Source: a virus
Length of the DNA stretch: 64,000 bases
Strand: one strand, 5' to 3'
Virus record (IMG/VR): IMGVR_UViG_3300042898_004347
Coordinates: 64,001 to 128,000 of that record
Shown here: one piece after another, positions 1 to 64,000 of the stretch
Layout of the letters: each line of letters begins with the position of its first letter
Position numbering within the stretch: the stretch's first letter is position 1
Program-made: the position numbers and the translations under genes
The notes under the pieces: generated by a model
The model's input: only the letters and a program-made list of their open reading frames with translations
What the model was told of the DNA's origin: nothing
Databases searched by the model: none

Positions 1-222
1 AGATGGTCTCGCTTTTATGACGAGTGTAACACTTAGCGAGAATCCGTGTTATCTACTCGATCACAGTTTTTAGGCTGCGAGTGGCATTTCTTCGGCGAAA
101 CCGAAGAAGTTGCTGAGGGCTTTATTAATGCCGTTTAACTTTTTACCAGTTTTTAAAAGGTGTCCGGAGAACCTTGCTTGCTTACTATAAGTCTATTACT
201 GAGTCGAATCCAGTACAGGCCC
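1..222 (-). ncRNA. ssrA: tmRNA (5' part; 3' end lies outside the window)
   Basis: Minus strand begins GGGCCTGTACTGGATTCGAC, the typical tmRNA 5' TLD. Tag ORF 132->70 reads GINKALSNFFGFAEEMPLAA-stop and follows an A-rich ...AAGTTAAAC resume context. Confidence 0.93.
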
Positions 223-317
223 ATAAATTTAAAAGAACGAAATTCAATTGTTTAATCCGTCCACGTTCACCGCGTAGCCCAAATCCCTTTTTGAAAAAGG
301 ATACAGTTAAACAAAAT

Positions 318-391
318 TGGATGCTGGGGATGGAATTGAACCATCAGCTCCGCGTTATGAGCGCGACGAGTTACCGTTACTCTACCCGGCA
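318..391 (-). tRNA. tRNA-Met(CAT), probably initiator type
   Basis: Cloverleaf, anticodon loop CTCATAA, GTTCAAT T-loop, encoded CCA. Confidence 0.85.
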
Positions 392-400
392 ATAAAATGA

Positions 401-805
401 ATTTGGGAGGGTTAATGATTACCTCCATCTAACAATTGTGTTTTCAGTTATTCAGTCATATGGTGCCGTCGCACCTTAATAGTCCGCTTGTCATTGTATT
501 TCAGGCTTACAAGACTATACCTCTGGTTGCTTAGGTTGGCCGACCCAAGTTTTCAGCGTAGTACCTTACTTACTTACACATTGTAGAACTGAGTGATGTT
601 CTTCACACCACCCATGCGTTAGCCCCATTAGAAAGGCTTTCTTCCGCCACAAAAATTTCTCTCATGTTACGGCAACGTCAGCATACAGTCCCGACCAGTG
701 CCTATTCCACTATTATCGAGATTTTACAACTGTTGCAGACCGTGGTGACAATAGGTTCGTGAAACCAGTTGCCGCATGAGAGTCCAAGGTGATCAAACCT
801 TGGAA
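401..805 (-). ncRNA. Large structured ncRNA, GOLLD-like candidate
   Basis: About 400 nt without an ORF. Nested inverted repeats: CTCTCATG..CGGCAAC 659-676 with 768-782, CCAAGGT/ACCTTGG 784-803, GGTGC/GCACC 462-475. Has its own promoter and boxA-like element and sits next to tRNAs. Confidence 0.65.
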
Positions 806-838
806 AGTATTTAAAAGAACGAAATTGACTATGGTACA

Positions 839-867
839 ATCATACACATGTCACATCAAAAGTAAAC
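839..867 (-). promoter_or_regulatory. T4-type early promoter GTTTAC-N17-TATGAT
   Basis: Minus strand GTTTAC (867-862) and TATGAT (844-839). Confidence 0.7.
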
Positions 868-879
868 AACAAAATGTGA

Positions 880-1503
880 TTATGGCATATATGTTTTACA
901 TTCATCTAATGATAAAATTATCTTTAAATTGGGCATAAGTTTTTTAATAACATCTAATTTTGTTTTTTGAACATTCGCCGCGTGCGGATTTTTAGGATCG
1001 AGATATATGTCATGATCCGGCAGATAAAAATCAGGAAAATAATTATGAGTTCTACCATCAATCATTACATATGAAATAGGAACTTTGGGACGAATCCAAT
1101 TGATTCCTATTTCATCCAACCGCATTGCTAGAATTTCTTCCCAGGATGAATCTAAAGTGACAATAGTTCCATCTTTCTTTGTATATTTTCTTATAGATCT
1201 AACTAAACGTCTATGTTTTGATGCTAGTGCTTTTTGACTCATTAATGCCTTACTTTCAGGGCTATGAGTTTTTCCTAAATTTGGACTTGAATAATCGACA
1301 TTATCATATTTCCCATCAGCATGAGCTTTTTTAATTCCAGCAATACGCTTTGCTTTAGCTTCAGGAGTGCACATTTGAGTGCAGTTGTTACTCATTTGAT
1401 ACGAAGATCGTTTTGGGTTTTCTTTACACCACCTACTATGATTTGCTTTATTAGCAGTTGATAGACCTTCAAAATCCTTTTTACAGTATTTACATTTAAA
1501 CAT
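880..1503 (-). CDS. Free-standing homing endonuclease (Zn-finger + NUMOD3 + PD-(D/E)XK/TnsA-like domain)
   Basis: CKYC..H..C N-terminus, GKTHSPESKALMS NUMOD3-like motif, DSSWE...YFPDFYLP...YLDPKN catalytic motif; AT-rich. Confidence 0.8.
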   Translation of the reverse strand: MFKCKYCKKDFEGLSTANKANHSRWCKENPKRSSYQMSNNCTQMCTPEAKAKRIAGIKKAHADGKYDNVDYSSPNLGKTHSPESKALMSQKALASKHRRLVRSIRKYTKKDGTIVTLDSSWEEILAMRLDEIGINWIRPKVPISYVMIDGRTHNYFPDFYLPDHDIYLDPKNPHAANVQKTKLDVIKKLMPNLKIILSLDECKTYMP

Positions 1504-1516
1504 ATTTTATAGAATT

Positions 1517-1591
1517 TGGTGCGTCTACCAAGACTCGAACTTGGAACAGGAGCTTAGAAGACTCTTATGATAGCCGTTTCACCATAGACGC
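1517..1591 (-). tRNA. tRNA-Arg(TCT)
   Basis: Cloverleaf, loop CTTCTAA, CCA end. Confidence 0.88.
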
Positions 1592-1600
1592 TTATATGTT

Positions 1601-1608
1601 TATTTATA
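1601..1608 (-). promoter_or_regulatory. T4 late promoter TATAAATA
   Basis: Exact gp55 consensus upstream of tRNA-Arg and the endonuclease. Confidence 0.7.
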
Positions 1609-1613
1609 ACAAT

Positions 1614-1648
1614 GAAGATTTCTGTCCTATCCGTTGAACGATCGAGGC
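1614..1648 (-). pseudogene. 5' half of a tRNA-Arg, truncated in the anticodon loop
   Basis: GCCTCGATCGTTCAACGGATAGGACAGAAATCTTC: acceptor 5' strand, D-arm and anticodon stem ending CT-TC, then unrelated sequence. Confidence 0.8.
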
Positions 1649-1652
1649 AGAA

Positions 1653-1727
1653 TGGAGCGGAAAAAGAGACTCGAACTCTCAACATCTTCGTTGGCAACGA
1701 AGTGCTCTACCATTGAGCTATTTCCGC
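1653..1727 (-). tRNA. tRNA-Gly(GCC)
   Basis: GCGGAAA acceptor, loop TTGCCAA, TCCA end. Confidence 0.93.
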
Positions 1728-1748
1728 GTGGAGTATAAATACATTCCT

Positions 1749-2168
1749 ATGTACCAATATTCTTGCAAAATTAATAAAGTGATTGACGGCGATACTGTTG
1801 AGATCGACCTCGACCTCGGATTCAATATCGTTCTTGCTGGCCAACGAGTCAGAATGGTTGGAGTAGACACTCCTGAGTCCCGTACTGCTGATAAAGAAGA
1901 AAAGGCTCGAGGCCTCTTATCAAAGAAGAAACTTGCTGAAAAACTTCCAGCGGGTTCCTATCAAAAGATCAATACTCAGAAACCCGGAGCAAATGACGAT
2001 AAGTTTGGCCGTATTCTCGGTATCTTCATCCTGGAAGATGGAACAAATGTTAACGAGTGGCTCATCGAGAACAATTACGCGGTAAAATATCTTGGCGAGA
2101 ATAAAGAACTCGTCCAAGAAGCCCATGCAGCAAATAAGAAAATTCTTATTCGCCGTGGCGAACTTTAA
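1749..2168 (+). CDS. Thermonuclease (SNase-like) family nuclease
   Basis: VIDGDT, VRMVGVDTPE, DKFGRIL motifs. True start is probably MYQY at 1749, after TATAAATA at 1734-1741. Confidence 0.9.
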   Translation: MYQYSCKINKVIDGDTVEIDLDLGFNIVLAGQRVRMVGVDTPESRTADKEEKARGLLSKKKLAEKLPAGSYQKINTQKPGANDDKFGRILGIFILEDGTNVNEWLIENNYAVKYLGENKELVQEAHAANKKILIRRGEL

Positions 2169-2171
2169 GCC

Positions 2172-2420
2172 TTAGTAGCCCACAGATACCATGCGGCAAG
2201 ATGTCGCAGCGGTAATTGTAGAAAGGGGTGACTTTTCGAGATAGAGAACTTCACCCGGAGCAATCGTCACTGTGGTCGTGGCGGCGTCTGCAGTCGTAAC
2301 CGTAAGAAGTACCGCTGTGCCGTTGTTATTATAAACGCGTACGAGTGAGGCGGATCCGATAGTTGATGCTGTTGAAACTGCAGCGTCTGTTCCCTGAAGA
2401 TTGAGAATTGTTGAAATCAT
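2172..2420 (-). CDS. Small late protein (possibly virion)
   Basis: Thr/Ala-rich beta-type ORF; TATAAATA at 2446-2453. Confidence 0.7.
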   Translation of the reverse strand: MISTILNLQGTDAAVSTASTIGSASLVRVYNNNGTAVLLTVTTADAATTTVTIAPGEVLYLEKSPLSTITAATSCRMVSVGY

Positions 2421-2457
2421 TGAATTTTAGGATTAAGGTGTAATCTATTTATATGAA

Positions 2458-2535
2458 TGGTACCCACGGTGGGAGTCGAACCCACAGTTGAACACATTTT
2501 AAGTGTGTTGTGTCTACCAATTCCACCACGAGGGC
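2458..2535 (-). tRNA. tRNA-Leu(TAA), short variable region
   Basis: GTGGAATTGGTAGACAC Leu-type D-arm, loop CTTAAAA. Confidence 0.88.
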
Positions 2536-2545
2536 ATAACATAAA

Positions 2546-2620
2546 TGGTACCACTACGGGGAATCGAACCCCGATTACTTGGATGAAAACCAAGTGTCCT
2601 AACCGTTAGACGATAGCGGC
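2546..2620 (-). tRNA. tRNA-Glu(TTC)
   Basis: Cloverleaf, loop TTTTCAT, CCA. Confidence 0.92.
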
Positions 2621-2625
2621 AAAAT

Positions 2626-2699
2626 TGGCTCCCCGACCAGGTTTCGAACCTAGACTAGATGAGTCAAAGTCATCTGTGCTACCATTACACAATCAGGGA
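2626..2699 (-). tRNA. tRNA-Gln(TTG)
   Basis: Cloverleaf, loop CTTTGAC, GCCA. Confidence 0.92.
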
Positions 2700-2702
2700 A
2701 AA

Positions 2703-2779
2703 TGGTGGACCCGGTGGGATTTTAACCCACGATCTAGGGATTATGAGTCCCTTGCTTTAGGACACTAAGCTACAAGTCC
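2703..2779 (-). tRNA. tRNA-CAT, probably Ile2 (lysidine type)
   Basis: Loop CTCATAA; body resembles ileX-type tRNAs; atypical T-loop TTAAAAT. Confidence 0.75.
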
Positions 2780-2785
2780 TTAAAA

Positions 2786-2860
2786 TGGCTGGCAAAGTAG
2801 GACTCGAACCTACAACCCTCGCATTAACAGTGCGATGCTCTGCCATTGAGCTATATGCCA
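2786..2860 (-). tRNA. tRNA-Asn(GTT)
   Basis: Loop CTGTTAA, GCCA. Confidence 0.92.
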
Positions 2861-2864
2861 AAAA

Positions 2865-3095
2865 TTATCCGTCGTTGCCAATGGCACTTACGGGACAGCC
2901 CTCGAGGGCTTCCATACACATGTCAATGCCTGCTTGTGTTGTGGGTTGAGTATGTACATATGAAAAGCCGCCATCTTCTTCACGAGTAAAGAAGTCTGGA
3001 GCAGTTTCACGGCAAAGGTCGCAGTCGATACACTGAGTGTCGACATAAAACTTCCCTGCTGCGTTCTGTGAATATCTATCCGTATTGTTTGCCAT
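2865..3095 (-). CDS. Monocluster ferredoxin
   Basis: CIDCDLC...CP motif. Start MANN at 3095, because the upstream in-frame part overlaps tRNA-Pro. Confidence 0.92.
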   Translation of the reverse strand: MANNTDRYSQNAAGKFYVDTQCIDCDLCRETAPDFFTREEDGGFSYVHTQPTTQAGIDMCMEALEGCPVSAIGNDG

Positions 3096-3117
3096 AATGT
3101 ATTTACGATTTGATAAT

Positions 3118-3194
3118 TGGTCGGGGCGATAGGATTCGAACCTACGACCTTCTGGTCCCAAACCAGACGCTCTACCAAGCTGAGCTACACCCCG
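3118..3194 (-). tRNA. tRNA-Pro(TGG)
   Basis: CGGGGTG acceptor, loop TTTGGGA. Confidence 0.94.
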
Positions 3195-3199
3195 AGAAA

Positions 3200-3319
3200 T
3201 TACTTCTTCAGTTTAGACTGAACGACTTCAACTGCAGCATCAACCTTTGCTTTGTTTTTGCGAGCAACAAGAAGACCAGCAACGAAACCGACAATGAGTG
3301 CGAGGAGTAATGAGAACAT
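3200..3319 (-). CDS. 39-aa single-TM late protein (MFSLLLALIVGFVAGLLVARKNK...)
   Basis: Hand translation; hydrophobic N-terminus and basic tail; TATAAATA at 3353-3360. Confidence 0.7.
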   Translation of the reverse strand: MFSLLLALIVGFVAGLLVARKNKAKVDAAVEVVQSKLKK

Positions 3320-3367
3320 ATGTTTATTGAGTTGAGGTTAACCGTACATATCTATTTATATGTAAAA

Positions 3368-3445
3368 TGGCGGGATGGACGGGACTCGAACCCGCGACCT
3401 TCTGCGTGACAGGCAGACGCTCTAAACCAGCTGAGCTACCACCCC
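3368..3445 (-). tRNA. tRNA-Asp(GTC)
   Basis: Loop CTGTCAC, GCCA. Confidence 0.94.
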
Positions 3446-3529
3446 TAAAGTTTCACACAGCCATTATTGCCATTGATGTAAATCAAGAGGACTACTGTGT
3501 ATGTTAAATTATTTGAATAGATGTAGCTT

Positions 3530-3902
3530 TGCTTTATATGACCACACTTCAGCGAGTTTCTTATTTACGCATAAGCTCCAACACGTTTAATGTTTCCCAA
3601 TAAACGTACTGTTATGAACTCAGAGGCTTTTCGTTACTTCCATGTTTTTCCGCTGACGGTTAGACCCCGTGCTCGTACCGAAGATGGAAACAATCTTCTA
3701 CATTCCGAGCTGCTATTCAAAATTGGATCCTTCTGCCATACAAGTCTTCCAGAACATTTCCAGAAGATGAATGCACTTGTATGCGTTACACTCTTAAACC
3801 CCCTAAAGGAACGCAACCTTTTAAATATGTGATTGCCCAGTTTCTTAGCAACATGGAGCTTTACCTTAGCGCCGGCGAATGTAACGGTCTGCATAAACAC
3901 AG
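3530..3902 (-). ncRNA. Large structured ncRNA of unknown class
   Basis: Terminal 5'/3' helix plus multiple internal helices (see findings); lies between tRNA-Trp and tRNA-Asp. Confidence 0.55.
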
Positions 3903-3909
3903 AAGAAAT

Positions 3910-3984
3910 TGGCACGGATGGAGGGAATCGCACCCTCATAAGGCAGTTTTGGAGACTGCTGCACTACTAATGTACCACATCCGT
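3910..3984 (-). tRNA. tRNA-Trp(CCA)
   Basis: Loop CTCCAAA; atypical D and T loops. Confidence 0.85.
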
Positions 3985-4066
3985 AAAAATTAAAGCAGCG
4001 GTAACCTAATCCGCGGATGGACGAACCGATTCCAGGGTTCAAACATGACCCATACTTTAAAATAAA

Positions 4067-4144
4067 TGGGGCGATCAACGGGGCTTGAACCCGTAACCCC
4101 GAAAATCACAATCTCGTGCTCTGGCCAATTGAGCTATGATCGCC
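4067..4144 (-). tRNA. tRNA-His(GTG)
   Basis: Loop TTGTGAT, G-1:C73 pair, CCCA end. Confidence 0.9.
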
Positions 4145-4149
4145 GTAAA

Positions 4150-4226
4150 TGGAGCGCCAGACAGGGATCGAACCTGCATGTGACTGTTTTGCAAACAGAA
4201 GTTTAGCCTTTCAACAACACTGGCGC
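4150..4226 (-). tRNA. tRNA-Cys(GCA)
   Basis: Loop TTGCAAA, U73 discriminator. Confidence 0.85.
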
Positions 4227-4232
4227 TTAAAA

Positions 4233-4308
4233 TGGTAGTAGCGGTGGGAATTGAACCCACATAAAAGAGCTTATGAAACTCTTGCCTTGACCAATCGACC
4301 TCGCTACT
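4233..4308 (-). tRNA. tRNA-Met(CAT), probably elongator
   Basis: Loop TTCATAA, CCA. Confidence 0.82.
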
Positions 4309-4431
4309 GTAAATTAATTATTCGGTCGGAACTTCAATCGAAGGTCTTATCGACCCGCGCGGCTCACTAAGCCGTCCTTCACGTCGTTAAGTGGTACGAC
4401 AACACGGACTTCTACCGTTAACCGAATAAAA

Positions 4432-4507
4432 TGGTGGGAGCTTCTGGTATCGATCCAGATTCTTGCCGTCTTCAGCGGCACGTGAGCACCTGCTTCACCA
4501 AACTCCC
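4432..4507 (-). tRNA. tRNA-Phe(GAA)
   Basis: Loop CTGAAGA, CCA. Confidence 0.85.
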
Positions 4508-4512
4508 TAAAG

Positions 4513-4588
4513 TGGTAGACCCGGAAGGATTCGAACCTTCAATACAACGTTCGTAGCGTTGCGTGATAATCCGTTTCACTACGGGTCT
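4513..4588 (-). tRNA. tRNA-Arg(ACG)
   Basis: Loop CTACGAA, CCA. Confidence 0.92.
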
Positions 4589-4695
4589 ATAAAAATGAGT
4601 AGTACCGATTGTTCCGAGCACGGTTACCTGTTGTTCAACATACTGAATGATAACACCGACTCCTGTTTTACGAACAACTGGATTTCTACTCAAAA

Positions 4696-4781
4696 TGGTG
4701 GGCACGCTTGGACTCGAACCAAGGGTTATCCGAAGAGGGGACATTTACAGTGTCCTGCAATAGCCGCTATGCGACGCGCCC
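4696..4781 (-). tRNA. tRNA-Tyr(GTA)
   Basis: Loop CTGTAAA, long variable arm. Confidence 0.92.
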
Positions 4782-4837
4782 GAAAAATTGTCATTTGAGT
4801 CAACCTCAATTTCGCCAATGACGTGGCGTTTGCAAAA

Positions 4838-4912
4838 TGGAGCGGTATCCGGGTAACGATCCCAGAACTCAAGTTTGGAAAACTCGCGTGTATCCATTAA
4901 CACCTATACCGC
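4838..4912 (-). tRNA. tRNA-Gly(TCC)
   Basis: Loop TTTCCAA, TCCA. Confidence 0.88.
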
Positions 4913-4917
4913 AAAAC

Positions 4918-4991
4918 TGGTGCCTTCGACAAGAATCGAACTTGTGACTAGCGCTTATCAAGCGCTGGTTATACCGTTTAACTACAAAGGC
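4918..4991 (-). tRNA. tRNA-Ile(GAT)
   Basis: Loop TTGATAA; 5' end overlaps the stop codon of the upstream endonuclease. Confidence 0.9.
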
Positions 4992-5583
4992 TTTTAATAT
5001 ATTCCACATTTATATCTTTATTTAAAAGAATGATTATTTTTACAGAATTCTGTTTTGCTGCTAATTGTATTTTTTCTGCATCCAAAATGGCTTTATAATC
5101 GTTTTTAGGATCTAAATATAAATCATATTCTGTTAGATAGAAATCAGCAAAATATCTTTTATTGTTGTATTTTAATGATTTCGGTCGAATCCATTTTATA
5201 TTCAATTCATTTAATAATGAACTACATCTTAATTCATATGTACTCTGTAGTGTAACTTCATTACCATATGAATCATTTACTTTAAATTTTTTACTTCTTC
5301 CAGCCAAAGGTTGGTAACCACCTAAACCTCGATCTTTTGCTATTTTTGATAATAGTGATTTAGTTTCTTGAGTATGCGCAGTTCCTGTACCGGGACCAGT
5401 TTTTGGTCTAAAACATCTAACATCGGACAATACAGTTTTACCTTTATTCCATGCAACCCTCTCTACTTTAGGTTTAATGACTTTAGGTTTATCGTGCCAC
5501 TTTAAATGACGATTGAATGCGAAAAGCGATACGGCATTTCCACATTTAGGACAAATAGATGTTGTTGTTTTACCTTTGGGCAT
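4978..5583 (-). CDS. Free-standing homing endonuclease (Zn-finger + NUMOD3 + PD-(D/E)XK), paralog of 880-1503
   Basis: CPKC..H..H, AWNKG, HTQETK, QSTYE...YFADFYL...YLDPKN. Start MPKG at 5583 after TATAAATA at 5589-5596; AT-rich. Confidence 0.8.
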   Translation of the reverse strand: MPKGKTTTSICPKCGNAVSLFAFNRHLKWHDKPKVIKPKVERVAWNKGKTVLSDVRCFRPKTGPGTGTAHTQETKSLLSKIAKDRGLGGYQPLAGRSKKFKVNDSYGNEVTLQSTYELRCSSLLNELNIKWIRPKSLKYNNKRYFADFYLTEYDLYLDPKNDYKAILDAEKIQLAAKQNSVKIIILLNKDINVEYIKSLCS

Positions 5584-5601
5584 TAATCTATTTATAGAGG
5601 T

Positions 5602-5634
5602 AGACGATGCTCTAACCAACTGAGCTACTAGACC
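5602..5634 (-). pseudogene. 5' half tRNA (Ile-like), truncated at the anticodon loop
   Basis: GGTCTAGTAGCTCAGTTGGTTAGAGCATCGTCT followed directly by the late promoter; no complementary 3' acceptor strand downstream. Confidence 0.8.
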
Positions 5635-5639
5635 GAAAA

Positions 5640-5729
5640 TGGCGGAAATAGAAGGATTCGAACCTTCGGGGCTTTTGAGGACCCGAGACTTTAGCAAAGT
5701 CTTGCCTTAAACCACTCGGCCATATTTCC
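5640..5729 (-). tRNA. tRNA-Ser(GCT)
   Basis: Loop TTGCTAA, long variable arm. Confidence 0.93.
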
Positions 5730-5734
5730 TAAAT

Positions 5735-5824
5735 TGGAGGAAGGGGTGGGATTCGAACCCACGGTCGTTTTTAGGCGACTCAAGTTTTCAAGACTAGCGC
5801 CTTAAACCACTCAGCCACCCTTCC
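5735..5824 (-). tRNA. tRNA-Ser(TGA)
   Basis: Loop CTTGAAA, long variable arm. Confidence 0.93.
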
Positions 5825-5830
5825 TTAAAA

Positions 5831-5906
5831 TGGAGCCCTCGGACGGGATCGAACCGACGACAACCAGTTTACAAAACTGGTGCTCTACCAACTGAGCTAC
5901 AAGGGC
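5831..5906 (-). tRNA. tRNA-Thr(TGT)
   Basis: Loop TTTGTAA, TCCA. Confidence 0.93.
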
Positions 5907-6224
5907 GAAATTGAATCCCACCATGCACCTAGAAGCATTGCTGCTTTCACGGATGAACCCGACATTCAGTGCAGGTAGGAAAATTGGAAAGGTAACGATA
6001 GCTCAGTGTTCTGGCTGCATATCGGTGCAGACGGCATTTCGTTTTTATCTAACACTTAGACCTTAAAAGAGCCCGGCAATTTATTTAAAGACGTCCGGGG
6101 CTCGTCTATTTTTATTTGAAAAAAGAACTAATTTTACCCCTCTCAGCTTGTGCTGGTTTGGATACCCGTTATCGGACGTTTGGACTCCTTAAAGCCGGAG
6201 TCTGGCAGTGAAACTGAAAGTGAT

Positions 6225-6257
6225 AAAAAAACCTCTGAGCTTTATGGCCCAGAGGTT
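6225..6257 (-). terminator. Attenuator terminator upstream of the tRNA array
   Basis: AACCTCTGGGC-cataaa-GCTCAGAGGTT followed by a U tract. Confidence 0.85.
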
Positions 6258-6290
6258 AAAGATAATTTCGATTTTAGATCGACCTTATTT

Positions 6291-6383
6291 TTAACCCCTG
6301 TAACCTGTTCCGCGTACGGACCAGAACAAGCCACAGCTATGTGGATTTTGTTCTGTATCTGATTTAATCTGTACCGTAAGCAT
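6291..6383 (-). CDS. Putative attenuator leader peptide MLTVQIKSDTEQNPHSCGLFWSVRGTGYRG
   Basis: Hand translation, 30 codons; its 3' end CAGGGGTTAAA is complementary to the 5' arm of the terminator. Confidence 0.75.
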   Translation of the reverse strand: MLTVQIKSDTEQNPHSCGLFWSVRGTGYRG

Positions 6384-6401
6384 TTGAAGTGTTTGTTGAT
6401 T

Positions 6402-6443
6402 TATTTATAGGACTATCATACTTAGTTTTGGTACAAAGTAAAC
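6402..6443 (-). promoter_or_regulatory. Tandem early (GTTTAC-N17-TATGAT) and late (TATAAATA) promoters of the leader/tRNA operon
   Basis: GTTTAC 6443-6438, TATGAT 6420-6415, TATAAATA 6409-6402. Confidence 0.75.
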
Positions 6444-6455
6444 AACAAAGCGCAA

Positions 6456-7169
6456 TTAGTGCATAAAAAGATATGGTTTCCATTCCTCGCGGATACCCAT
6501 ATCCTCGGGGATTTGAACGCCGATCTGGACACGGTTCTTTGGAACCACTTCCTTACCATTAATGTCAAAATACGGGAAAATGTTGTCCTTGGCAGCATTA
6601 CAGTCGCGGCAGGCAAGAACAAGGTTGAACCCGTCATTGGTACCACCCTTTGACTTGGGATGCACGTGATCCTTGGTGGCAACGCAGAAAGGTATCTTTT
6701 TGAGGCAGTACTGACAGGTGCCCTTATAGATGCTGTAAAGACTCCGAAGTGAGGTTTGCTGACCACGACGAACAGTATGTCCGAAGTGAGTAGTGCAGAC
6801 AACGATGGTCGGAATTGCCCATTGCTTTTCTTCGCCACTGATACGGTCCGGAGCGGAACGCAGACATGGCTGGTTGTCAAAGAGTTCTATGGTGTTCTTC
6901 GACCACGAATAACCGTCATTGTCCTCACGACCGTCCCATGGAATTGTGTTACCACTCGCGTCGATACCGTGAGCCCTACCATTCATCATGTGACGCATGC
7001 ACGCACGGGCCGTGAAGAAGGCATAGGCTTGGTAGGAACCGTCGAGCACCAGTGTGGTACGCGCAGAAGCATCAACAGGAGTCAATACATTAACCTGTAA
7101 TTGATTTAACAACTGAAGTGAAGCCTTTTCGTGGTACGTTGTATTTGCGAGCATTAGAGTAAGATTCAC
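6456..7169 (-). CDS. HNH endonuclease (McrA/HNH_5-like); start uncertain
   Basis: CQYC...TKDHVHPKSKGG...NLVLACRDCN. Confidence 0.88.
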   Translation of the reverse strand: MNLTLMLANTTYHEKASLQLLNQLQVNVLTPVDASARTTLVLDGSYQAYAFFTARACMRHMMNGRAHGIDASGNTIPWDGREDNDGYSWSKNTIELFDNQPCLRSAPDRISGEEKQWAIPTIVVCTTHFGHTVRRGQQTSLRSLYSIYKGTCQYCLKKIPFCVATKDHVHPKSKGGTNDGFNLVLACRDCNAAKDNIFPYFDINGKEVVPKNRVQIGVQIPEDMGIREEWKPYLFMH

Positions 7170-7314
7170 CGTTGAGCACTTGGCAGTGACCAGCGGTTTT
7201 GTGGTCCCAGATCATGATACCAAAGCGGTTGACCTTGGTCTCACGTGGGACAAAGTTGGGGTCGGGTAGAATACCAGACCGAATAAGACTTTGAATGATT
7301 TTATCGTTGGACAT
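7090..7314 (-). CDS. Hypothetical protein
   Basis: Tightly packed ORF starting MSND. Confidence 0.5.
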   Translation of the reverse strand: MSNDKIIQSLIRSGILPDPNFVPRETKVNRFGIMIWDHKTAGHCQVLNGESYSNARKYNVPRKGFTSVVKSITG

Positions 7315-7316
7315 TT

Positions 7317-7511
7317 TTAGAAAGTAGACATACAAACACCCCAAGCTGGTGCGTTTTCATCTTTTTTAAAACCTGGGTAACCTGGATAAACAGGATGGAT
7401 ACGCACAACTGTATCATAGTTAGCATACTCAGGATTGTAGGCTACTGCTTCGACGTCTCCATGTTTGTCCTTGACAGCATTGAGTTCGTTAATTAATTCG
7501 GAGATTCTCAT
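7317..7511 (-). CDS. Hypothetical protein
   Basis: MRISELINEL..KHGD N-terminus, common in small phage ORFs. Confidence 0.65.
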   Translation of the reverse strand: MRISELINELNAVKDKHGDVEAVAYNPEYANYDTVVRIHPVYPGYPGFKKDENAPAWGVCMSTF

Positions 7512-7517
7512 AAAATT

Positions 7518-7757
7518 TTAAGAACCTTGAAAAGAAGTTTCTAAATGAAGGGCATCAAAGTAACCCTTGCGCCATGCATCCATAAGTTTCATTAATTTCT
7601 TAGGCTCTTTGCGATACTCTTTCACGAATGCGTGGAAGTGAATGTCGCATTGCGAAGCAGCCATGATTCCGTTTTGGTAAGCCTCTTCGCCAAGTTTGAC
7701 AACGAACTTTAGATCCTGAGCGTAATAGTATCGTTTCATTTGTTTTGCGGTATTCAT
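7518..7757 (-). CDS. Hypothetical early protein
   Basis: ORF directly downstream of an early promoter. Confidence 0.65.
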   Translation of the reverse strand: MNTAKQMKRYYYAQDLKFVVKLGEEAYQNGIMAASQCDIHFHAFVKEYRKEPKKLMKLMDAWRKGYFDALHLETSFQGS

Positions 7758-7823
7758 TATGATATAATCCTAAACTAAATTGGCTAAAAGTAAATTAATT
7801 AGATTGTCCTAAGTTGTTGATTA

Positions 7824-8069
7824 TCACTTGTTGTCCAGCTTGTTCATGGTCACCCACTTGGCGCGGTTGATCAGAAAGCGGACGCGAAGATCATTTTGAG
7901 GGTCACCCATAAGATGTTGAACATCAGAGAGAAGGGACATCACAATGTCCTGACCTGCAACGCGGTATTCATTAACAAATTCGTACCAACGGTTAATATC
8001 GGCGACGCCAAACTGTTCCATGTCGGTAACAGTTGATTCATACTTTTTAAAGGTTGGGTTGTTTAACAT
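7824..8069 (-). CDS. Hypothetical early protein
   Basis: ORF directly downstream of an early promoter. Confidence 0.65.
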   Translation of the reverse strand: MLNNPTFKKYESTVTDMEQFGVADINRWYEFVNEYRVAGQDIVMSLLSDVQHLMGDPQNDLRVRFLINRAKWVTMNKLDNK

Positions 8070-8177
8070 GCTACTATCCTACAACAAACCGCCAAAAAGT
8101 AAACAAATACGATTTACCTAAGCTGTTGATTACAAACAGCCGCTTAAAATAACCCCAGGTTATTGAATACCAATAAC

Positions 8178-8798
8178 TTACTCGATGCCTTTTGTGGCTT
8201 TTTTCTTCTTCTTTTGAAGAATCTTTCTCCGAGCGTTGAGTCGATTCACAACCTCATTACCAGTCATCCAAATATCTTTGTTATCAAGAATTGATTGAAT
8301 CTCATCGGGCTTCAAAAAGTCCGAATAAATTTCCTGGAGTAATCCTTCAGACCATTTGCGTTCATGCTTGATCTGGTCGATCATCTCTCCGCCTTTACCC
8401 ATTGTGCCACCCGAATAATTGTGGAACATAAACATTGAATGAGCAGAGATTTCAAAGCTATCTGACATTAAAAAGACGATAGTTGCTGCAGACATACAGG
8501 CGCCCTCAACGGAGGCCATGACTGGAGCTTTGCATTCACGGATCACCCGCATGAACTGAATTGCTGACCATAGATCGCCACCCGAAGAATTGATGTAGAT
8601 TTTCACGAGATCATTTGGAGGACAATGACGAATCTGATTAAACCACTCGGTGTATTTCGAAGCTTCTTCAATTTGTCCCACGAGATAATACTCATGGATA
8701 TGCCCGAGGGGTTTATCTGTAAAGGCACATGTGGGTTTTTTTTCCTGATTTAGCATATCGAATAGGGGATGATCTAATTTTTTAACATCAGTCTTCAT
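8178..8798 (-). CDS. ClpP-like protease
   Basis: IYINSSGG, GACMSAAT (Ser), FMFHN (His), DIWMT (Asp). Confidence 0.88.
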   Translation of the reverse strand: MKTDVKKLDHPLFDMLNQEKKPTCAFTDKPLGHIHEYYLVGQIEEASKYTEWFNQIRHCPPNDLVKIYINSSGGDLWSAIQFMRVIRECKAPVMASVEGACMSAATIVFLMSDSFEISAHSMFMFHNYSGGTMGKGGEMIDQIKHERKWSEGLLQEIYSDFLKPDEIQSILDNKDIWMTGNEVVNRLNARRKILQKKKKKATKGIE

Positions 8799-8810
8799 TG
8801 GTAGTATGTA

Positions 8811-9488
8811 TCAGTTTCCGAAGATTTTTCTGCGCTTATATTCCTGGATGGTTTCTAGGAGTGGTTTGACCCAATTATCACGGTGTTCTTTAAACACTTT
8901 GGGTTCATTGTCATCGATTCCCATAATTGTCACGATGTTTGTAATTGGAAGTTTTGTGCGTTCCTCAAACATAATCGCATAGGCAGTTTCCTGCATGAAG
9001 TATGTATGAATATCTTCCTTCTCTTTGACTCGTCGAGATGTTTTGATGTCAATAATTGACCGGACACCGTCAAAGTCAGCAACAAGATCCACACGACCTG
9101 CAAGGCCCAGATGATCTGAATACAAAGGTTTTTCCTGCAGAATAATGTTATTGACTCTGGATTCCAGAATCGGACGAATCGTACTAAACATCTGCCAGAT
9201 ATGAGGGAGGAAGTTTTTAGATTCAAGGACTTCGTTATTTAGAAATCTCTCAGCAACCTTATGAATCTCTTCCCCACGGGCACACGCCCGCCGGGAGATA
9301 CGATTCGCCTCTTCTTCACCCACCTTCTGACGCCATTCACGAATACTATTCTCGCTTAGAATCCCAAGAACCGTGGTAATCGATGGATACTTAGGTCCCC
9401 TCGGAGTAGCATACGTGCGTCCACTTTCAAGGGTTTCGCACACGAGATCATTGTATCCTAGATCTATGGGATTATGAATAAATGTCAT
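8811..9488 (-). CDS. PD-(D/E)XK exonuclease (phoH-linked, T4-like)
   Basis: YPSITTVL, RGEEIH, AGRVD, IIDIKTS, YFMQ..AY. Confidence 0.9.
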   Translation of the reverse strand: MTFIHNPIDLGYNDLVCETLESGRTYATPRGPKYPSITTVLGILSENSIREWRQKVGEEEANRISRRACARGEEIHKVAERFLNNEVLESKNFLPHIWQMFSTIRPILESRVNNIILQEKPLYSDHLGLAGRVDLVADFDGVRSIIDIKTSRRVKEKEDIHTYFMQETAYAIMFEERTKLPITNIVTIMGIDDNEPKVFKEHRDNWVKPLLETIQEYKRRKIFGN

Positions 9489-9661
9489 TCGTCTAGGTCT
9501 TCAAAGTCTTCAAGAATATCTCCAGCATCAATTGGTCCATTGACCCGATAGTATTGTTCATCCTCATTGTTATTTTTTGATGGATGAACATTTTTCTTTC
9601 GCTGATGCTTTTGAGCTTCACGATCAAATCGATTTTGTTTTTCTTCTCGGTTCCTATTCAT
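9485..9661 (-). CDS. Hypothetical protein (58 aa)
   Basis: Hand translation MNRNREEK...; fills the phoH-exonuclease gap with overlapping start/stop. Confidence 0.55.
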   Translation of the reverse strand: MNRNREEKQNRFDREAQKHQRKKNVHPSKNNNEDEQYYRVNGPIDAGDILEDFEDLDE

Positions 9662-10377
9662 TATTCGTTCTTTTTTAAGAATTCTTTTGTCATAATATAA
9701 TCTCGCACAATACCCGATCGAACAATATCCTGCCAGGTAAATTCAACAGAATAGAAATATTTCATCTGAGAGATGATCTTCATGAAGTCAATGATACCGC
9801 TTTTATCCTTGGATTTCTCCAGGTCTGATTGGTAGTAATCACCACACATGATGAACCGGCAATCCTCACCGAGACGGGTAATGATTGAATCTAATTCGTG
9901 AAAAGTAAGATTCTGCATTTCATCCACAATTACGATGGATTTACGAAGAGTAATACCACGGATAAATGAAGTAGCAAGGAATTCAACTGTGCCTTTGGCC
10001 ACAAGTTTATTCCATGCCATCTTATCTCCAAAGAGTTCTGATAGAATCGAAATGTACGGAGACAGATATGTTGCTTCCTTTTCCGCACGGTCGCCCGGGA
10101 GGAATCCAATATCACGTGTAGGAACGATGGAACGTACAATAATGATTTTTTCATATGGAGATTCCCCCTTCATGACTTCTTCAAGGGCAAGGTATAGCGC
10201 CATAAACGTTTTACCAGTACCAGCTGCACCAGAAAGGCAGAGATGATTTTTTTTCTTATAGGCAGCAAACACTTTCTTTTGAGTTAGCGTGAGAGGTTCA
10301 ATTTGCTTTAGATTCTCGTAGCGAACCGAAGGAATTGACGCAATAATTTGTTTTTGTTTAGATTTTTGTTTAGCCAT
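9661..10377 (-). CDS. phoH: PhoH-like ATPase
   Basis: GAAGTGKT, IGFLPG, RGIT, DEMQN, GDYYQSDL. Confidence 0.95.
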   Translation of the reverse strand: MAKQKSKQKQIIASIPSVRYENLKQIEPLTLTQKKVFAAYKKKNHLCLSGAAGTGKTFMALYLALEEVMKGESPYEKIIIVRSIVPTRDIGFLPGDRAEKEATYLSPYISILSELFGDKMAWNKLVAKGTVEFLATSFIRGITLRKSIVIVDEMQNLTFHELDSIITRLGEDCRFIMCGDYYQSDLEKSKDKSGIIDFMKIISQMKYFYSVEFTWQDIVRSGIVRDYIMTKEFLKKNE

Positions 10378-10381
10378 GAGA

Positions 10382-10642
10382 TTATTTTGTCCGAATTGTG
10401 TTGCCTCTTCCTGAGCCTCCCTTTATTTTCTGCTGGACTTCTTTCCAACCGTCACCCCCACGCGAGTACATGGATTTAAAGCCAGAATAGCTCAGTTGCA
10501 CTGCAGTGACTCCACGTAGGACTGCTCCAACCTTATGGCAGGATGGGCATTCATCGATCGTAGGTTTATCTCGATCAGCCATGGGCACCAATTGAGTGAA
10601 CTCGTGGTGGCATTCTTTACAATGATAGTCGTAGTTTGGCAT
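10382..10642 (-). CDS. FmdB-family zinc-ribbon protein
   Basis: MPNYDYHCKEC...CPSC. Confidence 0.85.
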   Translation of the reverse strand: MPNYDYHCKECHHEFTQLVPMADRDKPTIDECPSCHKVGAVLRGVTAVQLSYSGFKSMYSRGGDGWKEVQQKIKGGSGRGNTIRTK

Positions 10643-10643
10643 T

Positions 10644-11219
10644 TTATTTTGTAACGAACCAAGAAGGCGTGTTTCGTTTGGTCCAGACCATTTTGAATCT
10701 GCCTTGTTTTGTTTGATAGAATTCTTGATACGACCGCACAGGATCATCTGGATACATGCATTCCGGAGTTGATTTCATTGCAAGTTTGAACTGAGTCATT
10801 GGTACATCCGGAATGTTTTCTGGCGGATCTATGAGATCTTCTAGCAATAATGTTTCACTACTATGGATCTTACCATAACGGTAGGTGTATTCGTTGCAGA
10901 GCGCCTCAAAGTGCTGATGATGCCATTCATAGTTCTCAACGCTTTCCATGGTCCATACAGTACATGGATGATTCATATGAACCGCTTTGTAGAATTTGTC
11001 GTCTTTTTCGGGATTCGGAAGTAGCCATTCCTTACCTTTGCGCCAACGTGCAGGAAGAGAACCCGCAACATATTTCTTTGTTTCGCGCATCGTACCATCG
11101 AGTAGGCGATGCGCAGTCGAAAGCATCTGAGCTGATTCGACGATCATTTTGACCACGTGCTTATCGCATTGCAATTGCGCAGCAATCACGGGGTTTTTAT
11201 CCAGGACAAATATGTTCAT
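10644..11219 (-). CDS. Pyrimidine-dimer glycosylase-like conserved phage protein
   Basis: MNIFVLD..P..AA..QCDKHVVKMIVESAQMLSTAH, NHPC. Confidence 0.75.
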   Translation of the reverse strand: MNIFVLDKNPVIAAQLQCDKHVVKMIVESAQMLSTAHRLLDGTMRETKKYVAGSLPARWRKGKEWLLPNPEKDDKFYKAVHMNHPCTVWTMESVENYEWHHQHFEALCNEYTYRYGKIHSSETLLLEDLIDPPENIPDVPMTQFKLAMKSTPECMYPDDPVRSYQEFYQTKQGRFKMVWTKRNTPSWFVTK

Positions 11220-11503
11220 AATCTAATGGTGTATATCCTACACCTACTTCAACGAAATGTAAATCTTTTTATTATGCCACCTGAAGTTCGGGTTCTTCAA
11301 CCTGAAGAGATTCAATCACTCCTTGCAGAAATTTCTGTTTTCTCTGCATTCCCGTAATTGATGTAATATTGCCTTCTTTCTGGAGACGCTGGATGTAATA
11401 ATCCAGCTCTTGATAATCTTGTTTAAGTCGGTCCAGCTGTGAGATGATCATTTTTTTCTATAATTAATATAGAAGATACCGTGTTGGTTCTTTCAGGAAA
11501 TTG

Positions 11504-11938
11504 TTATTTAAGAATAAGGCCGGGCCAGGTCTGCTTTACTAAATCTCGAGTAATTCCCGGATAAAGAGTTTCTAGTTTCTTATCCTTCATTGCAAGGATC
11601 ATGTCAGCATCTTTAGGATGAATAGTCTCTAGGATCTGTAGAAACATGTTTTCTCTCTTTGCCGGTTTCATTGCATCGCCCTGGCCACCTTTTACAAAAT
11701 AGTGGAATATTTTAATCTTTAATCTAAGAGAGGAAGAAGAATGCCCGGATTTGGAAAGTCTTCCGTCATATGTGGGTTTTCCTAATGGTAGATTCCATTG
11801 AATGCAATCGTCAAAAGATCCTCGAAGGACATCGCGCAATTCAAGTGAATCGTGCTGTTTCAGGAAAGCAGTTTTCGACTCTGCACTTTCCATTGCTGAA
11901 ACCTTCTGCAGTATTTCGTGTACGAGTAATGAGATCAT
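11504..11938 (-). CDS. Conserved T4-like hypothetical protein (rnh-linked)
   Basis: KRENMFLQILETIHPKDA motif; synteny. Confidence 0.75.
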   Translation of the reverse strand: MISLLVHEILQKVSAMESAESKTAFLKQHDSLELRDVLRGSFDDCIQWNLPLGKPTYDGRLSKSGHSSSSLRLKIKIFHYFVKGGQGDAMKPAKRENMFLQILETIHPKDADMILAMKDKKLETLYPGITRDLVKQTWPGLILK

Positions 11939-12783
11939 TGTGAATTAAATTCTTCAGCGCATTCAATCAATTGTGTGCAGCGTTTAGAGATCAGATAATT
12001 AAGGATATTTGAATTCGGTTTGGCCGAATCAAATGTATTTATAATAGAGTCCTTCTTGTCCTGGGGAACTTTGCTCAGATCAATAAGAGCGGTATTGCGC
12101 TGGAAATTGCGGTATGTTTCTTGATTCATTACCGTATCCAGGGAAGAACGTGAGGCATACCATGCATCAACTTTTTTAGCAGAAACTGGCTTTTGGCGAA
12201 TCTTATCCACGAACGTATTGTCTGGAGAAAGAATGTTTGGAATACCGTCTCCACTATCTCCACGAACCGTATGGTCAAACAGATATTTGACTGGATCCTT
12301 CTCCTTGATGAAAGACTTAATCATAGGTGAGAACTGTTTTACATTGGAATACTGTTGAAGCTGGATGAAATCTTTATCCGAAGAAATGATCATCACTGGC
12401 TCGTGTTGACCAAAGTTCTGTGTCTTTTCTGTAAGAGTTCCAATGATGTCATCAGCCTCAATGTTGTTAATGTGAACAACCTTGTATGGAAAATTCTCTG
12501 CAATTTCATTGCGCACCAGAGTTAGAATGCGAAAGAATTCAGTCCAATCAAGACCGCTATCGTCTCGGTTTGCCTTTCGGTGAGCCTTGTACTGAGGATA
12601 GATCTGCTTGCGCCACGAACCTCCGTCACAGGCAATAACCATCTGACCGTATTCCTTACGATGCTTGAGGTTATACATCCTCAAGGAGTTTAGAATCATG
12701 TGGCGTATCAAATGCTCTGAAACATCCATCTTCTGTGTGAAGATGTTGGAAATTGCAATACCCGAATAGTCGACTAAGATCAT
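11935..12783 (-). CDS. rnh: RNase H / 5'-3' exonuclease
   Basis: EADDII, SSDKDFIQL, GDSGDGIPN. Confidence 0.93.
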   Translation of the reverse strand: MILVDYSGIAISNIFTQKMDVSEHLIRHMILNSLRMYNLKHRKEYGQMVIACDGGSWRKQIYPQYKAHRKANRDDSGLDWTEFFRILTLVRNEIAENFPYKVVHINNIEADDIIGTLTEKTQNFGQHEPVMIISSDKDFIQLQQYSNVKQFSPMIKSFIKEKDPVKYLFDHTVRGDSGDGIPNILSPDNTFVDKIRQKPVSAKKVDAWYASRSSLDTVMNQETYRNFQRNTALIDLSKVPQDKKDSIINTFDSAKPNSNILNYLISKRCTQLIECAEEFNSQ

Positions 12784-12819
12784 GTACCAATCATACTACG
12801 CTAACGTCAGATGTAAACA

Positions 12820-13239
12820 CTAAAGTAACGTTTTGCGGTATTTTGTCAACTGGTTTCTCGTGACTCTTACCCGAATCTGGTCGTTATAATACTCATCGGA
12901 AAGAATAGCTTTTCTTTCTACCTGTTCCTTCATCTCTAGGTAAGAACATTCGCTCTTACTGGTGCATAGGTGCAGAATAACCCTACGAAAATTTATTTTA
13001 CCGATTTCAGCGATATCCTTTTGAAGTGCATTGCTGGAACCATAATAGGTCTTCCAGTCCGACTCAACAAGGATGCGCTTCTTTTTCTTCTTGACCGTTT
13101 TAAAGCCCTTGAAGAAAAAGAGTTTCTTTCCGACGTACTTACGACCATTTACTAGGTTCTCTATTAAATAGACGAACCCGTAAATTTTCTTTGGGTCTAA
13201 TTCAATTGGTTCAAACGGAGAGTCATGATGAAGCCACAT
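12820..13239 (-). CDS. GIY-YIG family protein
   Basis: GFVY...KYVGKK...YYGSS...E...YYN. Confidence 0.85.
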   Translation of the reverse strand: MWLHHDSPFEPIELDPKKIYGFVYLIENLVNGRKYVGKKLFFFKGFKTVKKKKKRILVESDWKTYYGSSNALQKDIAEIGKINFRRVILHLCTSKSECSYLEMKEQVERKAILSDEYYNDQIRVRVTRNQLTKYRKTLL

Positions 13240-13252
13240 AATGGCTTATTTA

Positions 13253-13435
13253 TCACTCCTCGTCGATGTCGCCTTCTTCGCTGCAATGGTTGCCGCATAT
13301 TGGGCAATACTCGGGATAACTTTCCACCGAGGTATTATCCTCGTTCTCATCCACATCAGGATCAACAATATCCTCCGTGAATGAAATGGTAGAAATGCAA
13401 CCGCAACAATAGCAATTAATTTGTACTTTAGGCAT
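13253..13435 (-). CDS. Small acidic zinc-ribbon protein
   Basis: CYCC...CPIC. Confidence 0.6.
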   Translation of the reverse strand: MPKVQINCYCCGCISTISFTEDIVDPDVDENEDNTSVESYPEYCPICGNHCSEEGDIDEE

Positions 13436-15093
13436 TAGGCTTCGCATGACGCGCAGTTAAGTAGGTTACGTCCCAGCTCTTGGGCCGGATGCGTTCCACG
13501 TTGGTAATAGAGGGTTTTGATGTTATTTTCCCAGGCAAAAATCATGAGTTGATTTACTTCTTTCGGAGAGGTCTTTGGATGAACCATAAGATTCAGTGAT
13601 TGACCTTGGTCAATGTACTTCTGACGAGCAGAAGCCTGAATGATGATTTCTTTCTGAGAAATTTCTCCGAAGGTCTTAAAGACTTCTTTCTCTTCAGGAG
13701 TCATAAACTTCAGATGAAGAACGGAACCGCCATGAGTAAGAATTGACTTCCACGTATCCTCGTCGTTCTTATCATGCTTCTTAAGTACGTCTTTGAGATA
13801 GGGATTTTTATAGGCAAATGAACCCTTTGCCAGCTTCTTCATGAAGTAATTTGAATTCAACGGTTCAATCGAAGGTGATACCTGACCCAGAATAAAGCTC
13901 GACGACGTTGTTGGTGCCACAGCAAGAGTTGTGACATTACGACGACCCGTGCCCTTTAGAAGTTCCGGCTCACCAAACTTCTCTGCCAGTTCCATTGTTG
14001 CTTTATCTGCGCGTTCACGAATGACGCGCCAAATGCCAGTATTCAGCAACTTAGCCTCCATTGATTCAAAGCCAATCATCTTGGATTGAAGTAATGAATG
14101 CCAACCAAGAACGCCGAGACCCAATGCACGTTGATTCTTTGCAAAACGATGTGGAGCCTCCATGAACTTCATGCCAACAGTCTTGTCCACAAACTCCTGA
14201 TTTACGGAATCAAGGAAGTAGATCATCGTCTCGACGGCATCCGTTTCCTTTATTTCTTCCCAATGAAGAAGATTCAGAGATGAAAGGACACATACAAATG
14301 ATTCTTCGTCATTTGATGAAAGACAGATTTCAGAGCAAAGATTGGATGAATTGATCTTACGTTTCTTTTCTTTGTAGATTGCAGGAGCACTCTTATTCAC
14401 GGTGTCTGTAAAGAAGATGTAAGGATAACCAGTCTCAAAGCGTTTCTTAATCACCTTTGTCCACGTCTCGCGCTTCTCTTTATCACCTTCAATCATTGAC
14501 TTCATCCATTTGTCCGTAATTGTAACACCAATCGACATGTTCTGAATGGCATGGCCGTCTGAACGGATCTGAAGAAATTCTTCAACATCTGGATGTTCAA
14601 CTGGAAGATACGCAGCAAAAGAACCACGACGAGCAGAACCCTGTGAGATGACTTCTGCAATGGTGTCAAACAGTTCCATGAAATGCACTGGACCCGAAGA
14701 TTCGCCTCCCACGGAGATGGGCGTGCCACGTGCACGGAGGTCACCGAAATAGCCCGAAGTACCGCCACCATGTTTTGACATGATGCCAACCTCAGCCGCC
14801 TTATTCAAAATATCTTCCATCTTGTCGGAAATATGAGAATTAAAGCACGACACTGGAAGACCGCGGTCATTACCGTAGTTAGTCCATACAGGAGTAGAAA
14901 GTGAATAGAATCCACGCGCCATATAATTCTCAAACTTATCCGCAAATCCCTTCATGCCTAAAAGCTTTTCAGCATGCTCCGCAATCTGGCCGATACGCTT
15001 CTCAGGAGTCATTCCTTCCTTCAGGTATCCTCTTTCAAGGAATTGACGCGAGTGCGTGTTTAGCCAATAGTATTTTTCTTGTTCGGAACTCAT
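13435..15093 (-). CDS. nrdA: Class I ribonucleotide reductase alpha subunit (no ATP cone)
   Basis: SNLCSEI, APTTSS, KTLYY, C-terminal CASC. Confidence 0.95.
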   Translation of the reverse strand: MSSEQEKYYWLNTHSRQFLERGYLKEGMTPEKRIGQIAEHAEKLLGMKGFADKFENYMARGFYSLSTPVWTNYGNDRGLPVSCFNSHISDKMEDILNKAAEVGIMSKHGGGTSGYFGDLRARGTPISVGGESSGPVHFMELFDTIAEVISQGSARRGSFAAYLPVEHPDVEEFLQIRSDGHAIQNMSIGVTITDKWMKSMIEGDKEKRETWTKVIKKRFETGYPYIFFTDTVNKSAPAIYKEKKRKINSSNLCSEICLSSNDEESFVCVLSSLNLLHWEEIKETDAVETMIYFLDSVNQEFVDKTVGMKFMEAPHRFAKNQRALGLGVLGWHSLLQSKMIGFESMEAKLLNTGIWRVIRERADKATMELAEKFGEPELLKGTGRRNVTTLAVAPTTSSSFILGQVSPSIEPLNSNYFMKKLAKGSFAYKNPYLKDVLKKHDKNDEDTWKSILTHGGSVLHLKFMTPEEKEVFKTFGEISQKEIIIQASARQKYIDQGQSLNLMVHPKTSPKEVNQLMIFAWENNIKTLYYQRGTHPAQELGRNLLNCASCEA

Positions 15094-15095
15094 AA

Positions 15096-16067
15096 TTAAA
15101 ATAGATCAGATTGACTGAAGCTCTGCCCTTTCTTGGAATACTCAATGGGACGTGAATGGAAGAAGTCCGTCATATTGTTGCCTAGAATCTGTTCATCGAA
15201 CCAAACGGTTTTCTTGACCATTTCTTTATCAACTTCAAATAGCTTCTCAAAGCCAATCTGAACCAATGATTCATTCATACGGTTCTTGATGAACTCACGA
15301 AGTAAAGGCGTGTTGAGGCTTTCAACACTGTAACCATTCACGATCCAATCAATGATCTTGCACTCATATTCAATGGCGAGAAGGGACTCGGAGATAATCT
15401 TCTCATTGAGCTCAGCATCAAATAATTCAGGATGTTCATCGCGAATGGTATTGATGAGCTTGATGCCAATCATGGCATGAAGATTCTCCTCACGAGAAGT
15501 GTACTCCACCTGCTTGTTCGTATCCTTCAGAAGATTGCGGAAACGACCAAAGTAACTAATGGTGTAGAACTGACTAAAGAGTGCGATGTTCTCAACAAAC
15601 AACGTGAAGAGAATCAGAGAATAAACGAACTGCTTCTTTTTGTCCGGAGTAAATGGCTGGAGGTACTTGCGAAGATATGTCACGCGACCCCGGATAATAT
15701 CTTCTTGGAGAATACGATCAAATGAGTCATCAATGCCCAGAACGTCAAGAAGGCGTTCATATGCATCTCCATGGACCACCTCAGAATTTGCCATGACATA
15801 ACCCAGATCCGTGATAGTAGGATGTGGAAGATTTTCTCCAACCCTGGCCCAGAACTTCTTCACGGAGATTTCTAGTTGGCCGATTGTGGAAAGAGCCCGC
15901 ACGATGATTTCACGTTCCTGAGGAGTGAGGGATACTTTATAATCCTGAATATCACTTTGGAAATTAAATTCCCGATGGGTCCAAAACCCATTCTGCATTG
16001 CCTCAATGTAAGCCTGTGTCCATGGATAATAATCAGGTTTACGTGAAATTTGTTCTTCGAAAATCAT
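15096..16067 (-). CDS. nrdB: Class I ribonucleotide reductase beta subunit
   Basis: EVVHGDAY, EENLH, DFF tail. Confidence 0.94.
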   Translation of the reverse strand: MIFEEQISRKPDYYPWTQAYIEAMQNGFWTHREFNFQSDIQDYKVSLTPQEREIIVRALSTIGQLEISVKKFWARVGENLPHPTITDLGYVMANSEVVHGDAYERLLDVLGIDDSFDRILQEDIIRGRVTYLRKYLQPFTPDKKKQFVYSLILFTLFVENIALFSQFYTISYFGRFRNLLKDTNKQVEYTSREENLHAMIGIKLINTIRDEHPELFDAELNEKIISESLLAIEYECKIIDWIVNGYSVESLNTPLLREFIKNRMNESLVQIGFEKLFEVDKEMVKKTVWFDEQILGNNMTDFFHSRPIEYSKKGQSFSQSDLF

Positions 16068-16232
16068 AATTGGTTAAAGATTGATTGTAGGTTAAGTCCA
16101 GATCTAAGGTCGAGTATTATACTAACCTAACTATCTCGAACTGTACACACCAAAATAAATGATAACGAAGTTATGTGTGGTAGCCTATCTATACCAAGGG
16201 ACACTTCCAGCCCCTAACTATTTTATTTATTT

Positions 16233-16550
16233 TTAGCCCCTACGGATCGCTCTTAAAGCTCCGTTATCCGAATTGCGAAGAACAATCACATGGTTAGGAT
16301 TCTTCTTGGCGTATTCATAAATGCTGGTGTGACCTTCATTTTGCATATCAAGGTACTTGGACCAATGTTCAAACTTAACTTTACCAGATTCAAATTTACG
16401 AAATAATTGTGAGTCAACGTCGAATGACTTATATTTACGGCGCATAAGACCACCAGATGTTGGTGGCATGGCAATATTTTCGCTATCACCCGTTACATTT
16501 ACGGGAGTTGCTACCGCATCTTCTGCAACACTTTCTAGGAATGATTTCAT
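16233..16550 (-). CDS. Conserved T4-like virion-associated protein
   Basis: MKSFLE N-terminus; located in late block. Confidence 0.65.
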   Translation of the reverse strand: MKSFLESVAEDAVATPVNVTGDSENIAMPPTSGGLMRRKYKSFDVDSQLFRKFESGKVKFEHWSKYLDMQNEGHTSIYEYAKKNPNHVIVLRNSDNGALRAIRRG

Positions 16551-17137
16551 CGTGTGATATCCTCGGTGGAAATGTAAATATGCTGATTCGTGGATTCGTG
16601 TAGAACTTTAAAAATTGGAGTGCCCAGAAATTTACCTGATGGGACGATTGCTTCTGCCACTTTAATCTTGCTACCTTTATGAGCAAGAAATTCAGCAGTA
16701 TGAATCAACGCGGTATCGCAACGGAGAGTATAACGACCCGGCTGGAGTTCTCCATTCTTCGTGAGAAACCAGGTGTTTTCATTTAAAACCATGTCAACCT
16801 CAACATCCTCGAGACGCTCGAAGATTTTCTGAAGTCCCTTCTCGGACATTCCAGTTTCCTCCTTGATGAGATAGAGTGCCGCAGCATAAGAGGCAATACG
16901 AGTGCGCCCGAATGGAAGCTTATTCAATAGTTTCTTAATATTGAATACCAGTCGGTGAAACATCGTGTAGGATGACTTTTCCTCCGATGTTTTGAGTTCC
17001 GAAGCTTTCTTTAGAATATTACCTTCTTTGTCAACGATGCCATACTTAAAGGCCTCCATTTTTTCCCACGGAGTGACAAGGATTTTTAAGAATCGAAAGG
17101 TATAATAGAGGTCCGCGGTCCTTGAAATGATGCTCAT
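16547..17137 (-). CDS. Conserved T4-like structural protein
   Basis: YTFRFLK.L.TPW...GIVDKEG...YT.FHRLVFNIK family motif. Confidence 0.75.
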   Translation of the reverse strand: MSIISRTADLYYTFRFLKILVTPWEKMEAFKYGIVDKEGNILKKASELKTSEEKSSYTMFHRLVFNIKKLLNKLPFGRTRIASYAAALYLIKEETGMSEKGLQKIFERLEDVEVDMVLNENTWFLTKNGELQPGRYTLRCDTALIHTAEFLAHKGSKIKVAEAIVPSGKFLGTPIFKVLHESTNQHIYISTEDITR

Positions 17138-17502
17138 AGTGATCTGAGAGTTTTTACAATGTATTCGTCCAGGGGAATTTCTACTTTTTCTTTTTCGGGT
17201 AGGTAATTAAGAAAGACCAAAAAGGGTTTTAATGAAGGCCATAACTCTTTTTCGATCTTGTAGAAGACCATGCGATTTGAAGCTTCGATTCCGAATACGT
17301 TATAGAGAACAATGAGGTGGTTAAGAACGAGTCTTTCTTGAATAAGTCCCGACTGCTGATACTTTCTCAGAAGCCTTTTGATGTATTTGAATCGGGCTAG
17401 ATCATCATAAAATTCTTCAATGTCCAAACACTGAGGGTTATTATAATTTTTAGAGGCGAATAGTAGGAAATTTTCTTCGGTTAGATCGTCAAATATTCTC
17501 AT
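17134..17502 (-). CDS. Conserved T4-like hypothetical protein
   Basis: FKYIKRLL...RLVLNHLIVLYNVFG. Confidence 0.78.
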   Translation of the reverse strand: MRIFDDLTEENFLLFASKNYNNPQCLDIEEFYDDLARFKYIKRLLRKYQQSGLIQERLVLNHLIVLYNVFGIEASNRMVFYKIEKELWPSLKPFLVFLNYLPEKEKVEIPLDEYIVKTLRSL

Positions 17503-17517
17503 TATGTATATATGTCA

Positions 17518-17943
17518 TTAGCAGTTCCATTTCCTAAGAGCCAGAGCCTTTCGGCTTGGTTCTCCATTGGGCTTCTTCATTGGCCCTTTCACCCCGGACA
17601 TGCGGGCGCAGAATGACTTGCGGCGATTTGCGGCCTTGCTGCCCTTCTTTAATTTAGAAGGAGATGTTGTTACCGGAGCTTTAAGATTACCGCCCGTCTT
17701 GCGATTATAATGATCCCGACCTTTCTGAGTTAAACCGCCCGTGGAGCTTTTGTGCCCTTTAGCATCAATTGCAGCCTCGAGAAGTTCATGATCGTCTACG
17801 GATTCAAAATCTTCCCAGATCACATCAGAGTCTACGCCGTTCTTTTCGGCAATATTCTCGACCATTTCTTCGATGATATCAAACTGCGATTCAAGGAGAG
17901 CCGTCTCTTCAAGAAATTGACGATATACCGAAAATGGATTCAT
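17518..17943 (-). CDS. DUF6321-like basic head protein
   Basis: GGLTQKGR...RRKSFCARMSG...ALRKWNC. Confidence 0.75.
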   Translation of the reverse strand: MNPFSVYRQFLEETALLESQFDIIEEMVENIAEKNGVDSDVIWEDFESVDDHELLEAAIDAKGHKSSTGGLTQKGRDHYNRKTGGNLKAPVTTSPSKLKKGSKAANRRKSFCARMSGVKGPMKKPNGEPSRKALALRKWNC

Positions 17944-17947
17944 TCAC

Positions 17948-18331
17948 TTATAGCGCCGATTTAACAATTTTATTGACAATCTGCTGTTTGTTTTCTTTGC
18001 CACTAAGCTTGACACCTTCATTCTCAGCAATCACTTGAAGTTCTAATTTAGAAAGACCCTTGAGTTGTGCCTTCGTGCGAACAGGTTCAGCTGATTCTTC
18101 TTGGCTTTCTTCAACCGCAACTGGTTCTACTGCAGCAGGCTCGAGCAGATCTTCTTCATAGGAAGACTGAGGAACTGCTACTTCGGTATTGCACGTGCAT
18201 TCTTCTTCGTGACAAGGCATCTTTTGAACATCCTTGTTAGCGTCTAGTCTATAATAATAGTCAGGCTTCTGGTTAAAGAGACCGATAAAGTCTGCCCAAT
18301 GTAGTTTAATGGATTCAATCAATGATTTCAT
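17948..18331 (-). CDS. Hypothetical protein with C-terminal Rho_N/SAP-like helix pair
   Basis: LKGLSKLELQVIA...NKQQIV. Confidence 0.6.
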   Translation of the reverse strand: MKSLIESIKLHWADFIGLFNQKPDYYYRLDANKDVQKMPCHEEECTCNTEVAVPQSSYEEDLLEPAAVEPVAVEESQEESAEPVRTKAQLKGLSKLELQVIAENEGVKLSGKENKQQIVNKIVKSAL

Positions 18332-18350
18332 ATAGGTGTTGGTTTAAGTA

Positions 18351-19556
18351 CTATTTTAATTTAACAGGAGAATCAACAATGGCAACCTTTGGAAGAGCAG
18401 CTGATGAATTGGCAGGAGCTGGTTTTTCAGCAGAATCAAGTTTATCCGCGCCGTCTTGCGCAGCAGTTGGAAGCATGTCTACAACTTCTGTTTCATCATC
18501 AGCATCATCTTTCATTTTCTGTGTTGCAGGATCCATGACTTCTGGACCCGCTTCTGCATCAGCCGCGGTACCTTCCTCAACTGATTTCTTTCCGTAGTGT
18601 TTTGCTGCTGCATCGCTTGCCTCTCTGTCTTGATCTGCCGAAACAAGATGAAGCATATGATGGTTGTACATACTCCGATGGAATTCATGATGGATATTAG
18701 CTGCACTTCGAATCTGTGGATCGCCTGCGTGGTGAGCGTACACGCGATAGTGTTCTGCTGCTAGATTGTGAGCATGCTGAGCATCCTCATGATGCGTGTC
18801 CGACCCGGACGAGTGAGCCAGGGCGGTTAACCCGTTTGCTTTGTTAGTGAGGTTATGTGCATGAGGATCTCCTGCAACATTCTCATTGACCATTGAAGCA
18901 TAGGTAGCAGCAACGGAAGCAATAGTTTGTTCGCCGGTCATTTTTGGCTTCTCATCTTCATCCTTCTCATCTTCTTTGTCTGCATCCTGATCGTTTGGCT
19001 CGTCCATGCCATCAGCATCGGGTTCTGCATCTTTCTCATCAGAATCTTCTTCCTTTTCTTCACTGCGGAGTTTCTTTAGATCATCTCCATCAACCTTGCC
19101 GTTTTTATTGACATCAAGCTTATGCTGATTGCCGACAAGCTCTTCTTCTACTTTGTCATCATCGAGTTTTGGCATTTCGTCAGCCTTTACTTCTTTCTCG
19201 TCGTGATTGTCCATCTTAATCTCTTCTGCATCCTCTTCCTTAACTTCCGCAGGAACTTCATCAGAAGGTTGCTTTGGTGCATTTTCTACTCCTGCGTCCT
19301 GAATCTTCTTGGCCTGGCCTTGATCTTCTTCCGAGGCCTCTTCCTTGATGCTCTTGATACCGTATTTCTTACCATTAAATTCAAAAGAAGCTTTCTTAGA
19401 ATTAGCAGCTTCAGTCACAGCCTGAACGAATGCAGTTACATTCTCTTCAGTAATTGATGTGGGTACCCATTTTGGACGAGCACCTGATGCTGCGGCTTTG
19501 GGCTTGAGCATTGCGAGGTATGATTCTGCGACTGACTGAAGTGATTTTAAGTTCAT
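18351..19556 (-). CDS. Acidic modular internal-head protein
   Basis: EELVGNQHKLDVNKNGKVDGDDLKKLR EF-hand-like module, His-rich module, many xxE sites. Confidence 0.7.
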   Translation of the reverse strand: MNLKSLQSVAESYLAMLKPKAAASGARPKWVPTSITEENVTAFVQAVTEAANSKKASFEFNGKKYGIKSIKEEASEEDQGQAKKIQDAGVENAPKQPSDEVPAEVKEEDAEEIKMDNHDEKEVKADEMPKLDDDKVEEELVGNQHKLDVNKNGKVDGDDLKKLRSEEKEEDSDEKDAEPDADGMDEPNDQDADKEDEKDEDEKPKMTGEQTIASVAATYASMVNENVAGDPHAHNLTNKANGLTALAHSSGSDTHHEDAQHAHNLAAEHYRVYAHHAGDPQIRSAANIHHEFHRSMYNHHMLHLVSADQDREASDAAAKHYGKKSVEEGTAADAEAGPEVMDPATQKMKDDADDETEVVDMLPTAAQDGADKLDSAEKPAPANSSAALPKVAIVDSPVKLK

Positions 19557-19585
19557 GATTGTTTAAGAAGTGAAAGCTACCCTAT

Positions 19586-19933
19586 TTATAAGGCTTTAAT
19601 GTTATGGTTTGTACCGTAAAAGCCCTTTCCAGAAGCTGTACGATTTACTTGAAATTGATGGCCCGTGGCTTTATGAGTATAGATGGATGTACCGGATCCG
19701 CCAAAGCCTGATCGAGTATGATCCACGCTATAGTCGGAATGAAATTTTTCTGCATCTTTCTGATGTTTTTCTGTGGGGCTAGTGGAGTGCTCGTGTTTAT
19801 GCCCAGAAACATAATGTTTTGCAAACTCAGCTGATCCTGCATCGTGTTCAACCCGATCGTCTGGGCTTAAGTTATATGCTTCGGCCATCTGATTATATTC
19901 AGAAACAAGAGAACGAATAAGTTGTGGTTTCAT
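19586..19933 (-). CDS. His-rich hypothetical (internal-head candidate)
   Basis: ORF in late block. Confidence 0.65.
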   Translation of the reverse strand: MKPQLIRSLVSEYNQMAEAYNLSPDDRVEHDAGSAEFAKHYVSGHKHEHSTSPTEKHQKDAEKFHSDYSVDHTRSGFGGSGTSIYTHKATGHQFQVNRTASGKGFYGTNHNIKAL

Positions 19934-19938
19934 ATGAA

Positions 19939-20238
19939 TTAGGGTTGGCGCATTAAATACGCGCCGATGAGAGTTGCAATGGTGCCGGAAAGAGCGATCC
20001 AGAAGATTCGATTGATTGCGGAGATTGTCGTTGAATTCTCGCTCAATGTTCGTTCCGTCTTTTCCATCCGTTCTTCTAACTTGATCATTTTGCCCATGAG
20101 AAATTTCTTATCTCCTTCAAGTTGCAGCAGCTTTTCTTCAGCTCGCGCCAGGGAGATGATCGCTTCCGCAAGTTTATCGATTTTGGCTTCAATGCGATCG
20201 AGGCGGTGGTCATTTTCAATTGATTTTGGAGAGGCCAT
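19939..20238 (-). CDS. Coiled-coil protein with C-terminal TM (XhlA/hemolysin-like)
   Basis: RLDRIEAKIDKL..ARAEEK, hydrophobic C-terminus. Confidence 0.65.
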   Translation of the reverse strand: MASPKSIENDHRLDRIEAKIDKLAEAIISLARAEEKLLQLEGDKKFLMGKMIKLEERMEKTERTLSENSTTISAINRIFWIALSGTIATLIGAYLMRQP

Positions 20239-20249
20239 AATTGTTGCGG

Positions 20250-21956
20250 TTATTTACGAATGACTGAGGAGCGAACCTTTGCGAATACGCTAGTGTCTCC
20301 AGTTATAATTGATATGAGACTCTGTAATAGCTCGAAGAGTGCCATTTTCTCAGCAATGTTATTAATTGGCATTTCGGTATCAAGCTTCTTGATTGCACGA
20401 GAAATAGTAGGAAGACTTTGCCGATCAAGGAGACCGAGGCGAATTAGAGCCTGGAGACGAGCCAAGGATTTCTTGTCATCATCCGACATTCCTGCAGTTT
20501 CTTCACCATCCTCGGTTTCCTCTGCAATGACCGATTCATCCATCGGAGTATCTTTGTCAGCTGCATCGTACTTCTCATCCTGAAGATCCTCATCATATTC
20601 GACATAGGAATGTACGTCATCTAATTCGTTATATGCAGTCGTGATCTTGTTTTGAATCCATGCCTCGAGTTCATCCTCGTCATCCATGGCTGCTGCAAGG
20701 TCTTTTGCCATGTCCACTACCTTAAGGAGCTGACTCTTTGCCATTGAAACTTCTTCCGAACCATCTGTTTCTTTTGTAGCTTCTGTTACTTCGACCGATT
20801 CATTCTTCAACTTTGAGACAATTGCAAGATGAAATTGCTGAGCCTGCTTGTCTCCACGTTTTTCAGCAGCGATTGCTTCCTGAGAATGTTGTGTGATCTT
20901 TGCATTCTTCTTTAAATCGATGGCCTCGGCAATTTCAACAGCCTCGTTCATATGTTTCTTGATGAGACGGTGAGCCATGAACTTATGCATAACTACCTGT
21001 TTATCGTGCTGCTTCACCATTGTCTCATGAGGAGTTAAATCTGCCGCGGAGGCTTTGTTACGAATGAGTTTATCCAGCTTCCGAGAATGAGAATTAGAAG
21101 CCTTCTCATGAGAATTTGCAGCCTTGATATGAGTGGAAATCGAAGGATTGTCCTTGGCCGCCTGAGAATGCATTGCGGCGGTACCGCTATGCTGCTTATA
21201 TCCGCTCGCCTCATTTAAATCAGTGCCACTTGCGCTATTGACATTTTCACCAATTTTTACTACTGGCTTCTTTGCGTTCTCCGCATCGCGCTTCTTGGCA
21301 ACTTCGAACTTGGCGTCCATGTGTTTATGAAACGCGTCATTGTCTCCTGCTTTCTTTGCAGCCTGAGCAGCATCATGATGCATTGCCATATCTTCTGATG
21401 CACCTTCTTTTGGTACGCAATTTGGAACTTTGCGGCCGTCTTTCATTTTCATGCCGACTTGTTTATAATCGCTCCAGCAAGCTTCATCAACTTCTTCATG
21501 CATTGGTTGACTATCCCATACTGTAAACTTTCCATTCGGATGAGCCTTCTGATGAAGAGACATCGCCTGATGATCAGCATCATTTTGATTCTTTGCTTTG
21601 ACAACATACTCATGTTTCTTTTCGCCCTCAGGATGTTCATGAGCAAATGTAACTTTAAAATTATTTTCCTCAGTCACATTAGAACTCTGGCCAGGAGTTG
21701 CATTCTTGTACTTGTTCGTTAACTCTGCGGTACCGAATTCTCCTGCGCCGTGTTCTTCTTCTTTCACTAGATTCTTATAGAGCCCACCCGGACCAGCAAG
21801 ACTTTTCTTGGCTGGCTTCTTCCATTTAGAATCAAATTCTGATTTAGACATGGCTCCAGCGTTAACGCGGGCCATATCCGAGCTCTTTTTCTTTGATGCT
21901 TCATCAATGTGTTCTTCAGCAAGCGCGGCGGAACGAATTTGTTTGAGGTTTTTCAT
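20250..21956 (-). CDS. Large modular internal-head polyprotein-like protein
   Basis: CWSDYKQVGMK..VPNCVP and MAKSQL..LEAWIQNKIT modules separated by V/LxE sites. Confidence 0.7.
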   Translation of the reverse strand: MKNLKQIRSAALAEEHIDEASKKKSSDMARVNAGAMSKSEFDSKWKKPAKKSLAGPGGLYKNLVKEEEHGAGEFGTAELTNKYKNATPGQSSNVTEENNFKVTFAHEHPEGEKKHEYVVKAKNQNDADHQAMSLHQKAHPNGKFTVWDSQPMHEEVDEACWSDYKQVGMKMKDGRKVPNCVPKEGASEDMAMHHDAAQAAKKAGDNDAFHKHMDAKFEVAKKRDAENAKKPVVKIGENVNSASGTDLNEASGYKQHSGTAAMHSQAAKDNPSISTHIKAANSHEKASNSHSRKLDKLIRNKASAADLTPHETMVKQHDKQVVMHKFMAHRLIKKHMNEAVEIAEAIDLKKNAKITQHSQEAIAAEKRGDKQAQQFHLAIVSKLKNESVEVTEATKETDGSEEVSMAKSQLLKVVDMAKDLAAAMDDEDELEAWIQNKITTAYNELDDVHSYVEYDEDLQDEKYDAADKDTPMDESVIAEETEDGEETAGMSDDDKKSLARLQALIRLGLLDRQSLPTISRAIKKLDTEMPINNIAEKMALFELLQSLISIITGDTSVFAKVRSSVIRK

Positions 21957-22879
21957 GCGATTCTATTTTTACGGATTAAGCTAATTGGTGTTCCCTGGAG
22001 AGAAGGGGTGCGCACCGCAATCTCGGGAGATGATGTTAAAATGACTGGAAGTAATTGGCTTTCAAGAGTGATCTCTTTCTTTTCAAGGAGTTCAACCGCG
22101 GATAACCATTTACGAACTTTCTTTCCATCATTGAGTTCAACGATGAGGTAGTTGGATCCACAGTGAGTGATCTTGCCGAGTTCCTCGGATTCTTTAATGA
22201 CTACTTCATTGCCAACTTCAAATAAGTTTCCGGAGACGTAGGCCTCTCTGCGGTCACCCACAGATTCAAGTTGAATGTGTTTACGGAAGTTGCGAGACTC
22301 TTTGAGACCCATGCCATTTCGAACAGCATTAAAGAGTTCTTCGTGATCCTGGAAAGAAGAAGGGAGATTTTTTGCAAACGCCTCAAGATCATTCGACTTT
22401 GCGGCAGTATGCATTGCCGACTCGGATAGCTGCAGTGAGGAATTCTCAGATCCAACAACCTTGACACCTTCTTTAAAATTATAAAAGCCGTCATTTGTTT
22501 GAACACCGTTATGTCCATTAAGCAAAGCCTCAAATTCAAGGACGCGTGAATTTTCCGCCATCATTGTTACGCGAGTAAATCCCTGTTCGTATAATTTCGA
22601 ACATATTGAGAACACCGTGTTCACATCATCGCTCATTACATTTCGCGCATATTTCGGAAACACTTTGCGCATCCATTTTACCTTCTCTTCCAACTTTAGT
22701 GGATTCTTTTTGGCGTCTTCAAAGTGAGAACTGTAAATTCGATAGGCTGATCCCGCTGCAATTTCTGCGACTTGTTCAAGCAGTTTTTCGTGGGCTATTG
22801 TTGGAGGATTGAATCGCTCAAATACGAATACAACATCCTTGGGCGTTAGATCACTTACAAATTGTGTAAAGGACTTCAT
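21953..22879 (-). CDS. Cytidylyltransferase-like (HxGH fold) virion protein, degenerate
   Basis: FERFNPPTIAH, KKNPL; C-terminal REAY..GNLF.VG SH3-like domain. Confidence 0.8.
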   Translation of the reverse strand: MKSFTQFVSDLTPKDVVFVFERFNPPTIAHEKLLEQVAEIAAGSAYRIYSSHFEDAKKNPLKLEEKVKWMRKVFPKYARNVMSDDVNTVFSICSKLYEQGFTRVTMMAENSRVLEFEALLNGHNGVQTNDGFYNFKEGVKVVGSENSSLQLSESAMHTAAKSNDLEAFAKNLPSSFQDHEELFNAVRNGMGLKESRNFRKHIQLESVGDRREAYVSGNLFEVGNEVVIKESEELGKITHCGSNYLIVELNDGKKVRKWLSAVELLEKKEITLESQLLPVILTSSPEIAVRTPSLQGTPISLIRKNRIA

Positions 22880-22882
22880 TAA

Positions 22883-23458
22883 TTAGATTGTTCCCGTCTT
22901 CACATTGTGTTCAACGCCACCGGCTCCAATATCAGCAATACGATAGCCCATTGGCTTCGTTACAGAAACCTTGACCATGGGTTTTTTCTTGAGACGGTTC
23001 CGCTTCTTTGTGCGGGCATCTGTTTCCTCTGCAAGACCAAAGTGTTTTGCCACGTGCGTGTCTCCGTGACGATGACGGAGGATATCGGCAATCATTCCTT
23101 TTTTACCGCCAACATCCGCGGGAGTATATTTTGATTGCACCTTTCCCTGAATGTCCCGATGAATCTTGTGGACTTCATCCGTGGATTTACCCATTAGGCT
23201 CTCGTGATCCTTTTTAATGTCGGCCTGTCTACGAGTATCAAGGGCATCGTTTGCTTCATCCACTGGCTTTGCCGCCTCAGCCTCTTTTACGTTATCCGCA
23301 ACCTTTAACTGTGGGTGCCGTGATTGCTTAAAGTTTGCCCGAATCTTCTCGGTGCCTTCTTCTGCAAGCGACCTCTTGCGTTTATACGCATAGAAATCTT
23401 GCATTTCGGTTTCGCCACCAGCATACTGGACTGTACTGAAATCTTTAAAACTGTACAT
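22883..23458 (-). CDS. Hypothetical internal-head candidate
   Basis: MYSFKDF N-terminus; late promoter near 23518-23525. Confidence 0.65.
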   Translation of the reverse strand: MYSFKDFSTVQYAGGETEMQDFYAYKRKRSLAEEGTEKIRANFKQSRHPQLKVADNVKEAEAAKPVDEANDALDTRRQADIKKDHESLMGKSTDEVHKIHRDIQGKVQSKYTPADVGGKKGMIADILRHRHGDTHVAKHFGLAEETDARTKKRNRLKKKPMVKVSVTKPMGYRIADIGAGGVEHNVKTGTI

Positions 23459-23567
23459 AATTGTTCGAGGTTCCCATTACCCGGAAAGTAGTTTTCCGAG
23501 TCGTTAATGTAGAATACTATTTATACTATCAACACTTTGAATTAGTGTAAACTATAAATATGTTCCT

Positions 23568-23876
23568 ATGCAATACTCAAAACATATTCTATCGGCAGTT
23601 GTTATTTCTGCCCTTCTCACCGGTTGCGGCACAGTCGATTCAGCTTATCAATCCACAAAGGGAATTGGTTCTGCTGCTATTGGTGGCGTTGGCAATATCG
23701 TAGGTAACGGAGCCTCCGATGCTTCCAAGACTCTTGGAGTTGCTTCGGATGCTGCTGGCAAAGTTGTCAGTGGCGCAGGCAAGGTTCTCGGTGGAGGTCT
23801 CGATCTCGTAGGTGGTGTCGTTAAAGGCACTTCCGATATCGTAGCTCCATCAGCTCCGGCTCCTAAGTCCTACTAA
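23568..23876 (+). CDS. Gly-rich lipoprotein
   Basis: Lipobox LLTGC; late promoter TATAAATA at 23553-23560. Confidence 0.8.
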   Translation: MQYSKHILSAVVISALLTGCGTVDSAYQSTKGIGSAAIGGVGNIVGNGASDASKTLGVASDAAGKVVSGAGKVLGGGLDLVGGVVKGTSDIVAPSAPAPKSY

Positions 23877-23900
23877 GACTGATTACAATTTAGCTCGATT

Positions 23901-23927
23901 AACCCTGAGAGAAATCTCGGGGTTTTT
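23901..23927 (+). terminator. Rho-independent terminator
   Basis: AACCCTGAGA-gaaa-TCTCGGGGTT followed by U's. Confidence 0.8.
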
Positions 23928-23969
23928 CATGAACGCAATAAGTTCGGATTATATAAATAGGATATCACT

Positions 23970-25211
23970 ATGTTTTATCTGGAATCTCTTCGCTCAATTG
24001 CCAATACGTATTTAGAAATGATTTTGGAAAGTGCAGAGCCGCAAAAGCTCAAGCATATCCATCATGCTGAAGACCGTCCGCTTTTGCACGGATCCCAAGG
24101 TTTTGAACATGCTCATTCTGCACTCATGCATGCACACGAGCATATGAAGGCGAAGAAGTCTAGCTCGGATCTAACGATGAAATACGATGGAGCTCCATCG
24201 ATTGTTTTCGGTCATCATCCGGTAACTAAGAAGTTTTTCGTTGCAACGAAGTCCGCTTTCAATAAAGATCCAAAGTTAGCACACACTCCGGCAGATGTGG
24301 ACAAACACTATGGTCACGCTCCGGGTCTTGCTAGCAAGTTAAAAACAGCTTTAAAGCATCTTCCAAAAATCACTCCGAAGCACGGAGTATATCAGGGAGA
24401 CGTTATGCACTCACGTGAGGATCATAAGTTGCATGAGGCAGTTTCTTTTACTCCAAATACCATTACCTATACGGCTCATGGAGACGAAGAGAAGAAAGTA
24501 AAACGTTCTCATGTTGGAGTTGTGGTGCATCAGCAGTATCATCCGAATCCTACAAAACCAGGATTCGAACATATGTCTGTCAGTGCACATCCAGACACTC
24601 ACAATTTTACTCAGCATCCTGACGTTCATATGAAGACGGCAGAACACGATACGAGCAAGATCGATTATCCTAAGCATGATCAGGATGCTTTCCATAAACA
24701 CATGGCAGCTGCAAAGGCGATCCATGACAAACATGGACCAAAGATGTATGCAGCAACCCAACGCCATCAGGGCGAAAGCGGCCATCTTGCCACATACATT
24801 AACCATACGGTTCGCCACGATCAAACTCCAAATGCGTCTGGATTTAAGTCTCATCTAGCGGCACATCATGAGAAGATTGCTAGCAAATTAAAAAGTTCAG
24901 GTGGAATTCAAAAGGCAAAAGCAACTGGCGCAGAACATGCAGCTCATGTTCAAAAGCATGCTGGACATTACAACAATCTGTTGGCAATGCATGGACATCT
25001 TGCAGCGGCAAAACACACTTTGGTTAGAAACCTAGAAAAGCATGAAGGTGGTCTGGACCATCATATCAACGGCATAAAGTCAAAACCAGAAGGATTCGTC
25101 ATTAACCATACGCACGCTGGACATACGGAACCAACTAAATTAGTGAATCGTTCAGAATTTGCAAAGGCGAATCTATTAAAGGTTAAACCTTGGGCTGCTA
25201 AAAAACCGTGA
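23970..25211 (+). CDS. DUF6267-like protein with ligase/capping-enzyme nucleotidyltransferase motifs, His-rich
   Basis: KYDG (motif I), YQGD (III), PEGFV (IV), TKLVNR (V); TATAAATA at 23952-23959. Confidence 0.7.
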   Translation: MFYLESLRSIANTYLEMILESAEPQKLKHIHHAEDRPLLHGSQGFEHAHSALMHAHEHMKAKKSSSDLTMKYDGAPSIVFGHHPVTKKFFVATKSAFNKDPKLAHTPADVDKHYGHAPGLASKLKTALKHLPKITPKHGVYQGDVMHSREDHKLHEAVSFTPNTITYTAHGDEEKKVKRSHVGVVVHQQYHPNPTKPGFEHMSVSAHPDTHNFTQHPDVHMKTAEHDTSKIDYPKHDQDAFHKHMAAAKAIHDKHGPKMYAATQRHQGESGHLATYINHTVRHDQTPNASGFKSHLAAHHEKIASKLKSSGGIQKAKATGAEHAAHVQKHAGHYNNLLAMHGHLAAAKHTLVRNLEKHEGGLDHHINGIKSKPEGFVINHTHAGHTEPTKLVNRSEFAKANLLKVKPWAAKKP

Positions 25212-25831
25212 AGTCGTTCCTGGAGTTTTTAGCTGAGGCGGCTGAGCATGGCACTCTGCATTCATTTGACGTGGATGAAACGCTGTTTAAAACCAATGCA
25301 AAAGTTCACGTGATGCACGGACAGAAACACGTTGCATCTTTGAGTAATTCGGAATACAACACTCATAAATTATCTCCTGGTCACCACTACAATTTTAGCG
25401 AGTTTGAAGATTCTAAGAAATTTCATGATGAATCCCATCCAATCCACAAGATGTTGGCAAAAGTAAAAGCAATTCATAGTAACATTAAGAATTCGCCACA
25501 TCACAAAATTATCATTAATACGGCAAGAAGCGATATGAATGATAAAGAAACATATCTTGCTAAATTTAAAAAGCATGGTCTTCCCATGCACGACATTCAC
25601 GTTCACCGTGCGGGTAATGACAAGACTCCTGGTAGTGTTGCCCAAAAGAAAGCCCGTGTGATCGACCATCAGATTACTACTCACAAATTTAAAAACGTCC
25701 ACGTGTATGACGATAGCACTGAGAATTTAGATCACTCTTTGGCTCTAGGTGCAAAGCATCCGAATACAAAGATTCACGCATGGCACGTTCATCACGATGG
25801 AAGCGTTAAGGCATATCACGGAGCAAAATAA
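25208..25831 (+). CDS. HAD-superfamily phosphatase, His-rich
   Basis: FDVDET, TAR, KK, YDD motifs. Confidence 0.85.
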   Translation: MKSFLEFLAEAAEHGTLHSFDVDETLFKTNAKVHVMHGQKHVASLSNSEYNTHKLSPGHHYNFSEFEDSKKFHDESHPIHKMLAKVKAIHSNIKNSPHHKIIINTARSDMNDKETYLAKFKKHGLPMHDIHVHRAGNDKTPGSVAQKKARVIDHQITTHKFKNVHVYDDSTENLDHSLALGAKHPNTKIHAWHVHHDGSVKAYHGAK

Positions 25832-25833
25832 TC

Positions 25834-26454
25834 ATGAAATCGTTTAAACAATTTCTAAAAGAAGCAGCAGCCTCCGAATCGCATCACGTGTTGGCATTCG
25901 GACGTATGAATCCTATTACTAACGGACATGAAAACGTAGTGAACAAGGTCCACGAAATTGCAAAGAAGCATAATGCAGGACATACTGTTATTGTGTCCCA
26001 CTCGCAGGACACAAAGAAAAATCCTCTCACGGGCGCGCAGAAAGTAAAGCACGCCAAGCACGCCTTTCCAGGAACGAATATAATTTCATCCAGCAAAGAA
26101 AAGCCAACGATCCTTCACCATGCCGCAGATCTTTCTGACAAAGGCGTTCAGCATTTACACGTTATAATGGGATCAGATCGTGCAAAAGACACCCGCGCTT
26201 TACTTCATAAGTATAACGGAGTGTCTTCTTCGAGTGGCCATAAGGGTTACAAATTTAAATCAATTACCGTACATTCTGCAGGAGAACGTGATCCTGATGC
26301 GGAAGGAACTGCGGGCATTTCGGCTAGCAAGATGCGTGCACATGCAGCATCTGGAAATAAAAAAGCTTTCCATGCGGGTGCACCTTCAAAAATGACTGCT
26401 GCACATAAAGACGCCATGTATCATGACGTTCGTAAGGGAATGGGAATAAAGTAA
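25834..26454 (+). CDS. HxGH-fold nucleotidyltransferase (cytidylyltransferase-like), His-rich
   Basis: FGRMNPITNGH, KKNPL, MGSDR, SAGERDPD, ISASKMR. Confidence 0.88.
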   Translation: MKSFKQFLKEAAASESHHVLAFGRMNPITNGHENVVNKVHEIAKKHNAGHTVIVSHSQDTKKNPLTGAQKVKHAKHAFPGTNIISSSKEKPTILHHAADLSDKGVQHLHVIMGSDRAKDTRALLHKYNGVSSSSGHKGYKFKSITVHSAGERDPDAEGTAGISASKMRAHAASGNKKAFHAGAPSKMTAAHKDAMYHDVRKGMGIK

Positions 26455-26460
26455 CATCCG

Positions 26461-27729
26461 TTACTTTTTTAGTTTAAACCCAATCTTATTGCCGCCAGGA
26501 TTTGCGGCATTCGAGTGATATTCAAATATGAATTTACTCTCGGCAAATCCGCGAAGTTCGTATTCGGTACTACCCGGGGATAGGTAGATATAAAGCTGCT
26601 GGATATTATTTGAACTGACGACGTCTGTCAGGAATTTAGTATATTTTGGATTTTGATTTACTTCATCCACAAGTGCGTATGCCATTGGAGAAAGTATTGC
26701 GCCAGATTTCTTTTGGCTTGGCGACTTCCACATTTCGATTAATGTATTGACATTTGCGGCACGCTTAATTTTAGAATAGAGGTGTTGATCCAGAGCGGCA
26801 AAGGCTGCATTTCCGTCTTTAAAAACTTTTAACCATTCCTCAAGATCTGCTGCATTATATTGTGGTTTTCCAATAATGGTACCAACTCTACGATATAAAT
26901 CTGAATTGATTGCTTTGGCCGCCATGATAATTCCATCAGTACCGGAATTTTCCGTAATGGCTCCAATGAACTGATACATCAGTTTTTCATCACGATCATT
27001 GAAGTTTTTCCCCTGAATCATTGACCACACTGAAGAAATTGATGGGGCTGCACCGCCTCCAGCTTTAGCAGATACTGAAACCTTTAGTTTGTTCTTAAGT
27101 ACTCCGTAATAATCCACGAGCCGTTCATTGCTCTTTGACGGAAATTCAATGGCAATCACATCGGTATTCGTATAGTTATTTAAAAACCACCAAGCTCCAC
27201 TGATTTCTCCAAAGTCTTTTGCAATAATGGCAAGATCTTTATCGGAAATTTCTTTTGCGGCTTTTGGTGTAGAAAATTTAGACTTATCGCTATTTTCGGC
27301 TAGTTCCTTTAAGAACTCTTTAATATGTGGAGGTACTAAGTTATTTCTATCAATTGCCAGTCTAATTTCCTTTAGATAGTTAGACTTTAAAATAGTTTTT
27401 CCACCCAGGCCGAATCCATCCGGAGTAAGTGATTTGTTTGCGATCGTTTTAGCATTATCCGAACTGGTTTTACTTTTAACTCCAGGCTTCTGCAACATAT
27501 CAAATTTAACGCGGACTTTGCAAATTTTTCCACCAAATTTATAGATTACGCGCGGTTTTGGATCGTAAGTTTTAACCGATGGAACAGTTACTTCCTGACC
27601 TTGTTTAATGATACCAATCTCTTTTCCAGTTTTGTCATCGAATGCCTCAGCATCTTTCTTGATAACAGTCGAGACATCTCCTGCGAATTTGTAGTATTTT
27701 TCCCACGCTGATTTCCCGGTTGTTGCCAT
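26461..27729 (-). CDS. Hypothetical protein, possible PD-(D/E)XK fold
   Basis: KDFGE...LVDYY...VSAK pattern; AT-rich. Confidence 0.55.
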   Translation of the reverse strand: MATTGKSAWEKYYKFAGDVSTVIKKDAEAFDDKTGKEIGIIKQGQEVTVPSVKTYDPKPRVIYKFGGKICKVRVKFDMLQKPGVKSKTSSDNAKTIANKSLTPDGFGLGGKTILKSNYLKEIRLAIDRNNLVPPHIKEFLKELAENSDKSKFSTPKAAKEISDKDLAIIAKDFGEISGAWWFLNNYTNTDVIAIEFPSKSNERLVDYYGVLKNKLKVSVSAKAGGGAAPSISSVWSMIQGKNFNDRDEKLMYQFIGAITENSGTDGIIMAAKAINSDLYRRVGTIIGKPQYNAADLEEWLKVFKDGNAAFAALDQHLYSKIKRAANVNTLIEMWKSPSQKKSGAILSPMAYALVDEVNQNPKYTKFLTDVVSSNNIQQLYIYLSPGSTEYELRGFAESKFIFEYHSNAANPGGNKIGFKLKK

Positions 27730-27758
27730 ATGATCTATTTATCAGCCTCAAAAAAGTA

Positions 27759-28244
27759 TTAGATAATATAATCAGTGTCTCTGATGTACCACCGTTTCTT
27801 GCTATACCGCTTATTGTGCACAAACATTTCGTATAGGCCGGTTTCTCTGCCATAAGCTTCAATTTCCCAGGGTAACTCCCAATAATTACCTTTATCCGTA
27901 TGATAGGATTGACCTTTCCATTTTGTGATGTAACAGTTGCCCGTATCACACATCTCGCGTTTCACAAACTGTTTGACGTGGACACACTCATGGGCCAGAG
28001 CTCTGAGCAAGCCGTGCATATTCATGCTAGAATCGGCTGTGATGTTAAATTCTCTTGGCTTATTCCGGTCATCTTCCCAGATACAATCTGCTTTAAGGCT
28101 TTCCTTTTTAAATAGATCCTTCCGCAGTTTGATTAAAACCATTACGCTATGTCCAGGGATGAGGTCTTTTAAATAATAATGAGCCGCCTCATTCACTAAT
28201 TTCTTCTGCAGCTTCGATCCTCCTGATACGATAATCTCGTTCAT
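27759..28244 (-). CDS. HExxH metallopeptidase-like protein
   Basis: LAHECVHVKQ, PWEIEAYG. Confidence 0.85.
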   Translation of the reverse strand: MNEIIVSGGSKLQKKLVNEAAHYYLKDLIPGHSVMVLIKLRKDLFKKESLKADCIWEDDRNKPREFNITADSSMNMHGLLRALAHECVHVKQFVKREMCDTGNCYITKWKGQSYHTDKGNYWELPWEIEAYGRETGLYEMFVHNKRYSKKRWYIRDTDYII

Positions 28245-28246
28245 GT

Positions 28247-28762
28247 TTATGGTAGAGGCTGCCATTTAATGGGTTGAGTTGAATTGACGCGAAATACCGC
28301 ATAGGTTCTATCAAAGAATTCCCTAGCGTTTATTTTCTCTCGATAGAATTGACCGACAGAAACTGTATGCAGGATCATGTAATCGTCATCCGAGGCCATG
28401 ATCAGAATCGCTGCATGCGCAGTATCCTTATTTACTCCGGGTACCTTTGCCTTTAATTCATCCGGAACAAGACCCACCCAGAAATAAGGCATGCCATACT
28501 GAATGTTGCAGTCAAATACTTCGGGTCCCTTTACAACCACATAGATGCATTGAAGCTTATCGCTCGGCATCCGTTTGTTCCATGCCTGCGTAGAGTCGTA
28601 GAGGGTTGGAGGCGTATTCTTATCCGGTACCAATCTCTTCATCCATTCCGCATACGATATCTGCACACCCATAAGACCCGAAAGAGTCTGGTAGGTAAGC
28701 GGTACGCAGTCATTTGCCCGTAATGAGCCAATGATGAATAGAATGCAGAGAAGGAGTCTCAT
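28247..28762 (-). CDS. Secreted hypothetical protein, possibly C39-like peptidase
   Basis: Signal peptide, NDCVP and a later HAAIL. Confidence 0.5.
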   Translation of the reverse strand: MRLLLCILFIIGSLRANDCVPLTYQTLSGLMGVQISYAEWMKRLVPDKNTPPTLYDSTQAWNKRMPSDKLQCIYVVVKGPEVFDCNIQYGMPYFWVGLVPDELKAKVPGVNKDTAHAAILIMASDDDYMILHTVSVGQFYREKINAREFFDRTYAVFRVNSTQPIKWQPLP

Positions 28763-28947
28763 TTAGTTTTCTTTTTTTGTTCTGGCTTTGCGGTCCATAG
28801 AGAGTCACCTTTGTAGAGGAGGACCATGGCGGAACCAAACAGAGTCAGTCCCACCCATTTTTCATCAGACCTGCCCATAAGCCACATTGAGAGTAGGAAT
28901 AGACCAGCGGCAAATATATCAAATAGAATTGAATAGATTTTGTTCAT
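28759..28947 (-). CDS. Small 2-TM membrane protein
   Basis: Hydrophobic segments; overlapping start/stop. Confidence 0.55.
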   Translation of the reverse strand: MNKIYSILFDIFAAGLFLLSMWLMGRSDEKWVGLTLFGSAMVLLYKGDSLWTAKPEQKKKTK

Positions 28948-29114
28948 TTTTTTGCAGACATATAATTGATGACTGAGATGAGTAACCACAGAAACCAGCA
29001 CATGAGAACAAACTTAAACGCAATTACCGATATGGAGTAGAGAAGAGTCGCAATTGCAAGCGTACAGGCAAATGCAATTAAGCTCAGTGTTACAATTGAT
29101 AGGAAGTGGATCAT
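28944..29114 (-). CDS. Small hydrophobic membrane protein
   Basis: Hydrophobic ORF starting MIHF. Confidence 0.5.
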   Translation of the reverse strand: MIHFLSIVTLSLIAFACTLAIATLLYSISVIAFKFVLMCWFLWLLISVINYMSAKK

Positions 29115-29118
29115 AACA

Positions 29119-29382
29119 TTAGATTCCGTGTTCTTTACGCCAAAGACCAAACAGATCGTGCGAATCAAGTGGACCAGCACCAATGCGGTTGGGCATGCGC
29201 AGATTGATCCAGAGGCGAATATCCTCAGGGGCCATCATCTCATATGGCGAAAAGTCACACGAGACGATGGTACCGTTTTCGTGAACAAAATCATGCCAGA
29301 TTTTGCTGCAGTCCGTATCGTAATCCTCGTAGGGTTGATACGTCCAACCCATGTAGCTATAATTTTCAGTTGCGGTAATCAT
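29119..29382 (-). CDS. Hypothetical early protein
   Basis: ORF starting MITA in the early operon. Confidence 0.6.
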   Translation of the reverse strand: MITATENYSYMGWTYQPYEDYDTDCSKIWHDFVHENGTIVSCDFSPYEMMAPEDIRLWINLRMPNRIGAGPLDSHDLFGLWRKEHGI

Positions 29383-29383
29383 T

Positions 29384-29707
29384 TTAGTATTGTGTTTCGC
29401 TTGTGTAATTTGTTCCGAAGAGGCGAGTGCCGACTTCGGGTGGCATCCAGACACTTAGTTGGTTGAATTTAAGACTTTTTTTATAGTCCCAGATGGAACA
29501 TGGCACCTCACGGGCGCCTGCCATTGGAATGGCAGAAGGAACAGTGGCTTCAAATTGCCATTGAAACATCACCTTGCCGTCTCCGTCACCTACAGCAAAT
29601 GTAGCTGGAGGAAATCCAAGGATCTTAGTGACTTCATCGGCCGAGATATTGGATAGGATGCCAGTCCGATGCGATGAATAAAAGCCATGAGTTTGTTTGA
29701 TCTTCAT
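29384..29707 (-). CDS. Hypothetical early protein
   Basis: DGKV..QW...IWDYK motif. Confidence 0.65.
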   Translation of the reverse strand: MKIKQTHGFYSSHRTGILSNISADEVTKILGFPPATFAVGDGDGKVMFQWQFEATVPSAIPMAGAREVPCSIWDYKKSLKFNQLSVWMPPEVGTRLFGTNYTSETQY

Positions 29708-29710
29708 GTT

Positions 29711-29914
29711 TTATTCCTCGTTGGTGTTGATGAAGTTGTCAACGTTGTACTTCGTCATCTCAGAGACGACCGAAGCGGTCTCACGATCGCCGACCTGGAT
29801 AACTCCAAGGGCGAGAGCCTCGTGCTTAGCCTTGAGGGTTTTGCGAAGCTTCGCAATGACTGCAGCTTTGTTGACTTGGAATTTTCCGTTTGGGAGCTTC
29901 TTTGTTAATTTCAT
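29711..29914 (-). CDS. Hypothetical early protein
   Basis: First ORF after an early promoter. Confidence 0.65.
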   Translation of the reverse strand: MKLTKKLPNGKFQVNKAAVIAKLRKTLKAKHEALALGVIQVGDRETASVVSEMTKYNVDNFINTNEE

Positions 29915-29998
29915 AAGATAATAGTACTAAATTCTGGGTAAAAGTAAATAACTACGATTTGCCTAAGTGATTGATTACCAATAGGGGCTAAAAATACT

Positions 29999-30352
29999 TC
30001 AAGGTTTAGTGACAATCTGAGCGTATTCTTCACCGTTTTTGGATAGGATGTACTTTCCATCCACGAGGCGGGCTTCGTAGCTGGTCGTTGATACCTCCGA
30101 GCTAGATTCACCCTTTGGCTTGTTGAAAGAAGCAACCGATTGCTCCTTCGTCTGTTTCACCTTTACGAACTCAGTCGATGCACTGGCAGAACCTACGCGT
30201 TTGCCTTTTTTAGACCTGAAGGTCTTTTCAAGCAGCTCTAGCGAGCCAGCCTTTTCGATCCGTTTCGAAATGTAGTCCCAACCACGATAGGTAACCAGCT
30301 CGCCGGTCACGGTGCATTTCAAAGTAAGTTTATTAATTTGTGTGTTATTCAT
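29999..30352 (-). CDS. Hypothetical early protein
   Basis: ORF after an early promoter. Confidence 0.65.
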   Translation of the reverse strand: MNNTQINKLTLKCTVTGELVTYRGWDYISKRIEKAGSLELLEKTFRSKKGKRVGSASASTEFVKVKQTKEQSVASFNKPKGESSSEVSTTSYEARLVDGKYILSKNGEEYAQIVTKP

Positions 30353-30515
30353 TATGGTACAATCCTACATTAATTCCTAGAAAAGTAAATAACTACGATT
30401 TACCTAAGTCGTTGATTACCAACACGAGACGAAAATACTTTCAGAAACAATAAGTGGCTGGTCCCCAATAACTTAGGAAACCAGCCACCTATGAATGAAC
30501 GACCTATGTCGTAGT

Positions 30516-30800
30516 TTACTTGCTCAGCTGATAGAGCTTTGCCGCAGGACCGCGGGAACCCTTCGCCTTAGGAGCATCGCCAACGATCTTACCGTTGGTC
30601 TTGACGTACTCGTAGATGTACCAGTGGTCAGCACCAATCGCGGTGACAATCTCTTTCAGAGTGAAAGGATTGGCTGGGAATTGGAACTTGCTGACGAGCG
30701 AAACCGCTTCAGACTTCTTGACACCACGACGAGGAGTCGTGGAGGCAGTTGCGCTGGCGGTGACGGTGGTATTAGACGAGGCGGTGTTATTAACTTTCAT
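30516..30800 (-). CDS. Small basic winged-helix-like DNA-binding protein
   Basis: FTLKEI..., RGPAAKLY wing; followed by a hairpin at 30453-30488. Confidence 0.6.
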   Translation of the reverse strand: MKVNNTASSNTTVTASATASTTPRRGVKKSEAVSLVSKFQFPANPFTLKEIVTAIGADHWYIYEYVKTNGKIVGDAPKAKGSRGPAAKLYQLSK

Positions 30801-30955
30801 GATGTATTTTATTGTTGTTGATTTGAAGAGAAAGGCTAACCGTATTGGTCAGTCGTCTCAATCGATACTGATAACAATACTTAGTTCCTGCTTGGTGTAA
30901 ATAACAAAATGACCTATATGTGATCTAAAAAACTAAACCGTTGATCATCAACAAC

Positions 30956-31654
30956 TTAGGAAGTTTTGATTTCCGCAAATTCTGAGATCATTGGAAAGAT
31001 TGGAGCAAGGGCAAGAGCCATATTCTGCGCCAATTCCATATGTTCCTTCTGCGTCCCATTGCCCGAACGAACCTCGATGTAATGGATAAAGCTACGCAAC
31101 GTTCCAGAGACGTAAAGGCGCGAGACAGTATTACCCTCAGGTAGAATTGCGCGGGCTTGTTCCTTGGCAATACCGCGTTCCAATGCAGCTTTATAAGTTG
31201 TTGTTACTAAATCAATTACCTCTTGCTGTTTGTTTTCCCACCACAATTTTGTGGCGTCATCAGCAGTATTCAAGGAATTCTGACGATTCTTATCATCCTG
31301 AAGGCGAGCTTCACGCGTTACAAAGTCCAACTCTTTCACGGGATCCGCATAACGCTGGCTGAATTCTTGGAAAGAGAACGAGCGGTGCCGAAGAAGCTGA
31401 CGAGCAATATCCCGCGTCGTATTAACTTCTACGCAGGCAGACACCATCTCAAGTGGAGACCAATGCTTGTTGCGAATAAGGTAACGAATCAGTTTGTCCG
31501 AAGTCTCGGTATTGAACTGGTTCTTCGGATTCGAAACTCGTGCGCAAAATGCAATGAGATCCTGAAGGTCCATACTGAAATCTTCGATTCCAAGTGGTTT
31601 TAGGCCATCCGCCATCTTAGAGTGACTAATGAGTTTTACTTTTTTACTTATCAT
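30956..31654 (-). CDS. thyX: Flavin-dependent thymidylate synthase
   Basis: HWSPLE, RHRSFSFQEFSQRY. Confidence 0.96.
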   Translation of the reverse strand: MISKKVKLISHSKMADGLKPLGIEDFSMDLQDLIAFCARVSNPKNQFNTETSDKLIRYLIRNKHWSPLEMVSACVEVNTTRDIARQLLRHRSFSFQEFSQRYADPVKELDFVTREARLQDDKNRQNSLNTADDATKLWWENKQQEVIDLVTTTYKAALERGIAKEQARAILPEGNTVSRLYVSGTLRSFIHYIEVRSGNGTQKEHMELAQNMALALAPIFPMISEFAEIKTS

Positions 31655-32084
31655 GATTGATTTTATGAGTGAGATAGTACCCAAGCATTTTTACGTTTTT
31701 CTGAGTAAAGTTAAACTGATCGCTGTAAATGCCACCATTACGTTGGATGAACTCTTCCGAGAAACCTTCCTTGCGCATACGGTTAATCATACCCCTATTG
31801 AGGATATATGCGCTAGAGCTCTTTTTCCCAAAATTAGGGAATACCATTATGGTACCCAGATCGGAATTGATTCTGGCTTTTGCAGCAATAAATGTTTGAT
31901 CAGAATTGATCGCCGTATCAAAATCAATGGATACCTTAATGTCTTTATTTTGAAGTTGCGCAGAATGAATAATGTCGTGAGCAAACTCCAGAACACACGC
32001 ATTGACATGAACGTCAGTTTTATATTGAGAATAGTCTATTTCTGGTTTTTCTTTTTCGTTATCGTCGTCGTCGTCGGCAAGCAT
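31644..32084 (-). CDS. Hypothetical protein
   Basis: Packed ORF. Confidence 0.55.
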   Translation of the reverse strand: MLADDDDDNEKEKPEIDYSQYKTDVHVNACVLEFAHDIIHSAQLQNKDIKVSIDFDTAINSDQTFIAAKARINSDLGTIMVFPNFGKKSSSAYILNRGMINRMRKEGFSEEFIQRNGGIYSDQFNFTQKNVKMLGYYLTHKINHDK

Positions 32085-32088
32085 ATTA

Positions 32089-32772
32089 TTAGGTCCAGAG
32101 CTGTCTGCGGTTTTTAACTACCCATTCGCATACCTGAGTGTCGGCTTCTTCTAGTTTGGTTTCCAACTCGGTGACTTTATTATACTTTTCCATCTTATTC
32201 TGAGCAATATCGCTCATCATAAGAGGAACATCTTCCCACGCTTTTTCAATTTCATCCAGAATTTCTTGGCGACCCTTGGTGGCATAAACATGACACTCTT
32301 TTAATTGAGCCGCGAAGATTTTAACTGTCTCCGAATACTCGAATGTAATTTTGTCGAAGCACTTCTCGCGGTCGACATACTCGATGACACATTGCATGCA
32401 GAATTCCACAATGATGGAATCGAGGTCGCGGTACTGACGGATGAAGACCTTATCACGCATTTCTTTACGAGAACGTTTAATGTAAGGCTTTATCTTCCAT
32501 TTGATTCTTCTGACACTCGCTTCGATGTCCTGAAAGAAACCAATAACAGTATCACGGAAGAAGTATTGTACCGGATACTCCTTTTTAACGTACTCGTCAA
32601 ATTTTGTCCACTCGCCTATAAGATCAGCTCCAGCGCGGAGTGCGTAGGGTTTGATGTAAAGAGGGAATGGCCAATACCATACAACCAGCTCTCTGGATTT
32701 AAGAGGCATTGCTTTGTATTCGTCGAGAGTGCTCACCACGACGCAGTGTTTGTAGGGATTGTCGTTAAACAT
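32089..32772 (-). CDS. Hypothetical protein
   Basis: Packed ORF. Confidence 0.65.
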   Translation of the reverse strand: MFNDNPYKHCVVVSTLDEYKAMPLKSRELVVWYWPFPLYIKPYALRAGADLIGEWTKFDEYVKKEYPVQYFFRDTVIGFFQDIEASVRRIKWKIKPYIKRSRKEMRDKVFIRQYRDLDSIIVEFCMQCVIEYVDREKCFDKITFEYSETVKIFAAQLKECHVYATKGRQEILDEIEKAWEDVPLMMSDIAQNKMEKYNKVTELETKLEEADTQVCEWVVKNRRQLWT

Positions 32773-33481
32773 AATGAATTAAAGTTGTATTCTTTGTAGC
32801 AGCATCGATGTTAAAGGCAATTGGTTTGTTAATTGCAAAATATCCTTCATTGCAGATTGATGCATTAATATACGTGGTCTCACCAAGGATTGCGTGGCCA
32901 TAACCGGAATGGACATGCCCACATACGTGAACCTTTGGTTCAATCCGACGAATCTTCTTTGCAAGATCATTATCTCCAACCGATACCCAGGGTCCATTCG
33001 GATCTGTAAAATTTGGGCATTTATCCAATAGTCCATATGCTGGACCATGAGTAATAAGAACATCAGTTCCTTCAGGAATTAATTCCCAGTGTTGTCGCAG
33101 CGGAGTTCCGCGTGGGAGGTTAAACGCCCAATTGAAGAACTCTGGTTGCTGTGGAGAACCCCAGAACTTAATGCCTTCAATTTCACAACCAGAATTCCAT
33201 AGATAATGGAATCCATCAGACACTGGAAGAATTGCTTTAATGGCCGACTCGGAGCTTGGCTGATCTGTATGATCAGGATCCATGAAGAGATCATGATTTC
33301 CAGCAATGATAATCCGATGCTTATACGGAAGCGCATTAAACCAACCCAACGCTCTCATACATTCTTCCATGGATCCACGATTACAAAAATCGCCAGCATG
33401 GATAATGCCGTCAGCCTCGGGTAAAGTATGGGCCATGGACCGATGAAGTCCATGGGTGTCCGATATGCAAATAAACTTCAT
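32765..33481 (-). CDS. Metallophosphoesterase (MPPED-like)
   Basis: SDTH, HAGD, GNHD, THGP, GHVH. Confidence 0.93.
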   Translation of the reverse strand: MKFICISDTHGLHRSMAHTLPEADGIIHAGDFCNRGSMEECMRALGWFNALPYKHRIIIAGNHDLFMDPDHTDQPSSESAIKAILPVSDGFHYLWNSGCEIEGIKFWGSPQQPEFFNWAFNLPRGTPLRQHWELIPEGTDVLITHGPAYGLLDKCPNFTDPNGPWVSVGDNDLAKKIRRIEPKVHVCGHVHSGYGHAILGETTYINASICNEGYFAINKPIAFNIDAATKNTTLIHYV

Positions 33482-33523
33482 TCTACTATCCTATCAAATT
33501 GTGAGTGAATGTAAACAGTAAAA

Positions 33524-33712
33524 TTACTTTTTGTTGACGGTAATTTTTGCGGCAAATAAACTAGACAAAACTACTGTTGCTGTCCAGGTTTCTAGTGTGA
33601 ATGGAATGGCAAACTTAAACAGCGTATTCATCGACCAAATGACAGCAATTGGATAGAATATAAAAAGGCCAATTACAAAAACAATTGCAAGAGCTATGAC
33701 GAATTCTTTCAT
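33524..33712 (-). CDS. Small membrane protein
   Basis: IWSMNTLF..IPFT.ETW pattern. Confidence 0.6.
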   Translation of the reverse strand: MKEFVIALAIVFVIGLFIFYPIAVIWSMNTLFKFAIPFTLETWTATVVLSSLFAAKITVNKK

Positions 33713-33713
33713 A

Positions 33714-34001
33714 TTAGGCGGTGGCCTCAGTCGTTGCAGCTTCTTCAACCTTTGGTGCAGACTGGCGACGATCTGAATCGGCACCATACGGAATACAGAA
33801 CCAACGGATGGTTCCACGATCCGGAATCATGGAAAGAAGTTTAGCGTGAGCTTCTTTTTCCTTCTGCGTAGCAGTGGATTTAAGTTGCTTTGGCTTTCCA
33901 GGAATCTTATTTAGATTCCGCAAAGACTTAATTGCTTCGGTAAACTTTTTCAGCTTACGGCGAAACGCAGGGGAGCTAGTTTTTTTATCGTAGTCGTTCA
34001 T
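33714..34001 (-). CDS. Hypothetical basic protein
   Basis: Packed ORF. Confidence 0.55.
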   Translation of the reverse strand: MNDYDKKTSSPAFRRKLKKFTEAIKSLRNLNKIPGKPKQLKSTATQKEKEAHAKLLSMIPDRGTIRWFCIPYGADSDRRQSAPKVEEAATTEATA

Positions 34002-34576
34002 GGGAGTTTATAGGAAATTGTATGAAGAAAGGAACCTGTTTTGTAAAGGATAGTGGATAATTTACGGCGAACCCAGCGGTAGGGCGATGTGTGGAAAATG
34101 AAGCGGTTGTACCAACGAGAATTCTCATATTCTCGGTCTGCATGCCATTTGCGTTCTTGCTCTTTTCTGTCGGCACTTGGCACTTTTTTAAACTCAAAAA
34201 GTTCCGTAGAATCGACCTTACCGTCAATGAGTACAACTTTGAATTCAATGGTGCAATCCCAAAGACCAAGCACGTCATGACGGTAGTCATACATGTAAAT
34301 AGTTTCAGTGATTTTTTGAAGTTCAAGATATCGATCCGTGCGTTCAAGGGAACCCATACGGTCCATAAAACTCTTGCCTTTTGGGTCACCCTCGACCCAT
34401 TTCTCGCTCTTGTATTTTTCTAGAAAGAAATTACCGTCTTGAACAACATAGTTGGCCAGGCAGCAGTCAAGGTCTTTGGTCTGAAAGGACCAGTTGTTTT
34501 TATCGAGACCAAACTCCTTCATCTCTTCCGAGAAAGGTAGATTGTCGCCCCATTGAATTGTATCGAACATTCCCAT
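33998..34576 (-). CDS. Conserved phage hypothetical protein
   Basis: MGMFD...FQTKDL motif. Confidence 0.7.
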   Translation of the reverse strand: MGMFDTIQWGDNLPFSEEMKEFGLDKNNWSFQTKDLDCCLANYVVQDGNFFLEKYKSEKWVEGDPKGKSFMDRMGSLERTDRYLELQKITETIYMYDYRHDVLGLWDCTIEFKVVLIDGKVDSTELFEFKKVPSADRKEQERKWHADREYENSRWYNRFIFHTSPYRWVRRKLSTILYKTGSFLHTISYKLP

Positions 34577-34627
34577 ATTGTAGTTCCTATCTTATACCGT
34601 TATTGCCTCATGTAAACAACAAAATGC

Positions 34628-34864
34628 CTACAATTTAAAATTAAGTTGCTCTCTAATTGCCTGCACGAAGACCCTACCAGCTTCGGAAGCCGATTCAAGA
34701 TCGGGAGCAATTACATTGCCATTTCGCTCAATTCTAAGTATTTCTTTGCCTCCCACGTTAAAGTCAAGAACGGAATCGGTAATCTGAGTGCCCACTGAAA
34801 GAGGGCTAAAGCTAATTAAATTGAAACTGGGTTCAATGTCTTTGAATTCTGTTTGTGTTTCCAT
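34628..34864 (-). CDS. Hypothetical protein
   Basis: ORF starting METQ after gp41. Confidence 0.5.
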   Translation of the reverse strand: METQTEFKDIEPSFNLISFSPLSVGTQITDSVLDFNVGGKEILRIERNGNVIAPDLESASEAGRVFVQAIREQLNFKL

Positions 34865-34868
34865 AGTA

Positions 34869-36233
34869 TTATTCGATTTTAAATCCGTTAAAGTTCCTCT
34901 CCTGAGTACCACTACGGACAGTTGGTTCTTTGCTTAAAGTCTGAGCTTTGTTTTCAACATCAAACAGTTTCATCTTGGCACGATCAACTCCAATGATAAA
35001 ACGCTTATTCTTGGTTGGATCGTTATACCGGTTTTTTAACTGTTTGACAATAAGTTGTCCCATCTTTTCAAGTTCTTCAGTTGAGATGAGGGCAAACATG
35101 AGATCTGCCGTTGCAGGAAGACCAAAGGATTCTGAGGTGTCAGTCAGTTCAACATCGCTATTGCCGAATCCACTACGAGTTGTCTGAGTCGCAGAGAAGA
35201 TTGGAACATTGAATTCCACAGCAAGACCACGAATTTCTTCCGCAATAGCCTTGATGAATGAGTAGGTATTGATTGAACCTCCCACGCCTTTCATACGAGA
35301 AGAAGCACAGATGTTAAGATAGTCAATAAAGATGACGTCAGGAGTAAAATCCTTCTTCAGCTTAAGTTCATTCAAAAGAGCACGGAAATGACCAGCATGT
35401 GCAGATGCAGTTGGATATTCCTTGATGATTAAAGATCCTACAGTCTTTGCAGCAATCTTCTTGATCTTGCTCTCGTACAAGTCCTTTGGAAGACTTGCAA
35501 GTTGATCAATTGGGATATTCATTAGATTCGCATCGATACGTTCAGCGATGCGTTCTTCTGACATTTCTAGCGTGATGTACAGCACATTCTTACCCTGTGT
35601 CAGATACGAAGAAGCCACATGACACATGAAGAGGGACTTTCCCACGCCCGTGCCGGCAAGACAGATATTCAACGTCTTACGTGGAACTCCATTCTTGGTA
35701 ATGGCATTGAACATCTCGAGATCGAATGGAGTACGATCTTCCACCTTGTGATAGAAGTCGAACCGATCCTCAAAGTCACCGATGTAATCGTGACCCACAG
35801 AATTGTCAAAGTTGATTCCAAGAGCCTTTTGAAGGATGTCTGGAATTGCACCTTGGCCAATATCTTTCTTCTTGCCATCGATGATCTGAATCGATTCCAT
35901 AATGGCCAAGAATACGGCACGGTCCTTACACCATTTTTCCGTATTCTCGATTAGCCATAGGTCTTCAACTTTGGGATTCTCACTGAGAGATTCAATAAGT
36001 TTGACTGTAGAATCGTATTGATCCTCTCGAATGTCAGTCTTGTCAAGATCAATGCCAAGGCTCGTCTGCGTAGGAAGTTTATTGTACTTGGCAATAAAAT
36101 CCAGGACGAGTTTGTAGACTGACTTATGAGAACCCTCAAAATACTCAGACTTAATGAATGGCAATACTTTTCTGCAGTATTGCTCATCATTAACTAGTTT
36201 CTGAAGGATTGTCGTTTGTAGGTTGTTTGTCAT
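34869..36233 (-). CDS. 41: Replicative DNA helicase gp41
   Basis: AGTGVGKS, IDYLNIC, ATQTTRSG, QLKNRY. Confidence 0.96.
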   Translation of the reverse strand: MTNNLQTTILQKLVNDEQYCRKVLPFIKSEYFEGSHKSVYKLVLDFIAKYNKLPTQTSLGIDLDKTDIREDQYDSTVKLIESLSENPKVEDLWLIENTEKWCKDRAVFLAIMESIQIIDGKKKDIGQGAIPDILQKALGINFDNSVGHDYIGDFEDRFDFYHKVEDRTPFDLEMFNAITKNGVPRKTLNICLAGTGVGKSLFMCHVASSYLTQGKNVLYITLEMSEERIAERIDANLMNIPIDQLASLPKDLYESKIKKIAAKTVGSLIIKEYPTASAHAGHFRALLNELKLKKDFTPDVIFIDYLNICASSRMKGVGGSINTYSFIKAIAEEIRGLAVEFNVPIFSATQTTRSGFGNSDVELTDTSESFGLPATADLMFALISTEELEKMGQLIVKQLKNRYNDPTKNKRFIIGVDRAKMKLFDVENKAQTLSKEPTVRSGTQERNFNGFKIE

Positions 36234-36540
36234 TAGACCCTAATTTATAATTACCAGTATCGAAAGCGTTTTGAATAATGTGGCTAAGAATGTCGCCGAG
36301 ATGGTTATTGAAGTCGTTTGATTCTTCAAGTATTTCTACGGTCTGTGGAGCCGGAGATTCATCGACCTTGAATTGAAAAGAAAGGGTGGCTGATTCTTTG
36401 TCTTCGTTGACCTTTAAGGAAACCTTTCCATAGGTAACAATGACGCCAGACCATTGGCCAGTTTTCAGCTTCACCGAATACAATTCGGAAGTTGGCTTTT
36501 CAACAAAAGAATAATCGCTGTCAGTAATTTTAGGATTCAT
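36190..36540 (-). CDS. Conserved protein in the gp40 position
   Basis: Synteny between uvsX and 41. Confidence 0.6.
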   Translation of the reverse strand: MNPKITDSDYSFVEKPTSELYSVKLKTGQWSGVIVTYGKVSLKVNEDKESATLSFQFKVDESPAPQTVEILEESNDFNNHLGDILSHIIQNAFDTGNYKLGSNDKQPTNDNPSETS

Positions 36541-37576
36541 CTTCATCAATAATTGAAATGTTGCTGGTGTTGCTTTGACCATCGACTCCGAGGGTATAGC
36601 GTTGACGAATGTATGCCTTGAACTCTTTCGAGTCTAAGATTCCATTCCAGAATTCTTTGTTATAGGTATCCTTTTCACGATACTTTGTCTCATCACCTTT
36701 CTTTGCATACCAGCCCATAGAAGGCTTTGTAACAAATCCGCCCTCAAGGGCAACGTCGAGAAGGCCCGAATACTTCTCAACGCCATTTGCAAACGAGACT
36801 GAGATAGGAACCTTGGACTTTTCTTTTACGAAACGAGACTTGTCAACGTTGATCACGAAGTGATAACCCTCAATGCCTTCATCACCCTTGTCTTGCTGAC
36901 GACCAAGAATCCATACGGTATTGGCAGAGTAATAAAGACCCGTGCCGCCCGAGAGAACATCCTTCGGATACATGTCCTGCGTCTTGTACGTATGACCAAT
37001 TGCAACAAGAGGAATATCTTTCATTGCAAGGTGTGGTGTGACCATGCGGAAAAGACTCTTAAAAGCTTTTGCACGAGTCATATCACCCACAGACTTCTCA
37101 TTCATTGCATCCTCAACTTCTTTCTTCGAAGCAAGATTACCCACAGAGTCAATCATGATGATGACCTTGTCAGTCTTCTCAATACCGTCAAGCTGCTTCA
37201 TGATGTCGAATTTGAGATCTTCAACATTCAAGATTGGACAATGAAGAACTCGGCTCGTATCAATGCCAAAGGTCTTGAAATAGGACTGAGGAGAACCAAA
37301 TTCAGAATCATAGAACAGCACAACGGATTCAGGATATTTGCGCATATACGCAGCAACCATGATGAGTGCGAATGAAGTCTTGAAGTGCTTCGATGGACCA
37401 GCAAGGACCGTAAGACCCGATGTGAGACCTTTGTCAAGGTCTCCGGAAAGGGCAACGTTAATCATAGGAACGTCTGTTGCGATGCTTTCGCTTTGATTGA
37501 AAACCTTAGAATCATCCAAGGTTGCAGCGGTATCAATTCGTGAATTCTTTTTTAATTTTGCGAGTAGTGATGACAT
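36530..37576 (-). CDS. uvsX: RecA-like recombinase UvsX
   Basis: GPSKHFKT, YDSEFG, DSVGNLASKKE. Confidence 0.96.
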   Translation of the reverse strand: MSSLLAKLKKNSRIDTAATLDDSKVFNQSESIATDVPMINVALSGDLDKGLTSGLTVLAGPSKHFKTSFALIMVAAYMRKYPESVVLFYDSEFGSPQSYFKTFGIDTSRVLHCPILNVEDLKFDIMKQLDGIEKTDKVIIMIDSVGNLASKKEVEDAMNEKSVGDMTRAKAFKSLFRMVTPHLAMKDIPLVAIGHTYKTQDMYPKDVLSGGTGLYYSANTVWILGRQQDKGDEGIEGYHFVINVDKSRFVKEKSKVPISVSFANGVEKYSGLLDVALEGGFVTKPSMGWYAKKGDETKYREKDTYNKEFWNGILDSKEFKAYIRQRYTLGVDGQSNTSNISIIDEDES

Positions 37577-37615
37577 AATAGAACTATACTATAGTTGATT
37601 GATCCTGTACATCTT

Positions 37616-38614
37616 TTATTGATTCCAGTGAGGATAAAATTCTCTGGATAAATGAACAGATTGTGGTTTTTCCATGCAGGCAAAATCTAATTCGCCTTTG
37701 AGATTCATTAGCTTTGAAATCCATTCAAACACCTTGACATTGCCTTTGGCATTCTTATGAAGCTGTTCAACGAAGAGATTTCGAATATCATTGCGTTCAT
37801 TCCAGGTACCATAGAATGGAGTTCCCTTGTAATAGCCAGTCTTTGGCAATTTGCGAGACTCGTTTTCAATTGGTAGAGGTTCCCAGATTGTCACTTTGCA
37901 GTTACACGTCTTTGCAAGATCCTCACATTGCTGAACATATCCAGCAACAAGATCTCGAGTAGCTGCCTCAGGATTACTCTGACGAAGCAGATGATGGCGA
38001 ATGTCAATGTTTCCGAAGTACACTTCAATCTCATCGTACTTCAGTTTATTTGGTAATACAAAAGATTTGAGACCCGAAGTGATAGCACCATAAAGAGTTT
38101 TATATGGGACGCAATTCAGTTTCCATCCTGGGCGATACATGGAAAGAGCATGAGAATCTCCGATTGCCAGTTTTGCGCTTTCTAATTCAAGATCCGTGTT
38201 GATTACCGTCGCAGATGTTTCAATCCGGGCCAGATTAATCCAGTCGACTAGTTTCCAATCTGGATGCGATGCTGGTTCTTTATCAACCCGGGGTTTAATC
38301 ATCTCAGAGTATTTTGGGAAATCAATTGTGAGGGAAAGGACTTTACCAGTGAACTTGGACAAACGGACAATCTGGTCAATTGCACCAAATTGCTTGACGC
38401 CTCCAAACATATTGACAGTACCGCCCCAATCATTCCCATGATAGACTGCAATCGTATCAAATGCATTGTAATCCTTAATCTTGCCACCATGGTTGACGGT
38501 AACATCGTATCCCATGCATTTAAGTTGATCAGCATAGATTGCAGCCTGCGCGGCACGATGCGATGAAATCCGCTCCGAGATTGGAGCCATCGGTGTAGTG
38601 ATTAAGACTTTCAT
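37616..38614 (-). CDS. Nucleotide-modification-associated protein with SGNH-like domain
   Basis: IGDSH, YFGNID, SVHL motifs; cluster context. Confidence 0.55.
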   Translation of the reverse strand: MKVLITTPMAPISERISSHRAAQAAIYADQLKCMGYDVTVNHGGKIKDYNAFDTIAVYHGNDWGGTVNMFGGVKQFGAIDQIVRLSKFTGKVLSLTIDFPKYSEMIKPRVDKEPASHPDWKLVDWINLARIETSATVINTDLELESAKLAIGDSHALSMYRPGWKLNCVPYKTLYGAITSGLKSFVLPNKLKYDEIEVYFGNIDIRHHLLRQSNPEAATRDLVAGYVQQCEDLAKTCNCKVTIWEPLPIENESRKLPKTGYYKGTPFYGTWNERNDIRNLFVEQLHKNAKGNVKVFEWISKLMNLKGELDFACMEKPQSVHLSREFYPHWNQ

Positions 38615-39558
38615 GATTTAAAATAAGCGCGATTCTCTTCCATATCCCCGAGATCTTTCCATTTACGCTGGCTATTAATTTTTGAAATATCCACTTTAGA
38701 TAGATTGCGGTTAATGTGTGCATCCGCACCCACATTTATAAAGATTGCTCCTGGTTTTCCTTTTTTTACAAACCCTTCCCATGCTTTTGCGTCATATGCC
38801 GCAGTTGTTGGGAACGGCATTTCATTTGCAATCGGATGAGCTTTAAGGAAAGGCATAGTTGCCGTTACAACTTCAGCATCGCCAATTTCACCATCATGGA
38901 TATTTCGAGCAACTGCAACCCCGTAGGCTTTTGCATTTGGCCAGCCAATTTGAAGTGCCCGAACCATTGTGCCTGTTGATACAGCACACCAAATTTCAGA
39001 AGGTTCATGCCCAATTAAATTAGTAACCATATTAGCCATGTTTGCAAGTCCAGCAGTCACTGTTGCATTTCCAGTAAGACCAAATGGAAGATACTGAGCA
39101 TTATTCTTTTCTGCCCATTTTTTCGCATAGGAATTCAATACTGGCATTGCAGCAATCTTAAAGAATCGCATGTCTGTATGTGCATAGGCAAAAAGAGCAC
39201 CTTGATGATTCGATACTTCAGATGAAGCTGGACAAAAGAAAACACATTTCTTATTATACATCTGAGCCAACATGGCGATGGCATCCGGAGCGTGACCCTG
39301 CCGCGGTGCACAGTAGACTAAAGTATCCTTAGGAGTTTCAGCAATAACTCGTTCTCCGCCGAATGCCTTTAATCCACCCGGAGCAAAATCTGCTCTAAGG
39401 ATGTATTTGTCTCCGAACTGTTCAACAACTGGAGGATCGATTCGAGTATTGAACGTCCCCCACAAGTTTTGATAATACTCTTTTGCCTGGCTACGCGACA
39501 TCCCTTTCGGAATATCCTTGTTAGATGTGTCTTGAGTTACTGTGTACATGTTTTGCAT
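38611..39558 (-). CDS. PLP-dependent enzyme (fold type II)
   Basis: RAD..PGGLK, AVSTGT, YDAKAW. Confidence 0.8.
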   Translation of the reverse strand: MQNMYTVTQDTSNKDIPKGMSRSQAKEYYQNLWGTFNTRIDPPVVEQFGDKYILRADFAPGGLKAFGGERVIAETPKDTLVYCAPRQGHAPDAIAMLAQMYNKKCVFFCPASSEVSNHQGALFAYAHTDMRFFKIAAMPVLNSYAKKWAEKNNAQYLPFGLTGNATVTAGLANMANMVTNLIGHEPSEIWCAVSTGTMVRALQIGWPNAKAYGVAVARNIHDGEIGDAEVVTATMPFLKAHPIANEMPFPTTAAYDAKAWEGFVKKGKPGAIFINVGADAHINRNLSKVDISKINSQRKWKDLGDMEENRAYFKS

Positions 39559-40700
39559 AGTTCCTTATATTTTTCTGCCGTGACTCCAGCGCGGCTAATG
39601 ACATAGTCGTCTGATGGGTGTACATCGAGATCGTTAAACGACTTAATGAGACCGAGCTCGAGCATCGGCTTCTGCCGGCCATAGGGATGGTCGTGAATAC
39701 GATGTGATGACCAAAGATTATCTCTGTCCAGATGATTATATGCAGAGCCTGGACGAACGTAGTTTTCAACCCAACGGATGAAATCACAGCACACGTCTTC
39801 TGCGTTATAAGGGAATGCTCCGGTATCAGATTGAATTTTCTCCATGACAAGATCGAGGAAAGCCTCGGTCTTCATCTTTTTGTTTGGAACTGCAAGATAT
39901 GAAATACATTCAACAGCATTTGAACCATAGTAAAATGGGGTATCCCGATGGACATACTGAGGAAACCAATCAGCAACGTCAGCAACAACTGCTGCATATT
40001 GGAAAGCAAACCTACGCATTCCATTTGCTTGATTCCAGCTCAACATGAATTCGCCAATTTCGCGAAGTGTCTTTTTGTTTCCAGCAACTAAAAAATCTGC
40101 AAGCTCAGTGGCCAAACGTGGAGCAAATTCGCAGAGGTAGTAATCGCCACCACGTTTATAACCTGCGGGTGGTTTTGGAAATGCAGGAAACTGGTATCCA
40201 ACTGAAGTGTAAAACGGAGACTTCTCGGCTTTCACGATTTCCGTCATCTCTGGAATTGAAGAAGCAGTATGAAGCTTGAACAATAACGTATTATGGTAAC
40301 CGGATGGTTTGGTTGCATAATTGATGGCAGAACCTGTTACGCGGTGAAGAATGAATACGTACATCCATTCTGCAAGAGTGAACTTCTTTCCATTCCAACT
40401 CGTGGCCACAGTCTTACGTTGCGCAGTATGGTTTCCTGATGACATCTTCATCCAATAGGGGTGATCTGCATTCCAACCATAAAAGCAATCATTCACGATC
40501 TGCGAGAATCCAGCAAATTTACGTTCAACCACATCGTAGAGCTCAACATTTTCAAGCAAAGCATCACCCATTTTAGACTCGGCATGAGTAAGCATCCCAT
40601 AAGGAGGTCTAGATGAAACGTTGCATTTCTCCTGTTGATCCTTTGCTAATTGATAGTAGCGAAGGAATTCATCGTAATAGTGTGTAGTTGAAAGACTCAT
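39537..40700 (-). CDS. Putative DNA base hypermodification transferase (aGPT-Pplase/glycosylase-like fold)
   Basis: Context and helical glycosylase-like C-terminus (FQYAAVVAD.., NAEDVCCD); family call is inference. Confidence 0.5.
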   Translation of the reverse strand: MSLSTTHYYDEFLRYYQLAKDQQEKCNVSSRPPYGMLTHAESKMGDALLENVELYDVVERKFAGFSQIVNDCFYGWNADHPYWMKMSSGNHTAQRKTVATSWNGKKFTLAEWMYVFILHRVTGSAINYATKPSGYHNTLLFKLHTASSIPEMTEIVKAEKSPFYTSVGYQFPAFPKPPAGYKRGGDYYLCEFAPRLATELADFLVAGNKKTLREIGEFMLSWNQANGMRRFAFQYAAVVADVADWFPQYVHRDTPFYYGSNAVECISYLAVPNKKMKTEAFLDLVMEKIQSDTGAFPYNAEDVCCDFIRWVENYVRPGSAYNHLDRDNLWSSHRIHDHPYGRQKPMLELGLIKSFNDLDVHPSDDYVISRAGVTAEKYKELCKTCTQ

Positions 40701-40703
40701 AAA

Positions 40704-41150
40704 TTATTCGAATTTGACAAATTCCCAGGTAATACCTGCTTCAGTGAACATCTGCTGAGTCAGATTCCACGACTCTTGCCACGTTGCAGGTATTTCCTGC
40801 CATGGCATAACGATGTTTTTAATTCCAACTTGGATGATGCCTTTTGCACATTCAGAGCAAACTGGCAATCCATGCACAAACAAAATGGATCCATCAAGCG
40901 AGACGCCACTATAACTTGCGTTGTAGATGGCATTCATTTCTGCATGAACCACATATTTGTACTTCGTCGGACGATCAGCATACCGATCCGGAGTATCTTG
41001 GATTCCACGTGGGAAACCATTATAGCCCTGAGCTAGTACCTGACCCTTCGACCCAATGATGACACATCCGATTTTTGTGGATGGATCTTTCGACCATCCA
41101 GCAATCTCTCGTGCTAACTTAAGGTAGCGACCTTTCCACTTATTATCCAT
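40704..41150 (-). CDS. cd: dCMP deaminase
   Basis: SKDPSTKIG, GYNG, HAEMNA, PVCSEC. Confidence 0.93.
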   Translation of the reverse strand: MDNKWKGRYLKLAREIAGWSKDPSTKIGCVIIGSKGQVLAQGYNGFPRGIQDTPDRYADRPTKYKYVVHAEMNAIYNASYSGVSLDGSILFVHGLPVCSECAKGIIQVGIKNIVMPWQEIPATWQESWNLTQQMFTEAGITWEFVKFE

Positions 41151-41820
41151 TAATAAGTGTGAAGTGCCGTTCATAGACGTGGAGCGAGCCGACGTGCCAG
41201 ATGAGGTCTCCCATTTCATAATTATTTTCTCCGAGCGTGTTTAGATCTTGCAGAAGGCGGGTTTGTACTATGTATTGCCAGGCACGATCATTCTTATAAC
41301 CGAAGACAACATCATTGCTTCGCATTTGGACGATGGCATGAAGTTTATTGTCTCGAATAAGATATTGCACAGCATTCGTGCACATGAAATCGGAACAGCC
41401 ATCTTCGCAATAATGCTGGTGCATCTCTGGCCGAGTATAGATCATTATGGCTCTGCGACTATTTGGATTTGCAATAAGCTCATTTCGCGCAGAATTATAT
41501 TGCTTATAATTGGTTTCTGAGTAGATGCACCAGCCATAGTTTGAATTAATCCAGCCATCTTTCGTTGCAACTTGTTTCCAGATCTTAGGAGCACCGCCAG
41601 GAATATCATTGACATTCAACGACTGGGAATCATACCATTGAAGTTCAGCATTGATGTACTCATAATTTGGTTTGCCAAAGATGGCTTCTTCATCTGCAAA
41701 GAATGATGCGCCACATAACTCGAGTGTTTTAACACCACTCTTGTCTGTCACATAGGCACCATTCGTTAGAGCATCTTTAAAATGCTGACGAATATCATTA
41801 ACTCTGGGTAGATTTAGCAT
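41143..41820 (-). CDS. 42: dCMP hydroxymethylase-like enzyme (T4 gp42 family)
   Basis: DFMCTNAVQYLIRD...MRSNDVVFGYKND closely follows T4 gp42, with Asp at the specificity position. Confidence 0.85.
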   Translation of the reverse strand: MLNLPRVNDIRQHFKDALTNGAYVTDKSGVKTLELCGASFFADEEAIFGKPNYEYINAELQWYDSQSLNVNDIPGGAPKIWKQVATKDGWINSNYGWCIYSETNYKQYNSARNELIANPNSRRAIMIYTRPEMHQHYCEDGCSDFMCTNAVQYLIRDNKLHAIVQMRSNDVVFGYKNDRAWQYIVQTRLLQDLNTLGENNYEMGDLIWHVGSLHVYERHFTLING

Positions 41821-42148
41821 TGAGATGGCGGTTAAGAAAGTCACGATCAGTGCGCTGGCCGTCAATACCTTTACGGCAGAATGACACAAAGAAGGATGAA
41901 TAGTTAATGAGATCCTTTGCAGAGTCTTCAAGGGAATCGAAATTAGGTGCATAGTTTGCATCATTCTCCATTGCCTCAAGGACAGAACGAAGACGCAGCA
42001 CCTTTGTGTTCATGATGTCAAGGATTGACGCAGCACCGCGTGGATAATAATCAGCTTGACGAATCGTACTATTTGGATTCTGATAATCGTTGGACTTTTT
42101 GAGTTGCAGATCTGCACACTCTTGGAGGACTTTGATGGATTCTTTCAT
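41798..42148 (-). CDS. Nucleotide-modification-associated domain protein (DUF1599/Nmad1-like)
   Basis: KKSNDY...K..R...DSAKDLINY. Confidence 0.7.
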   Translation of the reverse strand: MKESIKVLQECADLQLKKSNDYQNPNSTIRQADYYPRGAASILDIMNTKVLRLRSVLEAMENDANYAPNFDSLEDSAKDLINYSSFFVSFCRKGIDGQRTDRDFLNRHLNAKSTQS

Positions 42149-42161
42149 AATAAAGAGATAA

Positions 42162-42632
42162 TCATACACTAGTTATAGCAGTTTGTACAGTAAATTGTGG
42201 ACGAGAGCCAATAAAAGATGAACCATTCCAGTTCCATATTCCATAGAATTCATACTCATCAGAATCCATGGGATTCAAGAAAATGTAAATTCGTCGTGCC
42301 ACCGGAATACCTCGGGCAATTTTATCTGCCATTCCCTGCAATACGTTCCTGCAATTTGCAGCGCAGGTTGTAACCTTCACGTCAATCGATGTGATGCCAT
42401 CAGGCTCATACAGATCTTTGTATTTTCGATCATCGTCCACGTAACCTTGCGCCATAAGCCATAGCTCAGCGTAGTGGCCACGTAGGCACTGCTTTAGAAT
42501 TTCATCAAACGTACGATCCTGATGCACTGCAGGACTCGGATCCTCATGGATCCGTTTTGCCTCTTTTGAGGCGCGGGAATATAACGACTGTTGGTCGATA
42601 TCGGATTTCTTAAATGTGATAGCGTTCTGCAT
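42162..42632 (-). CDS. Hypothetical protein, possible PD-(D/E)XK
   Basis: G..AE...D...IDVK pattern. Confidence 0.55.
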   Translation of the reverse strand: MQNAITFKKSDIDQQSLYSRASKEAKRIHEDPSPAVHQDRTFDEILKQCLRGHYAELWLMAQGYVDDDRKYKDLYEPDGITSIDVKVTTCAANCRNVLQGMADKIARGIPVARRIYIFLNPMDSDEYEFYGIWNWNGSSFIGSRPQFTVQTAITSV

Positions 42633-42696
42633 TCAATACAATCATACACTTAGGCCTTAAAAAGTAAAGCACTAAAAATTACCTAAAGTGTTGATG

Positions 42697-43647
42697 CTAG
42701 AGCATGACACTCTTGTAGGCAAACTCAATGGCACGTTCAGCTTCCACATTCAATGGTCGTTTTTGATAAAGCCTAGAGGTATCGCTATCGAGACCGCGGA
42801 TCATTTCTGCAATCTGCGATGCGGTAATAGGATATTTGCGCTTCACTGCATTGCACGCAATACTCGACATGATTTTGTAGATCATGCGGTATCTTCCAGA
42901 GCCATCAATCGATGAGATTGTCTTGTACTCATTGATCAGCTTTTTATTCACAAAAGGACAATCGGTATAGGATGACCAGCTTACAGAGTTATTGTTCAGT
43001 TGTTCTTTCCGATGATTCAGAATTTCTTTCTGAATGTTGGATGGAAGCTTATCAATGAAACTCTGAGATGGCTTTTCGCTGAATGGATGCATTGCCATAA
43101 TCTGGTCTGGATCCATGATCTCACCGGACCGAACCACGATAAAATTATCAGCATCTGGATATTGCGCAGGAACGTAATACATCCGGCTCAGATCTTTCGT
43201 CTGCTCATCCGCCATAGAATTAAAATGCTTATTCAGGGCATACCAAAAATGACGAATTTTATCAGGAGGTACTTCCTTGTTCAATTGAAATACGATTCGA
43301 AACTTCTTTTTGTCTGGACGAGATGACGCAGTCGAATAACAAATATGCTTGTACTGAGAATACACCTTTACTGCATCTGCAAATGAGCACTCATATTCGT
43401 CCACATCCAATGCAGCCCAACCACCCCAGGACGTTACATTGGCGTTGGATCGAGTTCCACCTTTGGCATAGACTGCTGGAGAAATGAGAGAAGATGATTT
43501 CTTCGTCTCACCCCTTTTAGCCTTATAGCCTGGCAATCTTGAAAGCATGAAAAGCAACTTTTCAAAGTCCGCCCAAGATTGACAGACTACTAGCTTATCC
43601 GTCTTATTGTCAAAGATGGAATCAAATACTGTGAGTGAATAGTTCAA
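42697..43647 (-). CDS. Primase-polymerase (AEP)-like protein
   Basis: ISPA.Y, LDVD, YSTASS, KFRIV, D.SRMYYVP. Confidence 0.75.
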   Translation of the reverse strand: MNYSLTVFDSIFDNKTDKLVVCQSWADFEKLLFMLSRLPGYKAKRGETKKSSSLISPAVYAKGGTRSNANVTSWGGWAALDVDEYECSFADAVKVYSQYKHICYSTASSRPDKKKFRIVFQLNKEVPPDKIRHFWYALNKHFNSMADEQTKDLSRMYYVPAQYPDADNFIVVRSGEIMDPDQIMAMHPFSEKPSQSFIDKLPSNIQKEILNHRKEQLNNNSVSWSSYTDCPFVNKKLINEYKTISSIDGSGRYRMIYKIMSSIACNAVKRKYPITASQIAEMIRGLDSDTSRLYQKRPLNVEAERAIEFAYKSVML

Positions 43648-44048
43648 TCGGTGAAAATAGGTCCAAGCAATCCTACGTTATCTGCGTGAGATGGTGCAGT
43701 CCAACCTTGAGGCTTAATTAGATCTGGAAGACCCAATGGATTTGGCCGAGACTCTTTTACTCCTACTTGTTTAGCGATGTTCGCTTCATATACCGCAGCC
43801 CAGGCTTTTTCAGAATCAACATCAAAAGCGTTGAGTGTGCCGATGGCAACAACGCAAAGATCGATGAGTGCATCAACCACATCATCAGCATTGTCTGCTT
43901 TCTTCATTTCATCGAGTTCTTCTTGCAAGAACTTAATGCGAAACTCCAGGAAAGCCTTAAGCTTTTCCTTGTCGAATTCACGTACGATTGGATTTACTCC
44001 AAATTTGCGATGCATATATTCAATGTCATGTACCCAATTAGTTTTCAT
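43644..44048 (-). CDS. MazG/PRA-PH-like NTP pyrophosphohydrolase
   Basis: LQEELDE...DALIDL...KP.GW. Confidence 0.85.
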   Translation of the reverse strand: MKTNWVHDIEYMHRKFGVNPIVREFDKEKLKAFLEFRIKFLQEELDEMKKADNADDVVDALIDLCVVAIGTLNAFDVDSEKAWAAVYEANIAKQVGVKESRPNPLGLPDLIKPQGWTAPSHADNVGLLGPIFTD

Positions 44049-44086
44049 AAGTTAATAATAATTCAGCTGACGTTTATTGTAAACAC

Positions 44087-46612
44087 TTAAGTGAAGAATT
44101 CTTCAAGATTCGAGGTTTTCTCCATGGTCCATCCAATTGAATCAAAGATGATGGATAAAGGATCCAGGAAGGTTTTCTCAAACTGAAGCTCGTGATCAAT
44201 ATATCTATGCAGACCCAATTCTTTTGGAAGACCATCCACAAAAGAAATTACATTTTCTTGCATCGGGTTTGGAGTTTTAAGATAGATGAATTTGATCTTA
44301 TCACCGCTACGAATTAGTTGATGTTTCTTTTGCAGATTACACTTCACAACTTGATCATTGAAAAGCAAGCAGCCGCGAACATGGATCGGAGTTCCTTTCT
44401 TGTAAATTCCACCTTCTTTCTTGTTCGAATAACCTGAAACATCCGAGGCTCCACGCGGGAACGCAATCTCCTCAGGTGGCAATGAAATGAAGTTCTCACG
44501 GATTTTTACAATTTCACGTTGAGCTTCGACTTCGGATTTGGTCATAATAACCTCGAACATCTTCTTTAGGGCATCACGGCATACTGCTGGAGTTGAAGAT
44601 TTTACCGCTTCGATTCCCATGATCTTGATCTTGGGTTTAGCGTATTGAACACCTTCGTTATTGTGAACGTTAAGGATATAACGCTTCTTTGCTGTCCAAA
44701 TACCACGATCCGCAATTGCCTCACGCTTCATTCCCATACGATTTGTTGGACAGAACATTGTCTTCGACAACAGATCGTAGGATGCAGTTAGCATAGGCTC
44801 GACAGCCTTTGCACAAAATTCATCCAAGAACTTAACAGGATTCTTAGGACCAAAGTTTTGAACGATTGGATCCATTGAGACATATAATGAGTCAGTATCG
44901 ATAGCGATAACATAATCTTTGTCTTTCGATTTGAGGGTTTTATTTAAGAATTGATTCACTTCCTTTTCAGCCCAACGGATTGCCAATTGGCCTGATAGAG
45001 TTGTTGCCTCGGCAATTCGCATGTCGAAATACCGAAAGTACTGATTGCCCAGGGCGCCGTAGAGTGAGTTGAGAAGAATTTTAACTGCAATCTGCTGATT
45101 CTCGAGACGAGAGATTTCTCGTTCACATTTAAAATACTCAACCTTGTTACCTTTATCGATCGTCTCGAGACGCTTCTTTTCTTGAAGCATGGCTTTCTTT
45201 AGGATAACACGCTTGTCGTAGATCTCAGTGATGATTCGAGGGATTACGCCGATTTTATCTGTACGGAAATGAACACCATTTGCAGCCATAATGGTTCCGG
45301 GCATATGAGGTTCAAATGGTACATCATTCAGGATCACGTCAGGGGAAATACCCGGAGTCGTCTGAGACGTGATCGTCTCGGGTGACATGTTGTATTGAAT
45401 GATGAGATTCGGATACAGAGAATTTAAGTCGAATGAACATACCCAATTATGTAGACCCACTTTTGGTTCTTTCACATAACCGCCAGGATAATCGCCCTTA
45501 AAGTTTTCAACGGATGGTGGGATTGCAATTGCCTTACGGGCAAGATCTCGATATATGATTGAATCCCAGATTGCTGTGGTTCCAAGCGTATCATTGTAAT
45601 TCACGCCGCCAATGTAAGCAAGCGTGAGAACTAAAGTAATGAGACCTAGTTTGTCTTCGAGACGATCCACAATCTCAACGTCTTTGATGTTGTAGTCCAC
45701 GAAGGTTTGATAGTTCTCCTCGTAAAGGTTATGCAGGGAACCATATTCCTCATACGACAACTTTCCATCTCCAAGAACAACGTGTGCAATATGACCTAAC
45801 TTATAGGATTCTTGATTACCATACGTGTGAGTCGTAAACTTCTTGAATAGATCCATGTAGTCTAACTGAGAGATACCAGTAATCTCGTAGATCTTCATCG
45901 GACGACCTTTGATCATGGTTTCTTTGGGTTCTACTTTGCCAAAGGGAGAAAGAAGATTCACAGTCTCCTGACCACATATTGAAATGATTCGATTTACGAT
46001 ATACGGAATATCGAAGCCACGACTATTCCAGCCCGTGATAATGTCAGGATTGTTTTTTGGCATGGCGAACCATGTTACAAAATCCAGCATCATTGAACGC
46101 TCATCAACAAATTGACGATATTCAACCTGAGAATGAATTAGCTTTTTGTCAGCGTCATATGGTTTCGTGCCCCATACGTAATAGACATCATCGATGCTAT
46201 TTTTAACCGTGATGGTGATAATTTCGTGCAGCGCATCTTCGGGCTTTGGAAAGCCATCATTCGACATTACCTCGATGTCGAGGGTGGAAACATTAATGAC
46301 ACTACGATCAAAGTGGATTTCATCAGGAAAACGTTCTTGAATAAATTGCGCAACGTAACGAGTGTTTCCATAGATCTTAAAGGATTCAATGTTCTCGTAA
46401 GGAGCCATGAATTCTTTAGCATCCTTCATAGAATCAAACATCATGGGCTCAACCGGAGTGCCATCCAGCGCAGTCCAGATGGTTTTCTCATGCTTCGAAG
46501 GGAGATACATGGTGGGCTTAAACTTCACACGTTCGGTTACGCGCTTACCATTATCATAGCCCCGATAAAGGATGTGCGAACCCCATCTGCTCACATTGGT
46601 ATAGAATTTCAC
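44087..46612 (-). CDS. 43: Family B DNA polymerase gp43
   Basis: DIEV, DLNSLYP, KILLNSLYG, DTDS, KKRY, C-terminal LEEFF clamp motif. Confidence 0.97.
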   Translation of the reverse strand: MKFYTNVSRWGSHILYRGYDNGKRVTERVKFKPTMYLPSKHEKTIWTALDGTPVEPMMFDSMKDAKEFMAPYENIESFKIYGNTRYVAQFIQERFPDEIHFDRSVINVSTLDIEVMSNDGFPKPEDALHEIITITVKNSIDDVYYVWGTKPYDADKKLIHSQVEYRQFVDERSMMLDFVTWFAMPKNNPDIITGWNSRGFDIPYIVNRIISICGQETVNLLSPFGKVEPKETMIKGRPMKIYEITGISQLDYMDLFKKFTTHTYGNQESYKLGHIAHVVLGDGKLSYEEYGSLHNLYEENYQTFVDYNIKDVEIVDRLEDKLGLITLVLTLAYIGGVNYNDTLGTTAIWDSIIYRDLARKAIAIPPSVENFKGDYPGGYVKEPKVGLHNWVCSFDLNSLYPNLIIQYNMSPETITSQTTPGISPDVILNDVPFEPHMPGTIMAANGVHFRTDKIGVIPRIITEIYDKRVILKKAMLQEKKRLETIDKGNKVEYFKCEREISRLENQQIAVKILLNSLYGALGNQYFRYFDMRIAEATTLSGQLAIRWAEKEVNQFLNKTLKSKDKDYVIAIDTDSLYVSMDPIVQNFGPKNPVKFLDEFCAKAVEPMLTASYDLLSKTMFCPTNRMGMKREAIADRGIWTAKKRYILNVHNNEGVQYAKPKIKIMGIEAVKSSTPAVCRDALKKMFEVIMTKSEVEAQREIVKIRENFISLPPEEIAFPRGASDVSGYSNKKEGGIYKKGTPIHVRGCLLFNDQVVKCNLQKKHQLIRSGDKIKFIYLKTPNPMQENVISFVDGLPKELGLHRYIDHELQFEKTFLDPLSIIFDSIGWTMEKTSNLEEFFT

Positions 46613-46647
46613 ATTACCATCCTATCACATAATCGGGGTTTGTAAAT

Positions 46648-46681
46648 AAAAAAGAGTGGTAACGTGAAAGTCACCACTCTT
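46648..46681 (-). terminator. Terminator after hsp20
   Basis: AGAGTGGT/ACCACTCT stem plus U tract. Confidence 0.75.
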
Positions 46682-46702
46682 GTAAGACTAACTAAGAGTT
46701 AA

Positions 46703-47119
46703 TTAGTCCTGGATGAAAGTTGAGCCAATCTCAATCTTCTTTGGACGTTCTGATTCTGGAACGACCTTGGCGAGTGGAATCGAAAGGATTCCATTCTTAA
46801 GGTCTGCACCTTTTACTTGAACGTATTCCGACAACGTGAAAGTTCTCGTGAACTTACGGGTCGAAATGCCCTTATGGTTGTAGACTCGATCGTCTTCCAT
46901 CTCACCGCTAACAGTAAGGACAGAATCCTTTAGCTGAATATCGAGGTTCTCCTTAGAGAATCCTGCAACGGCGATTTCCACCAAGAAATTATCGTCATCA
47001 ATGAAAACGATATTATGCGGTGGGTATGTATCTTCTTTTAAGGAGACTCTGTTGAGCTCGTTGAAAAGATGGTCAAAGCCTACAAAGGCTGACCGTGGGA
47101 ACGTGTATGTATTTGTCAT
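46703..47119 (-). CDS. hsp20: Small heat-shock protein
   Basis: YPPHNI, AVAGF, NGIL. Confidence 0.94.
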   Translation of the reverse strand: MTNTYTFPRSAFVGFDHLFNELNRVSLKEDTYPPHNIVFIDDDNFLVEIAVAGFSKENLDIQLKDSVLTVSGEMEDDRVYNHKGISTRKFTRTFTLSEYVQVKGADLKNGILSIPLAKVVPESERPKKIEIGSTFIQD

Positions 47120-47207
47120 CTGATTTACCTCCAGTTATGCAAGGTTATGTAATCTCCAGCAACCCCCGAAGGGCATTACCGGTTGATGGCGTGATTGCCA
47201 TCAAGGT
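47120..47207 (-). promoter_or_regulatory. ROSE-like structured 5' UTR (candidate RNA thermometer)
   Basis: Three hairpins; the last, ACCTTGC..TGGAGGT, sequesters the SD. Confidence 0.55.
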
Positions 47208-47215
47208 TATTTATA

Positions 47216-47683
47216 TCACTTCGTATTACCGATTGAATATTTTGCTAACAATTCCCAATTTATCTTGTCTCGGTGTGGGATAATCTTGATCTGACGTAAC
47301 GGAGCTTTATCTTTGGCCTGATCGTTGTTCACAATTGAAACTAAACCCCAGTCCGAGAGAAGAGTAGTGATGGTGTTACGTCTCTGCAAATCGTTCGTAT
47401 TTAAATTTGAGGGCTTGCCGTCAAGAAGGAATAATTCCTTAAAATGAACAATAAAATAACGTCCCTGCTTATGAAGAATATGGCAAGACTGATAAAGCTT
47501 GTTTGTGGTCTTTCGCGAGGCGACTCCAATTCGGGTCAGCGTCTCGCGTACTTTTAAAAAATCATCCGGTTCGTTCAGCAAGACCTCAAGCATCATCGCA
47601 GGTGTCCATTCTACAGGAGTGACATCGATTGCGTCATTCTGTATGGCATCAGTGCTTTGATTGTTTAATTCTGGAGCGTCCAC
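47216..47683 (-). CDS. regA: Translational repressor RegA (start uncertain)
   Basis: DDFLKVRETLTRIG, QSCHILHKQGRYFIVHFKE. Confidence 0.95.
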   Translation of the reverse strand: MDAPELNNQSTDAIQNDAIDVTPVEWTPAMMLEVLLNEPDDFLKVRETLTRIGVASRKTTNKLYQSCHILHKQGRYFIVHFKELFLLDGKPSNLNTNDLQRRNTITTLLSDWGLVSIVNNDQAKDKAPLRQIKIIPHRDKINWELLAKYSIGNTK

Positions 47684-48047
47684 CTTGATAAATTTTAGTT
47701 CGTAGTACTTCTAGTTGTTCAGAAGACATGAGCGACGCAGCAGATCTAGCCTTTTCATTACTAAAGTCATAATATGCTTTGACAATCATTATCGCTTCTT
47801 GTTCCTGGGGTTTAGCCCATTTACTAAAGCGCTTCTTCTTACGTATGCTATTTATCAAAAAGTCGAACTGGAGTCGCTTATCCAGATGGTGATAACGGTT
47901 CATTTCGTTAGCGAACAAAACGGTATCAGAGAAATAAGACAGTCCACGATTCACCATAAATGGGACATACTGCTTTTCAGAAACATCATCCACCATGATG
48001 TCCTTCTTGGTATCATTGATGGAATTTAGGTAGTCGAAGAAGTTCAT
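47649..48047 (-). CDS. 62: Clamp loader small subunit gp62
   Basis: YVPFMVNR.LS...ANEMN. Confidence 0.92.
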   Translation of the reverse strand: MNFFDYLNSINDTKKDIMVDDVSEKQYVPFMVNRGLSYFSDTVLFANEMNRYHHLDKRLQFDFLINSIRKKKRFSKWAKPQEQEAIMIVKAYYDFSNEKARSAASLMSSEQLEVLRTKIYQGGRSRIKQSKH

Positions 48048-48994
48048 TTCCATTCAACCGATGCCATTAGCTCGGTCATGCATGCAACGAGATTCAGTTC
48101 GTGGTCAGCCACAAATGCATCCTTGTATTGGTAGTCAGCAAGAATTAGCACAATCTGAGGAACACTCTGAGGTTGAGCGTACTCAATCATGTTGTCATAG
48201 ATCTTGCGAAAGATTGCTGCAGGTTCTAGATCGAGGTTATTGACCACCCATCCACGCATGGTCTTAAAGTCTTTTGCTTTTAAGGCGGCAACTAAACTGG
48301 CAATATTTGCATCGCCAAGATTCGCAAGAATTCCAGTATCGATTTGACCAGATACGGAGTAACGCTGGCATTCGCCAATGACCCTGCGCCAGTCAGGCGC
48401 AAACTTAATAATAAGTTCAGCTAGAACCTTTGGCTCATGCTTGATACCTTCCTTGAGAAGGATACCTTCCATACGCTTCATAAAAGCACCAGCAAGACCC
48501 GCCAATTGCTTTTTAGACGTATTGAATTCGATTACAGAACATCTCGAATGAAGAGGTTCAATAATACGATTCTTGAAATTGCACGTCAAGATAAACCGGC
48601 AATTAGAAGAAAACTCTTCAATGAATCCACGCAGCGCAGGTTGCGTGGATTGTGGGTTGAGGTAGTCAGCCTCATCAAGGATGACTACTTTCGGCTTGTC
48701 CGAACCTTCGAGCGAGATGGAACTTGCAAATTGTCTAATTCGACCACGAAGGACATCAATGCCGGAATCTTCCGATCCGTTAATGACAATAGCATCGAGC
48801 CCGAGTTCATTGCAAAGAGCTTTTGCAACTGTAGTCTTACCGAGACCGGCCGTGCCACACAGTAGGAGGTTTTGCATTTCACCCGACGAGACGATACCCT
48901 GGAAAGTTTTGAGGAGGTGTTCCGGGAGGATACATTCGCTGAGCTTGGCTGGACGGTATTTTTCCGTCCAGAGGAATTCTTCTTGGTTTTGCAT
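48044..48994 (-). CDS. 44: Clamp loader large subunit gp44
   Basis: WTEKYRP, GLGKTT, DEAD, SRC. Confidence 0.95.
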   Translation of the reverse strand: MQNQEEFLWTEKYRPAKLSECILPEHLLKTFQGIVSSGEMQNLLLCGTAGLGKTTVAKALCNELGLDAIVINGSEDSGIDVLRGRIRQFASSISLEGSDKPKVVILDEADYLNPQSTQPALRGFIEEFSSNCRFILTCNFKNRIIEPLHSRCSVIEFNTSKKQLAGLAGAFMKRMEGILLKEGIKHEPKVLAELIIKFAPDWRRVIGECQRYSVSGQIDTGILANLGDANIASLVAALKAKDFKTMRGWVVNNLDLEPAAIFRKIYDNMIEYAQPQSVPQIVLILADYQYKDAFVADHELNLVACMTELMASVEWK

Positions 48995-49003
48995 GTCTTC
49001 ATT

Positions 49004-49261
49004 TTAAACTGAAGTTATGCTTTCGTACAACTCTTTAATCTCAGAGGTTTCGTTTTCGAACTGTACGACAGTCTGCTTATGGTATAATGCAGCAACCTTA
49101 CGGAAAGTCTTTGGAGCAACCTTGAACTTATCTTCAAGAGCCTTGAGCGTTTCATTAATCTGAACACGCTGGGTTTGAATCTCTGACATTGCCTCTGAAA
49201 TTTGATCAAGGGCAATGCGGATAGCTTTACGATCTTCTGGAGTTGAAGGAATGAGGCTCAT
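49004..49261 (-). CDS. dsbA: DsbA-like dsDNA-binding protein
   Basis: Helical 85 aa with K.FRK...YHKQ. Confidence 0.7.
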   Translation of the reverse strand: MSLIPSTPEDRKAIRIALDQISEAMSEIQTQRVQINETLKALEDKFKVAPKTFRKVAALYHKQTVVQFENETSEIKELYESITSV

Positions 49262-49325
49262 AATAAAAAATGGTGGGTTCTTTTACGACTGCCCCACCAA
49301 AAGTCTAGAACTGGAATCTAAAAGA

Positions 49326-49580
49326 TTAAGCTTTTGGCTCAATCATCTGAGCTGCTGGCTCTTCTTGCTTAGGCGTGCTTGCCTTCAAGAAGTCAGCAAA
49401 GCGAGTGCGCAATGCGCCAATCGCAGTTAATTCAGTACCTTCAAAAGCTCCACGGCGGGAGACGATATCAATAATCTGAACGACTGCGGCGAGATCGTTT
49501 AGCGCGAGTTGCGATGAACCTGCAGCTGGCATTCCAGGTTGTGGTGTTTGTTCTGTTGTCATAGGTATTACGTTGTCCAT
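49326..49580 (-). CDS. Conserved hypothetical protein
   Basis: IIDIVSRRGAF.G.EL motif. Confidence 0.7.
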   Translation of the reverse strand: MDNVIPMTTEQTPQPGMPAAGSSQLALNDLAAVVQIIDIVSRRGAFEGTELTAIGALRTRFADFLKASTPKQEEPAAQMIEPKA

Positions 49581-49595
49581 AGTTAGTTATATATA

Positions 49596-50267
49596 TCAAC
49601 CTGAAAAGGTTGAAGTTTTCTCAAGAGCAATCCAATATTCCACTGGAAGATTGGTGTTCTTAAAATGACTGATTAGTTTTGAGCTAATTGATACGGTATA
49701 ATCACCAGGCAACATTTTAAGATTGCCGATGACCATGACGAATGAGAATACCTCTTCACAGGAGTTACTCTCATTTAACGTGATGGTGTATTTATTCGCT
49801 GTTGGATTCTTTTGATCCAAAATTGTGATAGAAACTTTACCTTTTTTACCTTCAATGGCCAGGGTTGAATGGCCAAATACTGCAGAAGCCTTCTTGATCT
49901 TATTGATCACGTCTGCCGTGAGATTAAGCACAACATCAGCCTTGGGCATAGTGACTGCCTTGGTTGGCGCAGTCAGAACCGAAGGACTCGAATAGAAATA
50001 CTTAATGGAGCTTTCATTATTCTTAATGATCACAGAATCTTCTGTAAAATTCACCTCAGGATCTTCGATCAAAGAGATAGCGGCAAGGAACTCGTTGAGT
50101 TCATAGATGCCAAACTCCTTTTCAATTTGCTCAGCAATCTGCGCGGAAGCAAGAATGTTCTTGGCCTCAGAAATTGTGCTAATGGTATTGCCAGGTTTGA
50201 AGACCATGTTCGGATTAATGGCGGAAAAGTTCTTCAGTAAATTGATAGTGTCTTCAGATAGTTTCAT
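49596..50267 (-). CDS. 45: Sliding clamp gp45
   Basis: MKLSEDT..LKNFS.IN, FGIYEL.EFL, YWIALE. Confidence 0.95.
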   Translation of the reverse strand: MKLSEDTINLLKNFSAINPNMVFKPGNTISTISEAKNILASAQIAEQIEKEFGIYELNEFLAAISLIEDPEVNFTEDSVIIKNNESSIKYFYSSPSVLTAPTKAVTMPKADVVLNLTADVINKIKKASAVFGHSTLAIEGKKGKVSITILDQKNPTANKYTITLNESNSCEEVFSFVMVIGNLKMLPGDYTVSISSKLISHFKNTNLPVEYWIALEKTSTFSG

Positions 50268-50581
50268 AGGTCGGGATTGGCTTTACCCATATCATGTTCG
50301 CAGAGGAAAAAGAGGCATGCCGCAGCATGTCCAAGGTGATGTCTTCCAGTTTCAAGATCGAAACGCTCACCGCGTTTCCAGGCCCAAAGATGACGTTGGA
50401 GTGCATCAAAATACCGACGTTCGGCTTCTGGCACATGTCTCCAATTCTCACGGGCATATTTCTTTGCACCGACAGTCAGAACCGTCGCCAACTCTTCAAG
50501 AGTATGCGGAGGGATCAGTCCATATTCCGGTTTATCAGAATCAAACTTTCTACCTTCCGTTGGCGACGGTTCTGGTGTCAT
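50264..50581 (-). CDS. dATP/dGTP diphosphohydrolase-like domain (DUF5664)
   Basis: G.KFD..K, GAKKY..NW, RH...D.ETG..HL.HAA. Confidence 0.85.
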   Translation of the reverse strand: MTPEPSPTEGRKFDSDKPEYGLIPPHTLEELATVLTVGAKKYARENWRHVPEAERRYFDALQRHLWAWKRGERFDLETGRHHLGHAAACLFFLCEHDMGKANPDL

Positions 50582-50618
50582 GATGAAAACAGTTGGGAAA
50601 TACCCAACTTAGTTGTTC

Positions 50619-50894
50619 TTAGCGGCAACCAGCGCGGGTCAACGAACGGCCTTGATGTGGGCCGTCAGCAACTGGACGAGCGGTATCGAGGCGATACTTG
50701 AAGACCGTTTGACCTTGGCTATTGGTGCGTTTGTTCGTGTAGATACGAGCGCCTTCATTGCGGAGCTCGGCGATAACGGCAGATGGGTTCGCGATGCTGA
50801 GACGCTTAGAGACTTCAGCAGTTGTAACTTCCTTGCCCTTGGCGAGGAAATTAAAGAGGCGAGCTTTCTGACTTGTGGATTTTGTGCTATTCAT
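50619..50894 (-). CDS. Small HTH DNA-binding protein
   Basis: T..EV..RL.I.NP.A.I.ELR..G..IY.N. Confidence 0.75.
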   Translation of the reverse strand: MNSTKSTSQKARLFNFLAKGKEVTTAEVSKRLSIANPSAVIAELRNEGARIYTNKRTNSQGQTVFKYRLDTARPVADGPHQGRSLTRAGCR

Positions 50895-51020
50895 ATTATT
50901 CTTAACTTATTCAATAGTCCATTGAGTTGACTATGCTGATTGGACTAATCTCAGCATAGTAGAATCATACACCAGTCATGCATGTTGTAAATAACAAAAT
51001 GCATGCTGGCAGTTTATTTT

Positions 51021-52193
51021 TTAGAATGCGGTTTCTGCAGGTTCAGCAGGTGCAGCCACAGCAGGTTCAGCTGGAACTTCCTTTGGAATGATTGTAGGAT
51101 CAATCTTGGAGTAAAGATCCGAGAACGCAATCTTGGTGTCCTGATCAAAGCGAGCAATACACATGTCGATGGACTTCAGACGATCGCCGAAGATTGCAAA
51201 GGTGTGAGCGATATGGCAAAGACGACGAGTGGAAATGAGCTCATCCACGCCACCATCAGCAAACGTTTTGCGGATGACTTCAGCCCACGTGACGAGATAC
51301 TCAGCAAATTGCTCATCAACTTTCTTGAACTTTTCCATGTGCTTGAGCACAATCTTGCGTTCAGTAGCCAATGGAGGATATGACTGTTCGATCGTGCAGA
51401 CGAAACGCTCGAGGAAAGCCTCGTCGATTACCGTTGCAGAAACAAACCTGCCATCCTCAGAACCTTTGCCTTTGGTATTCGCAGTAGCAATCACATTGAA
51501 ACCAGTAGCAGGACGGATGACTTCACCCGTCTTTTTGATCATGATTGGTTTGCCTTCCAGCACACCTTGAAGACACATGATTTTGTTGGTGGAACGGTCA
51601 ATTTCGTCCACGAGAAGAATGGCACCACGCTCCATGGCTTTCACCACGGGACCTTTGGCAAACACCGTCTCGCCATTTACAAGGCGGAAGCCGCCGATCA
51701 AATCATCTTCATCCGTTTCTGGTGAAATCTGGACGCGGATGTACTCGCGCTCTGACTGAGCGCAGGCTTGTTCGACCATCATCGTCTTGCCATTACCCGA
51801 CAATCCGGAAATAAAAATTGGATAGAAAGCACGAGACTTAATAACCATTGCAATATCAGCATATTCGCCCCAGCGAATGTAGGTATCATCTGCATGTGGA
51901 ACGTACGTGTCCGTGTTCAGGATGGACGTTACGGGAGCAGAAAGTTTGAACGAGGTCAGAGCAGATTCATCTGCAACGTGAACCGGATCTTCCGGGCGCG
52001 TGACGCCCATCGGGAGAGAGTAGTCGTAAAGACCCTTTCGAATCTTGAAGCTATCTTTGAGAAGGTCCGAATACTCCTTGGGGGCAAACCCAAGTTGAGT
52101 ACCGATTTCGTCAATCGTCTTCCGGCGAAATTGAACTTTGTCTGGAAATTGAACCTTGAGAGATTCAATGATGGTTACTGATGCTGTTTTCAT
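51021..52193 (-). CDS. cobS: CobS/MoxR-like AAA+ ATPase
   Basis: GLSGNGKT, DEID, TANTKGKG, AFLERF, ISTRRL. Confidence 0.92.
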   Translation of the reverse strand: MKTASVTIIESLKVQFPDKVQFRRKTIDEIGTQLGFAPKEYSDLLKDSFKIRKGLYDYSLPMGVTRPEDPVHVADESALTSFKLSAPVTSILNTDTYVPHADDTYIRWGEYADIAMVIKSRAFYPIFISGLSGNGKTMMVEQACAQSEREYIRVQISPETDEDDLIGGFRLVNGETVFAKGPVVKAMERGAILLVDEIDRSTNKIMCLQGVLEGKPIMIKKTGEVIRPATGFNVIATANTKGKGSEDGRFVSATVIDEAFLERFVCTIEQSYPPLATERKIVLKHMEKFKKVDEQFAEYLVTWAEVIRKTFADGGVDELISTRRLCHIAHTFAIFGDRLKSIDMCIARFDQDTKIAFSDLYSKIDPTIIPKEVPAEPAVAAPAEPAETAF

Positions 52194-52268
52194 TATGGTA
52201 CAATCATACTAAATTCACCTAGAAAGTAAATCACTAAGAATTACCTAAGTGTTTGATAATCAATAGGG

Positions 52269-54548
52269 TCAAGCAATACTCTTGGCAAACTTAGAAACAA
52301 ACACGCGATTTACTTGTTTTGACTTGGAGAATTGAGAAAATGCGCGGGCCATTTTCGAACGGGTCATGTCAGAATCAATCACGAGCTCATCCTCATCCGT
52401 GTCAAGGTCAGAACCAGAAGCCACGATGAAGTACTCATCATAGTTCCAAGCGCCGCTGATGCAGATGGACTTCTCTTTAGAGTAGATAGAAGAATAATTC
52501 TTGCGCCACGTTTCATGGGCGACATTATACGCAACGCTTTTAGAGGTACTCGTCATTGCGGTAACGGCATGACGACCCGCACTGGATTTGCTGGAAGGAA
52601 TGAAGAATCCAATGACGTTGCTCTGCGTCGTAATCTTTAGATTTTTGACGAGTTCAGCAGTAAATTCATGGCTATTCATGCTGGAATTGATCGTACGACC
52701 ATTCAAATTAAGCTTAATCATCTCTTTGTAGGACGCATATTTTCCTGCAGCAGTATCGGCAAGATGACGCTCTTTGTTTGTGCGACACTGGATGCTTTGT
52801 CCCTCACCGTCCGTGAGGACGATCGTGGTCATTTTCTGTACCTTGTGCTGATCCTTGAAGGATTTCACGAGATGATGTGCAGCAATAAGAGTCTCATTTA
52901 AAGGCGTACTGCCTAGTTCCTCAACTCTGCCTTTTGCGCCGTGGCAACCAGCTTTGGCATAGACATTAGACTGAATGAAAAGGTCCTTAAGAGCCCGATT
53001 AAAATCGGACTTAGACATCGTGGAACTCACGAGTTGAAGAATGACGACCTCATCGGTAATAAGTTCATTGTCACGGCCATAACCACGCTCTCCGTGTGGA
53101 GTGGTAACATCTGGACGCGCAGCCGCATTTGCAGTGAAGCCATAGACTTCAAAAGGAATTCCACTAGATTTGCAGAAAAGACTAAGATTGATAATGTGCT
53201 TCAACACGTAGGGGAGAACGGTATTCATCGAGGAAGAATAATCCACAAACATCATCATTCCGTGATTCTTGGCATTGGCCAATTGGCTAACACTGAGGAA
53301 AATGTCATCAGAGTAGCGATAGTTATGCAACTTGTTGACATTTAAAATTCCGGTATCAGACACGGTGGATCGGCTATACTGATAGGCGGCTTTACGCATG
53401 TCAAATTCTTTTTGAAGGACAGACACAAATTTCTTTGTGGATCCCATAAATTCAGTAAAATCTTGATCCAATGAAGGATAGTTGATCTTTATGGTACGGT
53501 ATGCAATAGACACATCGCGCGACTTAAAAATTTCTTTGTAACCAATGCGCATTTTAGCATACTGATCCTTGGAAGGTTCAATCATGTAGCAGGTACGCTT
53601 TACGCCAACAGAAGTATCCAGAAGGCTTTTTGCATTTTGCTCAAAATTACGCTCCGTCTGAATTTCAGGTGCAGCTGAGGTAGGTTTATCGGTGGACTTT
53701 GCAGAAGTCGTGAGGTCGGATTCTTTCGAGTCCATCTTAGCCTCATTTTCCTTACGCGATTCACCGTCCTCGGAATTCTTTTTATTAGCATCGGACTTTC
53801 TGTCCGACTTCGAGTCGTCCTGCTCGGAGCTTTTATCCGCGCTATCATCTTCGGATTTCTTTGAAGACTTAGCCTCGGACTTTTGATCCGTAGGCTCATT
53901 AGTGACCTCAGTGTCACCAGTAGGATCCATCACAGAATTTTCACCTTCGCCTTCTTGAGATTCTGCAGGAATTTGAACTTGCCCATCTTCCTGCTTTTCC
54001 GCTTGAGCTTTAGCAAATTTCTCTAGGGCAACTGCAGCAGCCACAGTATCTTCCCACGTAACCACGCTCATCACTTGACTAAGAATTTCTTGCTCTTCTG
54101 AAGCGAATTGGATATTGGCCAACCGACCCAACTTAGCATGAAGATTGACGCGGTCGCCAATTCCAAGCTTCGAGGTGTCTTTACCCTTGGTGCCAAAGAA
54201 ATCTTCAGCATTGAGTACGCCATAACCACGACGGAAAGAACCCACGAGGCCAGGATATGTGGATTGAATCATACGCTCAATGCGGACGTCTTCCACAATG
54301 TTGAGATAGGACTTAGCGCATGGCAGCCTGCCATCTAGGCCATTTGAAGGGGTATAAAGAGCATGGCCAACTTCGTGACCAACAAGAAGATCGTACACGT
54401 CCTTGCCTTTATCTTTCCAGATTGGAAGTCCAAGGATACGTTCCTTGACGTCAAAAAAGGCGGTTGAGTAGTTGCCATGCTGCACCGAGATGTTCTCCTT
54501 TGACAGGAGTCGTGCCAGCATTGATTGGCTTTGCGATTCGTTCTTCAT
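52269..54548 (-). CDS. CobT-like protein (HExxH N-terminus plus vWA)
   Basis: HEVGHAL, NIVED.RIE, VDYSSSM MIDAS, LTDGE. Confidence 0.88.
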   Translation of the reverse strand: MKNESQSQSMLARLLSKENISVQHGNYSTAFFDVKERILGLPIWKDKGKDVYDLLVGHEVGHALYTPSNGLDGRLPCAKSYLNIVEDVRIERMIQSTYPGLVGSFRRGYGVLNAEDFFGTKGKDTSKLGIGDRVNLHAKLGRLANIQFASEEQEILSQVMSVVTWEDTVAAAVALEKFAKAQAEKQEDGQVQIPAESQEGEGENSVMDPTGDTEVTNEPTDQKSEAKSSKKSEDDSADKSSEQDDSKSDRKSDANKKNSEDGESRKENEAKMDSKESDLTTSAKSTDKPTSAAPEIQTERNFEQNAKSLLDTSVGVKRTCYMIEPSKDQYAKMRIGYKEIFKSRDVSIAYRTIKINYPSLDQDFTEFMGSTKKFVSVLQKEFDMRKAAYQYSRSTVSDTGILNVNKLHNYRYSDDIFLSVSQLANAKNHGMMMFVDYSSSMNTVLPYVLKHIINLSLFCKSSGIPFEVYGFTANAAARPDVTTPHGERGYGRDNELITDEVVILQLVSSTMSKSDFNRALKDLFIQSNVYAKAGCHGAKGRVEELGSTPLNETLIAAHHLVKSFKDQHKVQKMTTIVLTDGEGQSIQCRTNKERHLADTAAGKYASYKEMIKLNLNGRTINSSMNSHEFTAELVKNLKITTQSNVIGFFIPSSKSSAGRHAVTAMTSTSKSVAYNVAHETWRKNYSSIYSKEKSICISGAWNYDEYFIVASGSDLDTDEDELVIDSDMTRSKMARAFSQFSKSKQVNRVFVSKFAKSIA

Positions 54549-54652
54549 TCTGCAGATATACTAGACTGTCCGTAGGCAAAAGTAAATAGCTAAACTCACA
54601 GAATCTAGCGCGATTTTGCGCGACCCTTGACCATCAACAACTTAGGAAATTC

Positions 54653-56362
54653 TTACCTGCAGTAACTGAAGTTCTTTTCTTTGTAAAACTCGAGCTTTGC
54701 CTTAAATTTTCCATCCAATGCATCATGCTTATGGCTAATGATGAAGACGTTGGTGTCGCTTTCAAGCGTACCCAGAATTTTAATTAGATTCTCAACACCA
54801 TCAGCATCAAGAGAAGAATCAAACGTTTCATCCAACACCAAGAGATTTGTTGAGGTAGAATTCTTCATTCTAGCAATCTGTCTCCACGTGAATAGAAGAG
54901 CTAGGTCAATTCTGGATTTTTCACCTTCAGAGAATGACGAATAAGTGAATGAATCCCGATGCCGAGATTTAATGGTTTCCTCAAAGGATTCGTTAAGGTT
55001 AAAAGAAACGAAGAAGTCAAGAACCTGTAGGTAGTTATTGATCAGCTTATTCATGATGGGAAGATACTGACGAATAATCTTGGTTTTGATTCCAGTATCC
55101 TTCAACATTTCTGCAATAGCCTGATTGTACGTACCTTCCTCGTAATAACCAGCACGGCGGTTATTTAGGTCTGCTGAATTGGAATTAAAATCCGATAGGG
55201 CAGTTTCTGCAGAAGCAATGTCGGTATTCTTACTCTTGGCGGATTCAGCTTCCAGTAGTTTGATTTGCTTCTGGATTGAAGACACCGTCATATTGTTTGA
55301 AAAGATTATGTTATGCAGCTTTGAATAACCATTCAGCTTTTCGGTAGCAGCATTAATTTCATCGGCAACGGTATTCAGCTCATCAATAAGATCATTTCTT
55401 GCCTGAGACAGTTCATCGTTCTTTAGCTTTACCTTACCCAACTTTTCTTCCTTAAATGCCGCATCGAGCACCTGTGCACACGTTGGGCAATTATTGTTCT
55501 CCTCATAGAACTTGGCGTCACGGACCAATGCTTTAATCTTGGCTTCAATCTGAGTCTGATACGTTGCCAACTTACTCTTCATGTTTGTGAGCCTCAGCGA
55601 TTCTTTCTTTACGGCTTCAAGCTCATTACCTATGGTCTTATTGATGCCATCGTTTTCCGATATGAGCTCATCAATCTCCTTCTGAAGCTCTTGAATCTGT
55701 ATTACATTCTTTGCGACATTCTCGGCATCTAGATTCTTAAGGTCGCCAATGTACTTCTCCTGCATCTTAATCTTTTCACGAATAAGATCAATCTCATAGT
55801 TTGTATTGGTGAGGAGTTCTCTTAGCTTTGCACTACGTTCCTTGAGCACAATGTTCATCTTGGTGAAGATGTTAATGTCCAATAGATCCTCAATGACCTC
55901 TCTCCGAGCGTTATTGGGCAACTGCATGAAAGGGATGAATGACGACGAACCTAGCACCACGATCTGGTGAAATGACTTATGGTTCAGCTTGAGAATGTTT
56001 TGCTCAAGGATTTTCTGATAGTCTCGGCTGTGGGACTCCTGATTGATTAAGACTCCATTCTGGATAATCTCAAACTTATTAGGCTTGATTCCACGGGCGA
56101 CTTTAAATTCAGTCTGTCCAACACTAAATTCAACCTCAACCTCGCAATCACGATTATTGATTGAATTAAGAAGTTGTGGTTTCTTAATATCACGATGTGG
56201 CTTACCGAAAAGAGCAAAAGACAGGGCATCCAGCAAAGTAGATTTGCCAGAACCATTCTGACCAACAATCAGAGTGGATGGAGATGCATCAAGCTCAATT
56301 GTGGTAAACTTATCTCCAGTCGAAAGGAAATTTCTGTATTTGCAACGCTTAAAGACGATCAT
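54653..56362 (-). CDS. 46: Recombination endonuclease subunit gp46 (Rad50-like)
   Basis: GQNGSGKS, CPTC hook, FSEGE, LDE. Confidence 0.96.
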   Translation of the reverse strand: MIVFKRCKYRNFLSTGDKFTTIELDASPSTLIVGQNGSGKSTLLDALSFALFGKPHRDIKKPQLLNSINNRDCEVEVEFSVGQTEFKVARGIKPNKFEIIQNGVLINQESHSRDYQKILEQNILKLNHKSFHQIVVLGSSSFIPFMQLPNNARREVIEDLLDINIFTKMNIVLKERSAKLRELLTNTNYEIDLIREKIKMQEKYIGDLKNLDAENVAKNVIQIQELQKEIDELISENDGINKTIGNELEAVKKESLRLTNMKSKLATYQTQIEAKIKALVRDAKFYEENNNCPTCAQVLDAAFKEEKLGKVKLKNDELSQARNDLIDELNTVADEINAATEKLNGYSKLHNIIFSNNMTVSSIQKQIKLLEAESAKSKNTDIASAETALSDFNSNSADLNNRRAGYYEEGTYNQAIAEMLKDTGIKTKIIRQYLPIMNKLINNYLQVLDFFVSFNLNESFEETIKSRHRDSFTYSSFSEGEKSRIDLALLFTWRQIARMKNSTSTNLLVLDETFDSSLDADGVENLIKILGTLESDTNVFIISHKHDALDGKFKAKLEFYKEKNFSYCR

Positions 56363-57423
56363 GCTGTTTCTAGATTCTGAGCTTCAATGAATAATTCGCG
56401 AAGGCGTGTTTTAATAACATCTTTGTCCAGGTCCGTCTGAGTAGCATCGACATATGCGCCAATAAGCTCAGAAGTATCTGACACTTTCTCCAGGTCTTCG
56501 CTATCCACATTTGATCCCAGAAATTCATCAAAGTTCTCTGCAATTTTAATTTCAAAGACGTCTTGCTTTTGAATACGATCCAGAAATCGATCAAACGCAA
56601 AGAGATCAGACTTATTAACCACAAGAATTTTAATAAATTTATGACGTAGATCAGTAACATCGTAACCATCATAGTCAAATTCTTTATCGTTGTAAATGAT
56701 TTTAGTAAAGATTGTCAGCGGATTTAGTACTGGAGTCAGCTCTCGAGTTTCAGTATCAAACACGTGAAAAAATTTAGGATCATCCACATCTGACCAAAAC
56801 ATTTCAAACTGAGTACCAAGATAATTGATATTGCCCTTGGTAGACTTAGTATGGTAGTGTCCAGAGAGAACCATTTCAAATCGACTAAATGGATCTGTTG
56901 GCATTCCATGAGAGCATGGCATACCTTTCATCATTTCAAATCCTTCAAGTTCTAGATGTGCACCAAGAATAGATGCCTCACACGTTTCCACAAACTTCAT
57001 GGAGTCTGCATAGTTCTCAGGATTAATCCATGGAAGCATTGCAATCTTGCAGCCAGCGTAATCCATCACCTTTGGCTCCATGATAATGTTTACGTTCTCA
57101 ACGAAATAACCCAGCAATTCCTTTAAGGAACATAGTTCATTCGTGTTCTTATAAACCACATCATGATTGCCCGGAATGATGTCCATCGACATTCCATTTT
57201 CACGCAGCGGTTCCAGGAACGTCTTGCGCGAATGATGAAGGGCTTTAAAGTTAATGTATTTCCGATGATCGTAGAAATCACCCAGATGGATAATCTGCTT
57301 TATGCCATTCTCTTTGCAATATGGAAAGAAGACATCAGAATAAAACTTTCCGATGTAATTAAGAAATACGTCTGAAGCATTTCTTGCTCCAGTATGGGTG
57401 TCATTCAGAATTGCCAGTTTCAT
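56359..57423 (-). CDS. 47: Recombination endonuclease subunit gp47 (Mre11-like)
   Basis: DTH, HLGD, GNHD, SGHYH. Confidence 0.96.
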   Translation of the reverse strand: MKLAILNDTHTGARNASDVFLNYIGKFYSDVFFPYCKENGIKQIIHLGDFYDHRKYINFKALHHSRKTFLEPLRENGMSMDIIPGNHDVVYKNTNELCSLKELLGYFVENVNIIMEPKVMDYAGCKIAMLPWINPENYADSMKFVETCEASILGAHLELEGFEMMKGMPCSHGMPTDPFSRFEMVLSGHYHTKSTKGNINYLGTQFEMFWSDVDDPKFFHVFDTETRELTPVLNPLTIFTKIIYNDKEFDYDGYDVTDLRHKFIKILVVNKSDLFAFDRFLDRIQKQDVFEIKIAENFDEFLGSNVDSEDLEKVSDTSELIGAYVDATQTDLDKDVIKTRLRELFIEAQNLETA

Positions 57424-58040
57424 TCAGAAGGCATGAAGAACTCAAGGTCAGTCTTAGCTTTCTTTTTAAACTGTTTGATGGCAATATCAGTTTCTTTGAC
57501 CTTGCCAATACGCTTCTTTAGCACATCGATAAAGCCATCAGCATAACCACTCATGATGTCTTGTCCATCGATTGATTGAGACATGAAATCTTCAATGCCA
57601 GCGTGTTCAATGTAACGGAACTTAATGTCCTGCTGTTTCTTCTCCTTCATGATACGGCGAATGAAGGCATAGTAATTGATCTGAGTAAAATAGGCAAATG
57701 CATTTGGAGAACCAGTACGAGTGGCTGCTTCCACATTGTAATTCATAATGGCTTTAATGCAGTTCTCAACGCCATCCATCACCATCTCTTCGCGATAGGT
57801 ATATCTCACAAAGTTTGGCTTATGAGATAGACCTTCAGCAATGCGAAGAAAACACCGCCCAATGTATTCGGTAATACGAGGAATCTCGGTATTAGTCGCC
57901 TTGGCTTTCTTGACTAGATTTACATAGTCAACGACTGCCTGAGAGAACTCTTTATTATTCACGTAATGCACGCCCGCACGCTTTGCTGCGATCGTCATTT
58001 TAGGTTTCACATTCGGGTCTAAATTATCAGTGGTACTCAT
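57420..58040 (-). CDS. 55: Late sigma factor gp55
   Basis: HYVNNKEF, PNF..Y.YREEM..DG.ENC, NAFAYFTQI. Confidence 0.95.
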   Translation of the reverse strand: MSTTDNLDPNVKPKMTIAAKRAGVHYVNNKEFSQAVVDYVNLVKKAKATNTEIPRITEYIGRCFLRIAEGLSHKPNFVRYTYREEMVMDGVENCIKAIMNYNVEAATRTGSPNAFAYFTQINYYAFIRRIMKEKKQQDIKFRYIEHAGIEDFMSQSIDGQDIMSGYADGFIDVLKKRIGKVKETDIAIKQFKKKAKTDLEFFMPSE

Positions 58041-58214
58041 TATAAAATTATGGTGTAGTCATTTATCAGAATCAATCTAACATATCAAGCTTGAATTGTA
58101 AACACTTAGTTTTAAGTTTTTGTGTAAAACTAAATGATGTTCATGTACAATTAAGATGTACACATTGGCTCATCATTCTTATAATCTATCTCTGTTCACT
58201 TAACAGTATTAGGA

Positions 58215-58613
58215 TTAACTATTAAATCTTTCCTTAGGATCAATCTTAAAGTTAAGGTCGTCCCATGGATTTTTAAAAGATTTGCTGGCTTTCTGTTTTA
58301 TAGAAGGATCTTTCGATTCAGTTTCAAAGTGATGAGAAACAATCTCCGAGTATTGCTCCTTGATTTCATCGTTTGGAATTGCAGCACTCAGCACGTGGTC
58401 TTTACGAATCATATGGACTCGAGAGCTGGCTCCAAGAAACCAAGGAGAATAATATGTGGAGGAACGAATTCCATCAACAGTTGAAACGCTGATCGTGTTT
58501 ACTTGAACAGGATCACGAACCAACATATTTTTATCCGTATCAGATAGCACCTGACACACAATCGTATCTCCTGAGGTGAGCTTAAAAATGACTGCAAGAT
58601 CGTAGAGACTCAT
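58215..58613 (-). CDS. Conserved Sm-like hypothetical protein
   Basis: KL.SGD.I motif; synteny after uvsW. Confidence 0.65.
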   Translation of the reverse strand: MSLYDLAVIFKLTSGDTIVCQVLSDTDKNMLVRDPVQVNTISVSTVDGIRSSTYYSPWFLGASSRVHMIRKDHVLSAAIPNDEIKEQYSEIVSHHFETESKDPSIKQKASKSFKNPWDDLNFKIDPKERFNS

Positions 58614-60133
58614 AGCGCCACCTCATGGATTACATAGTTAAACTTTTCTTTTGAATACAACTTGATTCTTTCCGATGCATGATCCAGCGTATAGTTGCGT
58701 GACTTCTTCCAGTGCAGGTCATCAGCAATGTCAAATACCTTTGTGGCAACGCCGTTATCAGATTTACGAAGCCCACGTCCAATAGATTGAAGAATACGAA
58801 TCTGAGATTTTGAAGGAGAGGCAAACACGATGTTATGCAGATTACGTATATTTATACCCGTAGAAAACGTACCCATAGAAGCCACAATGATTGCATCCTT
58901 TTCGCCCTCGGTAATCTCACGAATACGTTCACGTTCATCAGTATCTACTCCGCCCGACACAAAAAAGAGTTTGCGAGTCCGTCGGGGCAATTCATTTAAC
59001 TTTTTATCGATTAGATCGTACAATGGTTTGCCATGCTTTTCGACGTAATTATAAAGGATCAACGTATTGCCTTCCTGCGCCAATGCTAGATTGCGAATAA
59101 ATTTATTTCGCGGTGCATGAGACACGATAAAATCAATCTCAGCCTGATAATCGAATTGCTTTGCTGCCTGACATAACTCGTCACTATACTTCATCAATAA
59201 TACCGAAATGTCAAGATCTGAAAGAGCGTTCTGTTCAATAAGAGTTTTTGTGGTAGTCACCTGATAGACGGGACCAAATAATCCTTCAAGTACAAGCTTA
59301 TGTGTTTGAGTTCCATCCAATGTGCCAGTAGTACCAATGCGAAATTTAGCATCTCTTAGTTTCTCTAGAATTGCTGCCAATGATTTGGCTTTAAAGTTGT
59401 GAGCTTCATCTCCAATGACCATGCCATACGGTTCGAACCATGTGGCCTGCATCTTATAGATGGACTGCCATGTGGTAATAATTACACGCTGGCTAATGTT
59501 GATTTTCTCTTTACCCGAATAGATTCTATGGCATGTTTCCTCAACACCCCACGTTTCATCGAGTGTGGCATAATCTGCAAAGTCCTTATACATCTGTTCC
59601 ACGAGGGAAGTTGTTGGCACAATCAGCAGTACTTTTTTATCGTATTTGGAAAGATACCATCGAATTAGAATGTAGATGATGAGTGACTTACCCGAGGCGG
59701 TGGGACTCAGCAGCAGTGCTCTCCAATTTGTGAGTGCATGCATTACTGCCTCAACCTGATACTCTCGTGGATCAATCGATTTACCGTGAGCATACAGATT
59801 CAGGCTCGCAATGAATTGAGCCAGTTCATTTGAGTCAATCAGTTCTTGAGAGTTTGGTCTTCCGTAGTATGGATCATCCACCCATTCTACTTCACATTTT
59901 CTAACCTCAGCAAACTCTTTGATGTAGGGAATTAAACCGCCATAGATTGTCTTGAGTCGAGAATCAAAGAGACGAATCTTTCCATCCCATACCTTATTAC
60001 GGTATGCTGGCATAAACTTATAGCCAGGAACGAAGAAAGTAAAAAAGTCAGACAGTTCATTTGCAACAGATGGATCACAGTCCACCCGAACAAATACCTC
60101 ATTCTTCTTCTGGATCTTAATAAGATCGCTCAT
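58610..60133 (-). CDS. uvsW: SF2 helicase UvsW
   Basis: SPTASGKS, DEAH, TGT, QSIGRGLR. Confidence 0.96.
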   Translation of the reverse strand: MSDLIKIQKKNEVFVRVDCDPSVANELSDFFTFFVPGYKFMPAYRNKVWDGKIRLFDSRLKTIYGGLIPYIKEFAEVRKCEVEWVDDPYYGRPNSQELIDSNELAQFIASLNLYAHGKSIDPREYQVEAVMHALTNWRALLLSPTASGKSLIIYILIRWYLSKYDKKVLLIVPTTSLVEQMYKDFADYATLDETWGVEETCHRIYSGKEKINISQRVIITTWQSIYKMQATWFEPYGMVIGDEAHNFKAKSLAAILEKLRDAKFRIGTTGTLDGTQTHKLVLEGLFGPVYQVTTTKTLIEQNALSDLDISVLLMKYSDELCQAAKQFDYQAEIDFIVSHAPRNKFIRNLALAQEGNTLILYNYVEKHGKPLYDLIDKKLNELPRRTRKLFFVSGGVDTDERERIREITEGEKDAIIVASMGTFSTGINIRNLHNIVFASPSKSQIRILQSIGRGLRKSDNGVATKVFDIADDLHWKKSRNYTLDHASERIKLYSKEKFNYVIHEVAL

Positions 60134-60576
60134 GCTCCGGATGTAAACTTGCGCCAGTCAATCATGTTCTTAATATGAGTATGGCGCCAGCGCAGAGTAC
60201 CCATAATCTCCTCAAGCGTTTCTACCAGAGTTTTGAGATAGATAATCTTTTCTTCTGACTTCTGAAGCTCAGGATCAGCATTAAAATAATACTCAAGGTC
60301 CGTCTTCATGATCTTAAGACCGTTGAATGGATCAAATGGCCAACCACGAGTGGCAATCTCAGCCTGATCCATCTTACCGTTGAAGTAGAGCCATTTGTCC
60401 TTTAAAAGGATCTTTTGTTCAAGCTCTTTCTTCTTTAGCTGAAGTTTCGTAATCGAGATAAGTTCCAGGTATTTACCATGGATCTTTGCAATTTTCTGAG
60501 AAGATTCATCGAGATTCATCTCATCAATCTCAGAATCCTTTTTCCACATTTCAATCAAACCATCAAGTGTAATCAT
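60130..60576 (-). CDS. uvsY: Recombination mediator UvsY
   Basis: W..DS.ID..., IKNMIDW.KF. Confidence 0.92.
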   Translation of the reverse strand: MITLDGLIEMWKKDSEIDEMNLDESSQKIAKIHGKYLELISITKLQLKKKELEQKILLKDKWLYFNGKMDQAEIATRGWPFDPFNGLKIMKTDLEYYFNADPELQKSEEKIIYLKTLVETLEEIMGTLRWRHTHIKNMIDWRKFTSGA

Positions 60577-60605
60577 AATATAATAGAAGTATTTATCTTA
60601 AATTT

Positions 60606-61073
60606 TTAGGTCAGAAATTCGAAGTAGGTATATTCCAACTGAGCATCCAACGTCACATATTCCACATCCGTGTTTTGAGTATGCAGTTCAAGTTCACCCA
60701 GAGAAACTGGAAATGCATCAACATAACGAATCTTTTTTGTAATGTTATTATGACTCGACATAATGTGAAGGATCACATCGCATTTCTTAAATGTTGATTC
60801 AACGGAATTCAGTTTCATCCAGTTAAAAATCTCAATGTAATTCTCCATATTCTCCGAGACCATGAACTTCATAGTGAATGCAGGATATTCAATGCGGTCA
60901 CCCGAGATTCTATTTTGATTGCCACGCCATGGCATATTCACGGGCGTCAGCGAAATTCCAGGAACTGTGGCATGAGTACAGAAATACTCGAGATTTGAAA
61001 ATTCCTGAGAATTGATAACCACCTTAAACCCGGTGGGACTCAGGTAGTTTTTATTTGTGGTAAGGTTATTCAT
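60606..61073 (-). CDS. 3: Tail completion/tube terminator gp3-like
   Basis: NYLSPTGF, E.M.NY.EI..W, DAFP.SL; late promoter at 61081-61088. Confidence 0.85.
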   Translation of the reverse strand: MNNLTTNKNYLSPTGFKVVINSQEFSNLEYFCTHATVPGISLTPVNMPWRGNQNRISGDRIEYPAFTMKFMVSENMENYIEIFNWMKLNSVESTFKKCDVILHIMSSHNNITKKIRYVDAFPVSLGELELHTQNTDVEYVTLDAQLEYTYFEFLT

Positions 61074-61091
61074 ACATCTATATTTATAGGC

Positions 61092-61120
61092 AAAAAAAGG
61101 GGCTCCTTTCGGAGCCCCTT
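61092..61120 (-). terminator. Terminator after gp23
   Basis: AAGGGGCTCC-gaaa-GGAGCCCCTT followed by U's. Confidence 0.9.
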
Positions 61121-61149
61121 CTCAAAGTATTTAAAATACTTAAACGTAA

Positions 61150-62508
61150 TTACGTGTCGAGCAGACCCTTTACGCCGAAGATACGGAAGTATTTATTCGA
61201 GCGATTTGTGCCAACGCCGTTCACTGGGGCAGACTCAGCGAATGGATTTGCAACCATGCCGTAACGAGTCTTGAACCCGATACGTGGTTGGAAATCAGCC
61301 GGATTTACTGCGCGTACCATTGTGAGTGGGACGTATGGAGCATAGAACATACCCGCATCATACGGATTTGTACCACGGTATCCAACAGTGACATAATCAT
61401 CCGTTGCATATGGATCGATATAAACCTTGGTACGACCATTGAGAACACCAGCAAAGGTGCTACCAGTGTCGTCAACTTCGAGGTTAGTCGAAAGAGCTGG
61501 GGTATAGTCAAGAACGCCAGCAGCAACAAGAGCTGAAGCAACGTCGCTTGAGCAAAGGATGAAATTACCCTTACCACGACGTGTAGCTTTTGCAATTGCA
61601 TTGGCTTCGCGTTCGATTTGAAGGATCATACCCTTGAACTTTTCAACAGACCAACGACCATCAACATCGGTCGTCAAGTTAACTACACCTGGGACGGTGC
61701 AATTTGCAGACTGTGCACCAAGGATCGCCTTGATGTTGATCGTGCGAATGACTTCGCGATTGATTTCCGCAAGGATTTCAGCCGAGAGGATGTTAGCGAG
61801 CTCTGACTCAGCATCGAGACCGTGAACGGCCTTCAAGTCCTGAGCGAGTTCCATTGTGTACTCGGCCTTGAGGGCGCGTGTACGGGCAGTGACCGTTGCT
61901 TTCTCGATTGAGAAGGCCATTTCGCCGAAAGCCGCACCTGAACCGCCGAGTGCTTCTGACTGCGCTGTGGTCATACCATGAGCACCTGCATCGCCAGTAA
62001 TGAATGCATCACTGACTTTATCAGTGTTAGCATCTGTTGCAGCGATCGAGGAGGCTGTACCGCCCAAACCAGATGAAGGACCACCGTTGACCACGGCAGA
62101 ACCACTTGAATTGAGACCAGAGAAGCCAGCATCAGCTTCATTGAAGAGAGCTTCTGTGCCATCCTGTGTTGCGTACTTGCTCTTCATTGCGAAGATCAGG
62201 CCAGTTGGGCCAGACATTGGTTGAACGCCAGCAATATCATAGGCGATCAGGTTTGGCATTGAACGGCGAACGAGGCTGATCAGGATTGGATCCCAATTTG
62301 CGACGCCGGCGGCGGTCACTGAATTGACAGGAGTTGCCTCGTGCAATGATTGAAAAGAATTAGCCGAGCGTTCTTCGCGGAGGGCTTTTTCTTGATTTTC
62401 CAGCACCACGGCTGTAACAGCGCGGCGATAGTTGTCTTTGATTGAAGGAAGATCCTTATGGTTGATGATAGGATTCCACTTCTCTTGAAGTAATTCTGAA
62501 TTATACAT
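61150..62508 (-). CDS. 23: Major capsid protein gp23
   Basis: GVQPMSGPTGLIFAM, RALKAEYT.ELAQDLKAVHGLDAE, GFKTRYG. Confidence 0.98.
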   Translation of the reverse strand: MYNSELLQEKWNPIINHKDLPSIKDNYRRAVTAVVLENQEKALREERSANSFQSLHEATPVNSVTAAGVANWDPILISLVRRSMPNLIAYDIAGVQPMSGPTGLIFAMKSKYATQDGTEALFNEADAGFSGLNSSGSAVVNGGPSSGLGGTASSIAATDANTDKVSDAFITGDAGAHGMTTAQSEALGGSGAAFGEMAFSIEKATVTARTRALKAEYTMELAQDLKAVHGLDAESELANILSAEILAEINREVIRTINIKAILGAQSANCTVPGVVNLTTDVDGRWSVEKFKGMILQIEREANAIAKATRRGKGNFILCSSDVASALVAAGVLDYTPALSTNLEVDDTGSTFAGVLNGRTKVYIDPYATDDYVTVGYRGTNPYDAGMFYAPYVPLTMVRAVNPADFQPRIGFKTRYGMVANPFAESAPVNGVGTNRSNKYFRIFGVKGLLDT

Positions 62509-62538
62509 GTTAGTTTAGTTTAAATCTACTACTGTAGA

Positions 62539-63885
62539 TTATTTAAGTGTTCGGGTAATTGCTGAAGAATATGCTGCCATTAATGGGTTTAGATTTTCAT
62601 CTAAACTGGATTCACTAAGAGTGACTGCTTCTTCTGTTTGTACTTTTGCTTTAACAACCTTACGAAAGAACGATTCTTTGATGCCTTGAACTTTCTTAGT
62701 GAAAGACTCTGCATCTTCAAAATCAATTTCTGATGTAAGAGAATTGAACTTGACTGCTTCTGTTGAAGCAAGACCTACTGAAGCCTCAGCAAGGATCTGT
62801 TCGCGCTTTAACGCGCCTACAGACTCATTGAGTTTCATATTGGATTCCGTGGCCTTCATCAGCTGTTCTTCGAGGGAAGCAACGTTCTTGGTGAGAGTAT
62901 CAACAAGATTTTCCTTACCTTCTGGAACTTCGATGTAGCTTTCCTTGAATACGTTTTTCAACGCACCAATGAAATTCTCCGCGATCTCGGTACGCAGACC
63001 AGATTCGATTGCGACTTTGTTCTCTTCCATCCAGGTCTTTACCACATAGCTAAGATAGCTATCAACCTTCTCGGAGAGAGCTGAAGCCATTTTTGTGGTT
63101 TCTTCTTCCAATTGAGTTTGGTAATTTTCCTCGATGCGAGAGACTTCTTCCGCAAGTTTCGTCTTTACTGCAGACTCGAAAAGTGAAGATGCCTTAGAAC
63201 GGAAAGCTTCGGACAGTGACTTTTCAGCCTGGAGAAGAACATCAAGGTTTTCCTTGACTTCCTCTTCATCGTCGTCTTCTTTCTCTTTCTTTTCGTCTTC
63301 ACCCTTTTCATCGTCGGCCATTGGCATTTCTGCATCTTTCGGTGCATCCGCCGCTGGTTCTGCTGCCATCTTTTCTGCTGAATCGTCCTCGGGTTTTGCG
63401 GGGTCTTCAGCCTTTGACATCTCTTTTGGAGTTGTCATTGTGCTGTAGGCGCTCGCTAGATCCTCGGTCTTCATTGTTGAGAGATGCTGATACATCGCAT
63501 TAATGAGTCCAGCTTTGGTCTGGGGCACTTCTGCTTTAGGAGCCGCAGCAATTGCTGCGTTCACTGAATCAGCTGCCTTTTGAACATCTGGTGCAAGTGC
63601 CGGCGCCTCAGGAACTCCCTGAGTGTGTGGCGCCATCGCCACAGGTGCTGCACTTACAGCGGCTGCAACTGCATCGAATTCTGGTTTTACAGGATCCGCT
63701 TCAGGAGCATCCACCGGTACTGCATTTGCTACTGGAGCATCCGCGGTACCTTCTTTGTCATCAAGCTTCTTCTTGCCTTGTTCCTCGCCAGAAACTTCAA
63801 CGTCTTCAACGAGTCCATCAGCAAGTAGTTCTTCAACAGTGATGTCTTCAATGAGATCAACTTGACCTTTTGATTTTAATGACAT
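62539..63885 (-). CDS. 22: Prohead core scaffold gp22
   Basis: LSE.F..KA..LFE.AV, YL.YVV..WMEEN..AIE.GLRTEIAE.F. Confidence 0.93.
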   Translation of the reverse strand: MSLKSKGQVDLIEDITVEELLADGLVEDVEVSGEEQGKKKLDDKEGTADAPVANAVPVDAPEADPVKPEFDAVAAAVSAAPVAMAPHTQGVPEAPALAPDVQKAADSVNAAIAAAPKAEVPQTKAGLINAMYQHLSTMKTEDLASAYSTMTTPKEMSKAEDPAKPEDDSAEKMAAEPAADAPKDAEMPMADDEKGEDEKKEKEDDDEEEVKENLDVLLQAEKSLSEAFRSKASSLFESAVKTKLAEEVSRIEENYQTQLEEETTKMASALSEKVDSYLSYVVKTWMEENKVAIESGLRTEIAENFIGALKNVFKESYIEVPEGKENLVDTLTKNVASLEEQLMKATESNMKLNESVGALKREQILAEASVGLASTEAVKFNSLTSEIDFEDAESFTKKVQGIKESFFRKVVKAKVQTEEAVTLSESSLDENLNPLMAAYSSAITRTLK

Positions 63886-63910
63886 ATATTTTAGATAGCC
63901 TACTATAATA

Positions 63911-64000
63911 TTATAGTGGTTGGAGTTTAGAGAGGACACCCAGCATTGAATGCTTGATATCAGTCTCAGTTAATTCACAATTCACCTTAGATGATTTCAC
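63911..64000 (-). CDS. C-terminus of upstream gene, probably prohead protease gp21 (partial)
   Basis: Open frame ending ...VLSKLQPL-stop; synteny only. Confidence 0.45.
   Translation of the reverse strand: MKSSKVNCELTETDIKHSMLGVLSKLQPL

Follow-up and report, generated by a model that had tools for sequence, protein, structure and literature searches.

The window, that is, the whole stretch of 64,000 nucleotides that was analysed, belongs to a phage genome with T4-like core genes and contains, on its minus strand, a truncated tRNA-Arg gene, a complete tRNA-Arg(TCT) gene and a gene coding for a homing-endonuclease-like protein (Table 1). The truncated gene, which lies 4 nt downstream of a tRNA-Gly(GCC) gene (1727-1653), can be parsed into a 7-nt acceptor 5' strand, 2 nt, a D-arm (a 4-bp stem with one G-T pair and a loop of 8 nt), 1 nt, a 5-nt anticodon-stem strand and C-T-T-C. 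It had been identified in a preliminary description as a 5' half that stops inside the anticodon, and this end is indeed present. The TATAAATA motif and the full, divergent tRNA-Arg(TCT) reported there to follow the half were also found, the half and the full gene being identical at 23 of 35 positions. Taken alone, the half is a weak match (nhmmer, 10.2 bits, E 0.21, with 390 kb searched); homologous halves are found at the equivalent place in other loci.

A second cassette of the window, associated with tRNA-Ile, contains a paralogous ORF. As that description also held, both ORFs share the motifs (S/T)(W/Y)E...WIRPK...YFxDFYL...YLDPKN, and gene order is opposite in the two cassettes, the tRNA preceding the ORF in the Arg cassette and following it in the Ile cassette.

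Table 1. Features of the Arg cassette and position of the paralogous ORF (window coordinates)
Feature	Position	Strand	Remarks
Truncated tRNA-Arg, 5' piece	1648-1614	minus	35 nt; last letters CT-TC
Relic of tRNA-Arg(TCT), tRNA positions 1-26 (acceptor 5' strand and D-arm)	1623..1648	minus	matches L315
Putative older-target remnant, tRNA positions 27-35 (anticodon-stem 5' strand and C-T-T-C)	1614..1622	minus	ends at left junction
Spacer between half and spare tRNA	1592..1613	minus	22 nt; includes TATAAATA
TATAAATA, T4-type late-promoter motif	1608-1601	minus	9 nt before spare tRNA
Spare (rescue) tRNA-Arg(TCT), CCA encoded	1591-1517	minus	ARAGORN and Rfam
Homing-endonuclease-like gene, 207 aa, full length	1503-880	minus	ORF starts 13 nt after tRNA
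CCHC zinc-finger-like motif, N-terminal (C4, C7, H22, C26)	1426..1494	minus	alignment A1
NUMOD3-like DNA-binding helix, aa 73-89	1237..1287	minus	Pfam PF07460
Predicted PD-(D/E)xK nuclease domain, aa 100-207	883..1206	minus	A1 residues and AlphaFold2 model
Candidate catalytic residues	E122 1138-1140; D158 1030-1032; D169 997-999; K171 991-993	minus	invariant in A1
Ile cassette ORF (paralog)	5583-4978		BLASTP E 5e-19, 33% identity to Arg-cassette ORF

The spare tRNA scores 55.6 bits with the Rfam tRNA model (cut-off 29) and is the sole AGA decoder of the genome, in which AGA makes up 15% of the Arg codons. Its cloverleaf is kept in 14 relatives, with compensatory changes at 15 of the 21 pairs, and the gene appears to be under constraint. 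There are 14 copies of the TATAAATA motif in the window (2.7 expected). In 30 of 66 homologous loci the spare tRNA or the ORF is preceded, at a distance of up to 70 nt, by an exact copy, which mostly lies 7-12 nt ahead of the spare tRNA.

The nuclease and its relatives

The nuclease ORF has a GC content of 32%, as opposed to 43% for the genome, and thus a foreign composition. It belongs to a family of 3329 clusters at 50% identity (E<=1e-3), and 758 homologs span 99-100% of the 207-aa query. The closest of them is just 69% identical, so there is no sign that the copy in the window moved recently. Among GenBank phages, positions 1-6000 of the window have no close relative, with short tRNA matches only, and tblastn with the nuclease gave eight weak matches and no cultured model phage carrying it. 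The best of these (44%), in Aeromonas phage phiWae14, is annotated as hypothetical and adjoins tRNA-Leu genes on the other strand.

The columns of the four zinc-finger-like residues are invariant or nearly so in alignment A1. A deposited gene call (P0001) that starts at Met44 would drop this motif. The NUMOD3-like helix is a borderline match, with 20.0 bits for PF07460 against a cut-off of 20.4. Residues E122, D158 and D169-P170-K171 are invariant in the 22 aligned members of A1, which include the Ile paralog, and fit the PD-(D/E)xK catalytic signature (an acidic residue, a (D/E)-x-K motif on the next strand and a helix glutamate). The AlphaFold2 model has a pLDDT of 88.7, and residues 100-207 are predicted to adopt the PD-(D/E)xK (restriction-endonuclease-like alpha/beta) fold, a placement that comes from VIA-align 2 only. 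In this comparison TnsA ranks with a Z of 8.9 (rmsd 3.4, 114 residues aligned), followed by Vsr (7.0), VRR-NUC (6.5) and Bax1 (6.5), and nearly all top structural matches are PD-(D/E)xK nucleases. Foldseek found nothing for the model at E<=0.001 (TnsA was assigned a probability of 0.99, with an E of merely 0.02), and a profile search against sequences of solved structures gave no meaningful match. Endonuclease and resolvase families of PHROG match the protein. Membership of Pfam PF05367 (Phage_endo_I, T7 endonuclease I) was rejected, since the score of 23.8 bits (E 3.9e-5) is below the gathering cut-off of 29.1; T7 endonuclease I is also low in the fold-search ranking. A GIY-YIG or SegB-type assignment was likewise discarded, because no GIY-YIG family is found among the Pfam or PHROG matches and the predicted fold is PD-(D/E)xK. 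The gene in the window is intact, and its product may still be active.

Split tRNA genes at homologous loci

The preliminary description had proposed to look, in the flanks of nuclease homologs, for pairs of a half and a full tRNA gene of the same isotype. The association was found, the opposite of the outcome on which its proposal would have fallen. In a survey of 66 non-redundant loci containing homologs of the Arg-cassette nuclease, 34 have a full tRNA-Arg(TCT) gene on the same strand within 200 nt upstream, 12 more have a non-canonical TCT tRNA-like gene in the upstream position, and in six a tRNA overlaps the nuclease stop codon. All 46 tRNA-Arg(TCT) genes of these loci lie no more than 250 nt from the nuclease gene, and none of the 358 tRNAs located farther away is an Arg(TCT) (binomial P ~6e-81). 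Matches to orphan 5' halves are similarly concentrated, 31 of 34 being located upstream of the nuclease gene at no more than 260 nt from it; the last profile position of the halves in these 31 loci is in the range 31-36, and for 29 of them in the range 34-36.

In nine loci the 3' half has been kept as well, within about 60 nt after the stop codon and mostly within 10 nt. The acceptor strands of the two halves pair at 7/7 positions in L023, L036, L056, L058 and L061, and they also match in L004 and L068, whose sequences were read by eye, so that at least seven of the nine two-half loci match; in L064, also read by eye, the acceptors do not. The two-half loci lack tRNA positions 36-42, and with them the last anticodon base and the 3' strand of the stem. 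For the split tRNA of L058, an intact allele was sought by exact pattern, with no match.

The insertion is directly displayed by one pair of loci, L242 and L243, the only clean empty/occupied pair that was found. These two phage contigs, which differ at this place only, have an identity of 99.98% across 4437 nt and of 99.9% across 1741 nt; L242 carries an intact tRNA-Arg(TCT), of which 16 nt (positions 27-42) are replaced in L243 by 755 nt containing promoter, spare tRNA and nuclease. Presence and absence at one site in near-identical genomes, one criterion for a homing endonuclease gene, is therefore observed for a member of this family. Two further ones, destruction of the presumed site and sporadic distribution, are represented by the replaced stem-loop, by the lineage of L001, where one of 80 related loci has the gene and several others hold an intact tRNA-Arg(TCT), and by cassettes that are 77-99% identical amid unrelated flanks (e.g., L058 and L064, at 88%).

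The sister clade, which includes the Ile cassette of the window, repeats this design with tRNAs for Ile, Thr, Gly and Val. A single-sequence search gave two loci for the Ile paralog, and an alignment-based search was needed. A tRNA-Ile(GAT) overlaps the stop codon in 24 of 61 loci of this clade. Other loci, with more distant homologs of the paralog, have Thr, Gly, Val or Ile(TAT), and a strict parse gave an isotype-matched 5' half in 24 of 39, with a few spurious cases among these. Most Ile halves stop directly behind the GAT anticodon, and those of other isotypes after two anticodon bases.

Positions 1-26 of the half in the window are identical (26/26) to an intact tRNA-Arg(TCT) on the viral contig L315, and intact tRNA-Arg(TCT) genes with the same type of D-arm are present on at least 120 viral contigs; this segment was probably the homology arm on the left. 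The adjoining remnant is, to judge from its sequence, what is left of an older target and now moves with the cassette: the same 9-10 nt and the same junction are found in L020 and L042, and in the L242/L243 pair its counterpart belongs to the inserted DNA. No matching 3' half was found anywhere in the 140-kb genome in a search for the matching acceptor strand, and the intron mode of ARAGORN detected no split tRNA. The closest relatives of the flanks, L081 and L082 (retrieved through a neighbouring SNase-like gene), are 89% identical to them at the nucleotide level and have neither tRNA-Arg nor cassette at this spot, where about 490 nt of other DNA are located. The tRNA-Gly/tRNA-Arg junction of the window itself was also sought in metagenomes and gave no match, so that an empty site of this particular genome did not come to light. 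The half is thus probably not a freshly broken gene of its own genome. The lack of a 3' half, and of the whole block in the nearest relatives, suggests that the copy and its left relic arrived as a unit, by inheritance or by recombination. Halves of the same class recur across several loci, which indicates that some relics are inherited with the cassette rather than newly made.

Origin of the cassette

The most probable reading, to which we assign a probability of about 0.8, is that positions 880-1622 represent one copy of a mobile element, a "break-and-replace" cassette made up of a late promoter, a complete tRNA-Arg(TCT) and a PD-(D/E)xK homing endonuclease, and that 1623-1648 are the remains of a tRNA-Arg(TCT) gene invaded by a cassette of this kind. 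In a mixed infection, an intact tRNA-Arg(TCT) gene would be cut by the nuclease at the DNA level, within its anticodon stem-loop or next to it, and the genome bearing the cassette would be the template for repair of the break. Judging from the relic halves, the homology arms would be the conserved D-arm to the left and, to the right, the variable loop and T-arm, the crossovers being located by the comparison of alleles. The anticodon stem-loop of the target is exchanged for about 0.75 kb, as seen in L242/L243, which kills the gene and destroys the target site. The stems of the cassette tRNA are unlike those of the target, and it would presumably remain uncut; its presence and structural conservation are observed, and it would be both immune and functional. 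The phage would then retain an AGA-decoding tRNA because the cassette supplies one. The T4-type motif and the spacing suggest that promoter, tRNA and nuclease make up a single late transcription unit, whose RNA would be processed to free the tRNA. The anticodon loop is the same in spare tRNA and target, which counts against this reading. The preliminary description had proposed a family of mobile nucleases that target tRNA anticodons and bring isotype-matched rescue tRNAs: the tRNA pairs of the homologs and the L242/L243 alleles bear out the family, its mobility and its matched tRNAs, whereas cutting inside the anticodon is suggested by the positions of the junctions.

That the interrupted tRNA is still functional, either because an intron-like insert is removed from the transcript or because the halves are joined in trans, is scarcely credible. 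In bacteria, group I introns that carry homing endonucleases reportedly occur in anticodon loops of tRNA genes, and the relic halves often keep perfect stems. A group I intron with its endonuclease was nevertheless rejected: no Rfam intron family matches positions 1-7000 of the window at E<=0.1, the insert minus tRNA and ORF is less than 60 nt and too small for a ribozyme core, positions 36-42 are absent wherever both halves exist, and the window has no 3' half whatsoever.

Another explanation is that of a SegB-like free-standing nuclease parked by a resident tRNA-Arg, the half being a by-product of segmental duplication or recombination driven by the nuclease in the tRNA array, not what is left of an invaded target, and the tRNA not being cargo. 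SegB of T4 is located between tRNA-Arg and tRNA-Ile and promotes inheritance and amplification of the neighbouring tRNAs (PMC2988022, PMC2330249, PMC13096335); the missing 3' half in the window and the missing target in its nearest relatives would fit as well. The explanation is nonetheless quite improbable, because the limited identity of half and adjacent tRNA excludes a recent duplicate, nine loci have tRNA and nuclease between the halves of one gene, at least seven of them with complementary acceptors, and in L242/L243 promoter, tRNA and nuclease were inserted jointly into an intact tRNA gene. An explanation that overlaps the main reading rather than excluding it, and that is unlikely on balance, is domestication, in which the nuclease would benefit the phage, for instance by excluding the tRNA regions of competitors or by spreading or amplifying tRNAs resistant to host anticodon nucleases, and the half would be a leftover. 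SegB gives such a benefit in T6 (PMC13096335); the gene in the window is intact and keeps all invariant residues though one homology arm is gone, and the family is very large. Sporadic occurrence (1/80 among the relatives of L001), foreign GC content and unrelated flanks are, on the other hand, typical of selfish spread.

Returning to the break-and-replace cassette, a much wider generalisation can be formulated, to which we give slightly less than even odds. Anticodon-specific clades (Arg TCT, Ile GAT, Ile TAT, Thr, Gly, Val) of PD-(D/E)xK nucleases, in thousands of 50%-identity clusters, might constitute a natural, splice-free "home-and-rescue" drive. Each clade would wreck the tRNA gene already present, at its anticodon stem-loop, and put a cleavage-immune tRNA of its own in place, with the D- and T-arms, which are conserved universally, as homology arms that fit from one gene to the next. 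This drive could be a main motor of turnover and spread of phage tRNA genes. If so, escape from self-cleavage would account for the odd non-canonical tRNA-like genes carried as cargo.

Relation to known systems

To our knowledge, homing endonuclease genes survive in needed genes only by means of self-splicing introns or inteins, or beside their target. The cassette would be a third solution, which consists of entering the gene, killing it and supplying the replacement. It would account for the nuclease genes and tRNA fragments that litter phage tRNA arrays, for the movement of tRNA genes between unrelated phages and for a foreign-type tRNA-Arg(TCT) as the sole copy of a phage. A literature search of incomplete journal coverage brought up no account of half and full tRNA genes paired beside a nuclease gene.

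Another known case of nuclease genes within a phage tRNA cluster involves a different family, HNH. The closest known system is SegB of T4, which shares with the cassette a free-standing nuclease gene beside tRNA-Arg in a T4-like tRNA cluster (in T4 and T6), a predicted late promoter, the targeting of tRNA gene DNA and the promotion of neighbouring tRNA inheritance (PMC2330249; PMC2988022; PMC13096335). SegB, however, has a GIY-YIG fold instead of PD-(D/E)xK and sits between genes, and it is described as recognising a T-psi-C stem-loop motif of many tRNAs without isotype preference (PMC13096335). A search of the SegB text for truncated or partial tRNA genes gave no mention of a split target, relic half or isotype-matched spare tRNA (PMC2330249, PMC2988022, PMC13096335).

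I-Ssp6803I (PDB 2OST) also has a PD-(D/E)xK fold; its similarity to the cassette nuclease is at fold level only (Z 3.9), and the profile search against solved structures gave no sequence match between them. This enzyme comes from the group I intron of the Synechocystis tRNA-fMet gene and homes into the tRNA gene at the anticodon loop. It is intron-encoded, and the tRNA is restored by self-splicing, whereas the cassette would restore it with a spare gene. TnsA, Vsr, VRR-NUC, Bax1 and T7 endonuclease I resemble residues 100-207 (Z 8.9 to 6.4), but they are not homing endonucleases of tRNA genes and lack the N-terminal part with the zinc-finger-like and NUMOD3-like elements.

Elements that carry an integrase enter tRNA genes with a replacement 3' end, so that tRNA function is kept and a partial copy remains at one border; they use site-specific recombinases and duplicate the 3' part alone. 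The cassette differs from them in its nuclease and presumed homologous repair, in carrying a whole tRNA gene and in a break that would lie in the anticodon region. Compact nucleases could readily be drawn from the family, and their specificity seems to follow short, well-defined sequences of tRNA genes. The logic of the cassette is also that of the synthetic "cleave-and-rescue" and "home-and-rescue" drives, in which a nuclease wrecks a needed gene and the element supplies a cleavage-immune copy. Those drives are engineered, Cas9-based and used in animals, while the cassette, natural and protein-guided, acts on phage tRNA genes and would be the natural counterpart of engineered cleave-and-rescue gene drives.

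Architecture of the Arg cassette and its genome setting

The contig from which the window is taken (bases 64001-128000) is 140,053 bp long, has a GC content of 42.8% and encodes 23 tRNAs and a tmRNA, which all lie on its minus strand. T4-like core genes are also present (a PHROG 138 major head protein, a family B DNA polymerase, an SbcC-like nuclease subunit, helicases and a ribonucleotide reductase). The motif TATAAATA, which is the T4 late-promoter consensus, is present in 14 copies in the window, compared with 2.7 expected from shuffled sequence. The Arg cassette contains one copy of it, and each element of the layout proposed in the preliminary description (half tRNA, motif, full tRNA, ORF) was located on the minus strand, an arrangement that would be co-transcribed late. 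The 5' fragment, or relic, is indeed cut off within the anticodon, as it ends C-T-T-C, after anticodon position 35; it is identical to the adjacent tRNA-Arg(TCT) at 23 of its 35 positions.

Features of the Arg cassette and of other elements in the window
Feature	Position	Strand	Remarks
tRNA-Gly(GCC)	1727-1653	-	4 nt before the 35-nt fragment
5' tRNA fragment, 35 nt	1648-1614	-	acceptor strand, D-arm, anticodon-stem strand, first four loop bases
Spacer, 22 nt, between fragment and tRNA-Arg(TCT)	TATAAATA at 1608-1601	-	
tRNA-Arg(TCT)	1591-1517	-	CCA encoded; 13 nt ahead of the ORF
Nuclease ORF, 207 codons	1503-880	-	gene call on record, P0001, is shorter (164 aa)
ORF-free stretch, about 255 nt	403-656	-	between nuclease gene and tRNA-Met
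tRNA-Met	395-314		
Ile cassette	4978-5634		nuclease ORF 5583-4978
tmRNA	1-222	-	reaches genome 63854; tag peptide ends LAA
tRNA-like match	4155-4224	-	between tRNA-His and tRNA-Met
SNase-like nuclease gene	1713-2168	+	opposite the tRNA array; PHROG 452, E 2e-32

The nuclease gene has a GC content of 32%, versus 43% for the genome. Its product scores below threshold with Phage_endo_I (23.8 bits, cut-off 29.1) and NUMOD3 (20.0 bits, cut-off 20.4) in Pfam, and matches endonuclease and resolvase families in PHROG. A word-indexed search recovered 758 homologs, almost all full-length and none carrying a name, and an exhaustive profile search 3329 clusters at E<=1e-3 (1481 at E<=1e-10). The alignment shows a C-C-H-C motif at the N-terminus and invariant E122, D158, D169 and K171. 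The recorded gene call P0001 (164 aa) begins at Met44, without this zinc-finger motif; the homologs show the form of 207 aa to be correct. In the AlphaFold2 model (pLDDT 88.7), residues 100-207 adopt a PD-(D/E)xK fold (TnsA Z 8.9, Vsr 7.0, VRR-NUC 6.5, Bax1 6.5), with homing enzymes lower in the ranking (I-Bth0305I Z 4.8, I-Ssp6803I Z 3.9); Foldseek by itself returned no significant structural match for the model.

Other elements of the window were also noted. ARAGORN calls the tmRNA in the whole-genome sequence, Rfam detects it as a truncated match at the window edge, and the extra tRNA-like match is weak (Rfam 32.4 bits, barely over the cut-off) and has no ARAGORN call. The listed TTG start of the SNase-like gene overlaps tRNA-Gly and a TATAAATA copy (1734-1741) lies just ahead of an in-frame ATG, so that the true start is probably this ATG.

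Anticodon association, split targets and insertion

The association was analyzed in 80 homolog loci from viral contigs plus the window, which gave 66 non-redundant loci (L-numbers denote individual loci or contigs). In 34 of them a complete tRNA-Arg(TCT) lies on the strand of the nuclease gene, at most 200 nt upstream of it; in 12 this place is taken by a non-canonical tRNA-like gene whose anticodon stem-loop carries TCT, and in 6 a tRNA-Arg(TCT) overlaps the nuclease stop codon. The association is specific for the anticodon: all 46 tRNA-Arg(TCT) genes are within 250 nt of the nuclease gene, and none of the 358 tRNAs farther away is Arg(TCT). In 30/66 loci an exact TATAAATA lies at most 70 nt ahead of the spare tRNA or of the ORF; where the spare tRNA precedes the ORF, the distance to that tRNA is mostly 7-12 nt.

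A search of all loci with a tRNA-Arg(TCT) profile (nhmmer) yielded 34 orphan matches of the 5'-half type, 31 of them on the nuclease strand and at most 260 nt ahead of the nuclease gene, and 29 of these 31 end at profile positions 34-36, consistent with a putative cut site at the anticodon. Nine of these loci also retain a 3' half no more than about 60 nt past the stop codon, mostly within 10 nt, which starts near position 43-44, the stop codon TAG coinciding with tRNA positions 43-45. The acceptor strands of both halves are fully complementary in L023, L036, L056, L058 and L061 and, as read by eye, also pair in L004 and L068, unlike in L064; the halves are therefore pieces of one gene enclosing promoter, tRNA and nuclease gene. 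The possibility that the insert is an intron, removed to restore this gene, was ruled out, since the third anticodon base and the 3' anticodon-stem strand are missing where both halves exist, and the split gene is thus dead. At the window's cassette there is no 3' relic; a complementary acceptor strand in a tRNA-like context is absent from the whole genome, in which ARAGORN in intron mode gave no match for a split tRNA, and Rfam detected no intron or other family at the cassette.

Two further arrangements were observed. L070:2810-2932 is a tRNA-Arg(TCT) with matching acceptor strands and a 49-nt insertion in the anticodon loop, which may be a scar or mini-insert; a partial 5' half, TATAAATA and a nuclease gene lacking cargo tRNA follow immediately downstream. 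In L024:3615-3686 (also in L025), a hybrid tRNA lies past the nuclease gene; its 5' part overlaps the ORF end and does not pair with its own 3' acceptor; the latter instead matches the relic 5' half that precedes the cassette, suggesting possible nested or successive insertions.

A clean empty/occupied pair was recovered using a gene flanking L056 as probe. The empty site (L242) and the L056 contig (L243) share 99.98% identity across 4437 nt of one flank and 99.9% across 1741 nt of the other flank. L242 lacks the nuclease gene and has a single intact tRNA-Arg(TCT) (L242:4411-4487); in L243, 755 nt, made up of a foreign remnant of the anticodon stem (ending C-T-T), the TATAAATA spacer, spare tRNA and nuclease gene, replace 16 nt of this tRNA (positions 27-42), and identity picks up again in the variable loop. 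These boundaries place the crossovers in the D-arm and the variable-loop/T-arm, the stem remnant riding with the cassette. Flanks are unrelated: cassette pairs 77-99% identical (L058/L064, 88%; L001/L002, 83%) have no or much weaker similarity in the 640 nt on each side. Among 80 loci sharing a flanking gene with L001 (63-100% protein identity), only L001's own contig carries the nuclease gene; in several of the rest, an intact tRNA-Arg(TCT) follows these same genes.

The window's relic matches the intact tRNA-Arg(TCT) of L315 at positions 1-26 (26/26) and diverges from position 27, as in L243. Intact genes with its D-arm type occur in at least 120 contigs, with a related nuclease gene within 1.5 kb in 2 of the 80 examined. 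The L020 and L042 cassettes share positions 27-35 and the junction, and the best overall matches to the relic are other relics rather than intact genes. A stretch after the nuclease stop codon is read as a putative sigma-70-like promoter; beyond it, the ORF-free stretch (76% identical over 259 nt to four viral contigs, L157-L160; no Rfam match) is a conserved non-coding element. The nearest relatives (L081/L082) match at 88-90% from 2464 to 1651 (tRNA-Gly end) and again at tRNA-Met; between these matches they have some 490 nt of unrelated DNA. The block was therefore gained by the window's lineage, or lost from theirs, as one unit.

The spare tRNA and the Ile paralogs

The window's spare tRNA-Arg(TCT) is the sole tRNA reading AGA (15% of Arg codons), and tRNAs of this type are under constraint: in 14 of them the cloverleaf is retained, and 15 of the 21 pairs have changed on both sides. 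Such a tRNA would be immune to the nuclease, whose copy in the window may still be active. The non-canonical cargo genes (12 loci: L004, L007, L010, L016-L019, L021, L032, L036, L066, L073, L076), missed by ARAGORN, are normal in acceptor, T-arm and TCT anticodon loop, lack an ordinary D-arm and contain a long additional region; they may be rewired tRNAs escaping the nuclease.

The nuclease of the Ile cassette is 33% identical to that of the Arg cassette (E 5e-19) and the motifs cited for their paralogy are common to both. As had been described, the tRNA precedes the ORF in the Arg cassette, whereas in the Ile cassette it follows. When the analysis was repeated with this paralog (61 non-redundant loci), 24 had Ile(GAT) as the tRNA that overlaps the stop codon, 4 had Thr(TGT), 3 each had Thr(GGT), Ile(TAT) or Gly(TCC), and 1 had Val(TAC). 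Isotype-matched 5' halves lie upstream, followed by a TATAAATA-like motif, in 24/39 such loci by a strict parse (a few parses are spurious). Ile(GAT) halves mostly stop directly after the anticodon, and Val, Thr and Ile(TAT) halves after two anticodon bases; one locus, L205, retains a 3' half (acceptor match 7/7). The Ile clade (the window's copy, L162 and L164-L241) has the reverse order of half, promoter, nuclease and tRNA, the last overlapping the stop codon, and its more remote members are located at Thr, Gly, Val and Ile(TAT) tRNAs. Half/full pairs thus accompany the homologs, the opposite of the outcome that would have refuted the proposal. The feature is real, and the proposed family of anticodon-addressed mobile cassettes with isotype-matched spare tRNAs is supported at the family level.

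Relation to known systems

A literature search of partial coverage returned no description of a nuclease cassette that breaks a tRNA gene and supplies its replacement. The closest known case is SegB of T4, a free-standing endonuclease that is encoded between tRNA-Arg and tRNA-Ile and is predicted to have a late promoter (PMC2988022). SegB recognizes a T-psi-C motif and drives transmission of the T4 tRNA region to progeny (PMC2330249), and is associated with tRNAs of all isotypes (PMC13096335). It differs from the cassette nuclease in fold and target and, in these sources, splits no gene. The F-Tfl enzymes of T5 are likewise placed within a tRNA cluster. The cassette nuclease is placed among the homing endonuclease genes. 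One of these enzymes, I-Ssp6803I, has an anticodon-loop target and shares the fold class of the cassette nuclease, but, unlike the cassette, depends on a self-splicing intron.

Follow-up and report, generated by a model that had tools for sequence, protein, structure and literature searches.

Three adjacent structured RNA modules in the tRNA-Trp/tRNA-Asp spacer of an uncultured T4-like phage

The spacer between the tRNA-Trp and tRNA-Asp genes of an uncultured T4-like phage consists of three adjacent, independent RNAs and not of one ornate molecule of 370 nt. The explanation that we consider probable as a whole is that these are three separate structured RNAs, here called modules B, C and D, each closed by its own terminal stem, which would be co-transcribed and processed and would probably act in trans. 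That phage tRNA clusters hold extra stable RNAs is knowledge of some decades' standing; among these, RNAC and RNAD of phage T4 are still without a function. We describe here the modular make-up of the spacer, its secondary and tertiary pairing, its conservation, its non-coding nature and its absence from known families, as observed in the DNA and its homologues.

Results

The spacer lies in a long tRNA array

The window, i.e. the whole stretch of 64,000 nt that was analysed, is part of a 140-kb IMG/VR virus record that is about 84% complete and represents an uncultured phage known from metagenomes only. The DNA polymerase of this phage is about 50% identical to homologues from T4-like myoviruses, the nearest being those of Phage C48C1 and of cyanomyoviruses, and the genome that hosts the spacer is that of a T4-like phage. 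ARAGORN found 21 tRNA genes in the minus-strand array of the window and 24 in the 14-kb stretch around the array. The spacer, its two neighbours and the features that it contains are listed in Table 1.

Several other genes were noted in the array. A tmRNA gene (Rfam, 102.6 bits; tag peptide GINKALSNFFGFAEEMPLAA) occupies positions 1-222 of the window, extends about 147 nt beyond its start (L403:5855-6223, minus strand) and belongs to the same RNA gene array; a tmRNA is also present in the relatives L008, L028, L021 and L015. On the minus strand at 4155-4224, a weak match to the Rfam tRNA model (32.4 bits) was not called by ARAGORN. Relatives have a tRNA-Cys at this position, between tRNA-Met and tRNA-His, and the match may be a degenerate or unusual tRNA-Cys. 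The array also contains a 4Fe-4S ferredoxin gene among the tRNA genes (2865-3095, minus strand; Fer4_13, E 1e-21) and, embedded among them on the opposite, plus strand, a gene for a staphylococcal-nuclease-like protein (1713-2168). ORFs resembling homing endonucleases are found within it at 880-1503, 4978-5697 and 6456-7169.

Table 1 Features of the tRNA-Trp/tRNA-Asp spacer and its neighbours (positions in the window)
Feature	Position	Strand	Description
tRNA-Trp(CCA)	3910-3984	-	Upstream neighbour; encoded CCA at 3910-3912; ARAGORN; Rfam tRNA, 55.6 bits
Trp-Asp spacer	3446-3909	-	464 nt; contains modules B, C and D
Module B	3724-3907	-	184 nt; stem-closed; 11 helices; starts 2 nt past the CCA of tRNA-Trp
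Module B closing helix, 5' strand	3899-3907	-	UUCUUCUGU; pairs with 3728-3736
Module B closing helix, 3' strand	3728-3736	-	GCAGAAGGA; contiguous with the 3' strand of hairpin CAUACAAGU/ACUUGUAUG
U-CCA after the closing stem	3724-3727	-	tRNA-like 3' end of module B; followed by AUU
B-C linker	3721-3723	-	3 nt, A/U (AUU); relatives insert other modules here between A/U-rich linkers (alignment A4)
Module C	3513-3720	-	208 nt; predicted five-way junction formed by a closing helix and four arms; linkers of 2, 0, 1, 3 and 0 nt
Loop-loop strand 1	3686-3692	-	UGUUUCC; hairpin loop of the GAAGAU/AUCUUC stem; pairs with 3591-3597
Loop-loop strand 2	3591-3597	-	GGAAACA; hairpin loop of the ACGUUUA/UAAACGU stem
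Module D	3455-3500	-	About 46 nt; stem-closed; closing stem ACACAG/CUGUGU; inner hairpin UUGAU/AUCAA; ends 9 nt before tRNA-Asp
tRNA-Asp(GTC)	3368-3445	-	Downstream neighbour; ARAGORN; Rfam, 69.8 bits

Homologues show that the spacer is modular

Related viral contigs were fetched through the nearby Clp-protease-like gene and searched with nhmmer. Further homologues came from exact-pattern scans of viral, metagenome and genome collections for conserved motifs; the scan of viral contigs with the 14-mer GAAACTGGGCAATC and part of the metagenome scan gave mostly chance matches, from which the true homologues were sorted with nhmmer. This yielded 25 distinct homologues of the 3' part of the spacer (module C), 13 of the 5' part (module B) and 22 of module D, all of them from related uncultured phages on phage and metagenome contigs; they form one clade, so that many of the changes counted below are inherited rather than independent. 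A blastn search of GenBank phages (50,697 records) with the whole spacer returned no match, and megablast with 12 kb returned tRNA-sized matches only. Bacterial and archaeal genomes gave six matches to a 21-base pattern, none of which was genuine by the covariance model of module C (R1); they were chance matches.

The comparison of these loci (alignments A1 and A4; context table of relatives) resolved the spacer into the three modules of Table 1. In the window and in nine variants (L008, L091, L120, L135, L148, L286, L367, L387 and L395), modules B and C are neighbours with 3 nt of linker between them. In five relatives (L011, L089, L095, L098 and L329) they are split by unrelated inserts of 81-255 nt, which are other stem-closed modules, and module C is found without module B in at least ten distinct relatives (L028, L105, L107-L109, L111, L113, L117, L360 and L380), the covariance model of module B (R2) detecting none in these ten loci. 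B, C and D keep their order and adjacency in several lineages, including L120 and L148, and may function jointly or share a precursor that has its own role.

The surroundings of the modules vary as well. The flanking tRNA pairs differ among contigs (Trp/Asp, Arg/Glu, Glu/Gln and Glu/Asp), the gene lying 3' of the modules is that of tRNA-Asp, Glu, Gln, Gly or Trp, and module C directly adjoins tRNA-Asp in L028 and L286; in every array examined, module C has the orientation of the tRNAs. In the relative L021, tRNA-Trp and tRNA-Asp are separated by 6 nt and no module is present. Furthermore, the B-C-D unit lies between protein genes in two contigs of 6.5-7 kb on which no tRNA gene was found (L120:2532-2993 and L148:3191-3652), and is not strictly bound to tRNA arrays. 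In L148, an ORF of unknown family is located about 150-200 nt 3' of the unit, and the flanking proteins, UvdE and a HATPase-like protein, gave no functional hint.

Other stem-closed modules, of different sequence, fill equivalent spacers in relatives (L008:11277-11530, L089:612-731 and L098:8741-8995). Their closing stems include GCGAT/ATCGC, TTGATAGTT/AACTATCAA and CTGCA/TGCAG, and each is flanked by AATT(A)ATTT linkers. The spacers of these arrays appear to draw on a common stock of small RNA modules that can replace one another.

Module C is predicted to be a five-way junction with a loop-loop lock

In the alignment of the 25 distinct homologues of module C (A5), 60 pairs in 10 helices were paired in 99.0% of 1500 cells, versus 36-44% in slid controls; 12 pairs were changed on both sides, and none of 500 shuffles was as good. 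The covariance model R1 scored 264.5 bits on the copy in the window. The folding-energy z-scores of modules B and C were modest (-2.2 and -2.3 between the two modules), and that of the stretch 3530-3902 was -1.98. Since folding energy by itself is weak evidence, the case for these RNAs rests on covariation.

GCUCG/CGAGC and GAAGAU/AUCUUC form helices 2 and 3 of module C, and ACGUUUA/UAAACGU forms helix 9. The hairpin loops of the latter two stems are complementary to each other over 7 bp (helix 4), and this loop-loop pairing covaries at two positions (GC in 13 sequences, UA in 9, GU in 2 and AU in 1 at one of them; CG in 17 and UA in 6 at the other), two apparent mismatches vanishing with a register shift of one base. 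A further segment, GGAGCUU, pairs locally with GAGUUC through covarying AU, GC and GU pairs. An alternative hairpin, CUUAU/AUAAG, was rejected; it is mismatched in 6 to 9 of the 25 sequences. As judged from these pairing patterns, module C is a compact five-way junction in which two arms would be locked together by the 7-bp loop-loop pairing.

Among the homologues of module C, identity to the window copy is 83-99%, compared with 72-100% for the best-aligned tRNAs of these phages and 72-78% for their neighbouring Clp-like gene; module C is thus conserved to about the same degree as the tRNAs of the phage itself. Many of its unpaired stretches are invariant. Helices P1 and P2 never vary and contribute no covariation evidence, an invariance that could be due to a recent horizontal spread of the module.

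Module B has a tRNA-acceptor-like end, and module D is a small stem-closed RNA

For module B, 61 pairs were paired in 98.8% of the cells of an alignment of 13 distinct homologues (A6); 8 pairs had changes in both partners, a result that at most 1 of 500 shuffles could match. Its closing helix (helix 1, 9 bp) was paired at 99.1%, with one pair changed on both sides from CG to GU. The hairpin CATACAAG/CTTGTATG is helix 10. The four nucleotides that follow the closing stem read as a tRNA-like end, and the CCA of tRNA-Trp likewise precedes AUUU. NCCA is kept in 12 of the 13 homologues, the exception being L367 with TTCA. Its covarying pairs describe module B as a multi-branch RNA, whose closing stem is predicted to stack on a long hairpin and to carry an end that resembles a tRNA acceptor. 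The copy of module B at L286:533-713 has lost 17 internal nucleotides, and with them the 5' strand of a conserved hairpin (GGUAAGCUCCAUGUUG); this copy is possibly in decay.

The closing stem of module D shows an exchange of A:U for G:C in L395, L089 and L011 (RNAalifold, 22 distinct homologues).

The modules match no known RNA family

In a search of the whole window with Rfam 15, tRNAs were the only matches that reached the gathering score, and nothing was found within 3446-3909 when the region 3300-4100 was searched at E up to 10. The 4227 models covered included ROOL, GOLLD, all types of RNase P, group I and group II introns, tmRNA, 6S RNA, Y RNA and riboswitches, in agreement with the first-pass annotation, which had assigned the RNA to no family and had suggested ROOL, GOLLD, RNase P and group I introns for a check. 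In a search of 8 homologous loci, the matches that reached threshold were confined to tRNA, tmRNA and a single Pistol ribozyme located elsewhere. This self-cleaving ribozyme is part of a related phage's RNA gene array (L028:19876-19942; 54.5 bits, gathering score 34.5), and none was found in the window. With good covariation support from their alignments, modules B and C appear to be new RNA families of a known general kind.

Two resemblances were pursued and rejected. GGUAAAGCUCC and GGAGCUUAUG look by eye like the P4 strands of RNase P RNA, and GGGUUCAUAA presumably occurs in E. coli M1 RNA. Yet the RNase P models gave no match, the 'P4' strands fail to pair in 8 of 10 homologues and GGAGCUU has its local partner instead. 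A reading as a Y RNA, which associates with Ro60, was unsupported; neither a Ro60 (TROVE) nor an RtcB gene was found in the 140-kb record, which is about 84% complete.

The closest analogues of the modules are RNAC (species 1) and RNAD (species 2) of T4. The T4 rnaC and rnaD genes lie inside the tRNA operon, on the strand of the tRNAs and a few nucleotides from a tRNA; the setting in a tRNA cluster of a T4-like phage and the size class of 100-200 nt are shared. T4 rnaD ends with ACCA, as module B ends with UCCA, and rnaC has paired ends with a tRNA-like arm adjoining that stem. In contrast to rnaC, which has a canonical T arm, modules B and C are larger and lack one. The predicted five-way junction and loop-loop lock of module C set it apart from the T4 pair, which closes its operon, whereas the modules lie between tRNAs. 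Furthermore, a search of L277, the tRNA region of T4, with models R1 and R2 (E up to 10) gave no match, i.e. no detectable homology. The roles of RNAC and RNAD are not known (PMC3014915, PMC9697503).

A looser analogy can be drawn with GOLLD and ROOL, phage-encoded RNAs that are 'often near tRNA islands' (PMC12286853, PMC5737381). Like the modules, they are structured RNAs of phages or prophages that have no known function or protein partner and are defined by covariation alone. They differ in architecture and size (ROOL has about 580 nt and GOLLD often exceeds 800 nt, versus 184 and 208 nt for the modules), and their covariance models gave no match.

With tRNA the likeness is one of architecture and not of family. 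The 3' strand of the closing stem runs into an adjacent hairpin, several helices meet with minimal linkers at a junction, loop-loop pairing connects two arms in the predicted fold of module C, and module B ends with NCCA. A module is, however, about 2.5 times larger than a tRNA and is not a cloverleaf, having neither T-loop nor anticodon arm, and no tRNA or tmRNA-like domain was detected in 3446-3909 by ARAGORN or with the Rfam tRNA clan at E up to 10. The lysine riboswitch, with its roughly 170-200 nt, is also a five-way junction, and a loop-loop interaction connects two of its arms, as is predicted for module C. Its conserved nucleotides differ from those of module C, which has no Rfam match and in most contigs precedes module D and a tRNA rather than a regulated ORF.

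Other explanations of the spacer

The first-pass annotation of the window had described one structured RNA of about 370 nt at 3530-3902, and all the complementary segments that it quoted were found on the minus strand, at the positions given or close to them. Its local hairpins (CATACAAG/CTTGTATG, GCTCG/CGAGC with GAAGAT/ATCTTC, and ACGTTTA/TAAACGT) were kept through the changes seen in homologues, several of which are compensatory. The pairings proposed to join the two halves did not covary in this way. Across the 10 homologues in which both halves occur, 78.3% of cells were paired in the terminal helix (GACC/ACATT/CGGCG with CGCTG/AGTGT/GGTC) and AAGCTCCA/TGGAGCTT taken together, versus 78.6% in shuffles, and 457 of 500 shuffles did as well; single positions were broken in 8-9 of the 10 sequences, and one cell was changed on both sides. 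CCATGTT/AACATGG was broken in 4 of 10, and its 3' partner is deleted in homologues without module B. An RNA of about 370 nt whose halves are tied by the terminal helix, AAGCUCCA/UGGAGCUU and CCAUGUU/AACAUGG would agree with the existence of the complementary segments in the window copy and L008, with the merely 3-nt gap between B and C in the window and nine variants, and with ACAUU/AGUGU, which is pairable through wobble changes in 10 of 10 sequences. We nevertheless regard it as very unlikely, since the partners are missing wherever C stands alone and are separated by inserts of 81-255 nt in other copies, and since the same nucleotides take part in local helices with compensatory changes. 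What stands of the earlier description is a non-coding, structured stretch under selection; its halves are modular, have covarying closing stems of their own, and run to slightly different limits (3724-3907 and 3513-3720). Nor does the stretch look like a protein gene, which it was already said not to resemble. Two frames are open in the window, a sense frame of 101 codons (3634-3939) and an antisense frame of 80 codons (3590-3832), the latter persisting in most relatives, as would be expected anyway from the near-invariance of the RNA. Yet the sense frame, which would start within tRNA-Trp, is interrupted by stops or frameshifts in 9 of 9 relatives; both modules contain indels of 1, 2 and 4 nt, and indels of these lengths also fall within the antisense frame; and the ORFs of the stretch gave no significant match in Pfam. 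We give next to no credence to a small protein encoded by either frame.

Two further explanations accept the modules and deny them a life of their own. They could be cis-acting parts of the precursor (folding insulators, processing guides or protection against exonucleases) with no role after cleavage, a view with which their constant co-orientation with the tRNAs, their usual position between them, the resemblance of their stem-closed ends and A/U linkers to the surroundings of tRNAs, and the nearly invariable place of module D directly 5' of a tRNA are consistent. However, insulation needs far less than a five-way junction of 208 nt that has a covarying loop-loop lock and long runs of invariant unpaired nucleotides, the two tRNAs of L021 do without any module 6 nt apart, and the B-C-D unit of L120 and L148 lies between protein genes on contigs without a detected tRNA gene; a purely cis-acting role thus seems unlikely to us. 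Alternatively, in a recombination-prone array, the modules could be functionless remnants, either degenerate tRNA genes or scars of homing-endonuclease cassettes. The array is indeed plastic and bears endonuclease genes, modules are gained and lost between relatives, and the L286 copy of module B has its 17-nt deletion. Against this, module C is conserved about as tRNAs are, substitutions concentrate in compensatory pairs, and neither ARAGORN nor the Rfam tRNA model (E up to 10) gave any tRNA signal, which makes remnants hardly credible.

Discussion

Modules B, C and D are thus best understood as three structured RNAs of their own. The minus strand showed neither a sigma-70-like promoter nor an intrinsic terminator inside or beside the gap. 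With 14 copies versus 2.7 expected, the window is enriched in the T4 late-promoter motif TATAAATA, which recurs on the minus strand within the tRNA array, at 1601-1608, 2446-2453, 3353-3360, 5589-5596 and 6402-6409, which suggests several late transcription starts within the array. From the lack of a promoter and terminator of their own in the gap and the presence of late-promoter motifs upstream, we infer that the modules are co-transcribed with the tRNAs. A polycistronic tRNA precursor would carry B, C and D, the candidate starts being the upstream minus-strand motifs at 5589-5596 and 6402-6409.

The modules could then be excised by the tRNA-maturation enzymes of the host, in a scheme drawn from the layout of the spacer and from what is established on the processing of tRNA operons. 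RNase P would cut the 5' ends of the flanking tRNAs, and its cut at the 5' end of tRNA-Asp would fix the 3' end of the RNA upstream. An endonuclease of the RNase E type would cut the A/U linkers, after which 3' trimming would proceed back to the closing stems, and in module B to the encoded NCCA. Excision by tRNA processing had been part of the first-pass annotation; the co-orientation of the modules with the tRNAs that they abut makes release by tRNA-processing nucleases plausible.

As to function, the most likely possibility, which we hold with low confidence and by analogy with T4 RNAC and RNAD, is that the released modules act in trans as stable RNAs during infection. Our best guess is that module C may serve as a ligand, decoy or scaffold for a conserved component of the host's or phage's tRNA or translation apparatus, to which it would bind.

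A more specific proposal, which we put forward as a long shot, is that module C represents a new class of compact functional RNA of phage tRNA operons, either a homo-oligomer held by UGUUUCC/GGAAACA pairing between molecules or a decoy or ribozyme core, with module B as a possible enzyme substrate. GOLLD and ROOL, as was shown recently, self-assemble into RNA cages, nanocages held together by intermolecular contacts. Covariation reads the same for UGUUUCC/GGAAACA pairing within and between molecules, and by analogy with these cages module C may form homo-oligomers through intermolecular loop contacts. Its five-way junction and invariant unpaired nucleotides may instead constitute a ligand-binding or catalytic core. 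Module C could then be a ribozyme, or it could inhibit a tRNA-attacking nuclease of the host or serve as its decoy. Module B, which has an acceptor-like stem and NCCA, might separately be recognised as a substrate by RNase P, the CCA-adding enzyme or even an aminoacyl-tRNA synthetase.

In the favoured explanation, that of three separate structured RNAs, two well-supported new RNA families (B and C) and a small third one (D), each with a clear predicted fold, are added to the niche of the phage tRNA cluster. The tertiary lock of module C is suited to a test by compensatory mutations, and with its 208 nt the module is small enough for chemical probing, crystallography and cryo-EM. The 'spacers' of these arrays, which look like interchangeable stem-closed RNA modules, would thereby offer a concrete system in which to study the role of non-tRNA RNAs in phage tRNA operons.

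Follow-up and report, generated by a model that had tools for sequence, protein, structure and literature searches.

The tRNA arrays of phages are commonly interpreted in terms of codon usage or of counter-defence. The locus described here raises the question of how the front half of one tRNA-Ile gene, a nuclease gene, and a second, complete tRNA-Ile gene came to lie directly behind one another in such an array. We analyzed this locus within a stretch of 64,000 nucleotides, here called the window, which spans positions 64001-128000 of a 140-kb IMG/VR virus record with an estimated completeness of 84%. Genes for a UvsX-like recombinase, a T4-type DNA polymerase, an SbcC/gp46-like nuclease subunit, a DnaB/gp41-like helicase, and a T4-type major head protein were detected in the window, and judged by this gene content the source virus is a T4-like phage. 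The stretch is present in many lake-water metagenomes collected from 2016 to 2024. The region around the locus (4400-6100) had no megablast match among 50,697 phage records, and a search of the same region in distant mode returned only generic tRNA similarity.

Layout of the locus

ARAGORN placed 21 tRNA genes in an array on the minus strand of the window, between positions 318 and 5906. In the direction of transcription, the locus and its two neighbors in this array are composed of the following features:

5729-5640, minus strand: tRNA-Ser(GCT), the upstream neighbor, with a 5-nt spacer before the half tRNA
5602-5634, minus strand: the stub, the dead 5' half of a tRNA-Ile(GAT) gene (tRNA positions 1-32), identical at 33/33 nt to the start of the intact gene in a relative, L004; it holds the acceptor 5' strand, the D-arm, the anticodon-stem 5' strand, and the first loop base
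5597-5601, minus strand: the junction ACCTC, a probable degenerate anticodon remnant followed by the left end of the cassette, from alignment with the related loci L062 and L113
5589-5596, minus strand: TATAAATA, a motif resembling a T4 late promoter, 5 nt before the ATG at 5583
4978-5583, minus strand: endonuclease open reading frame (ORF) of 201 aa, stop included, from ORF prediction
4918-4991, minus strand: a complete, foreign tRNA-Ile(GAT), found by ARAGORN and as Rfam RF00005
4978-4991, minus strand: 14-nt overlap of ORF and tRNA, where the codons for SLCS and the stop form the acceptor 5' strand and the start of the D-arm
4923-5601, minus strand: the whole replaced segment of 679 nt, delimited by blastn against the relatives L007 and L011
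5 nt downstream of the carried tRNA-Ile, minus strand: tRNA-Gly(TCC)

A preliminary description of this DNA had reported a homing endonuclease cassette that breaks one tRNA-Ile gene and carries another, and all of the elements that it named were found at the positions that it gave. The 5' half tRNA at 5634-5602 does end at the anticodon loop, as its identity with the L004 gene stops after T32.

Because the D-arm region is common to very many tRNAs, and depth over 5602-5642 ranged from 300 to 960, the layout could in principle be an assembly chimera formed at repeated tRNA sequence. An independent lake-water run, X12, however, bridges both junctions with 0 differences (4700-5242 and 5218-5824), at least half of the sampled words of the stretch occur in each of 18 runs from 2016-2024, and the same layout recurs in dozens of other contigs, so that an artifact of this kind is extremely improbable.

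Contig ends at 5606-5608 were also seen in the runs that we searched. These mostly belonged to tRNAs of other organisms with the same D-arm, and one end in run X18 resembled the intact tRNA-Ile of a relative, with no demonstrable tie to the phage of the window.

An intact tRNA-Ile gene in close relatives

An exact search of viral contigs with the first 27 nt of the stub returned 12 contigs. In L004, L005, L007, and L011 this 27-mer begins an intact 77-nt tRNA-Ile(GAT) gene at the same position of the array, in the order Thr(TGT)-Ser(TGA)-Ser(GCT)-Ile-Gly(TCC). The identity of the stub with the L004 gene extends over its full length (blastn-short E 7e-14), and that with the L005, L007, and L011 genes over 27/27 nt. 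In the comparison with L007 and L011, the left flank of the locus (window 5831-5608) aligned at 99.6% identity and the right flank (4922-4834) at 97.8%, with no blastn alignment between the two. The 679 nt therefore stand where these empty-site relatives have about 40 nt, namely tRNA-Ile positions 33-72, and the ORF is sporadically present at one locus among close relatives, being absent from L007 and L011. The preliminary description had deduced the Ile identity of the stub from its acceptor and D-arm and had expected relatives without the ORF to carry an intact gene; synteny with the four contigs confirms the first, and the alignment bears out the second. A half tRNA at this site in relatives that lack the ORF, which the description had named as a refutation of its idea, was present in none of them.

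The anticodon loop, in which the break lies, is also a typical place for tRNA introns, which raises the alternative that the stub is still used, with the insert excised from the RNA or the two halves joined as RNA. Several results argue against it. No group I or II intron family matched the region 4400-6100 at E<=10; the acceptor strand of the stub (GGTCTAG) is unable to pair with the 3' strand of the downstream tRNA, which is complete by itself; and the 140-kb record contains no 3' half with a tRNA-like T-loop and an acceptor strand complementary to that of the stub. Neither ARAGORN nor Rfam called the stub as a tRNA, and its anticodon is degenerate in the window as well as in 9 of 26 relatives. 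A spliced or split tRNA is thus highly improbable, and the earlier claim that the element is intron-less holds. Since no intron family matches and no pairable 3' half exists in the 140 kb, the stub of the window is, as far as its sequence can tell, a relic of the resident tRNA-Ile(GAT) gene and not an exon.

A nuclease of the PD-(D/E)XK superfamily

The ORF encodes an N-terminal zinc finger (residues ~10-30, with a CxxC...H...C/H pattern in an alignment of 22 homologs), a WNKG/NUMOD3-like segment (residues ~43-84), and a nuclease domain (residues ~97-201, nt 4981-5295). Its GC content of 0.26-0.36, compared with 0.43 for the genome, agrees with its earlier description as AT-rich. We found no significant Pfam family for the ORF, the match to NUMOD3 being weak, and a Pfam search up to E<=1 returned no GIY-YIG domain. 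A profile of the 22 homologs retrieved nothing from the sequences of the PDB. Matches were found to PHROGs 20223, 22215, and 9019, of which two are of unknown function and the last is a Holliday-junction-resolvase family. The ORF had 370 homologs at E<=0.001 in a large protein collection, including P0001, a 98% identical protein on a 5.3-kb JGI contig. Among the matches listed, a Pfam domain was present on 1 of 120 homologs (a zinc-finger family), and the names given by the sources were 'hypothetical protein' where there were any.

The nuclease was assigned by its predicted structure and its conserved residues. The AlphaFold (AF2) model has a pLDDT of 86, rising to 92-98 over residues 101-200, and its best compact structural match is the catalytic domain of I-Bth0305I (Z 9.0, rmsd 2.7 A over 82 residues), followed by Bax1 (Z 8.8), VRR-NUC (Z 8.7), Vsr (Z 8.4), TnsA (Z 8.4), and Hjc (Z 6.6); the fold also resembles that of T7 endonuclease I. 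Residues E117, D147, D158, and K160 are invariant in the alignment of 22 homologs and lie at the acidic and lysine positions of the PD-(D/E)XK motif. With fold matches at Z 8.4-9.0 and the catalytic residues intact, as in a functional homing endonuclease gene, the earlier assignment to the PD-(D/E)XK endonucleases stands. The EDxHD family of phage homing endonucleases is Vsr-like and has a catalytic histidine (PMC3384342). I-Bth0305I (PDB 3r3p), a phage intron homing endonuclease, belongs to that family; its catalytic set is not shared by the family of the window, whose nuclease domain lacks an invariant histidine and shows the classical E...D...D-x-K arrangement. The ORF thus represents a large, unannotated PD-(D/E)XK family, for which a role in homing is predicted if the mechanism proposed below holds.

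Recurrence of the layout across viral loci

The same arrangement was found well beyond the window. We compared 78 loci, comprising 75 fetched viral homolog loci, L016, L017, and the window itself, and in 49 of these a complete tRNA overlaps the 3' end of the ORF by 10-53 nt. The overlapping tRNAs comprise 30 distinct sequences, 26 of them tRNA-Ile(GAT), and most of the roughly 40 distinct homolog loci display a stub, TAAATA, the ORF, and an overlapping tRNA-Ile. An anchored pattern search recovered a tRNA 5' half upstream in 26 of 38 distinct regions, a set defined as loci at >=40% identity that includes two near-duplicate pairs and at least one doubtful stub, that of L034; several more stubs, the window's own among them, are visible by eye. 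The recovered stubs end right after the anticodon (GAT in 17, GAG in 4, and GAC in 3), and CT comes next in 19. Their acceptor and anticodon stems differ among loci, and so does the upstream neighbor (Ser, Met, Pro, Leu, Val, Arg, Lys, and others). As stubs and neighbors vary while the break point is constant, the same insertion point has been used in many different arrays and in otherwise different genomes.

The junction of the window can be placed within this pattern. Together with TATAAATA, it can be aligned to the corresponding segments of L062 and L113, and the family consensus at this point is YTGAT followed by CT. ACCTC fits that consensus only if two loop nucleotides were lost and T36 changed to C, so the original break probably fell at 36|37, directly behind the anticodon, where the relatives are also broken; we infer that ACCTC includes a decayed anticodon.

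Members of the family are not confined to tRNA-Ile. A paralog in the same window (33% identity, E 5e-19) has both a tRNA-Arg stub and a complete tRNA-Arg(TCT) next to it, and further relatives have Arg, His, and Phe tRNAs as fusion partners. L113 has the leader and the N-terminal 57 aa in common (72% identity), but a DUF559 nuclease and a tRNA-Asp as its partner. Degraded forms were also detected: in L104 a stub is joined directly to the last two codons of an ORF and a cassette-type tRNA, which by its sequence is an ORF-deleted derivative, and in L025-L029 the tRNA of the cassette has decayed. We read these as remnants of a life cycle, and as such they support homing.

These loci also bear on whether the nuclease could instead benefit the phage, for example by degrading host DNA at tRNA or rRNA operons or by acting in recombination, and merely be co-expressed with tRNA-Ile. 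The resolvase annotation of PHROG 9019 and the likeness of the fold to Hjc and T7 endonuclease I are compatible with such an enzyme, as is the ordinary D-arm that host tRNA-Ile genes have in common with the stubs. A gene kept for its benefit does not, however, readily account for the absence of the ORF from relatives with 97.8-99.6% identical flanks, its low GC content, its differing positions in arrays, always with a stub, or the ORF-deleted and decayed derivatives. We therefore regard a beneficial, non-selfish enzyme as quite improbable.

The carried tRNA-Ile

The carried tRNA is a complete tRNA-Ile(GAT) by several measures. It scored 65.3 bits against Rfam RF00005 (cut-off 29), its minimum free energy relative to shuffled sequence gave a z of -2.7, and it is the only tRNA-Ile(GAT) that ARAGORN detected in the 140-kb record. 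Its acceptor stem pairs with itself at 7/7 positions, one of them G-U, and it cannot pair with that of the stub. The sequences of its acceptor stem, D-arm, anticodon stem, and T-arm are all unshared with the tRNA-Ile of the relatives. As previously proposed, it is thus an intact but divergent tRNA and not the old gene rejoined. Among 19 distinct tRNAs in the fused position, the cloverleaf is kept and compensatory changes occur in 19 of 21 pairs, which suggests that the fused tRNA-Ile genes are maintained as working tRNAs. Thus, search model, gene finder, and covariation all agree on a cloverleaf with an Ile GAT anticodon.

The tRNA type of the window is marked by U11-A24 in the D-stem, where GCTC/GAGC is usual. 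Of the 26 stubs, 19 have the ordinary D-stem, with GAGC as its 3' strand, which is mostly absent from the fused tRNAs. This pattern fits, but does not prove, an enzyme that reads ordinary D-arm and anticodon-stem DNA and spares the carried allele. The D-arm cannot be the sole determinant of immunity, as L034, L051, and L070 have fused tRNA-Ile genes with ordinary D-arms. The stubs of L039 and L060 are of the cassette's D-arm type, which suggests serial replacement.

The first 14 nt of the carried tRNA encode the last four codons of the ORF and its stop, as had been noted, and the conserved C-terminal ..LCS/SLCS of many homologs is the translation of a tRNA 5' end, conserved because the tRNA encodes it. 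How closely the pair belongs together is a separate matter. An exact 30-mer of the carried tRNA had no match in viral contigs, nor an exact 35-mer in metagenome contigs. These searches thus brought up no nearly identical cassette in another genetic background, which weighs against the homing interpretation. The tRNA type is present in 16 viral contigs: 8 with the nuclease, 7 as plain members of an array that directly follow another tRNA and are accompanied by neither nuclease nor stub, and 1 in L104. In a quick maximum-likelihood tree of the nuclease, poorly resolved and built with the tRNA-encoded residues removed, there was no clustering by fused tRNA type (8 changes, versus 8.8 in shuffles), so we do not claim constant joint descent of nuclease and tRNA. 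The ORF of the window sits on a long branch of this tree, which counts against a homing cassette. The earlier claim of a physically fused copy dedicated to the nuclease accordingly survives in its first part, given the overlap, and is softened in its second, given the seven contigs without a nuclease and the unclustered tree.

The same observations support an alternative in which an ordinary free-standing homing endonuclease like SegB of phage T4 simply lies upstream of the tRNA-Ile native to its lineage. The foreign tRNA would then be a flanking marker carried along by co-conversion and no part of a dedicated cassette, and the stub would be left over from repair through short homology. SegB does drag neighboring tRNA genes along (PMC2330249), and since 7 of 16 contigs with the cassette-type tRNA have neither nuclease nor stub, this tRNA may be the native allele of a donor lineage that was co-converted in this manner. 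The remainder of the alternative is harder to reconcile with the break after the anticodon at ~26 distinct loci with differing stubs, followed by a homologous CT...TAAATA left end. A constant break and a homologous left end point to precise, repeated insertion and not to one-off accidents, and the overlap of ORF and tRNA leaves no spacer at which the two could be separated. Overall, we consider this alternative unlikely.

A late-promoter-like motif at the left end

The left end of the cassette includes TATAAATA, which matches the T4 late-promoter consensus. TAAATA occurs within 50 nt upstream of the ATG at 28 of 37 distinct homolog loci, compared with 3.9% of random 50-nt windows. In the genome, the 8-mer is found 24 times on the minus strand and 6 times on the plus strand, where about 6 are expected per strand. 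These distributions suggest that TATAAATA is a putative promoter. In the window and five other loci the motif ends 4-5 nt before the ATG, so transcription from a T4-type late promoter would begin on the start codon or right beside it and may give a leaderless message. The ORF of the window has no Shine-Dalgarno sequence, which we count against the homing-cassette interpretation. In the RNA run X19, contigs covered the flanking tRNAs and none covered 4905-5601. A predicted hairpin that joins the TATAAATA region to codons 9-11 and encloses the start codon was no better than those of shuffled sequences (z -0.37), so we propose no occlusion of translation.

A proposed mechanism of disruption and replacement

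Taken together, these results make it likely that the locus is a free-standing homing-endonuclease cassette of a disrupt-and-replace type. The alignments support a precise, intron-less insertion in the anticodon loop of a tRNA gene, with a whole substitute gene supplied. We propose that the nuclease, made late in a mixed infection, would cut the ordinary tRNA-Ile gene of a co-infecting phage without the cassette, at a site in or near the anticodon-loop DNA. Recombinational repair of the T4 type, for which UvsX and gp46-like genes are present, would then copy the cassette from the donor, with the conserved tRNA 5' half as the left homology and the tRNA or the downstream array as the right. The stub would be the leftover 5' half of the recipient, or of a previous recipient, and the incoming tRNA-Ile with its atypical D-arm (U11-A24) would keep decoding and presumably escape cleavage.

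The fusion may also affect how much nuclease is made. In T4, the SegB mRNA is cut between the last codon and the stop during maturation of tRNA-Arg, which has been proposed as a brake on expression (PMC2330249). Here the stop codon of the ORF falls within the D-arm of the carried tRNA, so RNase P maturation of the tRNA would strip the last four codons and the stop from the message. Maturation of the tRNA thus probably holds nuclease output low, as proposed for SegB.

The cassette may also belong to a general and so far undescribed class of portable homing modules that use the two halves of a tRNA gene as homology arms and can move between unrelated phages at any place where the tRNA gene in question is present. 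The modularity of the nuclease, as in the combination of DUF559 with tRNA-Asp in L113 and in the Arg, His, and Phe partners, is in keeping with such a class, which we put forward tentatively, as a real possibility that falls somewhat short of probable.

Comparison with known systems

I-Ssp6803I is encoded in a group I intron of the Synechocystis tRNA-fMet gene, inserted in the anticodon loop. The nuclease of the window has the same PD-(D/E)XK catalytic fold, whereas I-Ssp6803I is a single-domain tetramer encoded in an intron, and the function of its target gene is restored by RNA splicing. It was absent among the fold matches listed, and the two may nevertheless be kin. Homing endonucleases with this fold are thus already known, from I-Ssp6803I and the EDxHD family (PMC3384342).

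The closest phage precedent is SegB, a free-standing homing endonuclease in the tRNA cluster of T4 that recognizes a tRNA-gene motif and causes tRNA genes to be co-converted (PMC2330249). Both are free-standing nuclease genes in a T4-like tRNA array, with the end of the ORF at a tRNA. SegB is a GIY-YIG enzyme, whereas the ORF of the window combines a zinc finger with a PD-(D/E)XK domain. The T-loop motif that SegB recognizes occurs in several tRNA genes, and neither a half tRNA nor the replacement of a gene is described for this enzyme; the cassette, in contrast, is inserted precisely at one tRNA species, within the anticodon loop, where a stub stays behind and an entire substitute gene is brought in.

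For a nuclease gene that brings a replacement with it, the closest precedent, as a resemblance of mechanism only, is found in fungal mitochondria, where mobile ORFs (mORFs) carry the foreign 3' end of a gene, as in atp6 of Allomyces macrogynus and atp6, atp9, cox2, and nad3 of Glomus (PMC3630166). Like these, the cassette consists of an intron-less endonuclease ORF and a divergent replacement of the displaced part, and the native remnant goes unused. The nucleases and targets of the two systems are unrelated. The mORFs target protein genes, replace the C-terminal part only, and encode LAGLIDADG or GIY-YIG nucleases, whereas the cassette targets a tRNA gene, leaves the 5' half as its remnant, and supplies a complete gene. 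Our literature searches brought up no account of a phage tRNA gene being replaced by a nuclease cassette with half of the tRNA left in place.

Implications for phage tRNA arrays

Our interpretation is supported by the architecture of the locus and by its evolutionary logic, and it predicts both the cleavage specificity of the nuclease and the immunity of the carried tRNA. On this interpretation, the locus reveals a third force acting on phage tRNA arrays besides codon usage and counter-defence, namely selfish nucleases that overwrite tRNA genes and install an allele of their own. The trick of carrying one's own replacement, as in fungal mitochondria, is thereby extended from protein genes to viral RNA genes. 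If the mechanism holds, it would explain orphan tRNA halves and atypical tRNA sequences in phages, and serial invasions, if true, would amount to an arms race behind these halves and the odd D-arms of many phage tRNAs. It would also provide a route by which tRNA genes could pass between unrelated phages, and the long, conserved, and naturally retargeted recognition sites of these enzymes would make the family a practical source of site-specific nucleases.

Nuclease genes and a second cassette in the window

A second nuclease/tRNA cassette occupies positions 880-1648 of the window (minus strand), and its ORF and tRNA gene are as follows:

1503-880, minus strand: 207-aa ORF, a paralog of the 201-aa nuclease (33% identity, E 5e-19)
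1591-1517, minus strand: complete tRNA-Arg(TCT)

The paralog matched the Pfam families Phage_endo_I and NUMOD3, both weakly. The elements run from a tRNA-Arg-like 5' stub through TATAAATA and tRNA-Arg(TCT) to the ORF, an order that differs from that of the main cassette in that the complete tRNA precedes the nuclease gene. We also detected an HNH endonuclease gene a short way upstream of the tRNA array, the third nuclease gene in 7 kb of the window:

6456-7169, minus strand: 237-aa HNH endonuclease ORF (PHROG 2214 and 2118)

Relatives beside other tRNAs

Three relatives of the nuclease were found next to tRNAs in other viral sequences:

L018:1294-1947 (OR797040.1, about 80059-80712): unannotated ORF of the nuclease's superfamily, 33% identity, Stenotrophomonas phage vB_SmaM_Bhz51
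L017:2875-3543: homolog, 34% identity, overlapping tRNA-Phe(GAA) by 22 nt
L113:1447-2208: relative with a swapped domain, 63-kb lake contig

The first of these, in a cultured phage, is placed between tRNA-Ile and tRNA-His and, by reading of the frame, shares 33 nt with the latter gene; a stub was not visible at this locus. Upstream of the L017 homolog is a repeated GTTTTAATATGGTA motif, and the anticodon positions that ARAGORN assigned to the tRNAs on either side are odd. The lake contig ORF shares the CTCTATAAATAG leader and the N-terminal 57 aa (72% identity) with the window nuclease but has DUF559 (Pfam E 1e-8) as its nuclease domain. It is preceded by a tRNA stub that ends at the anticodon stem, and its 3' end extends into a complete tRNA-Asp(GTC), up to the anticodon.

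Separately, the 27-nt 5' end of tRNA-Ile in the window's relatives also begins tRNA-Asp(GTC) in a distinct group of phage contigs (L006, L008-L010, and L012-L015).

Decay and possible overwriting of cassettes

One viral contig carries what looks like a cassette after loss of its ORF:

L104:7610-7723: tRNA 5' stub fused directly to the nuclease's last two codons and a cassette-type tRNA-Ile

In five other contigs (L025-L029; e.g., L025:2458-2531), the cassette tRNA is a decaying copy, called as Asp-ATC, with D-stem and T-stem mismatches and the anticodon loop TTATCAA. At two further loci, L039 and L060, the stub, which lies about 60 nt before the start of the ORF, has a D-arm of the atypical cassette type instead of the ordinary form, and it looks as if a tRNA from an earlier cassette was overwritten by another cassette.

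Follow-up and report, generated by a model that had tools for sequence, protein, structure and literature searches.

A probable ribosome-controlled attenuator ahead of the tRNA array of a T4-like phage

The tRNA array of a T4-like phage is preceded by a leader that probably works as a ribosome-controlled transcription attenuator, coupling transcription of the array to the speed of translation. The window analysed here is a stretch of 64,000 nucleotides from a virus record (IMG/VR IMGVR_UViG_3300042898_004347, positions 64,001 to 128,000). On its minus strand, which carries all the features described below, a promoter is followed by a 30-codon open reading frame (ORF), a terminator and then the tRNA array. 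As in ribosome-mediated attenuators generally, a short leader ORF thus lies between promoter and genes, and the terminator has a mutually exclusive antiterminator. We refer to this leader locus as W and to loci of other phages by L-numbers.

The virus record is linear, 140 kb long, 43% GC and an estimated 84% complete, and its genes are T4-like. Its PhoH protein is nearest to those of cyanophages and of Caulobacter phage Cr30 (∼55%), and a similarity search against cultured phages returned chance matches only. The best clue to the host is a 4Fe-4S ferredoxin encoded within the tRNA array (2865-3095), which is 71-78% identical to Opitutales proteins. Because of this identity, and because a boxA-like word downstream of the leader matches Opitutales rRNA leaders, the host is probably an Opitutales verrucomicrobe. 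ARAGORN predicted 23 tRNAs in the genome, to which a weak Cys tRNA and a tmRNA are added, all on the minus strand. Within the window the array (318..5906) holds 21 of the ARAGORN tRNAs, beginning with Thr(TGT) at 5906, and the tRNA-Cys(GCA) at 4155-4224, which is short or degenerate (Rfam 32 bits) and was missed by ARAGORN. The array runs on leftward past the window with the tmRNA, Val and Ala; the phage-encoded tmRNA (window 1-222, genome 63854-64222) has a boxA-like word ahead of it at 239, and the Ala tRNA stands behind a separate promoter. The first-pass annotation had predicted Leu(TAG), Val(TAC) and Lys(TTT) tRNAs to the left of the window. Val(TAC) was present and the other two were not found in this incomplete genome, although the array of relative L003 has both and that of L001 has Leu(TAG). 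Two endonuclease-like ORFs also lie in the array, one at 4978-5586 with a late-type promoter of its own and no Pfam match, the other at 880-1503 with weak matches to Phage_endo_I and NUMOD3. An HNH gene (6456-7169) adjoins the array and is its stable neighbour across the clade. Other structured non-coding stretches were seen in the array at 396-860, 4320-4420 and 4790-4835, with a weak match to manA RNA at 396-675 (19 bits, cut-off 55).

The first-pass annotation had described early and late promoters, the short ORF, a hairpin within it and the terminator, and each of these was recovered in place. The host-sigma (early-type) promoter (6415..6442; -35 TTTACT, -10 TATGAT) uses a motif that is repeated ahead of other phage genes and is found in the same place in relatives. 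A T4-late-type promoter, TATAAATA (6402..6409), would by analogy with T4 be active as well; copies of this word number 24 on the coding strand and 6 on the opposite strand. The leader ORF (6291..6383) ends in a TAA stop, and its start region is A/C-rich and has no Shine-Dalgarno sequence. This had been raised as a caveat and is normal for the phage, in which 14 of 102 long ORFs have a Shine-Dalgarno sequence (background 10%). The hairpin within the ORF (6307..6381, core 6355-6322; -23.5 kcal/mol, z -3.1) is a candidate RNA polymerase pause or synchronising hairpin.

At the end of the ORF begins the longest inverted repeat of the region, with 23-nt arms that are 83% complementary. Its 5' strand (6300-6278), comprising the last codons and the stop, pairs with 6272-6250 to form the antiterminator (6250..6300) that had been proposed from the sequence. 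As 6272-6250 includes the 5' arm of the intrinsic terminator (6225..6257), the two structures are mutually exclusive. The terminator, with an 11-bp stem (6257-6230) and a U-run, was the top terminator-like match within positions 1-12000. Folded in isolation, the 23-bp antiterminator has an energy of -20.5 kcal/mol and the terminator one of -17.2 kcal/mol. The leader as a whole (6402-6200) is strongly structured (fold z -5.4), with none of 200 shuffles as stable. A search of Rfam matched the leader to no leader family and gave no family for three downstream elements. As the energy of the 13-nt duplex by itself failed to set this terminator apart from others in the genome, we relied on covariation and on the position of the stop.

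Relatives were gathered through the neighbouring HNH gene and one DNA pattern, giving 13 leader families. W and nine families were reached through the HNH gene, blind to leader sequence; L016, L019 and L023 were retrieved with a stop-containing pattern and say nothing on the position of the stop. The short ORF with covarying terminator and antiterminator that had been expected in related phages was found in all 13 families, with peptides of 17-35 codons that are unalignable. In the common layout, the start lies at most ∼30 nt from the promoter and the stop 50-62 nt ahead of the U-run. The best partner of the terminator 5' arm is located at the stop or within ∼10 nt of it in 13/13 families; the helices over the stop in L007 and L468 were read individually, the automatic anchor being out of register there, and MAFFT misaligns the antiterminator 5' strand across families. 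For W and the nine blind families, the probability that a promoter-near start stays open to the antiterminator stop by chance was 0.04-0.47 per family, with a product of 5e-10 if independent; the 13 families share ancestry. Core antiterminator pairs are held in 95% of cases within families and 80% across them, which none of 20,000 permutations reached, a statistic that shared ancestry inflates. Covariation includes A-U/U-A/G-C/C-G swaps at one column and U-A/C-G at another. In L001-L003 and L461, the 30-codon frame and its length are intact, with silent and replacement changes and no frameshifts.

Several relatives have lost the leader. In L463, L464, L471 and L550, the whole cassette is missing and the promoter is joined straight to the downstream RNA, and in L256 and L474 the ORF is reduced to a stub and the terminator is gone. 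An intact terminator without the ORF was found nowhere in the clade. As six relatives lose ORF and terminator jointly, ORF, antiterminator and terminator behave as one removable cassette, with an assembly artefact possible in single cases. In L467 (10850-12600), the leader stop is TAG and the array includes an amber suppressor tRNA (anticodon CUA); the switch there could involve read-through of this stop.

Wider searches returned little. The exact ORF-hairpin pattern had no match in viral contigs, and a tRNA-Thr pattern and two loose patterns retrieved mostly unrelated or chance loci. Leader DNA gave six short chance matches to unrelated sequence in 151 Opitutales genomes, and pattern matches in four host genomes were at control level. 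Among unrelated phages, a short ORF and a terminator were seen ahead of the tRNA arrays of L319, L246, L238, L077, L138, L098 and L052. Some of these peptides are visibly enriched in the amino acids carried by the downstream tRNAs (L319, Pro/Gln/His/Lys; L246, Asn/Gln/His/Trp/Ser; L238, His/Asn/Ile), and those of L077, L138, L098 and L052 have 18-20 residue types.

We propose that RNA polymerase would start ∼13-25 nt ahead of the AUG with a ribosome trailing it. A timely ribosome on the last codons or on the stop would cover the antiterminator's 5' strand, letting the terminator fold 62 nt downstream, and transcription would stop short of the tRNAs. Upon delay at any of codons 2-26, or if no ribosome loads, the antiterminator would fold first and polymerase would pass the boxA-like word into the array. 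A nascent-RNA model, which considers the RNA just before the 3' arm of the terminator emerges, is consistent with this scheme. In W, the modelled antiterminator forms as long as the ribosomal A site lies within codons 2-26, and its formation is blocked once the ribosome has moved to about codon 27 or beyond, up to the stop; in 11 of the 13 families it is blocked at the stop (all but L465 and L475). Ordinary terminators gave ∼0.5-0.7 sequestration in 5/6 cases in the same model. Full-length equilibrium folding favoured the terminator in 5/13 families and was ambiguous for early stalls in W. For W RNA free of ribosomes, the predicted fold is the antiterminator (P(terminator) 0.0), and failed initiation is therefore also predicted to give read-through.

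The first-pass annotation had held that a stall on almost any tRNA opens the array, with a caveat for the last codons. The model is in line with both: W is predicted to sense 17 amino acids, among them Trp, Cys, His and Phe, and to fail over the last 4-5 codons, so that Tyr, Arg(AGG), Ala and internal Met would go unsensed. The Trp codon always falls within the sensed part. Since nearly all amino acids are represented in the ORF, each about once, the array would be induced if almost any tRNA became scarce, uncharged or cleaved, or if ribosomes slowed in general, and the net effect would be a feedback loop on the tRNA pool. Such a switch cannot separate tRNA loss from other causes of ribosome slowing.

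Leader-peptide attenuators such as trpL, hisL, leuL, thrL, the ilvGMEDA leader and pheM contain tandem codons for one to three amino acids and control enzymes or synthetases. In these classical leaders, the stop lies upstream of the antiterminator, and an untranslated leader terminates by default. W shares with trpL/hisL-type leaders the short ORF, the in-ORF hairpin, the competition of an antiterminator with an intrinsic terminator and, under the proposed scheme, the principle that ribosome position decides. Unlike the trp, his, leu and thr leaders, it has no tandem control codons, its predicted default is read-through and it matches no leader family in Rfam, whereas L007 and some other relatives do fit the classical pattern of termination by default. 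T-box riboswitches antiterminate on uncharged tRNA by binding one tRNA directly and need no ORF; W has no T-box match in Rfam, and its antiterminator helix is continuous, without a UGGN bulge. Among 19 Opitutales genomes, no Trp leader was found ahead of trpE, and PMC13323073 offered no usable statement on coupling in Verrucomicrobiota.

By mechanism, the closest precedent, and an experimentally tested one, is the whiB7/wblC uORF of mycobacteria, where efficient translation leads to termination, stalling leads to formation of the antiterminator, and loss of the start codon increases read-through (10.1101/2023.06.02.543512). The M. smegmatis whiB7 uORF contains 19 of the 20 amino acids and does not sense absent residues; the uORF is Ala-rich and differs in sequence between species (10.1101/2023.06.02.543512). 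As this uORF senses the amino acids that it encodes, pan-amino-acid sensing itself is not new as a mechanism. The phage leader is like it in near-complete amino-acid coverage and in read-through by default. It differs in that the target is a set of tRNA genes and not a host transcription factor, in that it lies in a phage rather than upstream of whiB7/wblC in Actinobacteria, in its length of 17-35 codons and in the absence of Ala from W.

The composition of the leader peptides bears on what the switch would sense. The W peptide contains 19 of the 20 amino acids, Ala being the one missing, and its ORF has 27 distinct codons in 30 and no tandem repeats, in agreement with the earlier count. Such diversity is indeed improbable: the chance of at least 19 residue types per 30 codons was 0.003 in windows of the phage proteome, 0.005 by base composition and 0.013 for the shuffled ORF. 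The ORF had also been said to hold a codon for every elongator tRNA of the array but Ile2. This stood for 20 of the 21 non-CAU tRNA types (random-codon null 12.2) and failed for Ala(TGC), which has no codon, and for elongator Met, which has no internal one. When synonymous codons of the same peptide were resampled, 17.0 types were covered (P 0.014), but this test was significant in just 3 of 11 loci. Matching of leader to array suggests a loose rather than a strict correspondence. Ala is missing from the peptide of W, where the Ala tRNA has a promoter to itself, whereas in L461 the array includes an Ala tRNA and codon 4 of the leader specifies Ala. In L020, which is related to L019, the leader carries codons for Ala and Phe, but no tRNAs for these were found in the examined stretch of its array.

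High diversity had also been expected of relatives. Summed over the 13 families, residue types came to 213 versus 186 in shuffles (z 5.2), and to 182 versus 160 (z 4.4) when only the sensed part was counted; nine neighbour-anchored relatives, with W left out, still gave z 3.3. In contrast, the most conservative subset, which takes the weakest leader per terminator type and omits W, gave z 1.3 (P 0.13). L019 has all 20 residues in 28 codons, with four residue types confined to its unsensed tail, and several families have 11-16 types. His and Met are under-represented across families, and Trp is present in 11 of 13 versus 1.8 expected, with P 0.007 even in conservative subsets. On balance, we consider selection for residue breadth to be real, but soft. 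We give roughly even chances to the fuller proposal, in which selection would maintain in phages a test gene with nearly all amino acids, serving as a feedback sensor for the entire tRNA pool. Loss of any tRNA to starvation or to a host anticodon nuclease would then switch on the array, making it an inducible counter-defence in which the content of the leader would track the tRNAs behind it.

The strongest competitor, which we regard as improbable yet worth weighing, is an attenuator coupled to translation whose signal is the stage of infection or a general slowing of ribosomes (host shut-off, antibiotics, ribosome toxins). Here single codons would add little stalling, and mixed composition would be a by-product of an unconstrained, structure-bound ORF. 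Read-through as the ribosome-free default would fit this reading, as would the failure of the conservative diversity test, the presence of amino acids only once or twice each, unlike tandem control codons, and the loss of residue types in close relatives (Asp in L001, L003 and L461; His in L002; Cys and Phe in L010). Yet diversity and Trp presence exceed same-base shuffles, the latter also in the conservative subsets, most families show lower diversity in the two alternative frames of the leader DNA, and whiB7 needs only single codons. Considerably less probable is a switch tuned to few signals, as whiB7 is to Ala, namely Trp, Cys and the Thr, Ser and Gln codons ACA, TCA and CAA. These three codons dominate the first ten leader codons; across families Thr (42 versus 25.5 expected), Ser (40 versus 25) and Gln (25 versus 13) are enriched, Cys is present in 10/13 families as Trp is in 11/13, and most arrays open with Thr(TGT), usually followed by Ser(TGA). 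However, an unstructured start without a Shine-Dalgarno sequence also needs A/C-rich 5' codons, Trp is missing in two families, and W, L019, L012, L023 and L006 have 18-20 residue types. Least probable, by a small step, is an untranslated ORF. A protein or small RNA, of the phage or of the host, would then switch the hairpins, or the terminator would act as a constitutive damper that leaks, with the short transcript being a small RNA. In favour of this reading are the missing Shine-Dalgarno sequence, the strongly folded ORF region, a weak Rfam match of PyrR type (23.8 bits, cut-off 54) and the relatives that do without the cassette, but most genes of this phage also lack a Shine-Dalgarno sequence, substitutions never break the frame, and the open frame ending at the helix is conserved with no binding-site-like conservation 5' of the helix.

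If the leader is a ribosome-controlled attenuator, its reach would be graded along the array. Because internal promoters bypass the switch (late-type at 5596, 3360, 2453 and 1608; early-type at 866 and at genome position 63328), the array partly escapes it; the switch would always rule the first tRNAs, but the others chiefly in early infection. Between terminator and array lie further elements. Element A (6136..6209), directly 3' of the terminator, has several hairpins and no Rfam match; across 18 variants its stems vary while its unpaired motifs are invariant. It is also kept in leaderless relatives (L256, L463, L471, L474, L550 and others) and occurs by itself in L254. Its position, between terminator and boxA-like word or, where the cassette is missing, between promoter and boxA-like word, suggests a processive-antitermination or processing element. 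The boxA-like word (6120..6129), noted in the first-pass annotation, matches the GTTCTTT box of rRNA leaders and spacers in five Opitutales genomes and is found again after the two other promoters of the RNA cluster. This is consistent with rRNA-type antitermination that would take polymerase through the long untranslated array. After it, the element at 6069..6107 is a candidate H-type pseudoknot: in 14 variants compared by eye, its two stems overlap and covary, and Rfam has no match for it. Two further non-tRNA elements ahead of tRNA-Thr (6064-5989 and 5981-5916), likewise unmatched in Rfam, are modules that are present or absent in L002, L003, L006, L010, L012 and L470.

Known tRNA arrays offer parallels in regulation and in role. 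In Anabaena, translational stress induces the long tRNA array of the trn operon (PMC8421152), which lies on a bacterial plasmid under the repressor TrcR, a protein acting at initiation (PMC8421152, PMC10272220); attenuation, leader and terminator are not mentioned for it in PMC8421152. The phage array would likewise come on when translation is impaired, but through an attenuator and not a protein repressor at initiation. In the tRNA-rich region of T5/SP15, phage-encoded tRNAs stand in for host tRNAs that defence nucleases have cleaved, and their expression level matters, which was put down to a strong promoter; PMC11555353 describes no leader or attenuator there. Our literature search, in which subscription journals were thinly covered, found no account of attenuation ahead of tRNA genes. 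The switch logic is known; its target, tRNA genes, and the phage setting are new as far as that search reaches.

The reason for tRNA arrays in phages has long been in question, with codon bias on one side and replacement of tRNAs destroyed by defence or infection on the other. The leader described here precedes tRNA genes, whose products are the very molecules whose lack would stall its translation, and an array switched on by slowed decoding would favour replacement on demand. If the proposal is true, leader-peptide attenuation would reach beyond protein genes to tRNA genes and beyond cells to phages, and these leaders would provide a compact natural sensor of tRNA depletion.
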